This document shows, in pieces, positions 1 through 64,000 of a DNA stretch of 64,000 bases. Position numbers and translations under genes: made by a program. The notes under the pieces were generated by a model that saw nothing but the letters and a program-made list of their open reading frames with translations, had not been told where the DNA came from and searched no databases. Position 1 is the stretch's first letter. Every line of letters starts with the position of its first letter. The stretch spans positions 576,001 through 640,000 of the forward strand of contig JAHQWK010000001.1 in the NCBI GenBank assembly GCA_029856145.1. Reading direction: 5' to 3'. Origin of the DNA: Promethearchaeia archaeon. GTDB taxonomy: Archaea; Asgardarchaeota; Lokiarchaeia; Sigyniarchaeales; SOKP01.

Positions 1-398
1 TTGTTGAACGTAGTCTATCTTTATAGCTCATTTCTGTTCACTTATTATTGTTTTATTTTTTTTCGGCTGTTGGTAAATTAATCAATATTGATATTGATCG
101 AATTTGTGTCTGTTCTGTGATCGTTATGATCCGTTTTGTATAAATTCTTTTAGTCTTTAAAATATTAATTTTATTGACTATGTCTTTAAATTTTTTAAAA
201 TAGATCATGTCTATTTATGCGTTATGTCACAAATTGTAACGCCACTATATAAAAGCTTTTCTATACAAATTTGTTATATGTCCACGAACGGGCGAAAAAC
301 GGGGATTTTAGTGGGATTTATAAAATATAAAAAGAATAGGAATCAAAAAGAACTAAAAAAAGGAAAATCTTTTGATCGAATTTTTATTATAAGGAACT

Positions 399-2129
399 TT
401 AATGGTGGAGATACATGAACCTCTCCATATAATACAAGAAAATTTGATTATAATACCCTGTGAAATAGAAATCGGATGCGTGGCCACCAAAAGGCATCCA
501 TAATATAGCACAGTTTTCATTTGCATTAGCGTAATATGTATTTTGAATATTTTCAGATATACAAAAATAATTAATTATATCATGAGTGCCTTGAAAGATA
601 AGGCAAGGAGGGCTATCACTTTCAATTAGTTTTTCTGGATTTTTAAACACATCCCTTCCACTAATTCCAAAAAAGTTCATTAGATCATTTGCAGGATAGA
701 AAGGAACCAATCCCTTTATTGTTAAATTAGCGCTGAATATATCTGTGTAATCTCCACTCGCTATAGCTAAAGCTACAGCACAAGTTAGATGTCCTCCTGC
801 TGATCCACCACTAATGAATACAGAATCCAAATTTGCACCATAACTATCAGCATTATCAGTCAAATAGTTAGTAAAAACACCAATATGACGCATCATGTCA
901 TCGATATCAAAATTGCCTTTTTTATAATCAGGTGTTAAGGGATCAAGTGAATATAAAGGATTTTCAGCAATTCCATATTGAATATCAAAAACTTTATAAC
1001 CTTGAGCAGCGAAATATTTATTCATCTGCATCATATTCATCAAACCTTTATCACCAGAAACCCAAGCTCCTCCATGGATTCTAATAATTGTAGAGTTTGC
1101 TCCAGGAAGTTCTTCACCATTATTTAAAGGCATATAAGCGTCAAAATATAGTTTTATTCCTTCATCATTATAGAACAAAGTATTTTTCTCAATTTTACAG
1201 TCCTTAGGAGGAATTCCTAAAAAATAGCTTGATAAAGAGAAAGGGGTTTCTAAAAAGAAATTGTCAACTTCAGAAGGTATCTTTTCTCTCCAGTCTGAAC
1301 CAAACGTATTTGAAAAGTTTCGTTCAATATTATTTATTGTATATTGGGTTAAAAATAATGGAGTTAATAGCAATCCAGATATAAAAATCCCACTTATTGC
1401 AGTTCTATAAAATTTTTTAGAATTCCATCTGGGATGTTTCAATTTTAAAAGTAGAATTGTATTTGCAAAAAATATTATTGAAAAGAAGATACCAAATTGA
1501 CCAGAAACGATTGCTATAAATGTGGTAACAACTTCAAAAGAACCAACTAAAATAACAATTCCAAAGATAATACCTATGATAAAAGTAACCCTGGAAATTA
1601 CAGTAATAATTTTCTTTAATGTTTTTTTAGTTTTAACGAATCTCGCTGAAAATCGTTTTTCGAAATAATACTTTTCAAACCCTAAGTTTATCTTATTATA
1701 AGTTTTACTTCCAAAAACAGCATAAATAATTCCTATAATTAAAATCCCAAAATAGAAGATATAAGTTAAGGTGTATGCCAATAAATTATCAATTAATTGA
1801 TTGGAATAAGTTACAGAAATAAGTAAATTTCCAAGCATCATACAAACTATAGCAAGAATAATAAATATTAAATAAACATAACTGAATAAATTCATTTTAG
1901 TAGTGAATTTGCTCCTTCCATTTGTCTTGTTTGAGTTAATAAAAATAAGAATAAGATTTCCAAAAAATGTCATTAAAAGAAGAATTCCAAAAACATCCCA
2001 TAATATTGAATAGGAAGGAAATAATAAATAAAAGATTCCCAAAATAACACAAATTGAATTCAAGATAACTGAGGAGTAGCAGGCGCTTATAATAGATGGA
2101 TTATTTAACCAATTCTTCCCGATCTTCAT
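399..2129 (-). CDS. Membrane-anchored alpha/beta hydrolase (HSL-like esterase/lipase) with multi-TM N-terminus
   Basis: HGGAW oxyanion motif, GGSAGG nucleophile elbow, QGTHD and GH motifs; several hydrophobic helices in the N-terminal half. Confidence 0.8.
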   Translation of the reverse strand: MKIGKNWLNNPSIISACYSSVILNSICVILGIFYLLFPSYSILWDVFGILLLMTFFGNLILIFINSNKTNGRSKFTTKMNLFSYVYLIFIILAIVCMMLGNLLISVTYSNQLIDNLLAYTLTYIFYFGILIIGIIYAVFGSKTYNKINLGFEKYYFEKRFSARFVKTKKTLKKIITVISRVTFIIGIIFGIVILVGSFEVVTTFIAIVSGQFGIFFSIIFFANTILLLKLKHPRWNSKKFYRTAISGIFISGLLLTPLFLTQYTINNIERNFSNTFGSDWREKIPSEVDNFFLETPFSLSSYFLGIPPKDCKIEKNTLFYNDEGIKLYFDAYMPLNNGEELPGANSTIIRIHGGAWVSGDKGLMNMMQMNKYFAAQGYKVFDIQYGIAENPLYSLDPLTPDYKKGNFDIDDMMRHIGVFTNYLTDNADSYGANLDSVFISGGSAGGHLTCAVALAIASGDYTDIFSANLTIKGLVPFYPANDLMNFFGISGRDVFKNPEKLIESDSPPCLIFQGTHDIINYFCISENIQNTYYANANENCAILWMPFGGHASDFYFTGYYNQIFLYYMERFMYLHH

Positions 2130-2412
2130 TTTTTGCTTACTTTTGGTTCTCCCCTAATCCTAAGTATAAATATAATGGCTAAATCTAATGTCAAAGATTC
2201 TTGCCATTACTAAATATTCTTATACCTAATGATTCCCATAGGAATCAAGGTTTAAACTTATATTATTGATCAAAAATTTAATATTAAAACATAGACAAAA
2301 AGATAAATTTTTAAAGTGAAAGCGGAAAATATCGGAAATTCCTATTTAATCTAATAAAGGTGTTTTATTCTCCTTTATTACTCATTTTTATGTGTGACTT
2401 TAACACGTACTT

Positions 2413-3708
2413 TCATTTATTAATATCAGATATTTTTAATAAAGGAAGCACTAAGGGACCATTAGGTAAAATTAGTATAGATGCATCCGGTCCATATTTC
2501 TTTAAACAAATTTTAATGGCTTCTTCAACGGTCTTAGCGTATTTCAACCCAATATTACCAATCTCATCTTCATTTAATTTAGAAATGATAAAGATCTCTG
2601 CTTTCATAAGAATTCTAGCAAGTATTTGAATTTCCCATTGATCAGGTACTACAATTTCCTTATTTAATATTTTTTTGTGAATTTCGATCGGTGTCATTCC
2701 AGAATATATTAATTCTTTAAATTTATCTTGGGCAATCCCAATCCCATCAACACATTCATTTACAGCGATGATTGTACCACTCTTTTTTACAGCCATTTCT
2801 CCAATTGCCATGCTTTTTACTGCTTGGTATAAATTAAGGTCTAGGGGATATCCTCCATTGCCACATATAACTATATCATAGGGCTCCTTAATTTCTCTGA
2901 AAATATGTCTTTTTTGATACTTTATTAATTTTTCATGAGCTTCAATAAGATCTCCTGCAGTTATTTGAACAATTTCATGTTGCTTATTAATACATACATT
3001 GACAATAAAATCTACCCCTACGATGTTAGAAATTTCAATTGCATGATCATGTAAAGGATTTTCCTTGTAAATTCCGAATCGAGCATATTTTGAATTGATT
3101 TTTTCAGCAGAGTGATTAGCTTGGATAGTTTCTGTTCCTAAAATACCAGGAACTATAGATTTACGACCACCTGAAAACCCAAAAAAGAAGTGAGGTTCTA
3201 CATAGCCGGTTAAGATCTTTAAATCAGCAGTAAAATAATGTCTATTTATTAAAATTGGATCTTTATCAGTTAACTTTCCTATATAGATCAAGGAATCTTT
3301 ATCATTTGCTTGATGATCGACAACTTTAATTCTGTTTTTTAGATTTTTACCCAAAATACGTTCCAATTCATCCTCATAAGAAGCACGATGTAGTCCTATG
3401 GCAATCAGAATGGTAATTTGGTTATCTTCAATTCCGTAAGCATTTAACTCATCTATTAAAGCTTCAAGAATTAAGTTTGAGGGGACCGGTCTAGTTGCGT
3501 CACTTGAAACAATACAGACTTTTTCTAAATTACTTTTATTATTAATTATATCTTTAAGAGGTAAACATCCAATTGGATTATTAATTGCGTCTTTAATTTT
3601 TATTATAGGATTTTCAATAGGTTTTCGTTCTGAAGGCAGAAAGATGGTAGTATTCCATTTTGGATCTAAACTTATTTCAATACCATCTTTTCCATAATCA
3701 AATTTCAT
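2413..3708 (-). CDS. larA: Nickel-dependent lactate racemase (LarA family)
   Basis: SDATRP, GLHR, VEPHFFFGFSGGRKSIVPG and GGYPLDLNLYQAVK motifs. Confidence 0.85.
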   Translation of the reverse strand: MKFDYGKDGIEISLDPKWNTTIFLPSERKPIENPIIKIKDAINNPIGCLPLKDIINNKSNLEKVCIVSSDATRPVPSNLILEALIDELNAYGIEDNQITILIAIGLHRASYEDELERILGKNLKNRIKVVDHQANDKDSLIYIGKLTDKDPILINRHYFTADLKILTGYVEPHFFFGFSGGRKSIVPGILGTETIQANHSAEKINSKYARFGIYKENPLHDHAIEISNIVGVDFIVNVCINKQHEIVQITAGDLIEAHEKLIKYQKRHIFREIKEPYDIVICGNGGYPLDLNLYQAVKSMAIGEMAVKKSGTIIAVNECVDGIGIAQDKFKELIYSGMTPIEIHKKILNKEIVVPDQWEIQILARILMKAEIFIISKLNEDEIGNIGLKYAKTVEEAIKICLKKYGPDASILILPNGPLVLPLLKISDINK

Positions 3709-3714
3709 GATTTC

Positions 3715-5451
3715 TCAATTTTCATGGATAATTTCTCTTGCTTTTTCAAAAATTTCAATTGTATTTACACCAGCAGGACATTTAGTTTGACAGAGCCCAC
3801 ATAAAGTACATGTGTGAAACACTTCTGTAATTAAATCATTTAATTCTAAATCACCATGGACTAATCCGTTTAAGAGACATAAACGTCCTCTTGGACTATA
3901 TGTTTCTAATGCATAATTTATTCTCGAGGGACAAGTGATACAAAATCCACATCTCATACATTTTAATTCCAATATGCTATCAGATTGGTTTTTTAGAGAA
4001 CGTTTTATGCTTGGAGTATTAATAGCTCGAAGATCTCCTTTTCCAATTCCTGGATTTAAGATCATATTCGGATCATAGAATTTCTTAATTTGTGTCATCA
4101 ATTCAATTATATTAGAGTCATGTTCTAATTCAAGATATGGGGTTTTAATTTTCCCTATTCCATGTTCACCGGTTATTGATCCTCCAGCAGGTATTATTAT
4201 TTCTCTGTATAAATAATCTATTGCCTTTTCAAAATCTTTTACATCTTGTTCATCATTTTCATTAAATAAAAATGTGGGATGCAAATTTCCTTCCATGTGA
4301 CAGATTATTGCGACTAACAAATTTTTGGCGTTAATTCTTTTAGGAATCTCTTCTATTTTTTTAATAACTTCAGAAAATTCTGAAATTTGAATTGTACAAT
4401 CTTCAACACAGGTATTGGGTCTAATTCTTGAAAGAGCGGGAAGATTAGCTTTTCTTGCAAGGATTAACCTTTCTCTTTCTTCTTCAGTCATAGCTATTTT
4501 ATTATAGATTGGATTTTTTTGGATAATAATATCAAACATAACTGCAAATGATTCATCAACTTCAATTGTAGAGTTTCCATCAACCTCAGCTAATAGAACA
4601 TATCCATTTGGAAAATCAAAGAATTCACCACCTAAATATTCAGTAACCGCTTTCAAAATAATTTTATCCATAAATTCTAATAAATTTGGTACAATCCCTC
4701 TTCTTCTTATCTCTAAAACAGCATCTTTTAAATCATCAACATTTTCAAAAATAAACAGTCCTAATTTTCGCGTCTTTGGTAAAGGTCGGATTCTTAAACC
4801 TATCTTTGTAATAACTCCCAAAGTGCCTTCCGAACCGATAAAAAGGTCTTTTATGTTATATGAAGATACTGATTTTAAAACTTTTGAACCTAAATTTAAA
4901 ATTCTTCCATCTGATAATACAACTTCTAAATAAATAACATAAATTTTTGTGACACCATACTTGAATGCTTGTATACCTCCCGCATTGTTTGCGACCATCC
5001 CTCCAATAGTAGCAACGCAACTAGAACCAGGATCTGGAGGAAAAAAGTATCCATATGGTTTTAAAGTCTCATTTAACTCATCACATATTACTCCTGGTTC
5101 AACTTCAACTAAATTATTTTCAATGTCTACCTTTAGAATTTCATTCATTTGACTCAAATCTAAAATTATCCCCCCATAGGGGCTTAGTGAGCCAGATGAT
5201 AAACTTGTACCACTTCCTCGAGGGGTTACTGGAATTCTATTTTTATTGGCTAAATTTAGAATTTCAGAAACCTGTTTCGTATTTTGTGGGATTAATATTA
5301 AATCTGGAACCCATCCTTTATTAAAAATGGATCCTCCAAAAGCATAAGTGAATCTTACTTCATACTCATCAAAAAAAAAACTTTCTCCAACGACTTCCTT
5401 AAATTTATCTAATAAAAGTTGGGAGATTTTATTATAATGTGGTGGTTCCAT
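3715..5451 (-). CDS. FAD-linked 2-hydroxyacid (D-lactate/glycolate) dehydrogenase, GlcD-like, with C-terminal 4Fe-4S dicluster domain
   Basis: PRGSGTSL, PPDPGS..ATIGGMVANNAGG, GSEGTLG, GNLHP, GEHGIG; C-terminal CMRCGFC and CTLCGLCQTKCP. Confidence 0.85.
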   Translation of the reverse strand: MEPPHYNKISQLLLDKFKEVVGESFFFDEYEVRFTYAFGGSIFNKGWVPDLILIPQNTKQVSEILNLANKNRIPVTPRGSGTSLSSGSLSPYGGIILDLSQMNEILKVDIENNLVEVEPGVICDELNETLKPYGYFFPPDPGSSCVATIGGMVANNAGGIQAFKYGVTKIYVIYLEVVLSDGRILNLGSKVLKSVSSYNIKDLFIGSEGTLGVITKIGLRIRPLPKTRKLGLFIFENVDDLKDAVLEIRRRGIVPNLLEFMDKIILKAVTEYLGGEFFDFPNGYVLLAEVDGNSTIEVDESFAVMFDIIIQKNPIYNKIAMTEEERERLILARKANLPALSRIRPNTCVEDCTIQISEFSEVIKKIEEIPKRINAKNLLVAIICHMEGNLHPTFLFNENDEQDVKDFEKAIDYLYREIIIPAGGSITGEHGIGKIKTPYLELEHDSNIIELMTQIKKFYDPNMILNPGIGKGDLRAINTPSIKRSLKNQSDSILELKCMRCGFCITCPSRINYALETYSPRGRLCLLNGLVHGDLELNDLITEVFHTCTLCGLCQTKCPAGVNTIEIFEKAREIIHEN

Positions 5452-5699
5452 TTTTAAAATTTTTCTGTTGAAGCTTAATTATATTTTGGTAAATGACTTT
5501 AGATATATTTTATTCTTTTAAAAATAAATTTTGTTTCTATAAAATCCTTTGAAAGAATTTCAAAATTCTTTCGCATAATACAATTTCTCATATGACTTCA
5601 AATCTTTTCTTTTTTTTTCTATAATCGAAAAAAATTTAAGATTGATTTGATTTTTTAATCATGAAAAAGAAAATTCGCCAATAATAAAAGGAAAAAAGA

Positions 5700-6023
5700 A
5701 TGAAACAATCTAATAATAAAAATTCTACAGATGACGCAGAATTTAAAAAAATTCCATCTATAAATAAAAAAAAGCAGCTCTATTCAAATTATTTAAGTAA
5801 TATAATTCAGAATTTATCAAATCCCAGGTTCCTAGGATCAATTCATATGAAAAAAGAGACAAGTCCTAAGATCAATTCAGTTGAAAATCTGATAGAAGAT
5901 GAACTAAAATTAAAGATGACAAAAGCTTTAAAAAACACATTATTTAACCCTGTAACAAAGATTTTAATACTATCGGCGATTGTTTTTAATCTTATCTGGT
6001 TTCTCTTAATAGCTATTTTATAA
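5700..6023 (+). CDS. Hypothetical protein with C-terminal TM helix
   Basis: 107-aa ORF with a hydrophobic C-terminus. Confidence 0.5.
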   Translation: MKQSNNKNSTDDAEFKKIPSINKKKQLYSNYLSNIIQNLSNPRFLGSIHMKKETSPKINSVENLIEDELKLKMTKALKNTLFNPVTKILILSAIVFNLIWFLLIAIL

Positions 6024-6202
6024 AAGATTAAAAGTAAGTTAATCGAAAAACTAGACAAATGGTTAAATATTTTTTTAGAGTAGTAACAAAAACTTATTTT
6101 CCATCTAATAAATTTAAAAGGTATTTAAATCTGTTAAGATTAGATTTTAATATTCATTTCAGATATTCAAACTAAACTATTAATAAAAAGGTTATTGTGT
6201 AA

Positions 6203-7672
6203 TTGATTTACGACGTAATTATTATTGGGGGTGGTGTCACAGGGTGCAATATAGCCCGTACTCTTTCAAAATATAATTTAAAAGTGTGTTTATTAGAAAA
6301 AGAGGCAGAGATTGCTGCTGGAACCACTAAGGCTAATTCTGGAGTAATTCATGCTGGATATGCTTCTTCTAGAGAATACATTAAGCGATATTTATGTATT
6401 AAAGGAAATAAACTATATACCCAAGCAGCCGAGGAATTGAATTTCCCATTCAAACGAATTGGTTCCTTTGTAGTTGCATTAGAGGATAATCAAATTAAAC
6501 AGTTAGAAGAAGAACGAAAAAAAGGCATTGAAGATGGCATTCCTGGTTTGGAAGTAATATTAGACAAGAAGAAAATAAAACAGATGGAACCCAATTTAAC
6601 TGATGAGGTTGTTGGAGTGTTACATGCTCCAACAGCGGGACTTGCTAGCCCATATGAATTAACCTTTGCATTGGCTGAAAATGCTGCCATGAACGGGATA
6701 AAATTTTTCAGAAATCATGAAGTAGTTAAAATTAAACATCAGGATTACATTTTCACTATACGAACATATGAAGGTGAATTTCAGGGACGAAATATAATTA
6801 ATGCTGCTGGATTGCATGCTGCGAGAGTTTCCAGAATGCTAGGACTAGATTATTTTAGTATAATGCCAAGAAAGGGTGAATATATTCTCTTTGATCGTAA
6901 TGTTTTTCAATTGAATAAGATTTTATTCCCAATTCCCACGAAAGTATCAAAGGGAATATTAGTTTGCCCTACACTGCATGGTAACACTTTTGTTGGACCC
7001 AATGCTCAAAATATAACTGATCGTGAAGATATCTCAACAACTACAGCAGGCTTAAAAGAAATTTTGGATGGAGGAATGAAATTAATTCCGAATATTCCCG
7101 CAAGAAGCTCAATTAGAAATTTTGCTGGATTAAGAGCTGTTCCAGATACTTATGATTTTATAATTGATAATACAGATGTATATGGTTTTATCAATGTAGC
7201 GGGGATTTTATCACCTGGTTTAACAGCAACATTCGCAATCGCAGAAAAAGTTGTTGAATTTCTTGAGTTATTAGGTGTAGAATTAAATGTGAAGGAAGAT
7301 TATAACCCTATTCGCCCTAAACCAGAAAGATTTAAAGACTTCACGAAAAAAGAACTTGACAAAAAAATACAAGAGGATCCAGCTTGGGGCAGAATAATTT
7401 GTCGATGTGAAACTATACCTGAAAAAGAAATAATTAATGCAATTCATGCTCCTGTAGGGGCCAATACGGTTGATGGTGTAAAATTTCGATGTAGGCCTGG
7501 TATGGGTAGATGTCAAGGTGGCTTTTGTCGACCTCGTGTCATTGAGATTCTATCAAGAGAACTGAACAAACCGTATGTAGAAATTACGAAGAGAGGAGAA
7601 GATACCAATATTTTGGTTGGAAAGACAAAAGACTTCATGTTAAAAAGCGAAAGGGGGGGTGCTAGTGAATGA
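6203..7672 (+). CDS. FAD-dependent oxidoreductase (glycerol-3-phosphate dehydrogenase/LhgO-like) with C-terminal BFD-like 2Fe-2S domain
   Basis: IIGGGVTG, TTKANSGVIHAG, SPGLTA, ICRCE...GMGRCQGGFC. Confidence 0.85.
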   Translation: MIYDVIIIGGGVTGCNIARTLSKYNLKVCLLEKEAEIAAGTTKANSGVIHAGYASSREYIKRYLCIKGNKLYTQAAEELNFPFKRIGSFVVALEDNQIKQLEEERKKGIEDGIPGLEVILDKKKIKQMEPNLTDEVVGVLHAPTAGLASPYELTFALAENAAMNGIKFFRNHEVVKIKHQDYIFTIRTYEGEFQGRNIINAAGLHAARVSRMLGLDYFSIMPRKGEYILFDRNVFQLNKILFPIPTKVSKGILVCPTLHGNTFVGPNAQNITDREDISTTTAGLKEILDGGMKLIPNIPARSSIRNFAGLRAVPDTYDFIIDNTDVYGFINVAGILSPGLTATFAIAEKVVEFLELLGVELNVKEDYNPIRPKPERFKDFTKKELDKKIQEDPAWGRIICRCETIPEKEIINAIHAPVGANTVDGVKFRCRPGMGRCQGGFCRPRVIEILSRELNKPYVEITKRGEDTNILVGKTKDFMLKSERGGASE

Positions 7673-8967
7673 AACAATATAGTGTAGATGTAGCTGTAAT
7701 AGGTGGTGGATCTGCAGGGTTAGCAGCAGCAATTGTTGTTAAAAAAGCTGAATTAAATGTATTAATAATTGAAAGGGATAAAGAATTAGGTGGAATTACA
7801 CTCCAATGTATTCATAATGGATTTGGACTTCACGAATTTAAAGAAGAATTAACTGGACCTGAATATGTCCAACGATTTATCAACCAAGCTAAAGAACTAG
7901 AAATTCCTGCTAAGTTAGACACGATGGTAATTGAATTCACCCCAGATAAAACAATCTATGCTGTGAATAAAGAAGAAGGACTAATTGAGATTAAAACTAA
8001 AGCTATTATTCTTGCAATGGGTTGTCGTGAAAAAACACGAGGTGCGATTAATATTCCCGGCTTTCGACCTGCAGGAATATATACTGCTGGACAAGCTCAA
8101 AGATTTGTCAATATTGAAGGATATTTACCCGGTAGAACTTTTGTTATTTTGGGAAGTGGAGATATTGGCATGATTATGGCACGGCGATTAACTTGGGAGG
8201 GCTGTCAAGTTAAGGCGGTTGTAGAAATTCAACCCTATGTAAGTGGATTAATAAGAAATGAAGTACAATGCTTAGAAGATTATGGAATTCCATTAATAAC
8301 GTCTTACACTATCACGAAAATCCATGGAAAAGAAAGGCTTAAGGGAGTTACAATTTCAAAAGTAGATAGAAATTTCGATAGAGTTATAGGTTCTGACAAG
8401 TTTATTGAATGTGATACACTTCTTCTATCAGTAGGATTGATTCCTGAAAATGAATTAACAAGGGAAGCAGGAGCGGAAATCTCACAAATGGGAGGCCCTG
8501 TAGTAGATAATAATCTGGAAACCAAGATTGATGGGATTTTTGCTTGTGGTAATGTTCTACAAGTACATGATTTAGTAGATCTGGTTACAGCAGAGGCAAA
8601 AAGAGCTGGATTAAATGCTATTGAATATATTAAAGAAAGATATAGTAAAAAAATAGGAAAAAAAGACCAAATAAAATGTATTCCGGGTGAAAATGTTAAT
8701 TATATAAAGCCCGATTTGATTAATCGTGCTGATTTATCCAAAAATATTATTTTTACATTTCGAGTCAAGCGACCAGATAGAAGACTTCTAATTCAATTAA
8801 AAGATGAAAAAAATAAGATTGTTTACAAACGAAAGAGGAGATACGTTATTCCTAGCGAAATGATTGAAATAAAATTAAATTTAAGTGAACAACAAATAGA
8901 TCCTGAAAGTAATACCTTGGAGGTTGAAGTGATCCCTCGACCAGAGGTTTTAATTGAGGATGATTAA
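7669..8967 (+). CDS. Pyridine nucleotide-disulfide oxidoreductase, partner of the upstream dehydrogenase
   Basis: GGGSAG, QCIHNGFG, GSGDIGMIMARR, CGNVLQVHDLVD; ATGA overlap with the upstream gene. Confidence 0.85.
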   Translation: MKQYSVDVAVIGGGSAGLAAAIVVKKAELNVLIIERDKELGGITLQCIHNGFGLHEFKEELTGPEYVQRFINQAKELEIPAKLDTMVIEFTPDKTIYAVNKEEGLIEIKTKAIILAMGCREKTRGAINIPGFRPAGIYTAGQAQRFVNIEGYLPGRTFVILGSGDIGMIMARRLTWEGCQVKAVVEIQPYVSGLIRNEVQCLEDYGIPLITSYTITKIHGKERLKGVTISKVDRNFDRVIGSDKFIECDTLLLSVGLIPENELTREAGAEISQMGGPVVDNNLETKIDGIFACGNVLQVHDLVDLVTAEAKRAGLNAIEYIKERYSKKIGKKDQIKCIPGENVNYIKPDLINRADLSKNIIFTFRVKRPDRRLLIQLKDEKNKIVYKRKRRYVIPSEMIEIKLNLSEQQIDPESNTLEVEVIPRPEVLIEDD

Positions 8968-8989
8968 TCAAAAAAAAAGGTGATGAGAG

Positions 8990-9388
8990 TTGTCAACAAA
9001 AAGTAATGAAACTGAGCTTCCCGAAGGATTCAAGGATATAAGATGCATCATTTGTCCTACAGGCTGTCTTGTACATGTCGAAAAAATTAATGGAGAACTA
9101 ATCATTGAAGGGCATTCTTGTAAAAGAGGGGAAGAATATGCAAGAGAAGAATTTGTTGCTCCAAAAAGAATTCTTACTACAACAATGCAAGTAGAAAGCG
9201 GTTTTTTACCTTTGGTCCCCGTGAGATCAGACACGCCTATTCCAAAAGATCGATTGGAAGAAACTCTTAAAGAAATCGCAAAAGTAAAAACTAAAGCTCC
9301 TATAAAAATGGGAGATATTCTTATAGAAAAAGTTCTAGGACTTGAGATCAATATTATAGCAAGTAGAGATTTAATTGAAAGTAAATAA
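8990..9388 (+). CDS. DUF1667 family metal-binding protein
   Basis: CIICPTGC...C.RG.EYA..E...P.R.LTTT; usual third gene of this G3P dehydrogenase-like cluster. Confidence 0.8.
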   Translation: MSTKSNETELPEGFKDIRCIICPTGCLVHVEKINGELIIEGHSCKRGEEYAREEFVAPKRILTTTMQVESGFLPLVPVRSDTPIPKDRLEETLKEIAKVKTKAPIKMGDILIEKVLGLEINIIASRDLIESK

Positions 9389-9565
9389 CTTTTTCATCTT
9401 TTAAACTTCCCTATCTCTTTTATTTGTTTGATTTTTGTAAATTTATATATTGAAGGATCTTTTCCAAATGTGTCATTTTACTAAAATATATAAAATCTAA
9501 CTTAGATTAAATTGTTAGAAAAAAGGTATTAAATTTTTTAAAATAAAATTTAGAGGAGACTTATT

Positions 9566-9910
9566 TTGTCAGAATTCGAACAAAAAGTATTGAAATTACT
9601 CGAAGAAATTAATAATAAACTAGATAAAGTATTGAAAGCTGAGCCTATATCTGTAAGTTCAGCACCAGTGGCATCAGCAGCACCTTCTCCTGCGGCTTCA
9701 ACAGTTAAACCTTCTGCTATAGTTGACAAGCAAGAGGAAGAAGCACGAATGGAAGAGAAACCGCCTGTTGAGGGCCGAAGAGTCTGTCCTGAGTGTGGAG
9801 GAACCGCGTTTGCCACACACGAAGATAAAGGCCAAGTTTTACATCAAATGGGTGGCGTAAAGATTTATGCTAAGAAATACGTCTGTAAGCAGTGTGGATA
9901 CACTTTTTAA
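9566..9910 (+). CDS. Small protein: N-terminal coiled coil, Ala/Pro/Ser linker, C-terminal zinc ribbon
   Basis: TTG start after GAGGAG SD; CPEC...CKQC. Confidence 0.75.
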   Translation: MSEFEQKVLKLLEEINNKLDKVLKAEPISVSSAPVASAAPSPAASTVKPSAIVDKQEEEARMEEKPPVEGRRVCPECGGTAFATHEDKGQVLHQMGGVKIYAKKYVCKQCGYTF

Positions 9911-10069
9911 TTTTTTTTTTTAAATTTTATTAAATCTTCTGAAAACTATGATATTTTTATAAAAACACCTATTATTAAACCTTTAAGTTAGATTTTTAAT
10001 TTCTTTATACTTTAAATTCTTAATTAGAAATGTTATAAGGTACATGTGGTGCAGAATTAAATTCCTCAA

Positions 10070-11143
10070 ATGAGAGTTAGTAAATGGATTCAATACATTA
10101 AAAGCTTTATTTTAAATAATTTTACCAGCCAAAAAGTTCCCTATTCTGCTCAGATAGAATTGACTCTGCGTTGTAATGGGAAGTGTCCATTCTGTTCAAT
10201 TCATTCTTTACCCGAATCTATTCTGGGTACTGATATGACTACTGAACAAATAAAATATTTAATCGATGAGATAGCTAAATTGGGAGTACTCTCTCTTTCT
10301 TTTACAGGTGGTGAGCCCACATTAAGAAAAGATTTACCAGAATTAATTTATTACACGGGAGTAGTACACAATTTTATGAATGGTATCGCTACTAATGGAT
10401 ATTTATTACCTAAATTATTTAAAGAACAAAAAATTGAAGGCTTGGATTATGTTTTACTTTCGCTTGACTATCCTACAGCAAAATTGCATAATAAAATGCG
10501 AGGAATTAAAGTATTTGATAGAGTTATTGAATCTATTAAATTAGCCAATAAGCATGATATCAAACCTATCATAAGCACAGTGGTTATGAAAGATAATATC
10601 CACTTATTGGATGATATTTGCCAATTAACTGAAAGATTAGGGTGTTCAATTGAATTATATCCCTGTGAAGATATAATAAGGGATTTCCCTAATAAAAGTT
10701 ACCAAATCCAAGATATTCAAGAAATGATACCGGAAATATCTGTATGGGCGAAATTAATACGATCATTAAGAAAAAAATACAATAATATTTTAACTGATCC
10801 AATAAGCGTTGAAGTGGTTGAGAAAGGAGGTTTTGGTGGATTCCCAGACCATCATCAAAATATTCTACGCTGTCATGTCGCAGAAGCGTATATATTCATT
10901 AGTCATGATGGATTTATTAATTATCCTTGTAAAATTCATCCAATTCTAAGTTACAATTCTTTAAAGTATCCAATATCGAGTATTTATAACTCTCATAAAG
11001 TAAAAGAAATAATGAAGATGCATGATAATTATCATTTCTGCAAAAATTGTCGTTTGGGGTGTGCTATCGCATCATCAATCCCAACTCGTTGGAAAACGGT
11101 TTATGCTAAGTATATTAAAGGCTTTTTAGAAGGCAAGTTATGA
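10070..11143 (+). CDS. Radical SAM protein with SPASM/Twitch-like C-terminus
   Basis: CNGKCPFC, TGGEP, TNG; C-terminal Cys cluster CKNCRLGC. Confidence 0.85.
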   Translation: MRVSKWIQYIKSFILNNFTSQKVPYSAQIELTLRCNGKCPFCSIHSLPESILGTDMTTEQIKYLIDEIAKLGVLSLSFTGGEPTLRKDLPELIYYTGVVHNFMNGIATNGYLLPKLFKEQKIEGLDYVLLSLDYPTAKLHNKMRGIKVFDRVIESIKLANKHDIKPIISTVVMKDNIHLLDDICQLTERLGCSIELYPCEDIIRDFPNKSYQIQDIQEMIPEISVWAKLIRSLRKKYNNILTDPISVEVVEKGGFGGFPDHHQNILRCHVAEAYIFISHDGFINYPCKIHPILSYNSLKYPISSIYNSHKVKEIMKMHDNYHFCKNCRLGCAIASSIPTRWKTVYAKYIKGFLEGKL

Positions 11144-11213
11144 TAGTAAATGTCATTGCACAATTCAAAAAATTTAATTAAAAACATAGTTTTCCTAATA
11201 TAGTGATGAAATA

Positions 11214-11786
11214 ATGTCAGCCATTATAGTAATTATTCAAATAGTATTCATTACGCTAGGGATGATTGTCCTAGGGATGGTTCTTAATCATTTCTTAGGA
11301 TTAACAAAAGAAGTCTTACAAGATATGAGGAAAAAAGCTTTAAATTTTCGAGAACGTATGAAAAACGCTCAACTTATAGGAGATTATGAACAATTGATAC
11401 AAACACAGCAGGAATCAACTGTGTTTATGAAATCAATAATGAAGAAACAGATGATTCCCTTATGCTTGAGATGTATCATTTTTATTGGTATTTTTATGGT
11501 TCTAGGAATGATTTATGTAGATTATGAGAGTGGATTGCTACCATTTCCAATTCTAATTTTTGGTAGTGGTTGGTTAGCTATTTACCTAATCTTTTCAGTT
11601 TACTTTTCCTTATTTATATGGGGGGTGAAAAAACTTACAGGGATGGGAGGTAAGACGAAAAATTCTGTGAAAGAAATCATGGGGCTTGTCTCCCCCCAAC
11701 AAGATACAGGACTCTCTTCATATCCTACTTCCAATATACCTGATATGCCGAGAAGAGATTCTTGGAAAGAGCGTATTGAAGAATAG
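11214..11786 (+). CDS. DUF106 / EMC3-TMCO1-like Oxa1-superfamily membrane protein
   Basis: TM1, cytosolic coiled coil ending MKKQMIP, TM2, PFP..GW...Y, TM3. Confidence 0.65.
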   Translation: MSAIIVIIQIVFITLGMIVLGMVLNHFLGLTKEVLQDMRKKALNFRERMKNAQLIGDYEQLIQTQQESTVFMKSIMKKQMIPLCLRCIIFIGIFMVLGMIYVDYESGLLPFPILIFGSGWLAIYLIFSVYFSLFIWGVKKLTGMGGKTKNSVKEIMGLVSPQQDTGLSSYPTSNIPDMPRRDSWKERIEE

Positions 11787-11835
11787 GACGATCATTATAA
11801 TTAATTTTTTAATTTTTTGTTAGTTTAAAATAACA

Positions 11836-12129
11836 ATGAAGCGAAATTTTGTATTAAACCTAATTTTCATTGCTCTATTTATCCTTTTTTTGGTTTTATC
11901 GATAGTAATTGATTTCTTTTTTTTTATCCCTATTATATGTTTCTTACCCTTCTCTTTTAGAACAATTAAAAAAAACAGTACATATTTTGAAGAGAGATCA
12001 ACTCAAACTTCATCATATACGGATTCTAGAAATTCAGAAATAAGATATTGTCCGAGATGTGGTGGAGAAATAACAAAATCTATTGCAAAATATTGTTATC
12101 ATTGTGGAGAAAAATTAAATAATAAATAA
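11836..12129 (+). CDS. Membrane protein with C-terminal zinc ribbon
   Basis: Hydrophobic N-terminus; CPRCG...YCYHCG. Confidence 0.7.
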   Translation: MKRNFVLNLIFIALFILFLVLSIVIDFFFFIPIICFLPFSFRTIKKNSTYFEERSTQTSSYTDSRNSEIRYCPRCGGEITKSIAKYCYHCGEKLNNK

Positions 12130-12142
12130 CATGTGGTAAATT

Positions 12143-12646
12143 ATGGTTGAAAATAATGATATTAAAAGACAAATGACGCTTTATTTTATATTTGCTGCAG
12201 CTATGATTGGACTTAATTACTTAATTCAAAAATTAAATGAAATCATTGCTCCAATCATTTGTGCTAGTTTAGGGTCAATTGAATTCTTTCAAGTATTCTA
12301 TTGCTCTACTAACCCATTTAATATGCCAGAATTAGTTGGTTCTATTGTAGCAGTTGGAATTACATATTTTATTAAGTTCTTCTTAGATAAATATCTAGTT
12401 TTTAAAAGAACTGGCACCGGAGCAAAACAAACATCAATAGAATTTACTAAATATCTTGGCTTCGCAATTCTTACTACAATAGAAAATATTGGAATTCAAT
12501 TTTTATTAACAAACTTTCTAAATGCTCCACTCGAAATAAGCGTGATTATTGCACTTAGTATTGGATATATTTCGAAATTTTTTCTTGATAGAAAATTTGT
12601 TTTTGTAAAAAATTTAGAATTAGATATAGAAAATAATAAAATTTAA
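12143..12646 (+). CDS. GtrA-like membrane protein
   Basis: Four TM helices with duplicated KFFLD(K/R)..VF motif. Confidence 0.7.
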   Translation: MVENNDIKRQMTLYFIFAAAMIGLNYLIQKLNEIIAPIICASLGSIEFFQVFYCSTNPFNMPELVGSIVAVGITYFIKFFLDKYLVFKRTGTGAKQTSIEFTKYLGFAILTTIENIGIQFLLTNFLNAPLEISVIIALSIGYISKFFLDRKFVFVKNLELDIENNKI

Positions 12647-12671
12647 TAGATCGAAAGGTGATTTTAAATAT

Positions 12672-13766
12672 ATGACAGAGGAAGATCGTGAGGAAGAGAA
12701 TGATAAATCTATCGTTGACGCTTTGGGTCAACTGGGTTGGGTAGAAGAAAAGGAAGAAAAAGAGAAACCTTTAGAAACTGAAGATAATCTTAAAGACCAA
12801 CTCAATTTCTTTATGGAAGAGAACAAAAGGTTAATAGAGGAGATTTCTGAAAAAATTGAAAAAATTCAAAATTTAGAACAAAATATTCAAGAATTATCTC
12901 AAAAAGCAGAAGATAATGCTACCCAGAGTCAGGCCGTTCAAAAATTATATGAAACAATTGAGAATAGAAATGATGACATTGAAAATTTAAACTCTACTCT
13001 TGAGGAGCAATCGTCAAAATTCAATACAATAACTAATGATCAAGTTGAAAAAATAAAAGAATTAACTTCTCAAATTGAGCAATTTCAATCGGAACAAGCG
13101 AAGAATCAGGATTTACTAAATAAAATAGATGAAAAAGAAATCATGATTAAAGAATTAAAAGAACAATTACAATTCCTTGAAACTGATTCAATCCAAAAAT
13201 CTAAGTTTGAAAAACTTGAAGTACTTATAGAAAAAAAGGATGAAATCATAACTGAAAAAGAAAAATCGATTTTTACCATTGAAAATGATTTAAAAACATC
13301 TAATCAGAAAATTCATGATCTTCAACAACAATTAGAAACATTCAATTTAGTAAAGAAAGATCTTGAAAAAAAAGTAGAACGAAATAAGACTTTAGTTGTG
13401 GAAATTGAAGAATTAAAACAAAAAAACATAACTATCCAAGAATTAATTGAACGGTATGAAGAAAAGTTAGAAGAAGCACATAAAAAATCCGGAAATTTAA
13501 CGGGTAAATTTGAATTAGAGCTAGCTAATATGCGAAGTATGCTTGATGACAGATCGCAGGAGATAAAAAGCATGAGAGAACAGTTAAAGGAATTACAGAG
13601 TAAAACAGGTGATACAATACAAAAAGAAGAGAAGTTTTTAAGCGACCTTCAACAAATAAAAGATGAAAAATTAAAATTAGAATCAGATCTCGAAGAAAAA
13701 AATAAGGAAGTAATTGAACTAAAAAAGAGAATCAAATTAATGCGCAGAGATATTCAAAAATCTTAA
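12672..13766 (+). CDS. Long coiled-coil protein
   Basis: Heptad-rich E/K/Q/L composition over about 320 aa. Confidence 0.75.
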   Translation: MTEEDREEENDKSIVDALGQLGWVEEKEEKEKPLETEDNLKDQLNFFMEENKRLIEEISEKIEKIQNLEQNIQELSQKAEDNATQSQAVQKLYETIENRNDDIENLNSTLEEQSSKFNTITNDQVEKIKELTSQIEQFQSEQAKNQDLLNKIDEKEIMIKELKEQLQFLETDSIQKSKFEKLEVLIEKKDEIITEKEKSIFTIENDLKTSNQKIHDLQQQLETFNLVKKDLEKKVERNKTLVVEIEELKQKNITIQELIERYEEKLEEAHKKSGNLTGKFELELANMRSMLDDRSQEIKSMREQLKELQSKTGDTIQKEEKFLSDLQQIKDEKLKLESDLEEKNKEVIELKKRIKLMRRDIQKS

Positions 13767-13839
13767 TTCAAAATGGTTTTGCTTTACTATGTATGTAAAA
13801 TCATTAAAAAAAGAGAAAAAATAAAATTATTAAAAAACC

Positions 13840-14847
13840 TTATTTTTCGCGCCACTCAATTCCACATTGGCCGCATTTATATTTTTTTCCGTACACTCGA
13901 GGGTAGTCTAATATTATATTGGACTTATCAACAGTCTCATGAATCATGTGAGGGTCATCAGTAGAGCATTCAGGGCATTTTCGGCGACCTTCAACCTTCT
14001 CAATCGTTAAAATCGTGCTGTCTGTTCTACCAGGTATTCCTGGCGCAGCACCAGAAGCCTTCACCTCAGAAATATCCGCTTGTACTTCTTCTGGAGAAAC
14101 ATCTTTAACTTCTGACTTAAATTCTGGTTGAATTGCCGCCGCAATCCTATCATCTTCATCTTCTCCTTCTAATACAGATTCAGCTTTTAATTGTACCGCA
14201 TCAGATTCCTTATAATCTACCCCTCTCGCTAAAGCTGCCATAAATTCTGCATCATCTCCTTCTTCAAAGATAGTTTCTTGCTGTAATCCTGCCCTATCAG
14301 CATCTATAGCACGTCCCCATTGACCTGATTTGACACGTTCTTTCACATTACTTGTACTTCCTTGCCAAATATACACTTTATTGCCTAAATCAGCAACAAA
14401 ACAATCTTCTGAGTCTAATGATTCTTTTTTAAATGGGATTTGAATCATTTTCATCGCATTGATATCTTCAAATTCTTCTGAAGAAACTCGATAAAGAGCA
14501 TTTTTCCATTCTGTAAAGCCCGCCCAATCACCCGTAGATACATCTTTAAGTAATGTTTTAGCGTAGTTTTTTTCAACAATTTTCATTGTGCCCATTGGAT
14601 TGATCGTTTTCATAAATTCTTTTGATTCTTGTCCTTGATCTACTGTAATTATTTTAGCAGCGCCACCACGTTGTTGGTCGAGTGTTCTTGCTTGAGCAGC
14701 ACCTGCGGTCTTCTCATCTACTGAGCATTTATTACCTATCCAGACATATATAGTTCTTTCGTCATCTAAAAGGTAAACGTCTCCGCTGGAAAAGACTGGT
14801 TTATTGATTGCATTTAAATTTCCTTGATCAATAAGAAAAAGTTTCAT
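13840..14847 (-). CDS. Two-domain gelsolin-like protein with acidic linker and C-terminal zinc ribbon
   Basis: Gelsolin repeats GDVYLLD..IYVWIG..S.DEK and SEDCFVAD..VYIWQG..S...ER; CPEC...CGQC tail; ATG at 14847 preferred over the GTG at 14859. Confidence 0.85.
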   Translation of the reverse strand: MKLFLIDQGNLNAINKPVFSSGDVYLLDDERTIYVWIGNKCSVDEKTAGAAQARTLDQQRGGAAKIITVDQGQESKEFMKTINPMGTMKIVEKNYAKTLLKDVSTGDWAGFTEWKNALYRVSSEEFEDINAMKMIQIPFKKESLDSEDCFVADLGNKVYIWQGSTSNVKERVKSGQWGRAIDADRAGLQQETIFEEGDDAEFMAALARGVDYKESDAVQLKAESVLEGEDEDDRIAAAIQPEFKSEVKDVSPEEVQADISEVKASGAAPGIPGRTDSTILTIEKVEGRRKCPECSTDDPHMIHETVDKSNIILDYPRVYGKKYKCGQCGIEWREK

Positions 14848-14980
14848 CTTTAATTTCACTTTTTTAATTTTTAATAAATTTTTTTTTAATTACATTATGA
14901 AAATAAGTCTATAAAAGTTTTGATAAAAACTTCGGTAATATTACTATATTATTACCTTTAAAGAAGATGAAATAAAGCCT

Positions 14981-16357
14981 TTAAAAATCATTTAGGGCTG
15001 AATTAATTCTTTTAATCAATTCCGGGATTTCACTTAGATCTATAGAGCAATAAGCAATGCGTATACCGTTAATATTCTCATCCAATTTTTCAATTGGTAT
15101 TATTCCTACTTTATATTGTTTTAATAAGCGATCTGCGAATTCTGTTGCTTTAATTTTATTAGCATTTAAATTTAAAAAGACAAAAAATCCACCTGAATTA
15201 GGATCAATTGACATATTTGGATTATTTATTTTTAATAACTCGGAATTAATACAATCATATCTTTCTTTGAGTAAATTTTGTACTTCCCTTCTTGATTGCA
15301 TGATTTGTTCCATTCCCTTCTCATGGAATAACTTATGGATGAGTACTTGGTAGAAACTGTTGCAATTTGATATTGTTGCGCGAATGAAACCTTCTAATTT
15401 ATTATGGATTTCATCCTTTAATATTTGTAATTCTCCATTGTTTTCTATCCAGCTTGGTTTTAAACCTAATGTGATAAAACCAATCCGGCCTCCATAAATC
15501 AAGAGTTCCTTTGTGATTCCATCCAATTTAATTGGAATGACATTTTCATCCAACTGGTGTAGGTCATAGAATATTGATCTATTTAACACATTATCTTTAA
15601 ATACGTATGGCTCATATGCGTCATCAACTAAAACAATAATAGGTTTTTCATGAGTTAGTTGACTTTCTTTTAACATTTCAACAAGTGTGGAACCTTCTTC
15701 TGTTGTAGGAACATATCCTGTAGGATTATTAGGAAAATTCAAAAGGATGACTATTTTTTCTTGAATTTTAGCAACGTCCTCAATCGCTGTTTTTAATCCT
15801 TCGATATTTATCCTGTTATTTTTAAAAAATTCAAATGATTTACTTTTCGCACCAATGAATTTGCTAATAATATTATCATAATTTCCCCATCTCTTATTTG
15901 GTACAATAATAGAATCACTTGGATTTAAAAACAGTGAGCAAGCTTGAAAAATTCCATTAGTAATTCCTCCTGTTATTACTGGAGTGGTTATATATTTATT
16001 TAACCGAGAAAATAAAATATCTTCCTTATTACTATATAATGATTTCTGAACTATCCATTCTTTCCAAATTTCCCTTGTTTCTTGTAATCCACCAATAGAA
16101 GTATAAGGAACGATTTCTTTAACAGTGAGCCTTGAATAATCAGTGATCTCTTTCAGATAACATGGTAACCAATCGTTACTTCCTCCATCAATAAAATCCT
16201 TTTCAAATCCATAAGCGGCTCCAAGCGTCCCTATCAATTCTGCTTCTTCTCTTGCTCTTTTCGCCCAATAGAAAATCCCCTCTGGAAGGAAAATTCTTTT
16301 CCCAATTTCTGAAAAGGCTTTGTATATTGGGGTTTTTTGTATAATGCTAAAGTTCAT
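14981..16357 (-). CDS. Class I/II PLP-dependent aminotransferase
   Basis: NFPNNPTGY, DDAY, TKE...GGRIG. Confidence 0.85.
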   Translation of the reverse strand: MNFSIIQKTPIYKAFSEIGKRIFLPEGIFYWAKRAREEAELIGTLGAAYGFEKDFIDGGSNDWLPCYLKEITDYSRLTVKEIVPYTSIGGLQETREIWKEWIVQKSLYSNKEDILFSRLNKYITTPVITGGITNGIFQACSLFLNPSDSIIVPNKRWGNYDNIISKFIGAKSKSFEFFKNNRINIEGLKTAIEDVAKIQEKIVILLNFPNNPTGYVPTTEEGSTLVEMLKESQLTHEKPIIVLVDDAYEPYVFKDNVLNRSIFYDLHQLDENVIPIKLDGITKELLIYGGRIGFITLGLKPSWIENNGELQILKDEIHNKLEGFIRATISNCNSFYQVLIHKLFHEKGMEQIMQSRREVQNLLKERYDCINSELLKINNPNMSIDPNSGGFFVFLNLNANKIKATEFADRLLKQYKVGIIPIEKLDENINGIRIAYCSIDLSEIPELIKRINSALNDF

Positions 16358-16474
16358 AATAAATACATCAATTTTTAAAAATTATAAAGAAACTTATCTA
16401 GGAATGAATAATTTTGGAAAGTAATTGAAATTTATTTGCTGAATTTAAATATTAAAATAAATTAACAAACAATT

Positions 16475-16936
16475 ATGAATAATGAAAATAATTTAAGCGA
16501 TTCTGAAAATGAAAAAATAAATGAAAAGCACTTTCAAAAAGGTAGGCAAAACTTCATTGATGGAATCAAAGATGGATTTGAAAATTTTAAAACTTCTTTA
16601 GAAGAAAAATCAAAGAAAAATAAAGAATTATGGGAAGAAAATAAAGAAAAAGTGAATAAATTCTTTAATGGAGTTAAGCAAGATTGGGAGAGTAAGATCA
16701 AAGAATGGAATACAGAAATGGAACAACGAAGGTTGGAAACAAAAGAACAGTGGGATGCTCATAAGAAAAAGATAAGCCAAGATTTCAAAAATTGGCAAGA
16801 AAAGACACAACAAAAATGGGAAGAAGGAGTGAAGGCAGTTAGAAAGGGATTTTTTCGAGCGTATTTATGGACTTTACTGTTAATAATTCCAATTATAATA
16901 ATTTTAGTTATCATAATTCGAATAATAGGATTTTAA
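16475..16936 (+). CDS. Tail-anchored protein with Trp/Phe-periodic amphipathic helices
   Basis: Repeating W/F..K/E helical pattern and a C-terminal TM segment. Confidence 0.6.
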   Translation: MNNENNLSDSENEKINEKHFQKGRQNFIDGIKDGFENFKTSLEEKSKKNKELWEENKEKVNKFFNGVKQDWESKIKEWNTEMEQRRLETKEQWDAHKKKISQDFKNWQEKTQQKWEEGVKAVRKGFFRAYLWTLLLIIPIIIILVIIIRIIGF

Positions 16937-17593
16937 ATGATTGAGATCTTCACTATATCCTTTATTGTTGCTCTTACTGGTGCTTTATCTCCTGGACCCG
17001 TATTAACATTCACGATTTATAAATCGCTTAAGAGTAAAAATCCTTTCGCAGGATTTTTTATTGTTTTGGGTCATGCACTTTTAGAATTTTCTTTGATAAT
17101 CTTATTATTGTTAGGAGCTTCCTTTCTTTTCCAAAATCTTCTATTTTTAATAATGATTGGAATAATTGGAGGTATTTGTTTAATGATTTTCGGGTTTCTT
17201 ACTATAAGAGAAGTATATAAAAAACAATATGAAATTAAATTTAATCTAAAAGAAGAAAATATGAGTGGTTTTAAGGGTAATAGTTTTCTTGGAGGTATAT
17301 TTTATTCAATATCAAATCCTTATTGGGCGTTTTGGTGGGCAGTCACAGGCTTGACAATTATGATCAATTTGAATATATCATTTCAAAATCCACTAGGTTT
17401 ATTGTTATTCTTTCTTGGGCACGAATTAGGAGATTTTATATGGTATGTTCCAATTTCTCTTTTTGTTTATTTTGGAGGCAAATCCTTAAACTCTAAGGTT
17501 TATAAGTATGTTTTAATTGTTTGTGGAGGTTTTATGATAGCCTTTGGTATTTATTTAATTCTTAATGTCACCATTTTCCCTCCAAGTGTATGA
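16937..17593 (+). CDS. LysE family translocator
   Basis: ALSPGP, GHALLE, NPYW..WW motifs. Confidence 0.85.
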   Translation: MIEIFTISFIVALTGALSPGPVLTFTIYKSLKSKNPFAGFFIVLGHALLEFSLIILLLLGASFLFQNLLFLIMIGIIGGICLMIFGFLTIREVYKKQYEIKFNLKEENMSGFKGNSFLGGIFYSISNPYWAFWWAVTGLTIMINLNISFQNPLGLLLFFLGHELGDFIWYVPISLFVYFGGKSLNSKVYKYVLIVCGGFMIAFGIYLILNVTIFPPSV

Positions 17594-17647
17594 TCTAATT
17601 AATAGCTTGGATTTTTTAAGAAATAGTTATGAATTAAAAAAATTTCT

Positions 17648-19699
17648 CTAATATCTTTCTAATCCTTGATCTTCTTCAATTTCAAATAAATCTGAATGAG
17701 GTTCAAGAAAATGGTTTTGACACATGGGACAAGAATTATATTTTGAAAGCCAAAAGGCAACACATAAATAGTGATATGTACTCCCACAGAAAGGACATGT
17801 TATTACTCTATCTTTAGCAAAATTAATAAATTTATGGCACACTGTACATTGAACATCCGAAGCAGAGATTCCTTTCCTTAATTTAACTCTATTTGTTAGA
17901 ATTGTCTCCAATTTTGCTGCTTCTACTTGATAAAGTCCTAAAGAATTATTTAATTGATTAATCTTTGATTTAATCTCTGAAATTCTTTCTTTCAACTCCT
18001 CCTCTGATAATTTCTCCGCTAAGAATGATGATAATGCAAAATTTAAAGGTAAACCTTCAAAATTTTCTGTTTGTTCTGTGATTTCAGTAATAGTAGCAAA
18101 TAAAATTCCTTCTTTTTCTATTAAATCTTTAAAACTTTTAAATATCTTGTTAAGAAGCAATGACATTAGAAATGTTAGTTGCTGTCTTTTTCTATTTAAG
18201 CTGTCTTCCCAATATTTTATTACTTGATAAATATCTACATCATTAGTTTTTACAGAATCTAATCTTTTGAATACAGAGTCTTTAATTTTCTGGATTTTGA
18301 TGTTATAATCATTTAGAATTTCTCTAATCCTTTTTAATTGAGGAAATTCTTCTTTTATTATGAATGATGCTTCATCCTCATAAACTCTTATTAAATCATT
18401 CACTTCAGAGATTTTATCTGAGATAAACTTTCTTATTTCGACTCTTATTTCTTCATCCTTAACTGTCTTAATAAAACTTAAATATTCGTTTTTTCTGCGA
18501 AAAATTTCAGAAGAAACATTCGAAAATATTTTTCTTAACGAAGCTGTAATATTTTCATATGGATTTAGGAAATTCTCTATATTTAATATCCAATCTTCAA
18601 TTTCATTAATTTTTGCAGAAAAATTTTCAATTTTATTATAATAAAAGCTAGTTATTTCTTCAAATTTTTCTGCCTCAATTACATCATGGATTTTTTCTTG
18701 GAAACTCTTTTCCAACCCTAAAATATAATAGTCAACTATTTTTGGTAAAAAGGTGCCTATTTTTTGTTCTTTAAGAGTTTTTAAATTAATACTCGAATCC
18801 TTTTCTTTTAAATCAAAATCTTCGATTTCAACAAATATTTCCTGTAATTTTTCTTCAATTATTCGTCTAAGCAAAGGAGTAATAAAATTCTTAAGATTTT
18901 GTATAACTTCTTTCCTTTCGAGTATGTTAATGAATTCTTCTCCCTGAAATACTTCAAATATCTTATTTAAATATAAGAGATGGAGTAAATCAGAATAAAA
19001 TTTAATCTTATTCTCATCTTTTGAATAGAAAAATTGATAAATTTCTTCAAAATGAAAAGTTAGGATTCGCTCTTTTTTATCCTTCTTCCTTTTATTCAGA
19101 AATACATCATTTAGACTTATAATGAAAGTGACTAATTCTTTAATTTCACTCCATTTTTCTATCGAAAGAGGTATCTTATTTAATTTAAAATTTAAATTCT
19201 TAATTCTATTAATATCAGTCCAAAGAGTTGTTGAATCCTCATGAACAGATTTAATATCTTTAATCGATTGCTGGATTTCGGACCCCAGATGAGTACTCTC
19301 TTTAAGATGATCTTCTATTTTCTGTAAAGGGGCGTCTAATGCTGTGCTTTTTTTTGCTATCCTTTTTACATTCCTGATGTTTGAGCTGAGATTTTGTAGA
19401 TTATTCGAAATAACTTGTAATTCTTCCAATACTTCGTTTTTTAAATAAAAGTAATCTGAGCTTTCAGTAGACAATAAATAACTTTCTGCAAAATTTTTCA
19501 GATCCTCTATATAACTCGAATAATGACCATAAATGTCAGTAGAAAGGTGAAGTTTTGATTTTAAATAATCTTCTATTTTAATGCCTTCAGAATCTTCAGA
19601 TTTAAGTTTTACAACCATTTCCTTAATGGTTATAATCTCATCTTTAGTGAATCCATGAATCTCCCTTGTATCATTAAATCTATTATTGGAAAAATTCAA
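17648..19699 (-). CDS. Helical/coiled-coil protein with C-terminal RING-variant (C4HC3) finger; putative E3 ligase
   Basis: CTVC...CPFC...HYLC..W.....SCPMC. Confidence 0.7.
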   Translation of the reverse strand: MNFSNNRFNDTREIHGFTKDEIITIKEMVVKLKSEDSEGIKIEDYLKSKLHLSTDIYGHYSSYIEDLKNFAESYLLSTESSDYFYLKNEVLEELQVISNNLQNLSSNIRNVKRIAKKSTALDAPLQKIEDHLKESTHLGSEIQQSIKDIKSVHEDSTTLWTDINRIKNLNFKLNKIPLSIEKWSEIKELVTFIISLNDVFLNKRKKDKKERILTFHFEEIYQFFYSKDENKIKFYSDLLHLLYLNKIFEVFQGEEFINILERKEVIQNLKNFITPLLRRIIEEKLQEIFVEIEDFDLKEKDSSINLKTLKEQKIGTFLPKIVDYYILGLEKSFQEKIHDVIEAEKFEEITSFYYNKIENFSAKINEIEDWILNIENFLNPYENITASLRKIFSNVSSEIFRRKNEYLSFIKTVKDEEIRVEIRKFISDKISEVNDLIRVYEDEASFIIKEEFPQLKRIREILNDYNIKIQKIKDSVFKRLDSVKTNDVDIYQVIKYWEDSLNRKRQQLTFLMSLLLNKIFKSFKDLIEKEGILFATITEITEQTENFEGLPLNFALSSFLAEKLSEEELKERISEIKSKINQLNNSLGLYQVEAAKLETILTNRVKLRKGISASDVQCTVCHKFINFAKDRVITCPFCGSTYHYLCVAFWLSKYNSCPMCQNHFLEPHSDLFEIEEDQGLERY

Positions 19700-19817
19700 C
19701 TTGATTTTACCCCTCGTTAATACATGAGAATCTAATAATTAGTAAACTTTCATTGAATAAATTCTTATTGGTAAAAAAGCAGAATATCTGAAATATAAAA
19801 ATAAAGGGTATAAGAAA

Positions 19818-20435
19818 TTATTCTCCTAATTCTTTAATCTCTAAATATTTTTCTTTTGAGCCATCAGCTTTAATAATCAAAATATCAATACCATTTCCCG
19901 TCATGGCATCCCGAGCGATTGAGTTTCTGATTGCTTTTTCTACCAGCTTTTCACCAGCAGTCACAGTCATATCTTTCTTATAATCCGCTTCCAAAATACC
20001 AATTGAAAGTAACATACCTGTTCCAGCAGTTCCATAATCATCTTCCATAAGTGAACCAAGTGCATCAAGTGTGTATAGTTTTGGCCCATCTGCATCCATT
20101 CCAGCTATAATAAGATTTGTATATAAAGGGGCCATTTTCCTCGAATATAAGTAGTTAGACACTAATTTTCCCATACTTCTAGTAGAAATTCTCTCACCTG
20201 TTTCTAGCTCATACAAGTTTGCTTGTGCCCGGAGAATCCGTACTAATATCTGAAAATCACCTATGAGCCCGTAACATGTTAAACCAATATAATCGGTAAT
20301 CTTAAAGACTTTTTGGGTCGATTTATTAGTGACTGTGTAACCCCATGTAGCTCTTCTATCATTTCCAAGCACAACACCATCTTTACATTTGATTGCTACA
20401 CCCACTGCGCCTGGAACCATTATTTCTTGCGACAT
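19818..20435 (-). CDS. psmB: Proteasome subunit beta, probably non-catalytic
   Basis: VAIKCKDGVVLG.D.R, G..GD.Q, D.LGS, RD..TGNGID; Ala at the Thr1 position. Confidence 0.9.
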   Translation of the reverse strand: MSQEIMVPGAVGVAIKCKDGVVLGNDRRATWGYTVTNKSTQKVFKITDYIGLTCYGLIGDFQILVRILRAQANLYELETGERISTRSMGKLVSNYLYSRKMAPLYTNLIIAGMDADGPKLYTLDALGSLMEDDYGTAGTGMLLSIGILEADYKKDMTVTAGEKLVEKAIRNSIARDAMTGNGIDILIIKADGSKEKYLEIKELGE

Positions 20436-21239
20436 TTTTTTTTCTCTTTTTAGGATTTATTACTCAAATTAGGCACTATTTTGATAATATAAATAATCAG
20501 ATTTAATTAAAATTTTTCTTTTAAATTATAATATTTTACCATTATTCTCTAAAAATTAAAGTTTTTTATTCCCATGATAAATTTATGATTTTTAATATTT
20601 CAATCAGCATTATAATCTCTAGATTGAGATTAATTTTTCTTTCTTAATTCAATTATGGCTAAATTGATATGATCGGATAATTAATAATATGTCATAACAT
20701 GAGGATTATTTTTTTTAATAAGAAATTTTATAATTCTTCATTAAATCTCAATAAACCCTATATTAAAGAAGGTTTATTCAATATCGATATCAGAATAATT
20801 TTGATTCTATAAAAATTAATGCATCTTTTTCGAATGGTTGACTATTATATGATCACATAATTGTTGACATCAACATTTGTTGCGGATCACTTTTATCAAT
20901 TATATATTTATTAATTCGCCACTAAGTCATAGCGAAACTAAGATAAAAAGTAAATTTATCAAATTTAATATTTGAATAATGGTGATAATAAAAAAAACAT
21001 TTCATATCTTCACTATGATCAACAGTCCGATGATCATAGATGATGACTATTTTTTTATAATAAAAATTTTTTGTCGTAAATTTTTTTTCATTTAACTCAT
21101 GAAACTCTTCTGATTTGCCATAACATTTAAATAACTCTTCAGATATTATATTATCTAAGACACTTTACTAATAACTTCAAAAAAAATTAAAAACTTAAAT
21201 TTTTAAAAATTTTAGTAAAAAATATTGGAGGAATAAAAA

Positions 21240-21458
21240 ATGGCTAAAAAGAAACATTCTTTCGCATGGAGTCCAATTCGCCGATTAATGAAACAACAGG
21301 GTGCCAGTATAGTAGCTCGAAATGCAGTTGATTTATTAATTGATCATTTAGAAAAAACTGCTACTGCTTTAACCGAACAAGCAAGGACATTTACCATGCA
21401 CGCAAACAGGAAGAAAATCACTAAAAATGATCTTCTTCTATCAATTAAATACAAATAA
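21240..21458 (+). CDS. Archaeal histone (HMf-like fold)
   Basis: PIRRLMK..GA..V...AV and HANRKKIT..D motifs; GGAGG SD. Confidence 0.92.
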   Translation: MAKKKHSFAWSPIRRLMKQQGASIVARNAVDLLIDHLEKTATALTEQARTFTMHANRKKITKNDLLLSIKYK

Positions 21459-21488
21459 AAAGATTTTTTGGGCTAAAAACAAATTATA

Positions 21489-21518
21489 ATTCTTTACTTT
21501 TTTTTCTTTTTTATTTTT
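21489..21518 (+). terminator. Oligo-T archaeal terminator after the histone gene
   Basis: Several T-runs directly downstream of the stop codon. Confidence 0.45.
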
Positions 21519-21805
21519 CATAGCTATAAAGAGATTGATAGATTAAATTTTAATTACACCCGTTCTTAGATTTTCACGGGATGATTCATAACTTAATCAT
21601 TTTCAATTACTTCAATTAATTCCTTGTAGATCAAAATCTTAAAATTAAAAATCACGAGAAATTAATCAACATATCAGAAAAACAAAGCAGTCAGAGAATT
21701 AAAATTTTAATTCTAATTATCATATAGAATTATAAGACAAAAATTAAAAGAATTATAATAAAAAATATTTAAGAAAAAATCAATCATTTTTGTAGGAGAT
21801 ACTAG

Positions 21806-23461
21806 ATGGGAAGGAGATCTTGGATTCATCTTATAAAATCAAAAGAGGAAGCCTTCAGAATAAGAGAATTCATTGAAAAGAGTAAATATTATATATTTAT
21901 AGTCTGTGGTGCTTTAATTGAAGATTCGCTTAAAGATGTTTGGGGTAATAAATATGGTATTGATGGTATGATAACTCCTGCATTATTAACACAATCAGAT
22001 GGAAGCTCAGTAATTGAGGAGATGATTAAACAAGAAATAATATATGGGAGTAGAACTGTTGTACTAGATAATTTAATTTCAGAAGAAATTGAAGTAACTG
22101 AACACGGGTGGAAAATTAGAAAAGCACGTTATATGTCATCTCAAGAATTTTTTGATTATATAGATAAAGAGATGGTGCCTAAAATTTCCAAATTGAGGAA
22201 ACGTGAGGATCTTACCTCATTAGATATTAAAAAACAGATAATTTATTCGCTAAAACATGGTGATCATCATAGATTACATCATTTAATTTTATATAAACTC
22301 CTTAGATTCTTAGATTTAGAAGATTTTGAAGAATTATGGAATAAATACAATTTAAAATTAGTTCGGCTTTTTGCTAAGGATATAAGAATACTTAGAGGTG
22401 AATTTTTCCAAGATATTACCTTTCCAGATAAATTCTCTGAATTTCTACAACAAAAAATTATTGAAATTATCATTAAAGGAGAAAACGAGCAAATAGAAGA
22501 TTTGATTTGGCTTAAATTATATCAATTTTTGGATGTTAAAGATTTAAAGACCTTACCAGAAGATAAACTCCTTAATTTTATTGAATTATTTTATACAACT
22601 ATTAATAAAGTTAGATATGTAGATTACGTTATTGAAGAGATTGAAATATTTACTAAAAAAGTCGGGAATTCCCTATCTCCTTATTTTAGAAAACTTATTA
22701 AACACATAATTAAATCAAAGGATACAAATAGCATTTTAAACCTCATTCTTAATCGTTGGACTTACATGCTTAACAAACAAAGTCTGATGGATCTTTTAAG
22801 GGATTCAGAATTAGACTTTTTTAACATTCTAATTAAAACAACGCAGGATTTAGGTGATTATTACGGATTTAATAAAGAAATTGATGATACTATATTTGAG
22901 TATATTTTAGAGATAGTAACCCCTTCAGAAGCGGAAGCTCTGAAAGATTTAAAATCTTTGATTAAAGAAGGATTTATTATTATGTATAAAAGAGATATAG
23001 ATAAAGAAATAAATAGTATAGTGAAAAAAGATAATCACATAGTAAGTATAACCATTCAGGATAGTCAACTGGAAAAAGTTCCAGAGTCAATTGGAATGCT
23101 TGAATATCTTAAAGAGTTTGTAATAGAAAAAGCAAAAATAACTCATCTCCCTGAATCGATTGGTAATTTGAGATCACTTAAAACTCTTGAAATACATTCA
23201 TGTGGATTGAAAACAATTCCAAACTCTATAGGTAATTTGAAATCACTTGAGGAATTGTATTTAAATGGCAATAATCTAGCAATACTTCCAGATTCAATTG
23301 GAAATCTACAATCTTTAAAAATTTTAGATTTATATGGAAATAATTTGAAGACACTCCCCTTATCAATTGGAAATATTACATCTATAAATAAAATCAATAT
23401 AGGAGAAAATCCTAATTTGATCTTGCCAAAGAGTCTGAATCAATTTAATATTAAAAAATAA
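21806..23461 (+). CDS. Leucine-rich repeat protein (C-terminal LRRs)
   Basis: Repeated LPxSIGNLxxLxxLxL. Confidence 0.88.
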   Translation: MGRRSWIHLIKSKEEAFRIREFIEKSKYYIFIVCGALIEDSLKDVWGNKYGIDGMITPALLTQSDGSSVIEEMIKQEIIYGSRTVVLDNLISEEIEVTEHGWKIRKARYMSSQEFFDYIDKEMVPKISKLRKREDLTSLDIKKQIIYSLKHGDHHRLHHLILYKLLRFLDLEDFEELWNKYNLKLVRLFAKDIRILRGEFFQDITFPDKFSEFLQQKIIEIIIKGENEQIEDLIWLKLYQFLDVKDLKTLPEDKLLNFIELFYTTINKVRYVDYVIEEIEIFTKKVGNSLSPYFRKLIKHIIKSKDTNSILNLILNRWTYMLNKQSLMDLLRDSELDFFNILIKTTQDLGDYYGFNKEIDDTIFEYILEIVTPSEAEALKDLKSLIKEGFIIMYKRDIDKEINSIVKKDNHIVSITIQDSQLEKVPESIGMLEYLKEFVIEKAKITHLPESIGNLRSLKTLEIHSCGLKTIPNSIGNLKSLEELYLNGNNLAILPDSIGNLQSLKILDLYGNNLKTLPLSIGNITSINKINIGENPNLILPKSLNQFNIKK

Positions 23462-23755
23462 TGTATTTTAGATTAGTAAAACGACAAAAGAATTCAAAAA
23501 TATTAAAAATTAATATATAAAATTTTACTTAAATATTAATAAAGACAATTCTAAAATCTGTTCTCAAATTATTAGATTAGAAGTTCACAACGATGCTATT
23601 TGCTATTTCTTATTTTTCACTGATAAGAGTTTAATATTTCTATCTTCCATTAAGTATTCTAGTGTATTCTTCCACATCTTCAATTTTTCTTTGACAGATA
23701 ATATATCGTTTAATGTATAATATTTGTTTGAAAAGCGTTTTAACAATGCTGTAGT

Positions 23756-23809
23756 AATCGTAAGAAAATAACTAAAAACGACTTGCTTTTGTCAATTAAA
23801 TACAAATAA
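23756..23809 (+). pseudogene. Start-less remnant of the histone 3' end (NRKKITKNDLLLSIKYK*)
   Basis: 17/17 aa identical to 21405-21458 with 10 synonymous nucleotide differences; in-frame TAA at 23741 and no start between; similar downstream T-rich sequence. Confidence 0.85.
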
Positions 23810-23945
23810 AGAAATTTTTTAGACTAGAATAAACTTTATAATTTTTTTTCTTTTTTTTTTTCTTTTTTCTAATAACTTTATCTAATACTATTGCAGTTCC
23901 CTTAAGACTTCCGACTAATTCAAATAATTTCTTTAAGTTCGTATC

Positions 23946-24074
23946 TTATGGATAATCAAATTTTATTTTGTAGAATCTATCCTCAATAATTCCTCCACAT
24001 TGTCTCGCGATCCTAGTAGCCTCGGGTACATTTTGACCTGATGACCTAGAATTACAACAAAATTCAATAATCAT
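23946..24074 (-). pseudogene. Short or interrupted ORF (MIIEFCCNSRSSGQNVPEATRIARQCGG...), 42 aa
   Basis: Strong GAGGTGA SD before ATG; the frame continues as protein-like sequence (DTNLKKLFELVGSLKGTAIVLD) after the TAA. Confidence 0.4.
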
Positions 24075-24322
24075 GATTTCACCTCTAATAATCAATTTTA
24101 GCTTTTAAAATAAACTTGATTTTATATTCATCACTCCAGAACTTTAAATACCTTTAAATATTTTCCTCAATACAATGGTATACATTTCCAATTTTGACCT
24201 TTAAATAGGCAAAATGAATGAAATCTAATATTAAATGGAAAAGATGAAAAAAAAATTAAATTTAATTAAAGTAGAGAAATTACTTTTTGGATTTACAGAA
24301 TAAAAAAGTGGGTAATGACAAA

Positions 24323-25744
24323 ATGATTAAAAATAACAAAAAGGTTATTATATTAAGCGCGATATTTCTCCCATTTATGATTTGCGCAATCAGTGGTAGG
24401 CTAGTTCAATCTAATAATGCTAATTTGGAAGAAGTTAATGAAATTAATAATGAATTTAAAATAAAAATAGCTAGTGGATATACTCCTATTTATATCCATA
24501 TAGATGCCAGTGTTAATGATAATTGGTCAAACACCGCTAGTAATTGTGATTGGTGTTATGAAAAAGATGGAGTTTATTACATTGAAAATTGTTCTATCGA
24601 TGCTTCACTTTCTCCTACTGGAAGTGGAATCTTTATTAATAATTCCAAATATGTGAAATTCATAATCCAAAATTGCAGTGTTTATAATGCTGGTTCTGAT
24701 CATCTTGATGCAGGGATTAAATTAGAAAATACATGCAATGGAACTTTAATAAATAATGACTGTTCAAATAACAATTTTGGAGGATTTCTTTTAAATAATG
24801 GATGTAAAAATAACACCATCTCATGGAATACAGCAAATAACAATCATGCCGTTGGTATTTATAGCTTTGATCATTGTAACAACAATACTATTGACTTTAA
24901 TATTGTTAGGGAAAATGATGATGTGGGTATTGTTTTAGAAGAGTATTGCAATAATAACACAATTTTTAGCAATATTGCTAAAGATAACGGAGATTTTGGT
25001 GGTATTTATTTAGAGGATTATTGTAATGACAACACAATTTATAATAATACTGTTGGTAATGATCTAACTACAGATCAAAATTTTGGAATTTATTTGTACT
25101 GGAATTGTGATAAAAATTTAATCATGAATAACACGGCAAGTAATAATTATTGGTACGGGATAAGCTTTGAAATGGCTTGTGATAACAACATACTTATCAG
25201 TAACACTGCTAACAATAATGGTCGATATGGTATATATATAGAAAGGTGGTGTGATTATAACAATATAACAAATTGTGAAATACGATACAATACCATAGGT
25301 TTATTGTTGGAGACTGGATGTAATAATAATACGTTCTTTAATAATAAAATCATAAATAATTCACAATTTGGGGCTGTTATAGAAAATTATACTGATGAAT
25401 GCATGTATAATCTTTTTTACAGGAATATTTTTAATAATCCCCTCGGGATTAATGCTATAGATAATTGTTCTAATAATCGTTGGGATAACGGAATAATAGG
25501 AAATCTATGGCATGATTATAATGGTAAGGATGAAAATAATGATGGGATAGGAGATACACCATATAATGGAATTGGAGGAACAGGGGGTGCTCAAGATAGA
25601 TTTCCAATATGGGATGATGGTGTAGAGATTAATCCATTCCCGATTGAATTAATTATTATCATATCAAGTATTATTATAATTGCTGGTACAACATTATCAA
25701 TTGGGTTTATATTTTGGAAGAGATCAATAAAGAGAAAATTATAA
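24323..25744 (+). CDS. Cell-surface right-handed parallel beta-helix (NosD/CASH) protein
   Basis: Signal-like N-terminus, many GIxL...NNTI..N repeats, GNLWHDY.G.D...DGIGDTPY, C-terminal TM anchor. Confidence 0.85.
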   Translation: MIKNNKKVIILSAIFLPFMICAISGRLVQSNNANLEEVNEINNEFKIKIASGYTPIYIHIDASVNDNWSNTASNCDWCYEKDGVYYIENCSIDASLSPTGSGIFINNSKYVKFIIQNCSVYNAGSDHLDAGIKLENTCNGTLINNDCSNNNFGGFLLNNGCKNNTISWNTANNNHAVGIYSFDHCNNNTIDFNIVRENDDVGIVLEEYCNNNTIFSNIAKDNGDFGGIYLEDYCNDNTIYNNTVGNDLTTDQNFGIYLYWNCDKNLIMNNTASNNYWYGISFEMACDNNILISNTANNNGRYGIYIERWCDYNNITNCEIRYNTIGLLLETGCNNNTFFNNKIINNSQFGAVIENYTDECMYNLFYRNIFNNPLGINAIDNCSNNRWDNGIIGNLWHDYNGKDENNDGIGDTPYNGIGGTGGAQDRFPIWDDGVEINPFPIELIIIISSIIIIAGTTLSIGFIFWKRSIKRKL

Positions 25745-25887
25745 AATAAAATTATTTTTTTCTTTTTTTTAATTATATAATTTAATTTCGTTTTAAATTG
25801 ATTTACTTCTAATATTTTGAAAAATTGGAAAACTTTTAAATACTATGTAGAACTAACAACTAGAATAAATCTTAGAGGACGACAGAC

Positions 25888-27891
25888 ATGGCTTATTTCA
25901 AGAATATAGTATTGGTCAAGGCGGAAGGAAATTATTTTGATGCTAGCTTTTTTGAAGCAAACATTCCTCTTTGTTATCTTAGCGCAGTCATAAAAGATCA
26001 CGTGAATTCTGTTACAATGCCTATGGATATGCGTATAGATCTTAGACCATTTGAAAAATATGAAAATCATTTAGTAAAAATGGAAAAAGGAGGTGGGAAA
26101 TGTGATCTTGTAGGAATTTCAACTATGACAGCATCATTTCCCAACGCAATAATACTTGCTAGAATAGCAAAAAAACATGGTGCTTATGTTGTTGTGGGAG
26201 GTTATCATCCTTCTGCTCTTCCTGAAGCAATGTTTAATGTCCCAGAAATTGATGCTGTTGTTCGTGGAGAAGGAGAAATGACTTTAAAAGAACTTGTTCT
26301 AAACGGTCCTTCAACCTTCGTTAAAGGATTGAGCTTTAGGGATGAAAATGGGATTATTTGTCATAATCAGGACCGTGAAAGGATAATGCATCTCGACTCG
26401 TTACCATTTCCAGATAGGAATTTGCGTCCAGAGAACCCTATCTTTAATAAACACGAAGTCGTAGTTACATCACGCGGTTGTAATGGTACTTGTACATTTT
26501 GTGCAAATGATGCTGTACACGGTCGATGGCGAGGTCGTTCCCCAGAAAATGTTGTTGCAGAATTGAAAATGCTACAAAAAAAACACCCAGACTTATCTAC
26601 AGTCCATATATGGGACGCAAATTTTATGCAAGACAGCGAGAGAGTCGCTAAAATCATTAATCTCATCAAAGAAAACAAAATTTACTTCAAATATTTCTGT
26701 GAAATGCGCGTAGATCACATAACTAAACACCCCGATTTAATCAAAAGATTAGCAGAAATAGGAATGGAGTGGATAGCAATTGGTATTGAAAGTCCGTATC
26801 AAGAGCGTTTGAAAAAATTAAAAAAAGGGATTACTACTTTTGCCGTGGAAAAGGCTATCGAAATATTGAAGGAGAACAAAATTAAAATTGTAGGATATTT
26901 AATGATAGGCGATCCGGACGAGACAATGGAGCAAGTGAAGGAGTATCCCGTATATGCAACGAGAGTTGGCATAGATAAGATCATGTTAGCCATACAGACA
27001 CCACATCCAGGAAGCTTATTGTTTAAGGAGATGGCTAAGGAAGGAGCCATAACGTCATATCAATGGGAGAAATACGATATAGGTCATTCAGTAGCAAAAT
27101 TGAAAAATATGACGAATCATGAATGTGAGGTTCTCATGGATTGGTGTTGGGGAAAATATTATAGCCCTGAATGGGCGTTTTCCCGAGAGAGATCGCTAAA
27201 AGAAGCATTTTTTCGATATTTGTCCTTTGTTTGGATTGGTTATCCTGGTTTTTTTATTCACGCACGTTCTAGAGAGACTGTTGAAGAAAATTTAAGAGCA
27301 TATATCTCAGCAATGCAAGGTTATTATGATTTAAGCAAGTATGAATATACAGATGCAGATTATCTCGATGATCTAAGGGGGTATAATTTTCAATTGACTT
27401 TTCGTTTCAGTAATGGAGATGATATTTCTTTGTTAGCTTCAATAGATAAAAACAGCAAGCTAGTGATTGAAATATTTAATGGAAAAAGAAAAGATGTATT
27501 TCTCGATTTTACACTTAATTCAAGTGATTTCATTGATATTCTTAAATCCTTACCCTTACAAATTATTTCGCTCGTACATTGGGCGGGGTTTAATTTTAAC
27601 AACTTGAAAGCAAACATTCATGTCTTTAAGACTTTCTTGTCTATGGTTGCAAAAGCAGTTCGATTGAACACGATAAATTATAAAAAATTAACAAAATATT
27701 TAGTTGTAGGAACAAAATTTCTTCCTAAAAAATTATATGAACTAATCAGAGAAGAAATTCCAATTTTCAACAATAAAAAGAAAAGTGAAGTATATGAAGA
27801 TAATTACATGAAAGCTATAACAAACTCGGTTAGAAATGTTTTATATAAAGTAATACTGTTCCCTTTCACAATTCTCGTTCCTGTTGACTGA
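25888..27891 (+). CDS. Cobalamin-binding radical SAM protein with C-terminal extension (possibly SCP2-like)
   Basis: VGIS, VVVGGYHPS, VVRGEGE (B12 domain); TSRGCNGTCTFC; GIES; TPHPGS. Confidence 0.88.
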   Translation: MAYFKNIVLVKAEGNYFDASFFEANIPLCYLSAVIKDHVNSVTMPMDMRIDLRPFEKYENHLVKMEKGGGKCDLVGISTMTASFPNAIILARIAKKHGAYVVVGGYHPSALPEAMFNVPEIDAVVRGEGEMTLKELVLNGPSTFVKGLSFRDENGIICHNQDRERIMHLDSLPFPDRNLRPENPIFNKHEVVVTSRGCNGTCTFCANDAVHGRWRGRSPENVVAELKMLQKKHPDLSTVHIWDANFMQDSERVAKIINLIKENKIYFKYFCEMRVDHITKHPDLIKRLAEIGMEWIAIGIESPYQERLKKLKKGITTFAVEKAIEILKENKIKIVGYLMIGDPDETMEQVKEYPVYATRVGIDKIMLAIQTPHPGSLLFKEMAKEGAITSYQWEKYDIGHSVAKLKNMTNHECEVLMDWCWGKYYSPEWAFSRERSLKEAFFRYLSFVWIGYPGFFIHARSRETVEENLRAYISAMQGYYDLSKYEYTDADYLDDLRGYNFQLTFRFSNGDDISLLASIDKNSKLVIEIFNGKRKDVFLDFTLNSSDFIDILKSLPLQIISLVHWAGFNFNNLKANIHVFKTFLSMVAKAVRLNTINYKKLTKYLVVGTKFLPKKLYELIREEIPIFNNKKKSEVYEDNYMKAITNSVRNVLYKVILFPFTILVPVD

Positions 27892-27941
27892 TAATAGATT
27901 TAAGCTTTCTTTTTTATTCTCTACCTTTTATAATTTCAAAA

Positions 27942-28145
27942 TGTAATAAGTGTGCTGAATATATCGTTGATGGTGATAATTACAAAGAGAGAACCTTAAT
28001 CATTGAAAGAAAAGCTCGAGGATGTGGATTTAGAGTCGAAAAAATTGAAACAAAGAATTCTTATCACCTAAAATTTTATGGTGATATACAAGATCATGTT
28101 GATGGTTTTGTTGAATTATGTTATAAGGATAATTACAATCTTTAA
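27942..28145 (+). pseudogene. Start-less ORF fragment (CNKCAEYIVDG...ELCYKDNYNL*)
   Basis: Open, protein-like frame with CxxC but no in-frame ATG/GTG/TTG after the upstream stop. Confidence 0.3.
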
Positions 28146-28158
28146 TTTTAAGTTTTAA

Positions 28159-28719
28159 TTATTCAGTTTGAAGTCGTTCTCCCAATTTATAATAATTGAA
28201 GTCACCTCCAGTAGTCCAAATAATTGGATGTATCTTCCTCCAATCGAGCTTGACGTTATCCTCTTCCTTAATAGTGTATTGTTGATTTACATAAGATTTA
28301 ATTACCTTACCAATAATTCCTTCACCATCGCCATAGTCGAGGATTTCATGTACTTCACATTCTATATTTACTGGACATTCACGAATCATTGGGGCTGTTT
28401 TTAATTCTCCGTAAAAATTATCAAAGAGGGAACTTTTATCAATATCCCGTCCAGATTTACTTCCACAAATATTTGTTTTTTCCACGAGATCCTCTGAAGG
28501 GATATTTACACTAAAGGTCATATTCTCATGAATTCCGATTGTAGTATAGCGTGTTGGAGATAAACTGAAGAAAATATACTTGCCAAAATCAAATGGACAG
28601 CTATACCCAATTACCAGATAATTAGGCTTATTATATACATTTGCTCCTACCAAAATCACTGGTAGTGGACTGAGAAGATTTCCTTCAACAATTTGTTTAT
28701 TTAAATTTACTTCTTTCAT
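28159..28719 (-). CDS. Flavin reductase-like (flavoredoxin) protein
   Basis: PLPVILVGA, FSVNIP, CG..SGR..DK, APMI.ECPVNIEC. Confidence 0.85.
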   Translation of the reverse strand: MKEVNLNKQIVEGNLLSPLPVILVGANVYNKPNYLVIGYSCPFDFGKYIFFSLSPTRYTTIGIHENMTFSVNIPSEDLVEKTNICGSKSGRDIDKSSLFDNFYGELKTAPMIRECPVNIECEVHEILDYGDGEGIIGKVIKSYVNQQYTIKEEDNVKLDWRKIHPIIWTTGGDFNYYKLGERLQTE

Positions 28720-28732
28720 TTTTGATTATTTT

Positions 28733-29392
28733 TTATAGTTTTTTTACAATATAGTCAAGGATACAGGTACGTCCTGTATTGAAATAATTTCCTTGCATGA
28801 TATGCCTTTTTTCTTTATAAATTATCTCAAAATCTTTACAATATTTGTCAGGTTCATCATCATCATAAAAACTATGAAGAAACTTTCCATTACCTTCTAT
28901 AGTTATAACTTCACCTGGGTTTTGTTCTATTCCATTACCATAATGATTATCGTCCTTCGAAAGGAAGTTTATATAACAAAGTCCCTCTTTTTTCAGCACT
29001 CTATACATTTCTTTGATGGCAATTCCACTATCAATCTTATTTAAATGAAAAATAGAATTATAAGAAAATACAAAACTAAAAAAATTAGACTCAAATGGTA
29101 TTTTTCTCATATCAGCTTTAATAATTTTTAGTTTTATTCCATTTTCTTCACAATACTCATTAGAATAGTTAATAGAATCTTCCGAAATATCAATTCCATA
29201 AGTTTCAAATCCATTCTCATGAAAAAATGCAAGCTTAGGATTTGAACCACCAGCTCCACAATCTAAAATTTTTTTTTCTAAAGGCACTGAATTCGTGAAT
29301 CTAAGGAAATTATACAATGAAGAGGGATAAAAATTCTGGATCATTTTCCATAAATACCTCATATCTGTTAGTTTTTTAATAATATTTTTCAT
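28733..29392 (-). CDS. Class I SAM-dependent methyltransferase
   Basis: ILDCGAGG, GID, ADMR.IPF, RVLKKEG. Confidence 0.85.
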   Translation of the reverse strand: MKNIIKKLTDMRYLWKMIQNFYPSSLYNFLRFTNSVPLEKKILDCGAGGSNPKLAFFHENGFETYGIDISEDSINYSNEYCEENGIKLKIIKADMRKIPFESNFFSFVFSYNSIFHLNKIDSGIAIKEMYRVLKKEGLCYINFLSKDDNHYGNGIEQNPGEVITIEGNGKFLHSFYDDDEPDKYCKDFEIIYKEKRHIMQGNYFNTGRTCILDYIVKKL

Positions 29393-29970
29393 GAAGTTTT
29401 ATACTTTTTACCAATCTCAAATGCGGGGGCAAGTTTTTCGCCAACTTTCCAATAATTGTTCAGTGAATATGTATAGGTTTTTAGTTTAGCAATGTCTGGT
29501 ATCCCTTCTGTTAAATATTCCTCATCTGCATAAGCATTTACTACTTTTCCGATAAAAATTTCATGACCTTCCTCGATCTCCACTAATTCCTTTATCTTAA
29601 AGCTTTTAACCAACTCACATTCAAGATTTAGAGGTGAGAGACTAACCATTGGTGCTGTTTTAAGATCCCCGTAAAAAACATCAAATACTTCTGATTTATC
29701 TATTTCTTTTCCTGAAACTATGCCACAATAATCAATCATTTCTGCCAAATCTTCTGAGGGTGTATTAACGCTAAATGTTTCATTTTCCTTAATACCAATA
29801 TTAGTATAATGAGTTTCGTAAGAAGCTATTGAAATTAATGGTGGTTGACTTTCGACAATGCCGACATATGCAAGTGTCTCAAAATTCGGTTTTTCATTCA
29901 CATTTGCCCCGATAAGAGCAACTGGCATAGGAAATAAATAAGCTCTTGGAGGAATTTTATTTTTCTTCAT
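29389..29970 (-). CDS. Flavin reductase-like (flavoredoxin) protein, paralog of 28159-28719
   Basis: PMPVALIGA, FSVNTP, CG..SG..DKS, APMV..SPLNLEC, HEIFIG. Confidence 0.85.
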   Translation of the reverse strand: MKKNKIPPRAYLFPMPVALIGANVNEKPNFETLAYVGIVESQPPLISIASYETHYTNIGIKENETFSVNTPSEDLAEMIDYCGIVSGKEIDKSEVFDVFYGDLKTAPMVSLSPLNLECELVKSFKIKELVEIEEGHEIFIGKVVNAYADEEYLTEGIPDIAKLKTYTYSLNNYWKVGEKLAPAFEIGKKYKTS

Positions 29971-30112
29971 TATATCACACTTTTAAGATCTATGTATAGA
30001 ATAGGATTTGATAACATAAATAGATGAAATTCTTGAACTTAGAACGAACTTTAAACTTATTTTCTAATTTTAAACTATAATTTATCACTGAATTGGAATA
30101 TAAAATGAAATG

Positions 30113-30475
30113 TTAGCCACAACAACCAGTATTTGAATTATCTTCACTGGTTGGTCCACAGCCACATGAATTTTCAATCGCTTTACCTTTTTTTGCATTT
30201 TTAGCTACACCTCTCGCATTCCACAAACATCCACACCCTTTTCGTTCATTCAAGATAATTGCTTGAGTTGGGCAATTTCTCTTACAAGCACTGCATTCTG
30301 TACATAGCTCAGGTCTTGGTATTTCATATTTTCCAGAACTATGGGGTTGTGGAAGTCCAAATGGGCACACTTCAGCACATAGACCACAGCCATTACACAC
30401 ATCTTTATCAATAAAGATTAAAATATCTTTAACAAATTCAGTAAAATCAAATGATTCAAAATTTGTTTCTGTCAT
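30113..30475 (-). CDS. hgcB: HgcB-like 2[4Fe-4S] ferredoxin with Cys-rich tail
   Basis: CNGCGLCAEVCP and CTECSACKRNCP (HgcB consensus C[M/I]ECGAC), then GCGC and terminal CC; directly downstream of the hgcA-like gene; GGAGG SD. Confidence 0.75.
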   Translation of the reverse strand: MTETNFESFDFTEFVKDILIFIDKDVCNGCGLCAEVCPFGLPQPHSSGKYEIPRPELCTECSACKRNCPTQAIILNERKGCGCLWNARGVAKNAKKGKAIENSCGCGPTSEDNSNTGCCG

Positions 30476-30513
30476 TTTACTTACCTCCTATTTATGTACA
30501 TCTTTTATTTTTT

Positions 30514-32187
30514 TTAAATATATATGGAAAATAAAAATCCTAAAGCTAGAAAAATCAAACTTAGGACAAATAAAATCTTATTAATTAAATTAAAAATTGG
30601 ATATTCCTCTTGGATTTCTCTTGGGCTTGTAGCCATTGTGTAACCACTAAATGACATTATTGAAAAGAATGTAATCCAAAAATAAAAGCATAATTGCCAG
30701 AGAGTATAAAATATGGAGTTATGGATCAAATAAGACAATCCTCCCAAGAAAATTATATTAATTATCCCAAAAAAAATACCTTTAAAAATAAATCTCCTAG
30801 TGAATCTTGAAATTGGGAATAACAGCGCAATAATAAAATTTGATATAATTATCCAAAGCGATAGCTCACCAATCCACCATAACTTGTTAAACCAAGTTAG
30901 GATCGAGAATAGTAGAACTAATCCAATTAGAGGTAGGATAAATATTTTTCGAAATAAAAATGATGTATGAGTTATTCCCCCACGAATTCGATGGAATAAT
31001 GTAAATTTAGCTAATTTCATTCGGTCAGGTTTTTGAGCAGGATTTTCATCAAGAAATTGAGGTATAGATTTTGACCAAACTGGTCCGTATTTAACTCTAA
31101 AAGGGAATTTTTCTGAATTCTTCGGAAGTTGAGGTATAGCTACACCTCCAGCTGAAAGTTGTGGCAGTAATAATGTTTTTTTTTGAGTTATATTTTTTAT
31201 CCCTGTTGCTTCTATTGCCTCAAGAAGTTGCATATTTCCAAAATCATTACCACGAGCGGCACACCATACATTTATGCCGTTTGAATCAATACACAATACC
31301 CACGCATCAAGTCCTTTAAGATCACGCATCACCTTAATATAAGTAAATTCATAATTAGCGGTGACAATTATAGGCGATTTTTCATTAGGATTTCCAGATT
31401 GATAAATCCCGGGTTCGATAGGAACACGATCAACTTGTCCAGTGAAAATACAACGATAAATTCTTAATTGAGATCGAAGTCCCTTAAATCTCTTTATTTC
31501 GGGCCTATAATACCCCGGTTCATTAGTTCCCTTATCATTAATTTTTTGTAGTTCTATCGCTTGGATTGATCCATGCTTCCATTTTATCTGAGTATTGATT
31601 TTAAAACCGATTGGGTCTAAATATTTAAGAAACCACTTAACAAGATAAGTACTTTTTAAACGTAAACGTCTTAATTTCTTTTTATACCGCCATCTTTTAA
31701 ACTTAAACAGTAACTTCCAAAATCCAGAGGGAAAAAATTCAGCGGCTAAAATTAAACGACCATTTGGTTTCAATGATTTCCATACGTTTCTAAGAAATAA
31801 TTGCTGTTCTAAAGGACGAAGTTCAGATAACATAAATTTACTTACTACAATATCTTGAGAACCGTCTGGTGTTGGTAAATCGGTAAATGAACCTGTTTGA
31901 TATAATAGTTTTCCACCAGATAAATCCGTTGGATAATTCTTCATAGCATAATCAATCATTTGAAAGTTTCTGTCAATTGCAATTACATTATTCCCTTTTT
32001 GCACCATTTTTGAAGCAAGCAAGCCTGTACCGCATCCAATTTCTAATATAGATTCGGAACTATTAATTCGATTTATAATCCAGTTCTGAACTTCAATATT
32101 TACTCCTTTTGTTAAGGCAGTAAATTTAGAATCGTAAGTTTCTGGCTCTTCTTCTAGTTTTCGCATATAAACGACGGCCATAAGCAA
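30514..32187 (-). CDS. hgcA: Fusion of a class I SAM methyltransferase and an HgcA-like corrinoid membrane protein
   Basis: N-terminal LEIGCGTG; then EPGIY..GNP...SPIIVTANY, GINVWCAARGNDFG cap helix, LPQLSAGGV, YGPV and about 5 TM helices; ATG at 32181 is an alternative start. Confidence 0.78.
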   Translation of the reverse strand: MLMAVVYMRKLEEEPETYDSKFTALTKGVNIEVQNWIINRINSSESILEIGCGTGLLASKMVQKGNNVIAIDRNFQMIDYAMKNYPTDLSGGKLLYQTGSFTDLPTPDGSQDIVVSKFMLSELRPLEQQLFLRNVWKSLKPNGRLILAAEFFPSGFWKLLFKFKRWRYKKKLRRLRLKSTYLVKWFLKYLDPIGFKINTQIKWKHGSIQAIELQKINDKGTNEPGYYRPEIKRFKGLRSQLRIYRCIFTGQVDRVPIEPGIYQSGNPNEKSPIIVTANYEFTYIKVMRDLKGLDAWVLCIDSNGINVWCAARGNDFGNMQLLEAIEATGIKNITQKKTLLLPQLSAGGVAIPQLPKNSEKFPFRVKYGPVWSKSIPQFLDENPAQKPDRMKLAKFTLFHRIRGGITHTSFLFRKIFILPLIGLVLLFSILTWFNKLWWIGELSLWIIISNFIIALLFPISRFTRRFIFKGIFFGIINIIFLGGLSYLIHNSIFYTLWQLCFYFWITFFSIMSFSGYTMATSPREIQEEYPIFNLINKILFVLSLIFLALGFLFSIYI

Positions 32188-32249
32188 ACACTCTATTATT
32201 AATACATTAATTTTTATTTTAAAACACTTGAAATATTAAAGAGATCAAT

Positions 32250-32819
32250 TTATTTTTGTAGTAGTTTTGCTGTTTTTAGAATATTGAATCCAAGAATTTC
32301 TGCTTGTTTTAACCGGTTTTCTTGGTTTAAAATATCACCTGGCTTGTCAGCAACAGCTTTTACCCCATGTAATTCACCAGGAACACATATAATTCCACAT
32401 GAGAGCATCCATGCATGAATGGCATTAATTGTTATTGCTTGACCTCCCGATGTTCCATTACCAACCGCGATAGCTCCTCCTACTTTCCCTTCTAAAGGTT
32501 TTTTGACCTTTACCGCATAATGTCTATCAAGTAAGGAGAGTAATTGAGCACTAACATTTAGGTAATAAACAGGACTTGAGATTATAATTGCATTACACCA
32601 TCGAAACGCATCATAAATCTCTTGCATATCGTCATTAATAATACAAGTACCAGTTTCCCTACATGAGTCGCAGGCATTACAAGGTTTAATTTCTAATTCG
32701 CTTAAAAGGAAAATTTTAACATTCCATGCATTATTTTCAAAAGGTTTTAGAGCATATCTTAGGAGGAGTTCACTATTCCCTTTCTTCCTAGGAGTCCCTG
32801 ATATACCAATAACATTCAT
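32250..32819 (-). CDS. Iron-sulfur flavoprotein / NADPH-dependent FMN reductase (flavodoxin-like)
   Basis: GTPRKKGNS, CNACDSC....C, SPVY. Confidence 0.85.
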   Translation of the reverse strand: MNVIGISGTPRKKGNSELLLRYALKPFENNAWNVKIFLLSELEIKPCNACDSCRETGTCIINDDMQEIYDAFRWCNAIIISSPVYYLNVSAQLLSLLDRHYAVKVKKPLEGKVGGAIAVGNGTSGGQAITINAIHAWMLSCGIICVPGELHGVKAVADKPGDILNQENRLKQAEILGFNILKTAKLLQK

Positions 32820-32902
32820 TCTTTTTCACACTTAATAATAACTTTATTATTATAATCCTCTTTAGCGCCTTCGGAACAACAACTTTGATCTTTATCTCCC
32901 AT
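32816..32902 (-). CDS. 28-aa Cys-containing upstream mini-ORF (MGDKDQSCCSEGAKEDYNNKVIIKCEKE)
   Basis: ATG at 32902; its TGA overlaps the ATG of the flavoprotein gene (ATGA). Confidence 0.4.
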   Translation of the reverse strand: MGDKDQSCCSEGAKEDYNNKVIIKCEKE

Positions 32903-32969
32903 TTTTTATTGCCTCTTTAATTCATTTTTAAATTTTATTTTTAAGCTATTGAAGTACTAATAGAATGTA

Positions 32970-32993
32970 TCACATAAAAATATTTCGATGTGA
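32970..32993. promoter_or_regulatory. Imperfect 24-bp palindrome, candidate ArsR/SmtB operator
   Basis: TCACATAAAAATATTTCGATGTGA, 10 of 12 positions pair; lies between the divergent arsR-like gene and the hgc-like operon. Confidence 0.55.
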
Positions 32994-33077
32994 ATTTAGA
33001 TTTATAAATATGAATAAAATTTTTATAATTTCATTCCTTCTATTATAGTAACAATACAAAAATACAATGATATTTAG

Positions 33078-33470
33078 ATGAAAGTAGAAAGAAAGAAAGA
33101 AATTAAAGACACATTATGTGGATGCAATGATTGTTCTAATGGTGATACATACTTCGAACGCCTACAACAAATTGGAAAAGCTCTAAAATTTGATCAAAAA
33201 TTAAATTCGCTGTCAACATTTTTTAATGCTTTAGGAAACAAGGAACGTTTAACTATACTGACAGCATTAAAGAATAAAGAACGTTGTGTATGTGAACTAG
33301 AAGCGATCTTAGATAAATCTCAACCTTCAATTTCTCACCACCTTCGAGAACTAGAAAAAGTGGGCTTGATTCGAGGGTGGAAAAAAGGGAAATATACCTA
33401 CTATACCTTATTAAAAAAAGAATTTGAAATGTATTTGGCAAATTTTAATCAAGAATTTAGTTTTGAATAA
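33078..33470 (+). CDS. arsR: ArsR/SmtB family metalloregulator
   Basis: F.AL....RL.IL, CVCEL metal box, SQPSISHHL..L; extra N-terminal CGCNDC. Confidence 0.88.
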   Translation: MKVERKKEIKDTLCGCNDCSNGDTYFERLQQIGKALKFDQKLNSLSTFFNALGNKERLTILTALKNKERCVCELEAILDKSQPSISHHLRELEKVGLIRGWKKGKYTYYTLLKKEFEMYLANFNQEFSFE

Positions 33471-33525
33471 ATGAAAAAACAGAAAGAATTCTTTTAAATG
33501 CAACAAAGAAAAAGAAGAATTAAGA

Positions 33526-34182
33526 TTAAATAGATTCTGAATGCTTCTTTAGCATATCTGCGTTTGTTTTACCCATTCTTACTGCTAGCTCAGCTATAAT
33601 TGAATCAAGATATACAAATGCCGCAATTTCAAATTGGGTTCCCTCAGTAGTTAAGATTGCGGTATCATCTTGAGGATCAGTACGATCTCGTTTTGTTCGC
33701 CCCTTTAATTTAATAGTAACATCAGCAATCCTTCCAATAATTGATTCTGTATGAGATGTTATTGACACAATTGCATATGGTTTTACAGTATTAACATAAT
33801 TCTCTAATAATGATACTACAATCTTGGTAGTTCCCGATCCTGAGAGTACAATCAATATATCATTTTTAGTAACTGCCGGTATTGAAGCTAAATTGGTCAC
33901 CATATATACCTCTGTTCCAAGATGGACTAAACGTGTGGAAAAGGCTTGAAGTATAAATGCACTCCTCCCAGAAGCGAGTAAAAAAAACTTTCGCTTGTTT
34001 ATAATACCATCATAAACTAACTCAATGAATTTTTGAGTAAATTTAAAATGTTTATCCTTCTTGAGATGTTCAACATTTTCATCAAGATTTTTCATAAGTA
34101 TCTCCATAGCACGAAAAAGGGTTTCTTTCGCTCTACCATTTACTTCAATCTGGTTTTGTTCCATGTTAGTTTTATCAACCAT
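33526..34182 (-). CDS. hxlB: SIS-domain 6-phospho-3-hexuloisomerase-like protein
   Basis: GRS....AF..RL.HLG, SGSGTT, GTQFE. Confidence 0.7.
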   Translation of the reverse strand: MVDKTNMEQNQIEVNGRAKETLFRAMEILMKNLDENVEHLKKDKHFKFTQKFIELVYDGIINKRKFFLLASGRSAFILQAFSTRLVHLGTEVYMVTNLASIPAVTKNDILIVLSGSGTTKIVVSLLENYVNTVKPYAIVSITSHTESIIGRIADVTIKLKGRTKRDRTDPQDDTAILTTEGTQFEIAAFVYLDSIIAELAVRMGKTNADMLKKHSESI

Positions 34183-34345
34183 AATTATTTTCGATGTTTT
34201 TAATCCAATATTATATATAAAGAAGGATATAAAAAATACATTTTGGTTAATATTATTTTAAATTTTAGATATTAAAATACCTTGTATTAAGAGATTGATT
34301 AAGAAATTTGATATTTGCTAATAATGAAAGAATTAAATATCCTAT

Positions 34346-34437
34346 AAAATATTATTAATTGTGCCCATTTATAGTGTCTTTATGAGATTAATTATTAATT
34401 CGATGATTATTGATCTCCAAATGGGCACACATATTTT
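34346..34437. other. Long intergenic stem-loop; candidate ncRNA or structured 3' UTR
   Basis: TGTGCCCATTT (34360-34370) pairs with AAATGGGCACA (34419-34429); inner GAGATTAAT/ATTGATCTC; outer AAAATAT/ATATTTT. Confidence 0.45.
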
Positions 34438-34462
34438 AGAATGAAATTCTGACAAATACTAA

Positions 34463-35332
34463 CTAGATTAAAAGAGCTCCAATTGCAGCACAAAATTCAG
34501 AGTTTTTTAAGAAAATTGCTTTTTTATTTTTTACTTTACATAATAGAGATAAGACTTTCTTTAAAATCCTATTTTCTTTTAAAAATCCACCACAAAACAC
34601 GATATCTGTTACATCATTATTAGCTGCTATAACAGTAGCAATTGTACCTAAATTCTCACCAATCATGCAAATTATAGAATTAATAAAATCTTCTTTCTTT
34701 AAAGACTCATTCTTAAATTTCATGTCAATCTTGCCTAATGAAGCTGCTGTGAATTCTCTAAAAAGTAGATCCACTCTATTATCTTCGAGTGAGTATATAT
34801 CTGAGACTTTTAAATCGACTTTATATCGATTTCCCTTTTTAGCTAAATTTATTGCTTCTTGGAAATCATTTAAATTGAATAATAATTTTATTATACCCAT
34901 AAAAAAACCTCCCCCGAGAGCTGAGCCTCCCAAATGTTCAATGTGATCACTTTTTAATACAATCGATGTCCCTGTTCCTATAGTTACTACTATTGACCTT
35001 GAAAGATCTTTCTTTTTTTCCAGACTATAGAGAAATTCGATGCCTTTAACATTCGCATCGAATTCGTTTATTAAATTTGCCGTAAAATTTTTGGAATATT
35101 CTTTATATAAATCAAAGCTCTTTCCCCCTGTAAAACTGAAAATATTGAATTGACCTTTCTTTAATTTTAAAAATTCCTCGATTGTGGCAATACTAGTTTG
35201 TGTTGGAAAAGAAGTTAAAATTAATTCTTTCCCTTCTAAATATGCAAATTTCGAAAGAGTTTGTCCTATATCGATCCCTAGCTTATCTGAGGGAATTTTA
35301 ATAATATTATCGCTTAGATTAATTTTTAACAT
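34463..35332 (-). CDS. coaW: Type II pantothenate kinase (CoaW/fumble family)
   Basis: GIDIGQTLSK, TGG, NEFDA, GTGTS, GGSALGGG, DLKVSDIY, AASLGK. Confidence 0.8.
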   Translation of the reverse strand: MLKINLSDNIIKIPSDKLGIDIGQTLSKFAYLEGKELILTSFPTQTSIATIEEFLKLKKGQFNIFSFTGGKSFDLYKEYSKNFTANLINEFDANVKGIEFLYSLEKKKDLSRSIVVTIGTGTSIVLKSDHIEHLGGSALGGGFFMGIIKLLFNLNDFQEAINLAKKGNRYKVDLKVSDIYSLEDNRVDLLFREFTAASLGKIDMKFKNESLKKEDFINSIICMIGENLGTIATVIAANNDVTDIVFCGGFLKENRILKKVLSLLCKVKNKKAIFLKNSEFCAAIGALLI

Positions 35333-35393
35333 CCTACCTATTACTTAACTTAAAATTCAATTCTTTCATTATTTTATATTATTAATTTAATAA

Positions 35394-36881
35394 ATGAATT
35401 GCTTAACTACATTCTTTATGTTAGTCCAATCAAAATCAAAGAAAACTGAAGTTGTGATAAGTAAAGGTAATACTCCAAAAGAAAGTTTATTAAAAGGAAT
35501 TGAACAACTTGGAGGGATTTCTAAATTTATTAGTAAAGATGATAACATTTTTATTAAGTTTAATTTAAACCTACCAGGAGGTTTCCCCACAAACACAAAT
35601 TTTGATGTGCTAGAAACACTTATCACCTCTTGTAAACAAGCAGGAGCTGATAATATTTATTTAGGCAGTTTTCCGATTAGGGGAATTCCAATTAAGATTA
35701 TTTCAGATTTATTAAACCTAAAGGAGCATTTTGAAACTCTTGGAGCAGAATTGGTATTTCTAGATAATAGTGATATTTTTGAGAATAAGGATATTAGCCA
35801 AGATCAATTAAAGAAAATTAAGTATGAATCGCTTACTCCAGTGGAAATGAATGGTAATGAGTTTTTTATCCCAGCCATAATTCTTAATTCAAATAAATTC
35901 ATATCTGTTAATCAACTTAACGTAAACCCATTATTCAAGTTAAACCTATCTTTATTAAACTTATATTCAATCGTTCCTCCGAGATATCGAGTAATTGGAA
36001 AAAATGTAAAAGAGAATATTTCTCATAATCAATATAAGAAAGATTTAATATCGAATATTTTAGATATTTATGCAATTAAACAACCTAATTTAATTATTAA
36101 TGATATATTTTACATCTTAGAAGGTGCTGGTCCTTATATATATAAAGATTCTAAAATAAAAACGACTAATTTAATGATTATCGGAGATGACGCAATTGCG
36201 GTTGATGTGGTTACATTAAACACATTAAATCTTGAAATTAACAGTAGTGAGTTAATATTACAAGCAAATAATAGAAATATTGATGTTCCCAAATTTTCTA
36301 ATATCAAAATTTTAGGAGAAAAAGTTGAAGATACTAGGACTCATGTTGAATTATGTGTTTCAGAGCTTGAAGATATTAAAGTAAGGAATTTTACCATTAG
36401 TTCAGGTAAAATTTGTTCCGGATGCTTTAAACAAGCTTACCATTTATTAAATTTCATGAAAACATATATGGGAAAAGATCTAAAATATAATGTCAATAAT
36501 TCCTTTTTAATTGGTGAAAAACCACCAGAGCCAAATCAAGCAAATAATTTTTTCCTTTTTGGAGATTGTGCCATAAATAATACAAAAAATTACAAATTTA
36601 GGAAAATTATTATAGAATCTAAAAAAGATCTCATAGGAGGAGCAAAAAGTAAGATTTTAAAGGAATCTAAATCCAAAAAGAAAACAAAAATTAAGGAGAA
36701 GCAAAATAAAAATATTTTAGATTTACCTGGTTGTCCTCCTAATATTTTTAATTGCTTGGAATTAATATTGAAATATTTTGGTAAGAAAGAGGTACCTAAT
36801 CTAAACCTATTTGCAAATATTAACAGATTTTGGATTACTGGGAACTTAAATAATAAATTAAAACTCTGGGAGGCGCTCTAG
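35394..36881 (+). CDS. DUF362-domain Fe-S protein
   Basis: LGGISKFI, EGAGP, DAIAVD, CSGC, GDCA, PGCPP. Confidence 0.7.
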   Translation: MNCLTTFFMLVQSKSKKTEVVISKGNTPKESLLKGIEQLGGISKFISKDDNIFIKFNLNLPGGFPTNTNFDVLETLITSCKQAGADNIYLGSFPIRGIPIKIISDLLNLKEHFETLGAELVFLDNSDIFENKDISQDQLKKIKYESLTPVEMNGNEFFIPAIILNSNKFISVNQLNVNPLFKLNLSLLNLYSIVPPRYRVIGKNVKENISHNQYKKDLISNILDIYAIKQPNLIINDIFYILEGAGPYIYKDSKIKTTNLMIIGDDAIAVDVVTLNTLNLEINSSELILQANNRNIDVPKFSNIKILGEKVEDTRTHVELCVSELEDIKVRNFTISSGKICSGCFKQAYHLLNFMKTYMGKDLKYNVNNSFLIGEKPPEPNQANNFFLFGDCAINNTKNYKFRKIIIESKKDLIGGAKSKILKESKSKKKTKIKEKQNKNILDLPGCPPNIFNCLELILKYFGKKEVPNLNLFANINRFWITGNLNNKLKLWEAL

Positions 36882-36885
36882 TTAA

Positions 36886-38466
36886 TTGATCAATAAAAAA
36901 TTCAAGGATAATTGGTTAAAGATACTAAAGTTCAATGCAAATAGAGATATATTGGAAGATCCTGAGAAAGTAAAGGAATATTTTAGAATACCATTTAGCC
37001 CAATATCTATAAATGCTAATCTCTTGTATCAATTTTTTGAGCTTTTATATCCAAAATTTATAAATGACCAACAGAATATTCTTGATATAATAATATCAGA
37101 TGATGATAAAAAGAATAAGGTTCAAAATTTATTTCTATATAAAACTAAGAAAGCGGGTATTCATGAGACTGTAGAATCCCTCCCTAATAATATAATTCGA
37201 ATTAAAAGTCTAGAAATTGAAAACTTGGATGAAGTATTTGATAAAGTGCAAAAAACTATAATAAAAGAAAAAAGTGTCCGAATATCATCAATTCGTTTTT
37301 TTAGAAAAGAAGCTATTGATCTAATAAATAAACATTGTGAAGGGATAGAAGAAATCTCAATATATGAGTTTTTAGAGCGCTCTATGGGTTTAGTTCAAAA
37401 AATTATTAATCAAGATTTAGTTTTAATTTATCCTGAACCTATGGTTATTAAATTTCTTAGAAATAGTTTAGTATTGTTAGATAAAATCCAACTCCAAAAC
37501 TTATTTAAAATCATAGAAGAAATTTTCCCTGAATTCAATCTTTCTTTACTAATAAATGGAAGTGGTATAAAAGTAATAGTTCATTTGCAGAAACAGTTAT
37601 CTAAGTTTGGAAAATCTAATTTGGCAATAAATTTCTTAACTCCAGATGAGTTAGGCATTAACCTAAATAATTCAAACATAAAGGATAATTTAAATTTAAT
37701 TCAAAAGAAATTAAAAACTGAAAATACATATTATATAAATCAAAATGATATTATCTCTTTTGTTTCAGATTCTTTCGAGCTCTCAGTTCCATTAAAAAAA
37801 GATAACGTACTATTTTTACTTCAAAAAGCTTTATTTGGTTATCGAAGTTTTGAGAATCACTGGGATATGGTTCCACGTCCTAAAATTTACAAAACATTAA
37901 TTAGATTTATAATTCGACTATTTGGGTTTAATTTAAATCTTAAAAAACTCTCACATTGGGCAATTCCCGATTTAATTTTTAATTACATTGATTTTTACAT
38001 AGGACTAAATTCTAGAGTCTTATTTATTATTACTGATCAAGAAAAAAACAAGAATGGGAAAACATCTCGAAATAATATTTTTAAGAACTCATGTAATAAC
38101 ATTTTTCTATTAAAATTTGAAGAAAGTACATTAAAAAATATAACAACAATTGATAAAGAAGAGCTTTTTTCAGGTACATATAACTCAATATATTCAATTA
38201 AAGAAAAAGTAGCAGAAAAATTTGGCTATACTTCCGCTGTTATTGTTTTTGATAAATTTCTGCTTCAGAATATCATTAAATATTTTATTTTCAGCCATTC
38301 GAAATTTTCTTTTTTCCCTCGATTTAAAACATTGAAGATGTTGAAGAACGAGAAGTTTTTTAGGATACATCCGGAATTTTCATTTTATACATTAATTAAA
38401 AAGAGGAGAACAACAGCTCTAATAAAATTATTATTACCAATATTAATTGATAAACATGAATTTTAA
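36886..38466 (+). CDS. Hypothetical protein
   Basis: 526-aa ORF in operon-like spacing with the DUF362 gene. Confidence 0.7.
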   Translation: MINKKFKDNWLKILKFNANRDILEDPEKVKEYFRIPFSPISINANLLYQFFELLYPKFINDQQNILDIIISDDDKKNKVQNLFLYKTKKAGIHETVESLPNNIIRIKSLEIENLDEVFDKVQKTIIKEKSVRISSIRFFRKEAIDLINKHCEGIEEISIYEFLERSMGLVQKIINQDLVLIYPEPMVIKFLRNSLVLLDKIQLQNLFKIIEEIFPEFNLSLLINGSGIKVIVHLQKQLSKFGKSNLAINFLTPDELGINLNNSNIKDNLNLIQKKLKTENTYYINQNDIISFVSDSFELSVPLKKDNVLFLLQKALFGYRSFENHWDMVPRPKIYKTLIRFIIRLFGFNLNLKKLSHWAIPDLIFNYIDFYIGLNSRVLFIITDQEKNKNGKTSRNNIFKNSCNNIFLLKFEESTLKNITTIDKEELFSGTYNSIYSIKEKVAEKFGYTSAVIVFDKFLLQNIIKYFIFSHSKFSFFPRFKTLKMLKNEKFFRIHPEFSFYTLIKKRRTTALIKLLLPILIDKHEF

Positions 38467-38491
38467 CGTTATCATTTATTTTATAAATCCT

Positions 38492-38572
38492 TTAGTTACT
38501 CAATAATTCAGCATTTAAAATAGCACTAACTATCCCTGTAGCACCTAAAATCCCTACTTTAAACTTTGTCAT
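38492..38572 (-). pseudogene. asd: Internally deleted aspartate-semialdehyde dehydrogenase remnant
   Basis: MTKFKVGILGATGIV (Asd N-terminus) joined directly to SAILNAELL (Asd C-terminus). Confidence 0.65.
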
Positions 38573-38775
38573 CAGAAAACCTATAGAAATTAATTTTCAA
38601 TATTTTAAAAGAAAAAAAATACTTTTTACTCTATAATCAATTAAGGGCTATATTATATATTCTCAAAAATCTATTTTTGTTAACTTTTTATTTTTAAAAA
38701 TCTTTAAGTAAATAGAAATCAAGAACATATTTGAGATATAAAATTATTATTAACTATAATTATTATGTGATACTT

Positions 38776-39306
38776 ATGCCAGGACCATTTGATGAACTAG
38801 AAAAAGAAGCAGAATTCTTAGAAAAACGATCAAAAGAAGAATTTAATCAGAAAAATTTTACATCAACGATTTCTTTACTTGAGGAAGCGAAAGAGATTTA
38901 TTCGAAATTAGGATATAACGGCAAGATTGGAATGATTAAAAAACGTATATTCCAGGTAAAAAATTTAGTTAAATTTGAGAAACAGGATACAATCGTAAAA
39001 ACTAAAGGTGAATTTGAATTTCGGCAACGTGTTGATAAAGTTTTGGGAGAAAAAGAAAGATACGCTGATAAAAAACTGGCAGAACAGAAAACTTTGTCCA
39101 CAGATATGAAGAATAAGCTTGAAAAGATCAATTTACTCCTAGAAAAGGCAGAAAAAGAAGAAAAATTAGGAAAATATCCAAGAGTGATAGGAAGATATGA
39201 ATATCTTTTAGAATTATATAAATCAATACCCAAAGAAATAGTAAATTTTTCTAAAGAAATTTATGAAATTGAAAAGAAAATTGCGATGTTTCGTGAAAAA
39301 TTGTAA
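38776..39306 (+). CDS. Helical (TPR/MIT-like) hypothetical protein
   Basis: Helical charged ORF; ATG at 38776 preferred over the TTG at 38731. Confidence 0.6.
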   Translation: MPGPFDELEKEAEFLEKRSKEEFNQKNFTSTISLLEEAKEIYSKLGYNGKIGMIKKRIFQVKNLVKFEKQDTIVKTKGEFEFRQRVDKVLGEKERYADKKLAEQKTLSTDMKNKLEKINLLLEKAEKEEKLGKYPRVIGRYEYLLELYKSIPKEIVNFSKEIYEIEKKIAMFREKL

Positions 39307-39351
39307 ATTTGCTAATTCTTTTTATTAAAAAAAAAAAGTTTATGAATTTTT

Positions 39352-40392
39352 ATGAAAAATCCTTTTAATAAATTCTATCATGTTCCAAATTCAAAAGAAT
39401 TTTTAGATATTGCTTTTAAAAGAGGGATGAAGAGTTCTGCTCAAGTCTCTCAGAATGCTCCAATACTAATTAAAGCAAAAAAGAAAGAATCTAAGCGTAT
39501 AAAAGTTGCTATTGAAGAAATCATAGATAGAATTCTAAAAGTCATAAAAATGGTTCCAATTATCGATGATCTCCCTGATTTTTATAGAGAGTTAGCATCC
39601 ATTTTAGTTAATATTGATGAATTGAAATTAACCCTAGGAAAAATAAATGGAATTTTACCCGTTCTTAGAAAAATTAAACGAGAATATATTAAAAAATTAA
39701 ATAGAATAGAAGCTCCAAAAGAGGGTGATCAATTACGAAGAGCTGCTTTTGGAAGGATATCCTCAATTATCAATAAACAGAACAAAAATCTTGAATATCT
39801 AAATAAGATTAGAGGACGTTTGAGAGAAATACCTTCAATTGATTATACTATGCCGTGTGTAGTTGTTGCGGGATATCCAAATGTAGGAAAAAGTAGTATA
39901 GTTAAAAATATATCAACAAATAAAAAAATAGAAGTGAAAGAATATCCCTTTACAACTAAAAAATTATACATGGGGCATTTAGAAATTGAAAGAAGATTTG
40001 ATAAAATTAAAATTCAATGCCTAGATACTCCTGGGATTTTAGACCGTCCTATGGGTAAAAGAAATAATATCGAATTACAGGCGATTTTAGCTTTACGCTT
40101 AATATCTGATCTTATAATTTTTGTTTTTGATCCAACTATAAGTTCAGGATATAGCGTTGAATCTCAAATTGAATTATATAATGAAATTAGGTATAATTTT
40201 TCAAAGGAAGGTCAAATAGAAATTCTTATTATATTTAATAAAATGGATTTAGCTAGAGATTCAGAAATTCAATATTTAAGAGAAAAAGTAAACCTGAAGG
40301 AAAATGAATATTATTTAATTAACGCTCTTACGGGAGAGAATCTTGATAAACTAATTAGTGATTTAAAAGAACGATACAGGGGTAATGAGTAA
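39352..40392 (+). CDS. NOG1-family GTP-binding protein
   Basis: AGYPNVGKSS, YPFTTK, DTPGILDRP..RN.IE, NKMD. Confidence 0.9.
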   Translation: MKNPFNKFYHVPNSKEFLDIAFKRGMKSSAQVSQNAPILIKAKKKESKRIKVAIEEIIDRILKVIKMVPIIDDLPDFYRELASILVNIDELKLTLGKINGILPVLRKIKREYIKKLNRIEAPKEGDQLRRAAFGRISSIINKQNKNLEYLNKIRGRLREIPSIDYTMPCVVVAGYPNVGKSSIVKNISTNKKIEVKEYPFTTKKLYMGHLEIERRFDKIKIQCLDTPGILDRPMGKRNNIELQAILALRLISDLIIFVFDPTISSGYSVESQIELYNEIRYNFSKEGQIEILIIFNKMDLARDSEIQYLREKVNLKENEYYLINALTGENLDKLISDLKERYRGNE

Positions 40393-40400
40393 TAATCATT

Positions 40401-41471
40401 TTGGGCCTGGATATTGGAGGAGCAAACACGAAAGCGGTTTTAATACACTTTAAAGATAAAATAATTGCTAAGTCTTATTTATATATAGAATATTTTCCAT
40501 TCTGGGAAAAAACAATTAAAGAAATCCCTGAAATGTTAAGCAGAGTAATTGAAAATTTATTCGAAAAGAATAACTTTAACCTAGAAATGATTGACAATTT
40601 TGCCGTTACCATTACAGCTGAACTTTCCGATGCATTCCAAACGAAAAGAGAGGGAATCTTAATAATTTTAAACGCACTTAAAAAAGTATTTAATAAGGAG
40701 AGATTGAGATTTATTACAAATGAATGTAAATTTATTGATTATAGCATAGCTAAATCTAATTATTCCTCAATTGCAGCAGCTAATTGGGCGTCATCAGCTT
40801 TGTTTTTGGGAAAGTTTACACCAACATGTGTTTTAATTGATGCAGGTTCAACAACGATTGATATTATTCCTATATACGAATCAGTTCCAGTACCAAATGG
40901 AAAAGATGATATTTCTCGTCTAATAAACCATGAATTAATCTATACAGGAGGTTTAAGAGCGACAATTCCTTCTATTTCTCATCATATTCCTTATAAAGGT
41001 AAAAGAATACGTGTGTCATTTGAAAAATTTGCGTTAATTTCTGATGTTCATAGAATTTTGAATAATATCACAGAGGAAGAATACATTAATGATACTGCTG
41101 ATAATCGTTCAAAAACCTTAGAAAATTGCTACGCTCGACTTTCTCGGGTAATTTGTATGGACCTTGAAACAATTTCAAAAGAAGATTTAGATTTAATAGC
41201 TAATTTTATTTATCAAAAACAATTAGATATTATTACAAGAGAAATTAGAGCTTTTATGGATAATCTTACTATAAGATTCAAGGAATTTAATGATAATCCT
41301 AAATTTGTAATAACTGGTTTATCTGCTGATTTTCTAATAAGAAAACCACTCCAAAATTTAGGATTTACCAATATTATCAATTATGAGAAATTAACAAAAA
41401 TTCCTGACAATATTAGCTCATCAGCTTTCGCTGTTGCGGGAGCATTATATAATCAAATACAACATACATGA
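40401..41471 (+). CDS. mfnF: Methanofuran biosynthesis protein MfnF (hydantoinase/oxoprolinase family)
   Basis: GLDIGGANTK, TAELSDAF, AAANW, D.GSTT.DIIP, L.YTG..R. Confidence 0.8.
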   Translation: MGLDIGGANTKAVLIHFKDKIIAKSYLYIEYFPFWEKTIKEIPEMLSRVIENLFEKNNFNLEMIDNFAVTITAELSDAFQTKREGILIILNALKKVFNKERLRFITNECKFIDYSIAKSNYSSIAAANWASSALFLGKFTPTCVLIDAGSTTIDIIPIYESVPVPNGKDDISRLINHELIYTGGLRATIPSISHHIPYKGKRIRVSFEKFALISDVHRILNNITEEEYINDTADNRSKTLENCYARLSRVICMDLETISKEDLDLIANFIYQKQLDIITREIRAFMDNLTIRFKEFNDNPKFVITGLSADFLIRKPLQNLGFTNIINYEKLTKIPDNISSSAFAVAGALYNQIQHT

Positions 41472-41478
41472 TAAAAAT

Positions 41479-42201
41479 ATGAAATATAAAACTGCTGTGT
41501 TTAAAATTGGAGGAAAAATCTTTGAAGATTTTGAAAATTTGAAATCTACAATTTCTCAATTGAAACAATTATATGATGAAAATTTGATTGATAAAATAGT
41601 CTTAATTCCCGGAGGTGGCTCGTTCGCAAACTTTATTCGTAAAATATATAGTGAATTAAAGTTTACTGAAGAAATTGCTCATTGGATGGGAATTATCTCT
41701 ATGAACTATAATGGATTAGAGATAAGTAAGAAATTTCCTAGCTTACAAGTTATTGAAAGCTATGATAAATTAAAAGAAAACAGTAAAACTTTCTGTGTAT
41801 TTTTACCTTACGAATTTATAAAAGAAAATGACAAATTGCCCCATAGTTGGGATGTTACATCTGATTCGATATCATTATTCATAGCGAAAAAACTCGAATT
41901 AAATGAATGTTTTTTAATTAAAGATATTGATGGTATTTTAAATAATAAAAATCAGGTTATAAAAGAGATTTCTACTTCAAAATTCAACGATATGAAAAAA
42001 TCAGGTAAGTTAGCTGAATTTTTGTCTAAAAATAACGGATTAAAGGAAAAAACAACTCCAATAGATCCTTATACAACGATTTTGATAAATAAATATAAGA
42101 TTTCTTGTATTATTTTAAATGGATCAAAAAATTACCAGAGAATCTTAAATTACTTTAAATCAACTAAACCAGAAGATAAAATTTACACAAAAATCATATA
42201 A
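41479..42201 (+). CDS. mfnE: Amino-acid-kinase family protein MfnE
   Basis: KIGG, PGGGSFA, AHW, LPHSWDVTSDSI, KDIDG; adjacent to mfnF; ATG at 41479. Confidence 0.78.
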   Translation: MKYKTAVFKIGGKIFEDFENLKSTISQLKQLYDENLIDKIVLIPGGGSFANFIRKIYSELKFTEEIAHWMGIISMNYNGLEISKKFPSLQVIESYDKLKENSKTFCVFLPYEFIKENDKLPHSWDVTSDSISLFIAKKLELNECFLIKDIDGILNNKNQVIKEISTSKFNDMKKSGKLAEFLSKNNGLKEKTTPIDPYTTILINKYKISCIILNGSKNYQRILNYFKSTKPEDKIYTKII

Positions 42202-42341
42202 AAAACTATTCAAGCAAAATAGCTTGGGTTTAATGATAATTTTGTTAAATTTTAGGATTAAAATTAAAGTTTTAATTAAATTGAACTTAAATTATAATTA
42301 ATATAATAATTAAATTCAACAAAAACAAGAGTGAAATCAAC

Positions 42342-42842
42342 ATGGATATTGAAGAAATGAAAAAAAATGCAGAATTTCTAATAAAAAATATGAAAGGGAT
42401 GGAAATTCCTGGATCTACAACTGTAAACATTAGATATAGAAATATGGTTAATTTTGCTAAAGTTTATGGCATATCAGATCCCAAATATATTGGGTCAGAG
42501 GAACAAGGCGTTGTCGCATGTCATGCGTTTGCTAACTATTTTACAATCAAAGCAATTTACAAATTGCTTTTAGGGTTTAAATTAAATCAAGATGGCAAAG
42601 AACGTGGAATTATGCTTGATCCAGGTAAACTTTTACATGCAGGTAATCGATATAATTGGGAAGGATGCGTTGATGTCAATCCTGGGGATAAACTAACAGT
42701 TACAGGAAAATGTACTGCTGTAAAGTTAGTAGAAAAAAATATGATGTTGTTTGCTGATTTTTTAGTACATGTTAAAAATCAAAATAACAAACCAGTTTGT
42801 GATATTACAATTTCTGCTGGTTTTCGTAAAGGAGGGTATTAA
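42342..42842 (+). CDS. MaoC-like hotdog-fold dehydratase subunit
   Basis: FA...G..DP.Y, LLHAG..Y, PGD.L. Confidence 0.75.
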   Translation: MDIEEMKKNAEFLIKNMKGMEIPGSTTVNIRYRNMVNFAKVYGISDPKYIGSEEQGVVACHAFANYFTIKAIYKLLLGFKLNQDGKERGIMLDPGKLLHAGNRYNWEGCVDVNPGDKLTVTGKCTAVKLVEKNMMLFADFLVHVKNQNNKPVCDITISAGFRKGGY

Positions 42843-42843
42843 A

Positions 42844-43392
42844 ATGGTTAAAATCTCAGATTTGGAAGTTGGACAAGTATTAAAAAATGAATTTGAAGGA
42901 ATCACAAGAGATCTACTAAAACAATACGCAAAGGCATCAGGAGATACGAATCCTATTCATACTAATGATGTTGTGGCTGAAAGAGCAGGACTTAAAGGGG
43001 TTATTGGTCATGGATTACTAAGTTTTGGCTTTATTTCGAAATTATTCGAAGATTTTCTCGAACATGGGAAATATGGGAAAATGATTGATATTAAAGTACA
43101 AATGCGAGGTATGGTAAGGTGTGGTGATCTTCTCATCACTGAAGCAACAGTTAATAAGATTGAAGGTAAAAGAGTACATTTTGACGTAGTACAAACAACC
43201 GTAACAAGTGTTGATATAAAGGATAAAGATGGTAAGGTTTTAAAACAATTTGAAGCTGGTGAAAGAGGTTATATATCAGAAAAAGATATTGAACGAGGTT
43301 TAGTAAAGACTAAAGAAGTACCCGAAGGAACTTTAACTTATCGAGAAAGAATAGCAACTCCTGGAGAAGCTATCATTGAACTTTTTGAATAG
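42844..43392 (+). CDS. MaoC family dehydratase (catalytic subunit)
   Basis: YA.ASGD.NPIH....A...GL...I.HGL; ATG at 42844. Confidence 0.85.
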   Translation: MVKISDLEVGQVLKNEFEGITRDLLKQYAKASGDTNPIHTNDVVAERAGLKGVIGHGLLSFGFISKLFEDFLEHGKYGKMIDIKVQMRGMVRCGDLLITEATVNKIEGKRVHFDVVQTTVTSVDIKDKDGKVLKQFEAGERGYISEKDIERGLVKTKEVPEGTLTYRERIATPGEAIIELFE

Positions 43393-43667
43393 AAATAAAA
43401 AAATTCTATAAAACTTTTAATATCTTAATCTTTTTTTATATATCTTTCAAATATAATGCGTATTCTTCCAATAATTACAGTTATTGAAATTTTGAATTTT
43501 AGAAAGATTTAGTTATATCATTTATTTATAGATTTAATCAACGAACTATGGTAAGAGTAGATAGTTCCTTTGAAGTATCTAATATAAATATAAATATTTA
43601 TACTACTTTGATAGAAGAGATATTTGAAATAATAATTTAAAAAAAAAAATTCTGTTTTCCTACCACA

Positions 43668-46640
43668 TTGACAACCCAAGAACCCTTAGACTCCCAAGAA
43701 CCCTTAGATACCGAAAAAATAGAGAGTTTAATTATAAATGGGTATAATGAAAAGGCTGCTGAGGAATTATTTGGAATTATTGAAAATTATAAAAACCATT
43801 CCGATAAAGAATTAATTTATCGAAGTCTTAGCTTACTAAATTTAATTTGTGATAAATCTCCTTCGATTTCGACGAGATCAATAAAAAATTTAAATCAGTT
43901 TGTTAACGATTCTGATTCTTGGATTAGATTAGTTTCATTAGAAATCTCATATCAGATAAGTTTGTTTAGACCTAATCTCTTACTTGAATTACTTGAAAAA
44001 ATTCGAGGACGTTTATATGACCAGGATCCTTCTGTAAGGAGACTAACTGTAAAGATCATAGGTAATCTGATCTTATCTTTATATATAGAAACGGGTGAAT
44101 TACAAGAAATAGTTGAAGAATACACAGAGAAACTAATGGATAATGACTGGAAAGTTAAATTAAATGTAATTAAAACAATCCAGAGGGTTTTAAATCAAGA
44201 TTATACGAAAATTCGAAATTTAGAACCTCTATTATCAATGGTAATTATTAATCTAAGAGATGAAGATGATGATGTTGCTAGAGCAGCAGCAGAGCTTTTG
44301 AAAATTCATGGGACATATTTCTTGACGAAAGAGAAGATATTTTATATCTTATTAAACCTTCTCTATAATGAGGAGAATCGTGTTAAAGAACTCATTATTT
44401 GGCTTTTTGGAGAAATTGGTAAAGAAAAATCATCAGAGATAATCTCAATAATCCCAAAATTGATTAATATCTTAAAGGAAAAAGATTATAGAATTCAGTC
44501 AAAAATTATTGAAGCACTTGTCAATATTGCTGAAAATAATTTTGATCAAATTTGGGCAAATTTATTGCATTCTCTATTAGAAGCAAGTGATTCTAATTAT
44601 AGAAATTCTTTAATAAATGCAATTTTTCATCTTTGTCGAAAAAATATTATTGAAATATTTCCATATTTGTTTGAGGAATTAGAAAATCCATCTGAAAATA
44701 TTAGAGAAGGTATTGCATTAGTATTTAAACGTTTATTTGAAGAATACCAGATTGAAATAGAAAATGAAATTACTAAAATCATCTACCAGTTAGAATCACG
44801 ATTTTGGCGAGAAAGAAAGAAGACTATCATATTATTACAAAATACATGTTTTATCTTAGAAAGTAAAAAAATTGCGGTGTGGATTACAATTGAATTGAAC
44901 AATGCTTTAAATATTGAAAAAGATCCAGAAGTTAAGGATGAAATCATTTATACATTAAAAAATATTAGGTCAAAATTTTCAGATATTGACGATACTATTG
45001 AAAGAATTAATAATGAATTATCCATATTTGAGAAGAGAATTGTCGAATTTCAAAAAATTCCTGCTCAATTTAGAGAAAAATTAAATTCATATATTCAGAA
45101 TTTCAAGTTTAACGATACAGAGATTCAGTTAAATAGAAAGTATAGTAAAATTCTCAAAAAAATCAAAAAATTTGATAATATTATTAAAAAATTTGACTAC
45201 AAAAGATTAGCATTCGAATTAGTCGAAGACTGGGAAGATACAAGAGTACAAATTATTGAAGAATTAAGTATTATTAAAGGCTTCATCTCAGAAATCTGTG
45301 AAGAGAAAAAATCCGAATTTGTTTCGAATTTGAAAGAAAAAATTAATGTATTAACTAATCGCGTTGATGTTTTGAAAGCAGAGTTTGAATATATCAAAGA
45401 AAAAAAATTCGAAATTGAAATTGATGAAGGAGTATCTAATGTTGAATTTATCTATAGCCAAGATGATAAACTTGGATATATAACACAGATAAGAAAAAAA
45501 TTATTTAAACTAGATGGTGATATTAGAGAATTACTAATAGGTAACGTTGAATTTAATGAAATCTTCAAAGATCTTCTGCAAAAATGGGTTGAAACTAAAA
45601 TTGACATCCAAGAGTATTTGAATGACCTAGATCGCCAAATTAAATTAATGAAAGATAAACTGATCAATTATTTAACTCAGCCAGGAATAATTACTGAAAG
45701 TGCAAAAAGCACTGAGTTCAATGGAATTAGTAATGAATTAAGCTTTCAACTACTTCAAGGACATATACAATCAATCATTACAGAGAGAATTGAAGGTATG
45801 AAAAATTTCAATGAGGATTTTACTAAATTAATCGAAAAACTTGATACCCTAATAAAAAAAAATGAATTTTCAGATGCACAAAGATTACTAGAAATGAATT
45901 CAACCCAAATTCAAAACTACATCGAAGATACTGAAAAACAAATTGATGCAATTATAGGAAGAGAAAATGTATTTGAAGATAATAATGTTTTTAATTTATA
46001 TATAAGACCCTATCTTAACAAAATTAATGCCTTAAAAGAATTATTAATAAATCGATTAAAAAATTTTGTTAGAAAATCTAATAATAAGCTATATCTAAAT
46101 CAGATTAAATACTACCTCAAAATGATTAATCCCATTAAGTTAGATCTACTTGCTAATTATATTAAATTAGATATCGAACGATTAAAAGACTTAGTTCTTA
46201 AATTTATAAGTAAGAATAAGTTGAATGCTAAAATTATAAATGAAAAATTATATTTCCAACAAATTGAATCCGAGATACATGACTCAAAAGAAATTCTCTT
46301 CTTTAAGAACATAAAGACAATCGGAAATGAAATTTATCTCAACTTTAAATTAACTAATCCCTCAAATTTTGATTTCAAGGATTTGCAGATATCTCTAAAG
46401 GTACCCTCTTATCTTAATTTTCAACGAAAAGAAAGTTTTCCAAAATATCTACAATTAAATGAATTAAAACCTGGAAAGAATTTCCAATTCAATTATGTGC
46501 TTAAAGTAGATAAACAGAAAGAGCTTAAGAAAAACCTGTTTGACCCTTCGGCTGATGAAATTAAACTGGACTTACATTATAGAGATGAATTCGATATTGC
46601 CCGAAAGACTACAAAACATATAGATTTATTTATTCGATAA
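43668..46640 (+). CDS. HEAT-repeat protein with helical middle region, PCI-like winged helix and C-terminal beta-sandwich
   Basis: HEAT motifs (DSDSWIR, DQDPSVRR, DNDWKVK, DEDDDVAR); IKLDLLA..I.LD.....LV..FI....LNAKI; beta-rich tail. Confidence 0.7.
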   Translation: MTTQEPLDSQEPLDTEKIESLIINGYNEKAAEELFGIIENYKNHSDKELIYRSLSLLNLICDKSPSISTRSIKNLNQFVNDSDSWIRLVSLEISYQISLFRPNLLLELLEKIRGRLYDQDPSVRRLTVKIIGNLILSLYIETGELQEIVEEYTEKLMDNDWKVKLNVIKTIQRVLNQDYTKIRNLEPLLSMVIINLRDEDDDVARAAAELLKIHGTYFLTKEKIFYILLNLLYNEENRVKELIIWLFGEIGKEKSSEIISIIPKLINILKEKDYRIQSKIIEALVNIAENNFDQIWANLLHSLLEASDSNYRNSLINAIFHLCRKNIIEIFPYLFEELENPSENIREGIALVFKRLFEEYQIEIENEITKIIYQLESRFWRERKKTIILLQNTCFILESKKIAVWITIELNNALNIEKDPEVKDEIIYTLKNIRSKFSDIDDTIERINNELSIFEKRIVEFQKIPAQFREKLNSYIQNFKFNDTEIQLNRKYSKILKKIKKFDNIIKKFDYKRLAFELVEDWEDTRVQIIEELSIIKGFISEICEEKKSEFVSNLKEKINVLTNRVDVLKAEFEYIKEKKFEIEIDEGVSNVEFIYSQDDKLGYITQIRKKLFKLDGDIRELLIGNVEFNEIFKDLLQKWVETKIDIQEYLNDLDRQIKLMKDKLINYLTQPGIITESAKSTEFNGISNELSFQLLQGHIQSIITERIEGMKNFNEDFTKLIEKLDTLIKKNEFSDAQRLLEMNSTQIQNYIEDTEKQIDAIIGRENVFEDNNVFNLYIRPYLNKINALKELLINRLKNFVRKSNNKLYLNQIKYYLKMINPIKLDLLANYIKLDIERLKDLVLKFISKNKLNAKIINEKLYFQQIESEIHDSKEILFFKNIKTIGNEIYLNFKLTNPSNFDFKDLQISLKVPSYLNFQRKESFPKYLQLNELKPGKNFQFNYVLKVDKQKELKKNLFDPSADEIKLDLHYRDEFDIARKTTKHIDLFIR
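43675..43708 (+). repeat. Tandem duplication with 18-bp period in the N-terminal coding region (QEPLD x2)
   Basis: CCCAAGAACCCTTAGA at 43675 and 43693. Confidence 0.7.
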
Positions 46641-46827
46641 ATTTACATGAAGATTTCAAATATTTATATTCTTTTTTTCTAACTATAAGATATTTTAACG
46701 AATTTATTTATAATATAATCTCGTTTATCGGAAAAATAAATAAAAAATATGGAAAAAATTAATATATATATCTATTCTATCTTACTCTACCAGTAAATTT
46801 ATGCAAATTTATAGAACGAGGTGAAGA

Positions 46828-47862
46828 ATGCAAGAAATTGAGAGTTATCGATTAACTTTACAGACTAAATTGTTCGGGTGAAATTGTAAATTATCAAGGG
46901 AAAAATTAGAAGAACTCCTGACTAATGTTGGACTAAATAGTGATTTTGAAGATTCTGCTCTTATCCCTGTACCAAACACTAATCTTGTCATGGCTAAAAA
47001 TATAGATATATTCACACCTATTATTGACGAACCCGAAATTATGGGAGAGATTGCTGTTGCTAATGTTACCAATGATATATTTGCTCTAAATGTCCCAGAA
47101 ATATCTGGTATGCTCGTATTTCTAGGAATAAAGAAAAATATGCCTATGTACATAGCAGAAGGAATATTAAATGGAATCAAAAATTTCATGGAGAATAAAC
47201 TAAATTCGAAAATTCTTGGTGGACATACAATATATTCAGAATGGCCATTAATAGGAGGAGAAGCCTCGGGATTTGTAGATAAGAGCAAGATTATTAAAAA
47301 AGATTTTGTGAAAGATGGTGATAAGTTAATTCTTACAAAGCCAATAGGAAATCAAGCAATTATGGCAGCATATAGACTTCAAAAAAACAATCCAGAACTC
47401 TTGGAGAACTATTCTATAAACGAGATTGATGCGTCTATAGATCTGGCTGTGAAATTAATGATTACGCCTCTTCAAGATGTTGTAAAAACTATTCATACAT
47501 ATAATGATATTTCATTTATTCATTCAATGACTGATATCAGTGGTTTTGGTCTCGCAGGACATTTAAAAGAAATGCTTCAAAATTCGCATCTCTCAGCAAT
47601 AATCGAAAAGATTCCTAGTATTAAACTGACAAGTGATTTAGCTTATGAATTTGGATATAAATTTGATGAATGTGAAATGCCAGAAACTGCGGGTGGGATG
47701 CTTCTATCTGTTGATCACGAATTTGCTGAAGAATTTTCACAGCGACTTGATAGTGAATACGGTGTGGAAAATTGGATTATAGGCACGATCGATAACATGA
47801 ATAAACCTAAACATGTTCGCGTTTCCAAAAACGTTGAGCATATTGAAATTACAAAAATTTAA
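46828..47862 (+). CDS. selD: Selenide, water dikinase (selenophosphate synthetase), selenoprotein with Sec18; 344 aa
   Basis: GAGGTGA SD, ATG at 46828, in-frame TGA at 46879-46881 in YRLT...G-U-N-C-K; DIFTP, NDIFA, GGHT, LTKPIG, TDISGFGLAGH, ETAGG. Confidence 0.93.
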
Positions 47863-47934
47863 CGATGTCAATGAAATAAGCAGAAACACATCATTGTGAG
47901 CGCTTATTGAGAATTCTGTTGTGCAACAGCATCG
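47863..47934 (+). promoter_or_regulatory. SECIS element (AUGA...GA kink-turn type) in the 3' UTR of selD copy 1
   Basis: CGAUG/CAUCG base helix; AUGA 47871-47874; AAUAAGC/GCUUAUU; GAAA plus CACA/UGUG minihelix; GA 47909-47910. Confidence 0.85.
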
Positions 47935-48094
47935 AATATAATTGGTTGTTTTTACTTCTTATTTTTATTATTATTAGATTTATTTATCGATAGAATTGAT
48001 AAATAATATCGAAAGTTTTTATAGATAGTTAGAATTTGATTTATTGACTAACTATTAATCAAAATTTAATAAAAATCATAAAAAGTTGAGGTGT

Positions 48095-49123
48095 ATGGAC
48101 AAAGAAACAAAATATCGATTAACTACAGATGTAAAGATACACGGATGAAGCTGTAAACTCAGGCAAAACGATTTAAATGATTTATTAGCGAATGTGGGAT
48201 TAGCGGGAGACATCGAAGATGCTGCGATTGTACCCATACCTAACAGTGATTTGGTTCTTGTGAAAAATATTGATATTTTCACGCCCATTATTGATGAACC
48301 CGAAATAGCGGGTGAAATTGCTGCGTGTAATGTTACAAATGATATATTTGCAATGAATGTTCCTGAGATATCGGGAATGCTTGTATTCTTAGCAATAAGT
48401 AATAGAACTCCAATAAAAGTAGCTGAAGGGATTCTAAAGGGTATTAAGTATTTCATGGAAGAAAAGATAAATTCTAAAGTGGTTGGTGGGCACACCATTT
48501 ATAGCGAATGGCCATTAATGGGGGGTGAAGCCTCTGGATATATACATAAAGATGCCATTATTCAAAAACAAGGAGTAAAGAAAGGAGATAAATTAATTTT
48601 AACCAAACCAATAGGATTACAAGCAATTATGGCATCCTATAGGATTCTTAAAGACTTTCCGGAAATGTTAGAACAATATTCGACTGACGAACTTCAAAAA
48701 TCTATAGATCTTGCTATAAAAATTATGACAACTCCTAATCAGAATGTTGTCAAAGCAATACACTCCTACGATGATTTTTCATTTGTCCATGCATTAACTG
48801 ATATTACTGGATTTGGCTTAGCTGGTCATACTGCTGAAATGCTTCAGAATTCTGATCTCTCTGCAATAATAGAAACCGTGCCCTCGATAAAATTTTCTGA
48901 AGTAATATCTCATGAGTTAGGATATGCTTTTGATGAATGTAGATGCCATGAAACTGCGGGAGGCATGCTTATTGCCGTTGATCCTACTAGTGTAGAAGAT
49001 TTCACAACAACACTTACAAGTAATAAAATTTCTAATTGGATCGTGGGAACAATAGATAACGTTCAGCCGGGTTTAGTTAGGATTTCAGAGAATGTTCAAA
49101 ATATTGAATTTACAAAAATTTAA
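48095..49123 (+). CDS. selD: Second selenophosphate synthetase, selenoprotein with Sec18; 342 aa
   Basis: GAGGTG SD, ATG at 48095, in-frame TGA at 48146-48148 in YRLT...G-U-S-C-K; same SelD motifs as copy 1. Confidence 0.93.
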
Positions 49124-49196
49124 AGATGTCGATGAGATAAGTTGAAACACTTTATAGTGGGGACTTATTGAGAATTCCACTTGCATGGTGGCATCT
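49124..49196 (+). promoter_or_regulatory. SECIS element in the 3' UTR of selD copy 2
   Basis: AGAUG/CAUCU; AUGA 49132-49135; GAUAAGU/ACUUAUU; GAAA plus CACU/AGUG; GA 49170-49171; compensatory changes relative to copy 1. Confidence 0.85.
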
Positions 49197-49343
49197 AAAT
49201 TGAAAAATGTTCTTCTGAAAGGGAGTTAAAGTTTTATATAATTAATAAAATCATCATACCATTTGTAAGGTCTAACTTCCCCAGAATTATTTTTTTTTTT
49301 TAATTATTATGCTTTATAACTTTTATTAATAAATCCTTAAGAA

Positions 49344-50309
49344 CTACTGATTCTTTAGTTTATTTAAGAGATCTTCTATTTCTTGGTAAAGTTCAGGATA
49401 GAATTTTTTAAAAAGCCTAAACCAATCCTTTCCAAGCATTCCTCCAGCAATAAATCCGCATAAAAATCCTAAAAAGAGAAGAAGTTCGGGGGTTAAATGA
49501 AAAATTTCGACTGGGAAAAGCTCCAATCTATATATTACAGTACTTAAAGCTATACTAGTTAATACTATTGCAAAACGAAACATTTTATGCTTTGGAATTT
49601 CAAAAAAATGAAGATTTTCTCCACCTAATTCGTTGAAAATCGCTGATTTATATTTAATACTAGAATCTTCTTCTTTTTCTGTGTGTTTTTCAATGAATTT
49701 ACCTTGAAGTAAATCATTCCAATCTCTAAATAATAAAAAACCTCCAAAAAATAGAAAATAAAATAGAAAAAGGAAAATAATCTCTAATATAAAGTTAAAT
49801 TCGTTCAAAAAAACTTCATACTGAGAGAGAACAAATGATAAAATCATTAAAACGAATGTAACCAACATTAATACAGCACCCAAGAATGACTCATGGATGT
49901 GGTATTTCCCTTCGAATGTCTTACCTACATATTTTGAGCTATCCTTTCTGATATAATATATAGTGAAAAGGATCATTCCCGGAGGTATTATTGCATATAC
50001 AAGAAAAACAATAAAATCCCAAAAATCCCACCAAAATGGTAACCAATTGAGAAATCCCTTTAAAATGTAGTAAGTATAGAATGATACTCCAATTATGATT
50101 ATATATATCGTTATTTTTCTATATAATTCAATATCAATTATAAACATAATAAAAATGAAACTTATATTAATAATAAGAATCGAAATCATTCTAATAATTA
50201 TAAATTCGAAAGATTCTACAGTATATAACTGTTTCATGTAAAAATAGAGAATTAAACTAATAGAAATTAAAACTGCTAAAATTATAAGACTAAATTTCTT
50301 TTGCATCAA
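49344..50309 (-). CDS. Multi-pass membrane protein
   Basis: About 8 hydrophobic segments; YHIHES motif. Confidence 0.7.
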   Translation of the reverse strand: MMQKKFSLIILAVLISISLILYFYMKQLYTVESFEFIIIRMISILIINISFIFIMFIIDIELYRKITIYIIIIGVSFYTYYILKGFLNWLPFWWDFWDFIVFLVYAIIPPGMILFTIYYIRKDSSKYVGKTFEGKYHIHESFLGAVLMLVTFVLMILSFVLSQYEVFLNEFNFILEIIFLFLFYFLFFGGFLLFRDWNDLLQGKFIEKHTEKEEDSSIKYKSAIFNELGGENLHFFEIPKHKMFRFAIVLTSIALSTVIYRLELFPVEIFHLTPELLLFLGFLCGFIAGGMLGKDWFRLFKKFYPELYQEIEDLLNKLKNQ

Positions 50310-50480
50310 AATAAATTATGTATTAAATTACTCCTTATTAAAGCTTAGTTTAAGCCCATAAAAAAAATTATATTTCACGCTCAAGATTTTGAAAAGTACA
50401 AGAAAATAGTACCCCTCATAGAGAATTTAAAAGGTGTAATGAATGGCTAACTTCTGCATATAACTCCTTAAGAATTTTTA

Positions 50481-51287
50481 TCACATTGAATTGAATTCTC
50501 TTTCCTTAATCTTGCCGTTAAGGCTTACGACAATTTCCCTTATTTCATTTAGGACTTTAGCAACCAGTTGTTCATCGTTCTCTATATTAAAAGCAGTTAT
50601 TGAAACCTCAACCTGAACTGCTAAACCAATTCTGGGATGAGTTTTAATCCATAGTTGAGGATATTTTTCTTCAAGTTTTGAAATATAGGGAGCAATTTGA
50701 GATTCTCCAATTCCCATAAAAGTGAACCCCTTCTCCATAAATTTACCTTGTTCTTCTTTCAGAATTGGTATAATTATATTTCTAAAAATCGATTTCATCT
50801 CAGCGGGCACACCTGGCAAAATAATAACAGTAGTATCTCTTTCAATAATTTTTACACCCGGAGCAGTACCTACAGTATTAGGTAAAGGAGTAGAGTTTTG
50901 CGGCAAATGTGCCATTTTTTCCCTTTCTTTTGTCATACCTTCAAGTTTTAAAAGACCTTTATGATAAGCACGTTCATAAGTTTTCTTAATTGAATTATAA
51001 GCTTTTTCGTTTAATATGAGTTCTCGTCCTAAACCTTTAGCAATACCTTCCAAAGTCATATCATCAAAAGTAGGACCAATACCTCCTGATGTTATTATTA
51101 TATCAGGTTTTCGTTGCAATATTTTTTTAAATGTACTTGAGATCGTTTCTAGATCATCACCAATAGTGGTAATTCTTTTAACTTGATGTCCATACTTCGT
51201 GATTCTTTTTGCCATCCAGTTTGAATTTGTATCTTGAGTCTTTCCAATAAGGATTTCATTTCCAATCATTAAGAGTTCAATAATCAT
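50481..51287 (-). CDS. CinA-like molybdopterin-binding domain protein
   Basis: GNEILIG...DTN, GDD, SGGIGPTFDDMT, N.VGTAPG, LPGVP.EM, GES. Confidence 0.88.
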   Translation of the reverse strand: MIIELLMIGNEILIGKTQDTNSNWMAKRITKYGHQVKRITTIGDDLETISSTFKKILQRKPDIIITSGGIGPTFDDMTLEGIAKGLGRELILNEKAYNSIKKTYERAYHKGLLKLEGMTKEREKMAHLPQNSTPLPNTVGTAPGVKIIERDTTVIILPGVPAEMKSIFRNIIIPILKEEQGKFMEKGFTFMGIGESQIAPYISKLEEKYPQLWIKTHPRIGLAVQVEVSITAFNIENDEQLVAKVLNEIREIVVSLNGKIKEREFNSM

Positions 51288-51393
51288 AAGAAAATCATCA
51301 AAAAATTCTTGTTATGTTTAATTTTATAAAACTTGATATTTTTTAATTAATTTACTCAATTACCAATAGATTAAATAAAGTGTTATAAAAAGA

Positions 51394-51933
51394 ATGACGA
51401 TTGAAATCGATGACGCAGGGACAGGAGACCTTGTAGGAGATGCATTTATTGGTCTTCTAAGGAAAGAAACCGGAGAATTAGTTTTTAAGGCATTACCCGT
51501 TGAGCTTTTTCAAGGTGAAAACTGGCAAAACAAGAAACCGTTGGAAGTTACTGTTGATCTAGTACGAGAGGGACTAAAAGAACTAAATTTCCATAATCAT
51601 ACTGAAAAAGTAGAACTTTGTAGGGGGAATATTTTCGATAAGGTAAGGTATTACTTTATAGAAGAAGGTATAAATTACGAAGATGCTATAGTTGAGGGAA
51701 AATTACAGGATGCTGTAGAGGGAAAATTAATTGAACATCTTCGAAATGATATAGGAGTGAGGTCAAGACAATTATCTACTAGAAGCGGAGCCAAACGCTT
51801 CTTTATTTTGTTTAACTGGGTTACTTATGATTTTTATAAGAGAGAAAAATATGTAAAGTCAGGATTTAAAAAATGGAATACGGTATGGCGGGATCGAGCA
51901 ATTGAAAAATATAATAAAATAAAGAAATCTTAA
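51394..51933 (+). CDS. Hypothetical protein, possible RNase H-fold nuclease
   Basis: N-terminal IEIDDAGTGDLVG resembles the RNase HII xDEAG.G..xG start. Confidence 0.5.
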   Translation: MTIEIDDAGTGDLVGDAFIGLLRKETGELVFKALPVELFQGENWQNKKPLEVTVDLVREGLKELNFHNHTEKVELCRGNIFDKVRYYFIEEGINYEDAIVEGKLQDAVEGKLIEHLRNDIGVRSRQLSTRSGAKRFFILFNWVTYDFYKREKYVKSGFKKWNTVWRDRAIEKYNKIKKS

Positions 51934-52002
51934 ACGAGGAAAAATCCGTCTTCTTAGTAAAAATTTTCTTATAAAATTAGTTTGTTAATTTATCTTGATC
52001 TT

Positions 52003-52725
52003 CTAATCTAGATTTGTTCCACAATTTTTACAAGTTTTATCTGTAAGCAAGTTCTTATCATATCCACAAGCAAAACAAATCTTATTCTTACCATCTTTAG
52101 TTTGCTCAAAATTAAGCCTATCTTGTCGTTTAGAACCTTCTTCTGAACCTTCTTGTTTTTTAACTTTAAAATAGTCGCTATCTAAAGCTTTATCAAGTTG
52201 TTTTTTTACAAAATCTTTATCATGAGGTGTGACTATTTCAAAATCTTCTGAGGTTTCAATTTCTTTAAATCCTTTAGGTAAGCTTTTAAGATCAGAATCT
52301 TCAATAATTTTCTGACTACTACTAGTATCTGAGCTTGAAGCTGTTGTTTCAATACTTTCTTGTCCTTGAAAATCTTCACTCTCACTTTGAATAGTTTCAG
52401 ATGAAAGTTCTACGTGTGTAGTTTCTTGCGGAGATACAATATTTTCCATATATAATTCTTTTTCTAATTGCTTTGATTTTAAGATTTTTACATGTTCAAA
52501 AATTCCTTTTGTTCGATTCATAAGCATGTTTCTGAATGATGCATCGAGTTTTGGATTTTTCGATAAACTAATTGTCATTTCAGAAATTTCTAACCATAGT
52601 TTTATAGCTGATTTAATATCACCATTTTTTTCATATCTTTTTGCTGTCGCTATCCTAACTGCTAGCTCTTTATTAAATTGTGTAATGTCCATAATGGAAT
52701 CTTTTTTTTCTTCTTTTAAATACAA
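52003..52725 (-). CDS. MIT-like helical domain, acidic/Ser linker and C-terminal zinc ribbon
   Basis: A...E..G....A...W three-helix pattern; CFACG...CKNCG. Confidence 0.6.
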   Translation of the reverse strand: MYLKEEKKDSIMDITQFNKELAVRIATAKRYEKNGDIKSAIKLWLEISEMTISLSKNPKLDASFRNMLMNRTKGIFEHVKILKSKQLEKELYMENIVSPQETTHVELSSETIQSESEDFQGQESIETTASSSDTSSSQKIIEDSDLKSLPKGFKEIETSEDFEIVTPHDKDFVKKQLDKALDSDYFKVKKQEGSEEGSKRQDRLNFEQTKDGKNKICFACGYDKNLLTDKTCKNCGTNLD

Positions 52726-52858
52726 TGTTTACAAATAAATTCTAATATAAAATCTTTATTCGAATGTTGATACAAAATTTAATATTTAAAATCACTATTA
52801 GTTATATAAGTGTATATTATGTCTCTGAGAACATTAACTACTTAAGAGCAATTGATTT

Positions 52859-54748
52859 ATGACAATTCATCCATTTTCAGTTAATGAAATTAATAATTTA
52901 AGAGATTTTGTAGAAAAAAATGGATGGAAAATAGAGGCGGGTGTAGAAGATTACTTTCGGTATAGTATAAAAAAAAAGAAATTAGTCCTTTTCACGATTA
53001 AATTTCCAATAACTTTCCCTATAAGAATTAATATTCCTTTTGAAGTTGTAAATTTTCGTCTTTCAATAGCCTTTCAATTTTGGAATTTAAATCAAGAGAT
53101 TTTTATTCTAATACTTTATCTGATGAAAGCCATTAGGAATTTGGCATTATCATTAACTTTGGAAAATAAATTCCCATTAGATGGAAAAAAGCAACAACTT
53201 GGAGATTTATTAAATTTAGTAATTCCAGAACTTATAAAAAATGAAAATGAAAGCACTTGGTTAAATCGCATAAGAATTTCACTGATGAATAAAAGAGATA
53301 AATTAAAAGATTATTCTGATCAAGAATTAAACCAACTTCTAAATTTCCTACAAAATCTTGGATTAAAACCGAGCTTTAAAACACCTTGGGATTTGAAATA
53401 TGGAATTCCTAAAATTCGAACCTCTGAAACCCTACTTTTTTCAAATGAAGGAAACTATGATGAATTTTTTATTTTAGAGAAGGGTTATTTTACGTATTTT
53501 AAAGACCTCGAATATAATAAATTTTATCTCAGAAGCTTTTTCGATAGTTATACTCCATATATACTAAATGAATTATTTAGTGATATTCCAGAGTTTAAAT
53601 TAGAGATATTTGTAGAAAATTGGGTTAAATTTTCACGTCAAATATTGAATTCTTTAGTAGAAATTCTAAAAACAAGAGAAATCAACCTAACAGAATTTAT
53701 TCAATTTCGTCCAGAAAAAGAACTTTTATATAATCCTCATAATTTCGTAGAGGATCAAAATAATTTTCCTTTTTCTGCTTTAAATTATGAAAGTTCCATA
53801 ACAAAAGAGCTATTTTCTATTAATAAGGATCTATTTAATAACCCCCCTACTAATTTTGAAGTAATAGAATCGATGAATCAATACATTGAAGTTGAAGAAT
53901 TAATAAAAAATTATAGATTTGAAGAAGCTGCTAAAGTTCTAAATGAATTATTAAAAGTGTTTAATAAAAATCAACAAAAAAAAGTAATTATATCAATTCT
54001 CCTTAAATTAACAAAGATCGCGACACTCTTAAACCATGATGATACAGCTATTAATTATTTACAGAATGCATTAGGCGTTGCAAAATCTGGAGAAATCTCA
54101 GTAGATTTGATTATAAGAGTACACTATAAATTAGGAGTAATTTATTATAAAAGGAAAGATTTTGAAAAGGCATCTAGTCATTTTAACATTATTATTAATT
54201 TTCTAGAAAAAGAAGAAATTTCAGTTAATAAAGAAGTATTTTTAGGCTTAGCTAATCTTTATATTGGTTTAATTTTTTTGGAACAAAATAAAATTGTTGA
54301 ATCTAAACTCCATTTCAAGAATGCTTTTCGCATTGGAAATGATCATTTGAAAGTGAAAATAAAATATTTTTTACTTCGTGGTACTTTTTATAAAAATCAT
54401 GGTAATTTCTCACTTACTCAAAAATATCTTAGAGGAGGATTAGACAATGTAGATCTAGATTTTGAAAATGAAGAAATTCTTAAAGCTTTAACAGACTTAA
54501 TTCTTGAGTTATCTGAATTCTACATCCATTATAGAAAAGATGGAAGAAAAGCTTACAGCCTATTGAAGAATCTAGAAAAACAAATAAGATTAAAAGAAAT
54601 TAGTAATATGAAAAGAGCAGTACGTTGGAATTTACTAATGAGTGATTACTATATTGTATTTGGAGTTGATCGTGAAAAATCTCATTTTTATTTGAAGCAA
54701 AGTCAAAAGATAAAAAATCAACTTCAAACTATAGGAGTAGTCGATTAA
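52859..54748 (+). CDS. TPR-containing protein
   Basis: C-terminal TPR-like repeats (HYKLGVIYY...DFEKA..HF; LYIGLIFL). Confidence 0.7.
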   Translation: MTIHPFSVNEINNLRDFVEKNGWKIEAGVEDYFRYSIKKKKLVLFTIKFPITFPIRINIPFEVVNFRLSIAFQFWNLNQEIFILILYLMKAIRNLALSLTLENKFPLDGKKQQLGDLLNLVIPELIKNENESTWLNRIRISLMNKRDKLKDYSDQELNQLLNFLQNLGLKPSFKTPWDLKYGIPKIRTSETLLFSNEGNYDEFFILEKGYFTYFKDLEYNKFYLRSFFDSYTPYILNELFSDIPEFKLEIFVENWVKFSRQILNSLVEILKTREINLTEFIQFRPEKELLYNPHNFVEDQNNFPFSALNYESSITKELFSINKDLFNNPPTNFEVIESMNQYIEVEELIKNYRFEEAAKVLNELLKVFNKNQQKKVIISILLKLTKIATLLNHDDTAINYLQNALGVAKSGEISVDLIIRVHYKLGVIYYKRKDFEKASSHFNIIINFLEKEEISVNKEVFLGLANLYIGLIFLEQNKIVESKLHFKNAFRIGNDHLKVKIKYFLLRGTFYKNHGNFSLTQKYLRGGLDNVDLDFENEEILKALTDLILELSEFYIHYRKDGRKAYSLLKNLEKQIRLKEISNMKRAVRWNLLMSDYYIVFGVDREKSHFYLKQSQKIKNQLQTIGVVD

Positions 54749-54763
54749 AATAACTACATTTTG

Positions 54764-54970
54764 TTATCTTCTTTTATATTGAGCCCTTTTAGCCCCAAGA
54801 CTTTCCTTCTGACCTCCAAACTGACTTTTTACTATTCGCTTTACATATAATTCTCGGAATCGCATTCTTGGAGGTTTTTTCTTCTGAGCATTCACTCCTG
54901 TCCTTTGAATTTTCGGAGTCTGCATCTTGACCTTGCCCGCCTTAGTTAAGCTACCATGCGAACCGGGTAT
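54764..54970 (-). CDS. rps30e: 30S ribosomal protein S30e (eS30), 68 aa, apparent ATA start; missed by the ORF track
   Basis: (M)PGSHGSLTKAGKVKMQTPKI...PPRMR.R..Y.KR; GGGGTGA SD 6 nt upstream of ATA. Confidence 0.9.
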   Translation of the reverse strand: MPGSHGSLTKAGKVKMQTPKIQRTGVNAQKKKPPRMRFRELYVKRIVKSQFGGQKESLGAKRAQYKRR

Positions 54971-55192
54971 ACCTAATCACCCCGTTGCGCTTTTGGAGCC
55001 ATTTCCCTTATTAAACAAGTCTGATGGATCAAAAATTGCAAATAATTCATAATTATTTTAAAATAAGGAACAATTACTAAAAAGTTTTGTTAATTTTCTA
55101 ATAAAATCAAACTTAAAGATTTAAACTCAAATTAGATTAAATCTGATTGTTAATCAAGCCCAAAAATCCCAAGATTCTTACATTTTTAATAA

Positions 55193-55465
55193 TCAATAAA
55201 TCTCACCTTCGAAATAAAAAGGAAAATAATATTTTGTCTTAACACCTGAATTTTTTAAATTAACCTTGAAATTGTTGACATATTCTTCTTCTAAGGGATT
55301 TCCACGTAAAACTACTTCTTCTAAGTCTGGTAATTTATTCAAACATTTAATTTCAGATATATTATTAGATTGAAACGATATACTTCTTAAATTTGTAAGG
55401 TTATCCAATCCTTGTATTTTTGCAATCTTATTGTTATAAAGTTGTAATTTTAGTGGTTTCATCAA
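55193..55465 (-). pseudogene. Short SDS22-like LRR ORF, probably a truncated LRR gene
   Basis: L.LYNNKI.KI.GL..L.NL..I....NNI; only about 2.5 repeats with an abrupt N-terminus. Confidence 0.5.
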
Positions 55466-55662
55466 CTTGAATCATTACAGTTTCACCTGGAAGTATATTA
55501 TCGCCCGATTTTTGCCTAATTTCATTAAATTCTAATTGGGCCTCAAAGGACCAAAACCTTAATCTTGACCATAGTAAAAACCTTAAATATCGGACTCCAA
55601 TTTTTTATTAAGTTTTCTCATTATTTCTTTAATTAAATTTAATTCTAATTCATGCTAAAATC

Positions 55663-55821
55663 ATGTCTGATAAAAAAATATTTGCGTCAGAAGCCAAAGA
55701 TCTTGAGAAAGCCGAGGAAAAGATCCTATATAGTGATAATAAAATAGTTTGTTTCGCATGTGGAGAAGAAATTGATAATAGTACAAATATTTGTCCCTAT
55801 TGCAAAACAACTATTGGGTAA
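55663..55821 (+). CDS. Small zinc-ribbon protein, 52 aa; missed by the ORF track
   Basis: MSDKKIF...VCFACGEEID....ICPYCKT. Confidence 0.7.
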   Translation: MSDKKIFASEAKDLEKAEEKILYSDNKIVCFACGEEIDNSTNICPYCKTTIG

Positions 55822-55898
55822 TTTTTTCATCCAAATATCTTAAAGTTAAAGAAAAATTATAATCTATACAAATTAACTTATAAAGAAAAGGAATTTCT

Positions 55899-56396
55899 GT
55901 GAACTTTAGTAGTGGAAGCATAAAGAAAAAAAGCCATTTGGGTATTTGGATGTTAGTGCTTATTATAATTATATCCCTATGCTGTATATTATCTCTGCTA
56001 ATAAACCCAATTTGGTGGATTCTATTGCCAATATCAATATTCTTAATTATTATAGGTCAAATGACGTCACGTTATTTCTGGTTAGAAAGAAACATTTGTC
56101 CTAGTTGTAATGCTCCTATAAGTAAATATGGTGAATTTTGTAGAAATTGTGGTCTTAAATTATGGTTCAAGTGTCTTTCTTGCGGAAAGTATTTACGAGT
56201 TGATACTAAATTTTGTGATAATTGCAATGTTGAACTTGAACACACTGTTAAAGAAAGAGAGATTTTTAAACATGAACCTTTAAAAAAAGGATCTCCTTTA
56301 CACAAAATAACTAATTTCTGTTCTAATTGTGGTAAAGAACTAAAAAACCAAGAAAATATTAAATATTGTGAAGAATGCGGAGAAAAAATACAATAA
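55899..56396 (+). CDS. Membrane-anchored multi-zinc-ribbon protein
   Basis: Two TM helices followed by six CxxC motifs. Confidence 0.78.
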   Translation: MNFSSGSIKKKSHLGIWMLVLIIIISLCCILSLLINPIWWILLPISIFLIIIGQMTSRYFWLERNICPSCNAPISKYGEFCRNCGLKLWFKCLSCGKYLRVDTKFCDNCNVELEHTVKEREIFKHEPLKKGSPLHKITNFCSNCGKELKNQENIKYCEECGEKIQ

Positions 56397-56400
56397 ATCC

Positions 56401-56724
56401 CTATTTAATTATTTGATCTCTACTTTTGGAATTAAATAGAAATGATAGTAAAATCCATAGTGCCAGATAGATAAGAATATTTCGAATATATAATAGTAAA
56501 ACTTCATTGTAATAAGCCAATTTTAGGAAGTAAACTGAAAATAACCAAGATATATTGAAAGAAATAATATAAAGAACAAATTTCCTTGATCATGTTTCTC
56601 TTCTCTTCCAAATCAAGTAAATCTCTACTACTATAGGAGTTATATGAATATAATCGTAATATAGAAATAAGAAAAAGAATTCATAAGAAATAATTATTCC
56701 AAGGGTTACAATTGAATAGATTAG
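56401..56724 (-). pseudogene. Truncated, nonsense-disrupted copy of the 3' half of the 57177-57764 gene
   Basis: LIYSIVTLGIIISYEFFFLFLYYDYIHITPIVVEIYLIWKRRET*SRKFVLY... aligns with the upstream paralog; TGA at 56590-56592 replaces Leu; no start codon. Confidence 0.85.
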
Positions 56725-56786
56725 GATTAGGGGTCTAAAAATTTTTCAAATCTTATATTTAGAAACTATAAGGAAAAAAAAAATTA

Positions 56787-57011
56787 CTAAGAGAGATTTG
56801 CGTAATTCATAGCAATTGCTATTACAATTATTAATATTGCGAAAAACAGGATACAAGATAGACAGCAAAACTTTATTTCATGTCCTACAATATCTCTCCT
56901 TTTATTAGAACTTATTTCCTTACCACATCTTGGACAATATGATGGGATTCTCCAAGACGCAGATAAGTAAATTCTTTTTCCACAATTTGCACATTTAGGT
57001 CTTAATACCAA
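56787..57011 (-). CDS. Zinc-ribbon protein with C-terminal TM helix
   Basis: CANCG...CPRCG; hydrophobic tail. Confidence 0.65.
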   Translation of the reverse strand: MVLRPKCANCGKRIYLSASWRIPSYCPRCGKEISSNKRRDIVGHEIKFCCLSCILFFAILIIVIAIAMNYANLS

Positions 57012-57176
57012 TTTATTATTATCTTTTATGAGGTTTTTTATATAATAGTATATATCTTTATATACATATATATAATAGATTATTTAAATATACTGAATTG
57101 AAAGTTTGAGTCTTTAAATTTTAAAAAATGAAGAGTATAATAATATTAAAATCTGTTCTTATCGAAGTACCGCCAT

Positions 57177-57764
57177 TTATGCACCTTTCTCTTTGTTATC
57201 CTTTTTTTTTTTAAAAAGAAAAGATAAGGCTACCCATAACGTAGAATAGATGATAATATTTCTTATATAAATTATTAAATCCTCATTATTGTAAGCCAAC
57301 TTTAAGAAATACACAGAAATTAGCCAAAAGATATTAATTGGAATAATATAAAGAACAAACTTCCTTGACAATGTTTCTCTTCTCTTCCAAATCAAATAAA
57401 TATCTATTATAACAGGAGTTATATGTATATAATCATAATAAAAAAATAAGAAAAAGAATTCATAGATGACTATTATACCAAGAGGTATAATTGAATAAAT
57501 TAAAAAATTATTTATGTATGGATTATCACGATAAAAAAGCCATGCCAATGAAAGTGAGAAATACCATTGGCTTAGAGTGAAAATAACTAAATTTGTGCCA
57601 GGATCTCCATGCTGCCTAACTCCGTAAAGAAAAGTGTCCAAAGGTTGCCACGAAAATGGGATTAAAAACTGGAATATTATTGATATTATTGTAGCAATCG
57701 TAATTTGAATTAAAGTTATCTTTGTTAGACTTAGATCGTTCAATTTAAATTTAGATTTAATCAT
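57177..57764 (-). CDS. Multi-pass membrane protein
   Basis: About 6 TM segments; YYDYIH motif. Confidence 0.72.
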   Translation of the reverse strand: MIKSKFKLNDLSLTKITLIQITIATIISIIFQFLIPFSWQPLDTFLYGVRQHGDPGTNLVIFTLSQWYFSLSLAWLFYRDNPYINNFLIYSIIPLGIIVIYEFFFLFFYYDYIHITPVIIDIYLIWKRRETLSRKFVLYIIPINIFWLISVYFLKLAYNNEDLIIYIRNIIIYSTLWVALSFLFKKKKDNKEKGA

Positions 57765-57877
57765 TGAATTTTCAAATTTTTAAATCATTATTATTTTTAC
57801 TAAATTATCAGAATCGCGTGTTATGATAAGAAAAAGATATAAATTTTATACATTCTTTTATAAATTAACTTCTCAAT

Positions 57878-58043
57878 GGGGACTTGGTGTAGTTTTCCAA
57901 GCAATATCGCTTAGTAAGCACAACCCGGTGGCACAGCAGGCTCCAGATCCTACAAGCAAAAGCTGTTCCGTGGACACCTGTCGGTCGGGGGTTCAAAATG
58001 GATTGCCTACGGCGCATTCCATGATCATATCCCTCAGTCCCCA
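57878..58043 (+). tRNA. tRNA-Trp(CCA) with three introns: 57893-57923 (15/16), about 57947-57975 (37/38 or 38/39) and 57997-58028 (58/59)
   Basis: Spliced 74-nt cloverleaf GGGGACU UG GUGU AGCCCGGUG GCAC A GCAGG CUCCAGA CCUGU CGGUC GGGGG UUCAAAU CCCUC AGUCCCC A; bulge-helix-bulge-like motifs at the junctions; 3' CCA not encoded. Confidence 0.9.
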
Positions 58044-58239
58044 TCTTTTTCATGCTAATCAATTACATTTCCGTCATTCGATAAGAATAGATTAATTTAC
58101 ACTTAGATAATATAGGTGATAATCGAATTTTATTAATTTTTTCAAAATTTCAATGAGGGAATATTTTCGTGAAAGCCCGATTTCACGCTCATTTTTGTCT
58201 TCTCAAAATCCTAAATATTTTGAGGGTAAAAATAAAAAA

Positions 58240-60144
58240 TTAGAGGTTTTTTAGCCTCTCTTGTTCTTTTTGCTTCTTTTTTTCTAATTTTTTCTTTTGC
58301 TTTTCTAGCTTTTTTCGCTTTTTTGCTTCTAGTTTTGCTACTTTTTCTTTTTGTTTTCTTTCTTGTTTCAATCTTTCAAGTTCTTGTTTTTTTTTTTCAA
58401 TAGCTTCTATTTCTTTCCTCTCCTTCTCTATACGTTCTTTTTCTAATCTGATTTGTTCTTGCTTTACCTTTTCTATTTTTTCTAACCTTGCTTTTTCTAG
58501 TTGTTCTTGCCTTCTCCTCTCCTCTTCCTTTCGAATTCTTATCAGACGTTCTCTTTCTTGTCTTTCCTTTTCTTGCTTTTCTCTTATTTTTCTTTCCCTT
58601 TCCATTCTTTCAATTCTTTCCTGCTCCAAACGAATACTTTCTAATCTTTCTCTTTCTTTTCGAGCTTCTTCTTCAAGGTCAAAAATCCATTTTCCTACTG
58701 TTCGGAGTAATTCTTGTTTTTCTTTTAATGGTAATCCATAGTTTGGTTCCTTTTTCAAGAAGATGTTAGCATGTTTACTCATTTCCCATATTTTTTTCTG
58801 TTCGGTTGTTGTTGCGCTTACACCTATTTGCCTCATACTTTCTCTAGCGATTTCAAATGCTTGTCCAATAGATCTCATTTCGTAGTCTTCATCTATAACT
58901 TTTCTAAGATATAATAAAATTTGTTTAACGTCAGGCTTAGGGGGATTTGGTAATGGTTTAGACTCTACCTTTTTGGATTTTAATGTTTCTAACTCAAATT
59001 TTTCTTGTTTGTGGTCGGGTATTTTTATGGGGCTAATACTAGGTTGTTGAATATCATTTTGGAGAAGATAAGCGGGGTACTCTTCTGTTTTAGACAAAAC
59101 TGGGGTCTCTTTTTTTGCTTTTCTTTTAAATTGGACGGGCCAACTGACAAAGGAATACAAACGGTCTTCTGCAGAGGTAAAAATAGATTCTTTAGACGTT
59201 TTTGTATTGATTGATTTGCTTTTTTTCGAAGAGATTTGTGGTATATTGGAGTTTAGCATTGTCGATGCCTTTTCTGTTATAGAGAAGAGATACATTGGAT
59301 CATACTCAAGATTAGAATAAATACTTTTCAAATAGTCAATATTACCTTCTATAACACTGAGATTTACATGAGATATTGTTTCTTGTAAATGTTGATCTGC
59401 TGCAAAAATAATTCCATCTAATCCAGCTGTTGAATTTAGGTAAGAAGTATCGGGATTTCCTCTCATTTTATCAGAAACTAAAATTTGATTGTAAAAATCC
59501 CAATGTGTACTCAAAAGCATATGACCATCTTTAGCAATTTGATAGGAATCGTCTTTACGGATTCTTTCCATCATTTCCAAAAATATATCTTTATTAGGTA
59601 TGAAAACATTTCTCATTAATGCCCCTTTTATGAAAGTTAGATGATTCTCTGATTTATAAGACAAGTCTACAGGGACTTTAATCACTTTTTCTGCTATGAT
59701 AACATCTCGATCTTCTTCTAAAGTTATATTTCCTGAAGTAGCCATGTGGTCATATACAAAGTCTGATAGTACTAATCCTGTCAATATTCTATTATCGGTA
59801 ATATATTTACCAGATTCTAATTCAAATTTTAGGAAATAATATCCTAAGCCAAATAGGTAATGAAGCGTTCCTTTTGCAGTCTCAATTGAATAGTCATAAC
59901 CGCTTAAAAATATAACTGCATCTGAGACTATTTTTGACACTGGATGATGGACATAGGTTCCTAATGTAGGATAACCTAATAAATCACTCCAACTAGGTAT
60001 CATAAAAAGAGAGTCATGGGGAAATAATTTATTCTCCTTTTTTTGTTTTTCAATTCTTTCTTTTTCAAGCTGTTCTTTTTCAAATCGCTCTTTTTCTAAC
60101 CTTTCATTTTCCAACTGTTCTTCATTTATTTTCTCTATTCCCAT
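58240..60144 (-). CDS. Hypothetical protein with a long E/R/K-rich charged helical C-terminus
   Basis: Globular middle region; about 145-aa ER/K low-complexity tail and a similar short N-terminal stretch. Confidence 0.72.
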   Translation of the reverse strand: MGIEKINEEQLENERLEKERFEKEQLEKERIEKQKKENKLFPHDSLFMIPSWSDLLGYPTLGTYVHHPVSKIVSDAVIFLSGYDYSIETAKGTLHYLFGLGYYFLKFELESGKYITDNRILTGLVLSDFVYDHMATSGNITLEEDRDVIIAEKVIKVPVDLSYKSENHLTFIKGALMRNVFIPNKDIFLEMMERIRKDDSYQIAKDGHMLLSTHWDFYNQILVSDKMRGNPDTSYLNSTAGLDGIIFAADQHLQETISHVNLSVIEGNIDYLKSIYSNLEYDPMYLFSITEKASTMLNSNIPQISSKKSKSINTKTSKESIFTSAEDRLYSFVSWPVQFKRKAKKETPVLSKTEEYPAYLLQNDIQQPSISPIKIPDHKQEKFELETLKSKKVESKPLPNPPKPDVKQILLYLRKVIDEDYEMRSIGQAFEIARESMRQIGVSATTTEQKKIWEMSKHANIFLKKEPNYGLPLKEKQELLRTVGKWIFDLEEEARKERERLESIRLEQERIERMERERKIREKQEKERQERERLIRIRKEEERRRQEQLEKARLEKIEKVKQEQIRLEKERIEKERKEIEAIEKKKQELERLKQERKQKEKVAKLEAKKRKKLEKQKKKLEKKKQKEQERLKNL

Positions 60145-60230
60145 AATACCAACTCTAAATATATTTTTTAATTTAAAAATAAAAATGATTTTTACATATT
60201 ATAAATACTTACTATTAATTTATGATTTTA

Positions 60231-60524
60231 TCATTTTTTCTCAATATTTTTCGGCTTCCAGTATACACGATTCATTAATAGTGGATTAAGCTTGATAGCA
60301 CCTGGGTTCGGGCACTCATCTACACAGCAACCGCAATACCAGCATTCTCCGGGATATAGTACGATTGGAGGGTTTCCTTTCTCTGGATTTGGTACAAATA
60401 TATCTATTTGGCATACTTCCATGCATCTATTACACCCATTGCAAATATCAGGATTAAATATTATAGGATTCGAAATTCCTGGTTCGGGAATTGCATAAAC
60501 TTTTTTATCCATTATTTTATTCAC
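60231..60524 (-). CDS. 2[4Fe-4S] ferredoxin, AprB-like
   Basis: CNGCNRCMEVC and YPGECWYCGCCVDECP; overlaps the flavoprotein stop. Confidence 0.85.
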   Translation of the reverse strand: MNKIMDKKVYAIPEPGISNPIIFNPDICNGCNRCMEVCQIDIFVPNPEKGNPPIVLYPGECWYCGCCVDECPNPGAIKLNPLLMNRVYWKPKNIEKK

Positions 60525-62464
60525 CCTCCAATATAATTTTTATTATGAGATTCGTAGTTCTCTTTAAGAGAACCATAATAATCAATGGGCTTTTCACCAA
60601 TCTCTACTTGGTTATTCTCAAGTCTTACTGTAATAAATTTATGCCACTCAGGCGGATCCATTTCTGGATAATCTGATCTCTTAAAGTGCAACTGCTTAGA
60701 GCTTGCTTTCCGCGCTAAACAAGAATGAATTATTAACTTAGCATTAGTAAGTATATTTAGAACTTCCAGTGAGCGTATTAATTCATGAGGATTAAGAGCA
60801 CGTAACTTAGGTGCTTCATTTTTTTCCATTTGATCTAAGTGTTTTAATCCAATATTTAAGAGTTCTTCGCTCTTTATCGCACCACAATAATTTTGCATAA
60901 TTCTTGTAATATGCATATTAAATTCTTTCCACCCTATTCCATTCTCTCTATTTAAAAGGGAATAAATACGAGTTTTTTCTGCTTCTACTTGATGATAATC
61001 TATCACAGCTTCAGAGATTATCATCGCATAATCAGCAGCGTGCCTTCCAGCGTAATAACCCGTAGCTGCGGCATGACCATTGCAATCTGAAGCAAATAGT
61101 TGATCACCAGCAGCATAAAGTCCTTCTAGATTTGTTCTCAACTCCCAATCATTAAAAATTCCACCGGGAACTCCGAAAAGTTGCCGTTCTCGTGGTAGAA
61201 AAGAAGCCGATGTCCATCCTTCTCCATAACTTTGAAGTAAATCACGATTAGGATTAAAATCTTCTCTTGTATAGGTATCCAGTATTGGAATTTTTGATTT
61301 TCCTTCTTCTCCTACCATTAAACCCCAGATTGCCTTTCGTTCAAGTTCGGGCATACTAGGCAAATCAGCATAAAAAGGTAGTTTAAAACCTTGTTTTAAA
61401 AGATCTTCAAATGGAAGAGTATCAGGTCCTAAGTATTTGTACAAATGAAAATCAGATTCACCCCCTCCTTTTAGGAAAAGTTTTTGCCCTGGAGCTGGTC
61501 GATATCGTTGAGAAATTTTTTTAAGTATATTGCCATCCCTATCAATCCATGGAACCTCTTTACCGTTCGCATCAACCATTGAACAGGCATACCATGTATT
61601 ATGAGTATTACCAGTTCCATAAGGAGGAAAGCTTCGCTCACCCGACCATAGTCCTCTTAAGGACTTTTCCATCATAGCAAATTCGACACCTGCTTCCCAA
61701 CCCATGGCATGACCGTCCCCCATACACTGAAGTGGACGGAATTCAGAAATTCCTGGAAATCCTGGAGAAAAAAGCCAAATTCGCGTTGGACGAGCCATGG
61801 ATAATATGGTTGCTTTGGCTTTAAAAATAATATATTCACCCGTTCGTCCATTTACCCCTATTCCTCCAATAATCTTTGCTCCTTGCTTACCTCCTTCTGT
61901 TAATAAACTTGTAGCCATAGTTCTATCATAAACCTCAACACCTAAGCGTTTACATTCCTTATAAAGAGCTGGCTTAAAGGTTGTTCCCCATACTCGTAAG
62001 GTGTACTTATTTTCATAGTCATAAGCGAATAAGAATTTAGTTTTTTCATCTCTAAACTCAGCACCATTAAACTCATCTTCCGTGTCCCTAATCTTCCCGC
62101 CCATTTTTTCCAAGTCTAAAAGTCTATCATAACCTTCCCTACATTCGATGTAATGTGAAATTCCATTATTATAGCCATTATGATCTTCAATCATAGCCAT
62201 TGTGAGCTCTTCGGGGGACACCTGTGAACAAGGATTGGTTGTTGCGGATTCCCAATGATCGCATCCAGATCCACCTGCACCACTTCTTATTGTTGCTCCT
62301 TTTTCAACAAGAGCTACTTTTACTCCTTTTTTTGCCGCGGCTATTGCAGCCCAACAGCCTGCTATTCCTCCCCCCAAAACTAAAACATCAGAGGTTATTT
62401 CTTTTTTCGTATTCCATTTTATAGGATAAGGCCATTCAAATTTATTAAAAATTTGGTCTCTCAC
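60521..62464 (-). CDS. FAD-dependent oxidoreductase of the SdhA/FrdA/AprA superfamily (AprA-like)
   Basis: DVLVLGGGIAG..AA, EK...RSGA, GDG.AM, GLYAAGD, ARK.S..H.R.DYP. Confidence 0.8.
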   Translation of the reverse strand: MRDQIFNKFEWPYPIKWNTKKEITSDVLVLGGGIAGCWAAIAAAKKGVKVALVEKGATIRSGAGGSGCDHWESATTNPCSQVSPEELTMAMIEDHNGYNNGISHYIECREGYDRLLDLEKMGGKIRDTEDEFNGAEFRDEKTKFLFAYDYENKYTLRVWGTTFKPALYKECKRLGVEVYDRTMATSLLTEGGKQGAKIIGGIGVNGRTGEYIIFKAKATILSMARPTRIWLFSPGFPGISEFRPLQCMGDGHAMGWEAGVEFAMMEKSLRGLWSGERSFPPYGTGNTHNTWYACSMVDANGKEVPWIDRDGNILKKISQRYRPAPGQKLFLKGGGESDFHLYKYLGPDTLPFEDLLKQGFKLPFYADLPSMPELERKAIWGLMVGEEGKSKIPILDTYTREDFNPNRDLLQSYGEGWTSASFLPRERQLFGVPGGIFNDWELRTNLEGLYAAGDQLFASDCNGHAAATGYYAGRHAADYAMIISEAVIDYHQVEAEKTRIYSLLNRENGIGWKEFNMHITRIMQNYCGAIKSEELLNIGLKHLDQMEKNEAPKLRALNPHELIRSLEVLNILTNAKLIIHSCLARKASSKQLHFKRSDYPEMDPPEWHKFITVRLENNQVEIGEKPIDYYGSLKENYESHNKNYIGG

Positions 62465-62585
62465 TCGTTATTTCTCCTTTTTAAATTTCAAATTTAAATC
62501 TATTAAGTATTTCTAGAACAATAAAACAAATAAAGTAATTTGATAAATATAAATAATAACAGAAATAAATTTCAATTTTTAGATT

Positions 62586-62963
62586 ATGTATAAAATTGAG
62601 AAAATAGGAAAATATCATCTCTATACAAAGATAATAGGTACATTTCCACCTTCAGTAGCGAAAAAATTCATTGATGAATTTGAAGAAAAGACGAAAAATC
62701 TAAAAATGTTTTCAGTAATAGTTGATGGATTAGACTTCATATTATTAAATCTCAAATCATTTGAAATTGTACTAGAATTTCTTAAAAAGAATAATGATAG
62801 ATTAGTTAAGTCTGCATATATCATTGCACGAAATCCTGTTTTGGATAAAGAAGCTCAAATCTTGTTAGATAGAGCAGATTCTCCAAAAAGGAAGATTGTA
62901 GAAAATCTTGATGATGCTAAAAAATGGATTGGTATCAGTGAAATAAAAATAGAAAAAGATTAG
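62586..62963 (+). CDS. Hypothetical protein (STAS/SpoIIAA-like)
   Basis: Alpha/beta pattern ending ...NLDDAKKWI. Confidence 0.5.
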   Translation: MYKIEKIGKYHLYTKIIGTFPPSVAKKFIDEFEEKTKNLKMFSVIVDGLDFILLNLKSFEIVLEFLKKNNDRLVKSAYIIARNPVLDKEAQILLDRADSPKRKIVENLDDAKKWIGISEIKIEKD

Positions 62964-63790
62964 CCTTCTCTTTTAATTTCTTTATCATTATAATTAATAT
63001 TTAATCTTTTTTTACACAGTTCAATAGCTTTTGGATTATTATCTACCCCAATCCATTTTCTATTCAATTTATTAGCTGCCGCTAAAGTTGTACCTGTTCC
63101 ACAAAAAAAGTCAACTACAAGATCTCCTTTATTCGATGAAGCTAAGATGATACGTTCCAATAATTTTTCTGGTTTCTGAGTAGGATAACCAAGATATTCT
63201 TTTGATCTTGTAGTGGTTTGAAAAGAATAGATATCATTCCAGACATCCCCTAGAGCATTGCCAGGTTTTTCGTCTAAATATTGTTTTCCCCCTCTTCTTT
63301 TTCTATAAAGACGTCCGTTTTCATCTTGATAGCGGAACATTTTTCTAATATATTCTTCTTTATATGGCGTATATTGCTTGTTAAAAGTAAAAATATCAGA
63401 TTTTGTATAATATAAGATAGTGTCATGTTGGCGTACCCATCCTTTTACTTGACTTTTAAATCCAGACACACTTCCTACATTCCAGATAATTTCTCTTCTA
63501 AAATTTATTCTGCCAAAAATGTTATCACATAAAACTTTTAATTCAAAAGCTGCATTCGGATCACAGTGACAATAAAAACTTCCAGAATTTTTGAGAACCC
63601 GATACATCTCCCCAATTCTCGTCTTCATAAAATTAATATAATCATCGAGGGAATTCCATAAATCAGAAAACTCTTTATAATCCACTCCACTAAAAAAAGG
63701 TGGATCTATATAGATTAAATCAATTGAATCGGAATCAAGTTTTTTTAGAAATTCTAAGTTTTCTGCCAAATAGACGGAATTAATTTTCAT
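62960..63790 (-). CDS. Site-specific DNA methyltransferase (N6-adenine/N4-cytosine, beta class)
   Basis: DLIYIDPPF precedes YPTQKP and DFFCGTGTT. Confidence 0.9.
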   Translation of the reverse strand: MKINSVYLAENLEFLKKLDSDSIDLIYIDPPFFSGVDYKEFSDLWNSLDDYINFMKTRIGEMYRVLKNSGSFYCHCDPNAAFELKVLCDNIFGRINFRREIIWNVGSVSGFKSQVKGWVRQHDTILYYTKSDIFTFNKQYTPYKEEYIRKMFRYQDENGRLYRKRRGGKQYLDEKPGNALGDVWNDIYSFQTTTRSKEYLGYPTQKPEKLLERIILASSNKGDLVVDFFCGTGTTLAAANKLNRKWIGVDNNPKAIELCKKRLNINYNDKEIKREG

Positions 63791-63827
63791 ATAAAAATTA
63801 ATAATAATATATCGAGATTAATATATT

Positions 63828-64000
63828 ATGGAAAAAGAACGATTAAATAAGAATTTCTTGGCTGAATTCAAAAAATATAATTTTTCAAGAATACGAGAGA
63901 ATAAAATTTATTTAGTTGGCTCTATTCGCTTTAAAGATTATTTTATTAAAATTGAATCAATATTGCAAATTATTTATAAAAAACTTGTAAGTATCTGTTC
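63828..64000 (+). CDS. Partial hypothetical protein running off the window end
   Basis: ATG at 63828 with an open frame to the end (MEKERLNKNF...KIYLVGSIRFKDYF...). Confidence 0.5.
   Translation, partial: MEKERLNKNFLAEFKKYNFSRIRENKIYLVGSIRFKDYFIKIESILQIIYKKLVSIC

Follow-up and report, generated by a model that had tools for sequence, protein, structure and literature searches.

The window, a 64,000-nucleotide stretch of DNA from a Promethearchaeia archaeon, carries at positions 28159-33470 a putative minus-strand operon in which a SAM methyltransferase is fused to an HgcA-like corrinoid protein and followed by an HgcB-like ferredoxin, with a Cys-rich ArsR regulator encoded divergently. Conservation across Asgard genomes is limited to these three components: ArsR, the fusion and HgcB. 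From the domain content, conservation, gene linkage and clade placement observed, we infer the chemical steps and the substrate of the system; the best reading of the sequences, which we hold with a little more confidence than doubt, is that a SAM-loaded, Cys-ligated cobamide would methylate a thiophilic metalloid, most likely As(III), under the control of ArsR. The remaining genes, encoding an Isf-type flavoprotein, a CC mini-peptide, two flavin reductase-like proteins (FlR1 and FlR2) and a second methyltransferase (MT2), are lineage-specific additions outside this conserved machine. What is new in this analysis is that the operon is split, the locus chimeric and the mini-peptide conserved.

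The fusion protein and its ferredoxin

The fusion is encoded on the minus strand by an ORF at 30514-32187 that matches Methyltransf_11/25 and CdhD (PF03599). Translation probably starts at the ATG at 32181 to give a 555-aa protein, a length matching that of a 100%-identical database protein (P0001). Residues 1-213 (31543-32181) form a CpaM-like class I SAM methyltransferase domain, residues 232-392 (31006-31488) form an HgcA-like corrinoid-binding domain (PF03599, 54.6 bits) that includes the cap-helix motif NVWCAARG (31249-31272), and residues 393-555 (30517-31005) form a five-helix transmembrane domain. In the AlphaFold2 model (pLDDT 89.1, pTM 0.86), the five predicted transmembrane helices span residues 395-427, 431-458, 464-487, 490-514 and 520-554. 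The best Foldseek match of the fusion is the published HgcAB model 9a0b_A, with 341 columns aligned to HgcA, and the N-terminal half gives structural matches to SAM methyltransferases. The GxGxG motif of the methyltransferase domain is invariant (33 sequences) and its acidic D70 is at least 90% conserved; in the corrinoid domain, the conservation alignment shows N304, V305, C307 and A309 as invariant and W306 and A308 as at least 90% conserved. The cap helix reads NVWCAARGNDF, retaining the Cys and NVWCAA of the expected N(V/I)WCA(A/G)GK, with RGN in place of GK. All 12 of the closest Loki-type sequences have RGN, more distant ones have RGG or RGD, and the Thor-type has RG(I/V/T)H.

Against NCBIfam models, the fusion scores 136.8 bits for CpaM (NF043040, cut-off 180), 167.8 bits for HgcA (NF040863, cut-off 275) and 170.8 bits for HgcAB_like (NF043039, cut-off 285). 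The CpaM match, though below its cut-off, covers virtually the whole profile (positions 2-215 of 216), and clade relatives score 259-287 bits with this profile. Assignment as a canonical HgcA was rejected on the basis of the score, the RGN cap helix and placement in a sister clade; assignment to NF043039 was also rejected, as the match is below the cut-off and extends only to profile position 255 of 350 and the ferredoxin has a gene of its own. In the HgcA tree, the 76 representatives of the canonical clade, most of them with NVWCAAGKG, are split off from the clade of the fusion with an SH-aLRT of 100, and the latter clade also holds the CpaM/HgcAB-like module.

The HgcB-like ferredoxin (30113-30475, minus strand) is encoded beside the fusion and contains two [4Fe-4S] motifs of the form CX2CX2CX3C, CNGCGLCAEVCP and CTECSACKRNCP. 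HgcB is its best NCBIfam match (NF040864, 50.7 bits, below the cut-off of 99). A GCGC sequence occupies the canonical HgcB GVGC site (the Cys73 position), and the Cys-rich tail terminates in GCCG. The C-terminal CC is kept in Asgard homologs, which retain the HgcB Cys positions required for Hg methylation.

Three fusion architectures of the methyltransferase, the HgcA-like part and the ferredoxin are found: CpaM together with a fused HgcAB-like protein (L101, Asgard; 282 and 398 bits, both above the cut-off), a CpaM-HgcA fusion with the ferredoxin encoded separately (in the window, Thor-type loci and Chloroflexota), and CpaM-HgcA-HgcB in one chain (L043). This recurrence argues that the three parts work together. 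The fusion and HgcB are neighbours in nearly all loci examined with a readable downstream region, and ArsR is present in 20 of 29 distinct Loki-type loci and lies immediately upstream in most Thor-type loci. As the fusion–HgcB adjacency is near-universal and ArsR is recurrent, the arrangement is not due to chance. In a survey of the Asgard phylum, the majority of genomes in the window's own family have full-length fusion matches listed, as do members of several further families (Thor-type, 30-35% identity); the survey's tally of 276 of 400 at E <= 1e-10 includes methyltransferase-only and CdhE-type matches.

Among known systems, CpaM ('corrinoid protein-associated methyltransferase') and the HgcAB-like proteins possess the same domain set, namely a class I SAM methyltransferase, an HgcA-type Cys-on corrinoid domain with a membrane domain, and a two-cluster ferredoxin. 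They belong to the same HgcA-tree clade and share the N-terminal signature MAVxxMxxLExxPxxYD with the window fusion, which differs in having the methyltransferase joined to the HgcA part and the ferredoxin as a separate gene, and in scoring under both cut-offs. An HgcB-type Cys tail is present on the separate ferredoxin and missing from the single-chain forms. The literature searched yielded neither a paper on CpaM nor a published function for CpaM or HgcAB-like proteins. The likeness to the mercury methylation pair HgcA and HgcB (Parks et al. 2013, cited via PMC11588087) includes the corrinoid domain, the Co-ligating cap-helix Cys and the five transmembrane helices, an adjacent ferredoxin with both cluster motifs, the Cys73-position Cys and the C-terminal CC, an ArsR-family regulator upstream, and SAM as the likely methyl donor. 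The window protein is distinguished from HgcA by its sister-clade position, NVWCAARGN instead of NVWCAAGKGTF, the extra N-terminal methyltransferase domain and scores below the equivalog cut-offs. The corrinoid domain is also homologous (PF03599) to that of AcsC/CdhE, the large subunit of the corrinoid iron-sulfur protein in the acetyl-CoA pathway, and matches PDB entries 2h9a, 4c1n and 4djd (E 1e-8 to 3e-4). In contrast to AcsC/CdhE, the fusion has neither the [4Fe-4S] N-terminal domain nor a CdhD partner, possesses a predicted Cys lower ligand and a membrane domain, and carries a fused SAM methyltransferase in place of the methyl-H4folate methyltransferase partner.

Lineage-specific genes of the operon

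The minus-strand genes are separated by short gaps or overlap by 4 nt. Immediately 5′ of the fusion lies the Isf-type FMN_red flavoprotein gene (32250-32819; 189 aa; PF03358, 103 bits), whose CX2CX2CX5C motif, CNACDSCRETGTC, falls within the CX2CX2CX4-7C pattern of the Isf type. It is assigned as Isf and not as ArsH because no ArsH model match was returned. The preceding mini-ORF (32816-32902, minus strand) encodes the Cys-rich, acidic 28-aa peptide MGDKDQSCCSEGAKEDYNNKVIIKCEKE, and its stop codon overlaps the Isf start codon (ATGA), indicating translational coupling. Homologs of 25-36 aa (M.DK..CC.EE...Q....CC) are present in all seven Isf-fusion loci fetched, the window included, and in two of seven other Isf loci. 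Isf is found at the same place in at least 11 genomes of the genus and is absent from the loci of the closest fusion homologs. Isf and the mini-ORF are part of another type of locus and appear to have entered the window locus by recombination; the window locus is a chimera of two locus types.

Downstream of HgcB on the same strand are FlR1 (29389-29970; Flavin_Reduct PF01613, 79.6 bits), MT2 (28733-29392; a class I SAM methyltransferase, Methyltransf_11, 63.2 bits, with no NCBIfam model at cut-off) and FlR2 (28159-28719; PF01613, 65.2 bits), a paralogue of FlR1. The start of MT2 overlaps the stop of FlR1 by 4 nt, and FlR1 is preceded by a 142-nt gap with a TATA-like element, a possible separate promoter. 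FlR1 and FlR2 travel together, following HgcB in seven relatives limited to 80-86% fusion identity and occurring at 86% identity in an unrelated context in another genome (G261). Among fusion loci, MT2 is found elsewhere in just one (L086); otherwise there is a weak match beside a canonical hgcA locus (L080).

The sequence-only reading had taken all seven genes as one self-contained system. In a model of this kind, Isf and the flavin reductases would be dedicated donors for Co(I) regeneration and MT2 would catalyze a second methylation step. The shared orientation and tight spacing of the genes, the position of Isf in the genus and the FlR1-FlR2 pair behind HgcB agree with this model, but we consider it unlikely: no accessory gene accompanies the fusion beyond the genus-level group, other genes (CysRich and P117) fill that position in ACR3-type operons, FlR1-FlR2 and MT2 are distributed as described above, the locus is chimeric, and FlR1 may have its own promoter. 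What holds is the methyltransferase–HgcA fusion with its HgcB-like ferredoxin under the Cys-rich ArsR, an arrangement that is real and conserved; the seven genes do not form a conserved unit, as the FlR pair accompanies the fusion only in the closest relatives, MT2 recurs in L086 only, and Isf and the mini-ORF appear to be recombined. With flavoproteins and a second methyltransferase that are lineage-specific, the claim of self-containment is thus only partly supported. These additions may provide electron supply, oxidant protection or metal buffering.

The ArsR regulator and the linkage to arsenic genes

The divergent ArsR/SmtB metalloregulator (33078-33470, plus strand; 130 aa) exceeds the cut-off of NF033788 (77.5 bits versus 55) and matches HTH_5 with 59 bits. 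Its two Cys motifs, CGCNDC at residues 16-21 and CVCEL in alpha3, had been noticed in the first reading of the DNA together with the minus-strand gene order; both motifs are found, and every ORF lies at its given coordinates with its domain assignment intact. In the ArsRs beside the fusion in Loki- and Thor-type loci, CVCE is invariant and the N-terminal Cys cluster is nearly always present. The divergent intergenic region contains a candidate ArsR operator, the inverted repeat TCACAT-N12-ATGTGA (32970-32993), about 108 nt 5′ of the arsR start codon. In relatives this palindrome is conserved at about that distance from arsR, and its fourth arm position covaries, being C:G in the window, T:A in L008 and L087, and A:T in L089, L092, L005 and L007. 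A similar element is present at the same genome's own ACR3 locus, and the ArsR and operator of the window are orthologous to those of relatives' ACR3 operons. ArsR-family regulators with a CVC site sense Cd, Pb, Zn or Hg too, which counts against an arsenic reading.

In 12 of the 29 distinct Loki-type loci, ACR3 lies directly upstream of the fusion–HgcB pair in the same orientation (TIGR00832, 278-295 bits around a cut-off of 282.8), and in one genome (L017/L093) ArsM (347 bits; cut-off 263) joins ACR3 in the operon with the pair. Such embedding in arsenic operons is far commoner in the fusion clade than among canonical hgcAB loci, where ACR3 was found in 3 of 41 sampled. CysRich and P117 occupy the accessory-gene position in the ACR3-type operons of relatives, and in the window genome an ArsR-ACR3-CysRich-P117 arrangement at C9:167-171 kb is missing exactly the fusion–HgcB pair; this ACR3 lies 437 kb from the operon on the same contig. 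Profile searches of the window operon returned no ACR3, ArsM, ArsC or ArsA, so that it is not an ars operon in itself, and no ArsM scored above the cut-off in the window genome. Because relatives carry the same pair inside ArsR-ACR3(-ArsM) arsenite-export operons and the fusion falls outside the canonical Hg clade, the pair probably methylates arsenic or a similar metalloid rather than mercury. The substrate, previously left open between Hg, As and another element, is narrowed accordingly by this linkage and clade placement.

ArsM shares with the pair its operon position, behind ACR3 and under ArsR, and the use of SAM. The chemistry proposed for the window differs from that of ArsM in being cobamide-mediated and ferredoxin-requiring, and the fusion methyltransferase lacks the ArsM Cys signature (NF008823, 34.7 bits). 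Since L093 has both genes in one operon, a second arsenic methylase would seem redundant there, which counts against the arsenic reading, as do the position of ACR3 outside the window operon and a second group of Loki-type paralogs linked to a MarR regulator with no ars genes. Canonical HgcAB of P. mercurii ND132 likewise gave no detectable mono- or dimethylarsenicals (bioRxiv 10.1101/2022.10.17.512643).

The MarR-linked paralogs would also suit a function apart from metal(loid)s, in which methyl groups pass from SAM through the cobamide to an organic or cellular acceptor, or SAM/SAH homeostasis is maintained with ArsR as a SahR-like sensor. The native function of HgcAB is unknown, its ArsR in ND132 responds to SAH too, and the Chloroflexota ferredoxins partnering the fused form are without the metal-binding Cys tail. 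Such a function is nevertheless improbable, given that the CVC and N-terminal Cys cluster conserved in the ArsRs of Loki- and Thor-type loci is typical of thiophilic metal sensing, that the pair is linked directly to ACR3 and ArsM, and that the vicinal Cys pair is retained in Asgard HgcB tails. Similarly improbable is a true mercury methylase with Hg(II) as physiological substrate and an ArsR that merely senses Hg(II): the Co-ligating Cys, the five-helix domain, the Cys73-position Cys and the C-terminal CC are kept, known Hg methylators have ArsR-family regulators ahead of hgcAB (PMC10349881; bioRxiv 10.1101/2022.10.17.512643) and Lin et al. 2023 placed Asgard sequences among hgcA homologs (PMC10083202), but both proteins score below the HgcA and HgcB cut-offs, the cap helix has RGN and not GK, the fusion is not placed within the canonical clade, the sole tested sister-clade member named in PMC10083202, the fused HgcAB of P. 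furiosus, is cited there as not methylating Hg, and the operon partners in relatives are arsenic genes instead of mer genes.

Proposed mechanism and significance

In the favoured metalloid-methylating system, the CpaM-type N-terminal domain would bind SAM and methylate the Co(I) cobamide, which would be held by the HgcA-like domain with Cys307 of NVWCAARG as the putative lower ligand, while the five helices would anchor this domain in the membrane. Low-potential electrons from the HgcB-like ferredoxin would make or restore Co(I), and the GCGC and C-terminal Cys-Cys of the ferredoxin may present the thiophilic metal(loid). The methyl group would then be transferred from CH3-Co(III) to the substrate, for which As(III) or a related metalloid is the likeliest candidate, and the methylated product would leave the cell or be exported. 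ArsR would bind TCACAT-N12-ATGTGA and be released on binding of the metalloid at its CVC and N-terminal Cys site. For canonical HgcAB, SAM is the experimentally shown methyl donor via CH3-cob(III)alamin with Cys ligation (PMC11588087). As the purified canonical enzyme uses SAM without a fused methyltransferase, the need for a CpaM domain is unexplained, which counts against the proposed mechanism. A broader and distinctly more tentative proposal is that the CpaM/HgcA-like clade, including its Asgard members, might be a SAM-loaded cobamide HgcAB-type enzyme for ArsM-independent anaerobic methylation of arsenic or other metalloids, and that metalloid methylation might be what the HgcAB superfamily did ancestrally, Hg methylation by canonical HgcAB being derived or secondary.

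The question of what the methylmercury-forming enzyme HgcAB does natively is an old one, and SAM as its methyl donor was termed unexpected in 2024. The fusion of a SAM methyltransferase to an HgcA-like protein, in three architectures and in archaea as well as bacteria, provides independent comparative evidence for SAM-dependent cobamide loading across the superfamily. Strict motif or HMM cut-offs in hgcA surveys miss the clade of the fusion, and looser surveys may miscount it as Hg methylators. The repeated occurrence of the pair behind an arsenite pump and an arsenic-type repressor and operator points to arsenic or a related metalloid as substrate, a specific hypothesis open to testing. Should it hold, the frequent linkage of hgcAB to ars genes would be explained, and anoxic sediments would gain a cobamide-dependent pathway of arsenic methylation, carried out by the abundant Asgard archaea.

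The fusion protein and its ferredoxin partner

The window is part of contig C9 in a 3.55-Mb Asgard genome (G000) and contains a minus-strand gene run extending from 32902 to 28159, for which the sequence-only reading had proposed a gene order, gene identities and a divergent ArsR; this description is correct, as every assignment was confirmed by Pfam and NCBIfam. A mini-ORF (32816-32902; 28 aa, MGDKDQSCCSEGAKEDYNNKVIIKCEKE) comes first; its stop codon, TGA, shares bases with the ATG that opens the following gene, which encodes an Isf-type FMN_red protein of 189 aa with the motif CNACDSCRETGTC (within the 32250-33470 segment). The 557-aa fusion ORF has its probable start at the ATG at 32181, giving a protein of 555 aa, the length of the 100%-identical database protein P0001. 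An HgcB-like ferredoxin (120 aa), a flavin reductase (FlR1, 193 aa), a class I methyltransferase (MT2, 219 aa) and another flavin reductase (FlR2, 186 aa) complete the run, and the ArsR gene (33078-33470; 130 aa) is divergent. A B12-binding radical SAM enzyme of 667 aa (25888-27891, plus strand) is convergent to the operon, and weak homologs (24-31% identity) are located 1.3-2.4 kb from the fusion-ferredoxin pair in a distant, Thor-like Asgard locus (L099) and in Poribacteria (L023); as the family is large, this proximity may be due to chance.

Residues 1-213 of the fusion form a class I SAM methyltransferase, for which the top NCBIfam match is CpaM (136.8 bits, cut-off 180; end-to-end alignment). 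Residues 255-544 match HgcA (167.8 bits, cut-off 275) and the HgcAB-like fusion protein (170.8 bits, cut-off 285) almost equally. A confident AlphaFold2 model built from a 33-sequence alignment (pLDDT 89.1, pTM 0.86) contains five long C-terminal helices; Foldseek ranks the published HgcAB model 9a0b_A first (341 aligned columns) and matches the N-terminal half to SAM methyltransferases. No sequence in the alignment departs from the GxGxG SAM motif, and conservation of the acidic residue D70 is at least 90%. The cap-helix region reads NVWCAARGNDF, in which the canonical GK is replaced; among the 33 fused proteins, which are of archaeal and bacterial origin, the N, V, C and second A of NVWCAA are invariant, and the W and first A are at least 90% conserved. 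The window ferredoxin contains two CX2CX2CX3C motifs, a GCGC at the canonical HgcB GVGC site, which is the Cys73 position, and a C-terminal GCCG. Both the GCGC and the terminal GCCG are kept in Loki- and Thor-type homologs; in the ferredoxins beside Chloroflexota fusions, the GCGC at the Cys73 position and the C-terminal Cys tail are absent.

Distribution and architectures of the family

The fusion has 954 database matches at E <= 0.001, the best 120 of which are 65-100% identical and approximately 550 aa long, and its closest homologs come from MAGs labelled Promethearchaeota, Loki-, Hermod- and Hod-. In a survey of 400 Asgard genomes, the full-length matches listed cover the majority of genomes in the window's own family and extend to several others; methyltransferase-only and CdhE-type matches are included in the tally of 276 of the 400 genomes at E <= 1e-10. 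Fusions of full length that share the N-terminal signature are also found in Thorarchaeota (approximately 30% identity), Chloroflexota/Anaerolineae, Poribacteria and Desulfobacteraceae. A second group of Loki-type fusion paralogs (63-66% identity) lacks both ArsR and ACR3; at its loci L011:5210-5674, L012:5143-5607 and L015:5208-5672, a MarR-family regulator with an N-terminal Cys pair is encoded upstream, and a conserved 108-aa protein is encoded downstream. Three bacterial HgcA-type genes from Deltaproteobacteria, Smithella and Lentisphaerae MAGs (L051, L075 and L082), matching the corrinoid domain only (residues 250-400) but with higher identity (42-44%), adjoin ArsR, and two of them also adjoin ACR3.

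An unrooted IQ-TREE phylogeny of 110 HgcA-type domains (quick search, LG+G4, without a CdhE outgroup) separated 76 canonical unfused representatives from the other 34 rows with an SH-aLRT of 100. All but four of these 34 rows carry the methyltransferase fusion. Three of the four, the unfused rows P0122, P0123 and P0125, are shorter proteins that lack the complete N-terminal domain and probably reflect truncated gene calls; an HgcAB-like fusion protein, positioned beside a triple fusion in the tree, makes up the fourth. The NCBIfam scan revealed a single module in three architectures, i.e., a stand-alone CpaM with an adjoining HgcAB-like fusion (282 and 398 bits; Asgard locus L101), a CpaM-HgcA fusion with a separate ferredoxin (the window, Thor-type loci and Chloroflexota), and a single CpaM-HgcA-HgcB chain (L043). 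Such triple fusions of 591 aa are present in two Desulfobacteraceae MAGs (L025:152-1924 and L043:1523-3295), the latter scoring above both NCBIfam cut-offs. The tree and the architectures are in line with the two clades recovered by Lin et al. 2023, in whose analysis the first 327 alignment columns were removed and the Asgard sequences fall within the 'fused-HgcAB' subtree (PMC10083202), and with the remark therein that the one tested member of this subtree, from P. furiosus, showed no Hg methylation.

Association with arsenic genes and a shared candidate operator

The window genes were compared by tblastn with 100 related loci, as regards the synteny that the sequence-only reading had expected across the operon. 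Its core holds, with the fusion and ferredoxin adjacent in every locus with a readable downstream region and ArsR present in 20 of the 29 distinct Loki-type loci, several of the others being truncated upstream; the expectation fails for the flavin reductase pair, found 3' of HgcB only in the closest relatives, and for MT2, which recurs at a single further locus (L086). The Thor-type loci have ArsR immediately 5' of the fusion, on the same strand. The arsenite efflux pump ACR3 (278-295 bits against a cut-off of 282.8) is encoded immediately 5' of the fusion and co-oriented with it in 12 of the 29 Loki-type loci, and in one genome (L017/L093) a bona fide ArsM (347 bits, cut-off 263) lies between the two. 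Canonical hgcAB loci, sampled likewise, contain ArsR in 10, ACR3 in 3 and ArsM in 2 of 41 cases, in agreement with a published report that hgcAB and ars genes co-localise (bioRxiv 10.1101/2022.10.17.512643).

The ACR3-fusion operons continue with a Cys-rich protein and then a 117-aa protein (P117), neither of which has any Pfam or NCBIfam match; the protein atlas gave a weak thioredoxin-like lead for the former and nothing for P117. The Cys-rich protein, encoded after HgcB (L093:9023-9412, L094:9139-9597 and L089:9114-9434), begins with a low-complexity stretch of CC motifs and ends in a 'VDIYVPLDACACEW' domain, and could be an ArsD-like chaperone. The ACR3 of the window's genome (291 bits) is located on the same contig, 437 kb away. 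Its locus (L103, G000:C9:167344-171300, outside the window) comprises a divergent ArsR paralog, ACR3, a 98-aa thioredoxin-like 'DACACEW' protein with a Cys-rich domain, a P117 homolog and a YdjM-like gene, and shares its upstream neighbour with the relatives' ACR3-fusion operons. Only the fusion-ferredoxin pair is absent, with a gap of 266 nt between ACR3 and the 98-aa gene. A profile search of this genome revealed no ArsM above the cut-off, the best generic methyltransferase scoring 61 bits against 263.

The CVCE motif in alpha3 is found in all Loki- and Thor-type ArsR copies beside the fusion, and nearly all of them have an N-terminal Cys cluster (LCxCxxC or KAPCC). This conservation argues for a thiolate metal(loid) site in the regulator, and a Cys-free, SAH-sensing regulator of the SahR type is therefore disfavoured and was rejected. 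A candidate operator, the palindrome TCACAT-N12-ATGTGA (32970-32993), sits in the region separating the divergent starts; relatives keep it approximately 108 nt 5' of the arsR start codon, and its fourth arm position covaries on both sides (C:G, T:A or A:T). As the palindrome is also present in ACR3-type operons and at the genome's own ACR3 locus, the window operon has a predicted regulator and candidate operator in common with genuine ars operons.

Mosaic locus, accessory genes and probable substrate

The segment with ArsR, the mini-ORF and Isf (32250-33470) is 91-95% identical to 'type B' loci (G194 and G195), the fusion of which has 68% identity to that of the window. The fusion, HgcB, FlR1, MT2 and FlR2 (28159-32187), together with the flanking SIS and Fumble genes, are 84-90% identical to 'type A' loci, which have no Isf. 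Judged by these identities, the window locus has the appearance of a chimera between two types of locus that occur in the genus. An assembly chimera is the less likely origin, as mis-assembly would require two switches, and cassette exchange is thus more likely.

An 86%-identical flavin reductase pair, in unrelated surroundings, is present in a genome of another genus (L112, G261:C16:19783-23355), the fusion of which is only 68% identical, suggesting that the pair may be mobile or recently transferred. FlR1, MT2 and FlR2 may have a transcript of their own, given the 142-nt gap with a TATA-like element approximately 25 nt 5' of the FlR1 start. At least 11 genomes of the genus have Isf 5' of the fusion; identification of Isf as ArsH was rejected, with zero matches to the ArsH model. 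Homologs of the mini-ORF precede Isf in all seven fetched Isf-fusion loci (window included) and in just two of seven Isf loci away from the fusion. The peptides are acidic, 25-36 aa long, with a CC at each terminus (consensus M.DK..CC.EE...Q....CC; e.g., MGDKDKDCCAEEPKNDDEESQSKEGCC), and are encoded just upstream of Isf (L121:1223-1306, L121:2078-2161, L122-L126, L130, L131 and L008:5231-5314). Two copies flank Isf in G195, and the window peptide no longer has its C-terminal CC. From this conservation at fusion loci, the mini-ORF is a genuine, conserved micro-protein gene.

Purified HgcAB receives the methyl group from SAM via CH3-cob(III)alamin, with Cys ligation (PMC11588087); the PNAS 2024 paper makes no mention of fusions or of a SAM-binding site. 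The fused CpaM domain is consistent with this chemistry, and the occurrence of three fusion architectures speaks for joint action of methyltransferase, corrinoid protein and ferredoxin. In the library searched, a query for CpaM or 'corrinoid protein-associated methyltransferase' gave nothing relevant, and a search for hgcA with acr3, arsM and Lokiarchaeota gave no paper on the fusion in Asgard ars operons; the CpaM/HgcAB-like association is on record only as uncharacterised NCBIfam models. Specific to the window are the split of an ancestral ars operon, the chimeric ArsR-mini-Isf/fusion-HgcB-FlR locus, the covarying operator and the conserved mini-peptide. The putative substrate, as suggested by the operon partners, regulator and operator, is arsenic or a similar metalloid, and the retained Cys tail of HgcB points to a substrate that would be thiophilic. 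Against a metalloid methylase stand the undetectable methylarsenicals in ND132, which has canonical HgcAB (bioRxiv 10.1101/2022.10.17.512643), the presence of ArsM in one of the same operons, and the MarR-linked paralogs without ars genes. On balance, we lean slightly towards the fusion and HgcB constituting a SAM-cobamide metalloid methylase, for which arsenic would be the most likely substrate.

Follow-up and report, generated by a model that had tools for sequence, protein, structure and literature searches.

Three introns in the tRNA-Trp(CCA) gene of a Lokiarchaeia archaeon and their varying combinations among congeneric genomes

Whether a tryptophan tRNA is encoded by 166 nt at positions 57878-58043 on the forward strand of the window (the whole 64,000-nt stretch of DNA that was analysed) is not evident from standard annotation. 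The unspliced locus receives no ARAGORN call and no Rfam match (all models, E up to 10). A sequence-only reading had proposed that removal of segments of 31, 29 and 32 nt leaves a 74-nt cloverleaf with the anticodon CCA, and this proposal is borne out. ARAGORN calls the 74 nt that remain tRNA-Trp(CCA), and all 37 distinct orthologues gathered from congeneric genomes also reduce to a 74-nt mature sequence, which is identical to that of the window in 16 of them. The host is a Promethearchaeota (Lokiarchaeia) archaeon represented by a draft genome of 32 contigs and 3.55 Mb, 97% complete with an estimated contamination of 5.4%, in which the locus is the sole tRNA-Trp(CCA) gene detected. On this and the evidence below, the locus is very probably a functional three-intron tRNA-Trp(CCA) gene of its host, and probably the only one, with splicing by EndA and RtcB as the expected route. 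Its parts are as follows.

57829-57844, forward strand: putative promoter, in which a BRE-like stretch of purines (AGAAAAA) precedes a TATA-like box (GATATAAAT), 34-49 nt ahead of the 5' end of the mature tRNA
57878-58043, forward strand: coding region of the pre-tRNA-Trp(CCA), 166 nt, four exons and three introns, CCA end not encoded
57878-57892, forward strand: exon 1, with the acceptor 5' strand, U8, G9, the D-stem 5' strand GUGU, A14 and G15
57893-57923, forward strand: intron 1, D-loop 15/16, 31 nt, whose GCAC and the D-stem 5' strand together form the central bulge-helix-bulge (BHB) helix and whose interior folds into a hairpin
57924-57946, forward strand: exon 2, with the remaining D-loop (including GG), the D-stem 3' strand, the anticodon stem 5' strand and the anticodon loop through G37
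57943-57945, forward strand: anticodon CCA, within exon 2
57947-57975, forward strand: intron 2, anticodon loop 37/38, 29 nt, relaxed BHB, without box C/D motifs
57976-57996, forward strand: exon 3, with A38, the anticodon stem 3' strand, the variable loop CGGUC, the T-stem 5' strand GGGGG and the T-loop UUCAA
57997-58028, forward strand: intron 3, T-loop 58/59, 32 nt, near-canonical hBHBh' whose central helix contains a single U-U mismatch and whose inner hairpin spans 9 bp
58029-58043, forward strand: exon 4, with A59, U60, the T-stem 3' strand CCCUC, the acceptor 3' strand AGUCCCC and the discriminator A73
58044-58050, forward strand: T-rich trailer TCTTTTT, a putative archaeal transcription stop directly after the discriminator A

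The mature tRNA has a 7-bp acceptor stem (GGGGACU/AGUCCCC) with discriminator A, a D-stem GUGU/GCAC, an anticodon stem GCAGG/CCUGU and a T-arm GGGGG-UUCAAAU-CCCUC, and the spliced sequence carries the conserved tRNA nucleotides U8, A14, G18-G19, U33, G53-U54-U55-C56-A58, C61 and A73. An A at position 73 is the discriminator of archaeal and eukaryal-type tRNA-Trp. The G+C content is 65% in the exons and 43.5% in the introns, with a genome value of about 30%. This composition, the congeneric orthologues and the recovery of the gene by a search blind to the earlier coordinates show that the cloverleaf is no chance resemblance.

Orthologues were gathered by BLAST of the locus against congeneric genomes, and the matches skip precisely the proposed introns. 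Mature-sequence identity among the 37 distinct genes has a median of 98.6% and a minimum of 85%; exon 1 is invariant in alignment A1 except at position 9, and varies at positions 9, 12 and 13 across all 37. The exons of orthologues that lack the inserts match identically. The introns occupy six sites in the genus (15/16, 22/23, 37/38, 46/47, 58/59 and 59/60) and occur in the following combinations.

Anticodon intron only: 5 distinct genes
Anticodon and T-loop introns: 16 distinct genes
D-loop (15/16) and anticodon introns: 6 distinct genes
D-loop (15/16), anticodon and T-loop introns: 6 distinct genes, that of the window among them
D-stem (22/23), anticodon and T-loop introns: 3 distinct genes
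Anticodon, variable-loop and T-loop introns: 1 distinct gene

The D-loop intron is precisely missing from 25 of the 37 orthologues, and its junction is unambiguous. The T-loop intron is precisely missing from 11 of them and is replaced by unrelated sequences in others. All 37 orthologues have an anticodon intron of 28-29 nt, with no intron-less allele among them. The T-loop and anticodon junctions each allow a one-base slide that leaves the product unchanged; for intron 2 of the window, a shift to 57948-57976 (38/39) gives the identical product. At the rarer sites, the D-stem inserts lie in the 3' strand (22/23) and are 31 nt long (L142, L146 and L007, in G054, G058 and G011), and the variable-loop insert, at about 46/47, is also 31 nt long (L143, G052:C33).

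Conservation extends upstream of the exons. Median identity among the orthologues is 73% over the 60 nt upstream versus 33% over the 30 nt downstream; a conserved AGAAAAAnATATAAAT element lies within the upstream 60 nt (window 57829-57844), and the promoter-like element AGAAAAAnATATAAATTTCAT is found upstream of nearly all 37 orthologues, most of which are followed by T-rich trailers. The BRE/TATA-like element is likely the promoter of the tRNA-Trp gene, and the TCTTTTT trailer is likely an archaeal transcription stop. Because the exons are near-invariant, the upstream sequence is far better conserved than the downstream sequence and the upstream element is retained, the locus is read as an independently transcribed gene that appears to be under purifying selection, and not as a pseudogene.

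The folds of the inserts were assessed by comparative counts and not by a minimum-free-energy fold, which, computed for the whole precursor, lacks the full set of three BHB motifs. With a strict two-plus-one bulge geometry, at least three of the four central-helix pairs form in all 79 intron instances at the six sites across the genus. At the locus itself the D-loop intron has 4/4 pairs, the T-loop intron 3/4 (with the U-U mismatch), and the anticodon intron 3/4 if the register is 37/38 and 4/4 if it is 38/39. In the T-loop fold, helix h pairs G49-G52 with U60-C63, followed by the bulge AA^A, the pairing of G53-C56 with GAUC, the bulge AU^A and the 9-bp inner hairpin. The position, bulges, GUUC/GAUC helix and AUGGA/UCCAU closure given for this intron in the sequence-only reading are all present, and the U-U mismatch in GUUC/GAUC, which it did not mention, is to be added. 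Among 16 homologous T-loop introns 90.8% of the cells are paired, versus at most 59% with slid partners, and 7 pairs are changed on both sides; four of five measures gave a value that none of the shuffles attained, and for the fifth, the count of pairs changed on both sides, 7 of 500 shuffles attained it. Of the outer helices, h' (the inner hairpin) covaries and h hardly varies. This covariation gives strong support to the predicted T-loop fold.

In the D-loop fold, G10-U13 pairs with the GCAC of the intron; the bulges are AG^U and AA^C, and the inner hairpin is interrupted. This is the 15/16 arrangement proposed earlier, including the intron GCAC that mimics the D-stem 3' strand, and its junction is backed by the orthologues without the intron. 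The BHB has 85.7% of its cells paired, versus at most 50% in slid controls, and there are only 2 compensatory pairs because the D-loop introns are close relatives; support from covariation for the predicted fold is moderate. Its outer helix h has 3/4 pairs and overlaps the acceptor stem, with which it would compete, and h' is present.

For the anticodon intron, the anticodon stem serves as helix h, and h' does not directly adjoin the bulge. The UCCA/UGGA motif proposed for it, as a relaxed motif at 37/38 or 38/39, is present and perfect in the window, but pairs of it are lost in 4 and in 9 of 23 distinct orthologues. The 37/38 register has a constant mismatch at C34, tolerates the substitutions that break UCCA/UGGA and appears to fit the orthologues at least as well; the same product comes from both registers, neither is proven, and the register is best regarded as ambiguous. 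By these comparative counts the T-loop intron is classed as near-canonical and the D-loop and anticodon introns as relaxed.

The host genome encodes enzymes of the type expected for such introns. Two EndA paralogues are present as ORFs of 198 and 205 aa, both with PF01974 and PF02778, and the close relatives of the EndA gene are from Promethearchaeota/Promethearchaeia (Lokiarchaeia), including the closed bins CP070831 and CP070805. The 198-aa alpha protein matches the catalytic subunit of Aeropyrum pernix (3P1Z_B) over its full length (E 1e-34) and has the triad Y139/H147/K178; in the alignment of its GSPLGINKPRLEYFSKP with GQPLDVEKPRGADFEGP of A. pernix, K56 stands opposite K44 of the Crenarchaea-specific loop (L1), the loop residue that confers broad specificity (PMC5829648). 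The 205-aa beta protein is most like the subunit of the Methanocaldococcus jannaschii homotetramer (1A79, E 4e-23) and keeps the Tyr and Lys, with Ser138 at the position of the catalytic His. The A. pernix (alpha-beta)2 endonuclease (PDB 3P1Z and 3AJV; structures of Hirata 2011 and Okuda 2011, as reported through PMC5829648) shares with the host's predicted proteins the triad, the loop lysine and a second, non-catalytic paralogue; it differs in that the beta protein of the host resembles the M. jannaschii subunit. The (alpha-beta)2 type has already been assigned to Asgard archaea (PMC5829648). The expectation that the lineage has a broad-specificity endonuclease, put forward from the locus alone, is supported by this architecture of a catalytic alpha with K56 and a His-less beta, for which an (alpha-beta)2 enzyme is predicted. 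A gene for the RtcB ligase is also present.

Maturation would then proceed by transcription from the gene's own conserved BRE/TATA-like promoter with a stop at the T-run, which would yield a 166-nt precursor with three BHB introns: that of the T-loop as a near-canonical hBHBh', that of the D-loop formed through the GCAC mimic of the D-stem 3' strand, and that of the anticodon loop as a relaxed bulge-helix. The heteromeric EndA would cut each intron in both bulges, with alpha catalytic and beta structural, and RtcB would join the exons; we infer cleavage and ligation, and with them any order of splicing, from the folds and the enzyme genes. RNase P, 3' trimming and CCA addition would give the finished 74-nt tRNA.

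A decaying or silenced tRNA-Trp pseudogene with insertions, its function taken over by another tRNA-Trp, would equally escape standard finders, which are blind to the unspliced locus, and the genome has many hidden tRNAs, so that a second hidden copy is conceivable. Decay is nevertheless hard to reconcile with exons that are near-invariant in 37 genomes while the flanks diverge, with a conserved promoter-like element and with compensatory changes that maintain the BHB folds of the inserts. The same locus is a detectable tRNA-Trp in relatives, and a second CCA tRNA is absent from every search; a pseudogene is therefore considered very improbable. A second CCA-anticodon tRNA was searched for in the host genome, and none was found by ARAGORN, Rfam, exon BLAST or a strict intron-aware census, which a dissimilar copy could escape.

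There is a similarly slight chance that the tRNA is functional and that at least one insert is retained as an expansion of the D-loop or T-loop, or is excised by some pathway that does not use EndA and RtcB. Splicing is here a prediction from sequence, and some D-arm insertions of Asgard archaea lack a canonical motif and are perhaps not introns (10.64898/2026.10.13.758758). Against retention, both inserts have two bulges and four pairs, placed so that the cuts are in register, and orthologues free of the inserts have identical exons. The L-shape of tRNA relies on contacts between the D-loop and the T-loop, which 31-32 nt after G15 or A58 would disrupt. The least probable reading, one with hardly any chance of being right, is that the locus encodes a small protein, since a 90-aa ORF on the forward strand (57823-58095) and a 65-aa ORF on the reverse strand (57865-58062) are both open. 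Neither has a Pfam match, and tblastn matches split into separate frames wherever an orthologue is without an intron. The indels between close relatives measure 29-32 nt, in most cases not divisible by three, and are incompatible with a conserved frame, so the two overlapping ORFs cannot be conserved genes and were rightly dismissed as spurious from the start. The preferred reading remains that of a functional, spliced tRNA-Trp gene.

The detectability of the gene in the genus follows its intron content. ARAGORN calls tRNA-Trp in all five orthologues that have the canonical intron alone, modelling the anticodon intron as a canonical intron; among the remaining 32 it makes no Trp call and miscalls one as tRNA-Leu. 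Rfam RF00005 scores 49 bits on two of the orthologues with the canonical intron only and gives nothing on variants with one extra intron. For the whole host genome ARAGORN lists 27 tRNAs, several of them doubtful, with none for Ala, Asn, Asp, Cys, His, Trp or Tyr, and Rfam finds 25 above its threshold. With some 25-27 tRNAs found in a genome that is 97% complete, the suspicion that standard scans miss tRNAs of this lineage proved well founded.

A screen of G+C islands for hidden tRNAs returned 480 unexplained islands; it was too unspecific and was dropped in favour of an anchored census. The census used perfect acceptor and T stems as anchors, allowed a T-loop insert, and was followed by brute-force deletions; it is strict and incomplete, and some of its calls are ambiguous owing to the tolerance of ARAGORN. 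With one further brute-force deletion it re-found the locus as tRNA-Trp without use of the coordinates of the sequence-only reading. Removal of a T-loop insert of 30-31 nt alone allowed ARAGORN to call six more tRNAs in the host genome (G000), listed below by contig, and T-loop introns of this size are thus common in it.

C2, 140214-140345, forward strand: tRNA-His (GTG)
C8, 2036-2166, reverse strand: tRNA-Ser (GGA)
C13, 142545-142666, reverse strand: tRNA-Cys (GCA)
C18, 78431-78565, reverse strand: tRNA-Ser (TGA)
C18, 78293-78396, reverse strand: tRNA-Lys (CTT)
C22, 60527-60628, reverse strand: tRNA-Gly (GCC)

Ordinary pipelines would report the host genome and most of the genus as lacking tRNA-Trp and several other tRNAs, and inferences on completeness and codon usage for Lokiarchaeia bins should allow for hidden tRNAs.

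The intron of euryarchaeal tRNA-Trp (Haloferax, Pyrococcus) lies at 37/38 in the anticodon loop and carries a box C/D guide RNA. The anticodon intron of the host shares this position but, at 29 nt, is too short for a guide, as had been anticipated, and has neither a C box (RUGAUGA or UGAUGA) nor a D box (CUGA), and the region has no match to a snoRNA family (Rfam, E up to 10). Up to three introns per tRNA, in the D-loop, anticodon loop and T-loop, are described for Thermoproteales (Sugahara et al. 2008 and Fujishima et al. 2010, as cited in later papers). [quoted passage not shown] The earlier view that triple-intron tRNAs are known mainly from Thermoproteales is outdated, since they are now published for Asgard archaea (PMC11291895; 10.64898/2026.10.13.758758). 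In three Asgard genomes 92-95% of the tRNA genes have introns, and more than half of the tRNA genes have several (PMC11291895). According to the preprint of Goswami et al. (10.64898/2026.10.13.758758, October 2026), which treats other Asgard families, tRNAscan-SE misses about 30% of Asgard inserts, mostly in the D-arm; repeated intron gains were reconstructed, most genomes have a two-paralogue EndA, splicing of Asgard inserts is not yet demonstrated, and how BHB introns are gained is a central open problem. Its text mentions neither Loki nor Prometh, and for Asgard families outside its main set it gives only a lower average burden. In Lokiarchaeum, an intron of 31 nt lies in the T-loop of tRNA-Sec (Mariotti et al. 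2016, PMC4989117), which resembles the present case in phylum, intron size class and T-loop location and differs in being a single intron, versus three in tRNA-Trp.

Multi-intron tRNAs that are missed by annotators, and an (alpha-beta)2 EndA, have thus already been published for Asgard archaea (2018, 2024 and the 2026 preprint), and the present case adds a Lokiarchaeia genus to the range of a known phenomenon and is not of a new kind. It shares with the published cases (PMC11291895; 10.64898/2026.10.13.758758) short BHB-type introns, non-canonical sites, missed D-arm inserts, patchy distribution and a two-paralogue EndA, and it differs in concerning a Lokiarchaeia genus, with one gene traced through 37 congeners and six sites. 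The heavily interrupted tRNA phenotype, published for Atabeyarchaeia and Freyarchaeia, is now found in a widespread marine Lokiarchaeia genus together with the matching EndA type. One 74-nt gene with near-invariant exons and many intron combinations in 37 congeners amounts to a natural experiment that bears on the gain of BHB introns. The pattern is known here for one genus, as the BLAST search detected no tRNA-Trp in genera of the order other than this one.

Intron states were mapped on a tree of a 1,122-nt segment of rpoB from the 37 genomes, that is, on one gene from metagenome bins with 3-9% contamination. The minimum numbers of changes on this tree are as follows.

15/16 intron: 8 changes
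22/23 intron: 4 changes
T-loop intron, presence or absence: 9 changes
T-loop intron, sequence family: 15 changes

Intron content differs between genomes with near-identical rpoB (G050 versus G051, G011 versus G043, and among G004, G045 and G066), and the closest relatives of the window are without both extra introns. The D-loop intron of the window is identical to that of G041, a member of another clade, and its promoter flank is, by eye, of the type of its own clade. At least four unrelated families of T-loop intron sequence, judged by eye, are found across the genus. Such patterns are compatible with lateral spread or with very rapid gain and loss. Since six BHB-compatible sites and at least four T-loop families are in use, near-identical genomes differ and a D-loop intron identical to that of G041 is present, it is possible, though on the doubtful side, that the introns of about 30 nt in this genus are a mobile population passing from species to species and from site to site, beyond inheritance and loss. 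Given the single-gene tree, the contaminated bins and the two copies in G001, mobility is treated as a lead and not as a result; if it is true and not a product of mis-binning, tRNA-Trp would be a tractable natural system for studying the arrival of archaeal BHB introns. The genome G001, with two different tRNA-Trp genes, has 9% contamination. When every tRNA-Trp intron known in the genus was searched for in the host genome with blastn-short, the matches, in AT-rich coding or intergenic DNA, were at chance level only, and at this sensitivity there is no evidence of intragenomic copying.

A tRNA-Lys(CUU) gene of a congener (L019:1457-1565, G014:C57) has the T-arm of tRNA-Trp and a 30-nt intron at 58/59 that belongs, by eye, to the T-loop family of the window, which hints at the sharing of introns between different tRNA genes. 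One contig (G067:C50, L138) carries a whole tRNA-Trp allele of the window type, with its exons and its anticodon and D-loop introns, which the sister genomes G017 and G024 do not; this points to either transfer of the gene or mis-binning of the contig.

Several orthologous loci have the flanking genes of the window, including one with the canonical intron alone (L008). Two of these genes, of 634 aa (58240-60144, reverse strand) and 195 aa (57177-57764, reverse strand), have no match in Pfam and lie beside tRNA-Trp in 13-15 of the 37 loci, with 60-77% identity. Upstream lies a gene for a 165-aa double zinc-ribbon protein (PF12773; 55899-56396, forward strand), with conserved synteny at 7 of the 37 loci.
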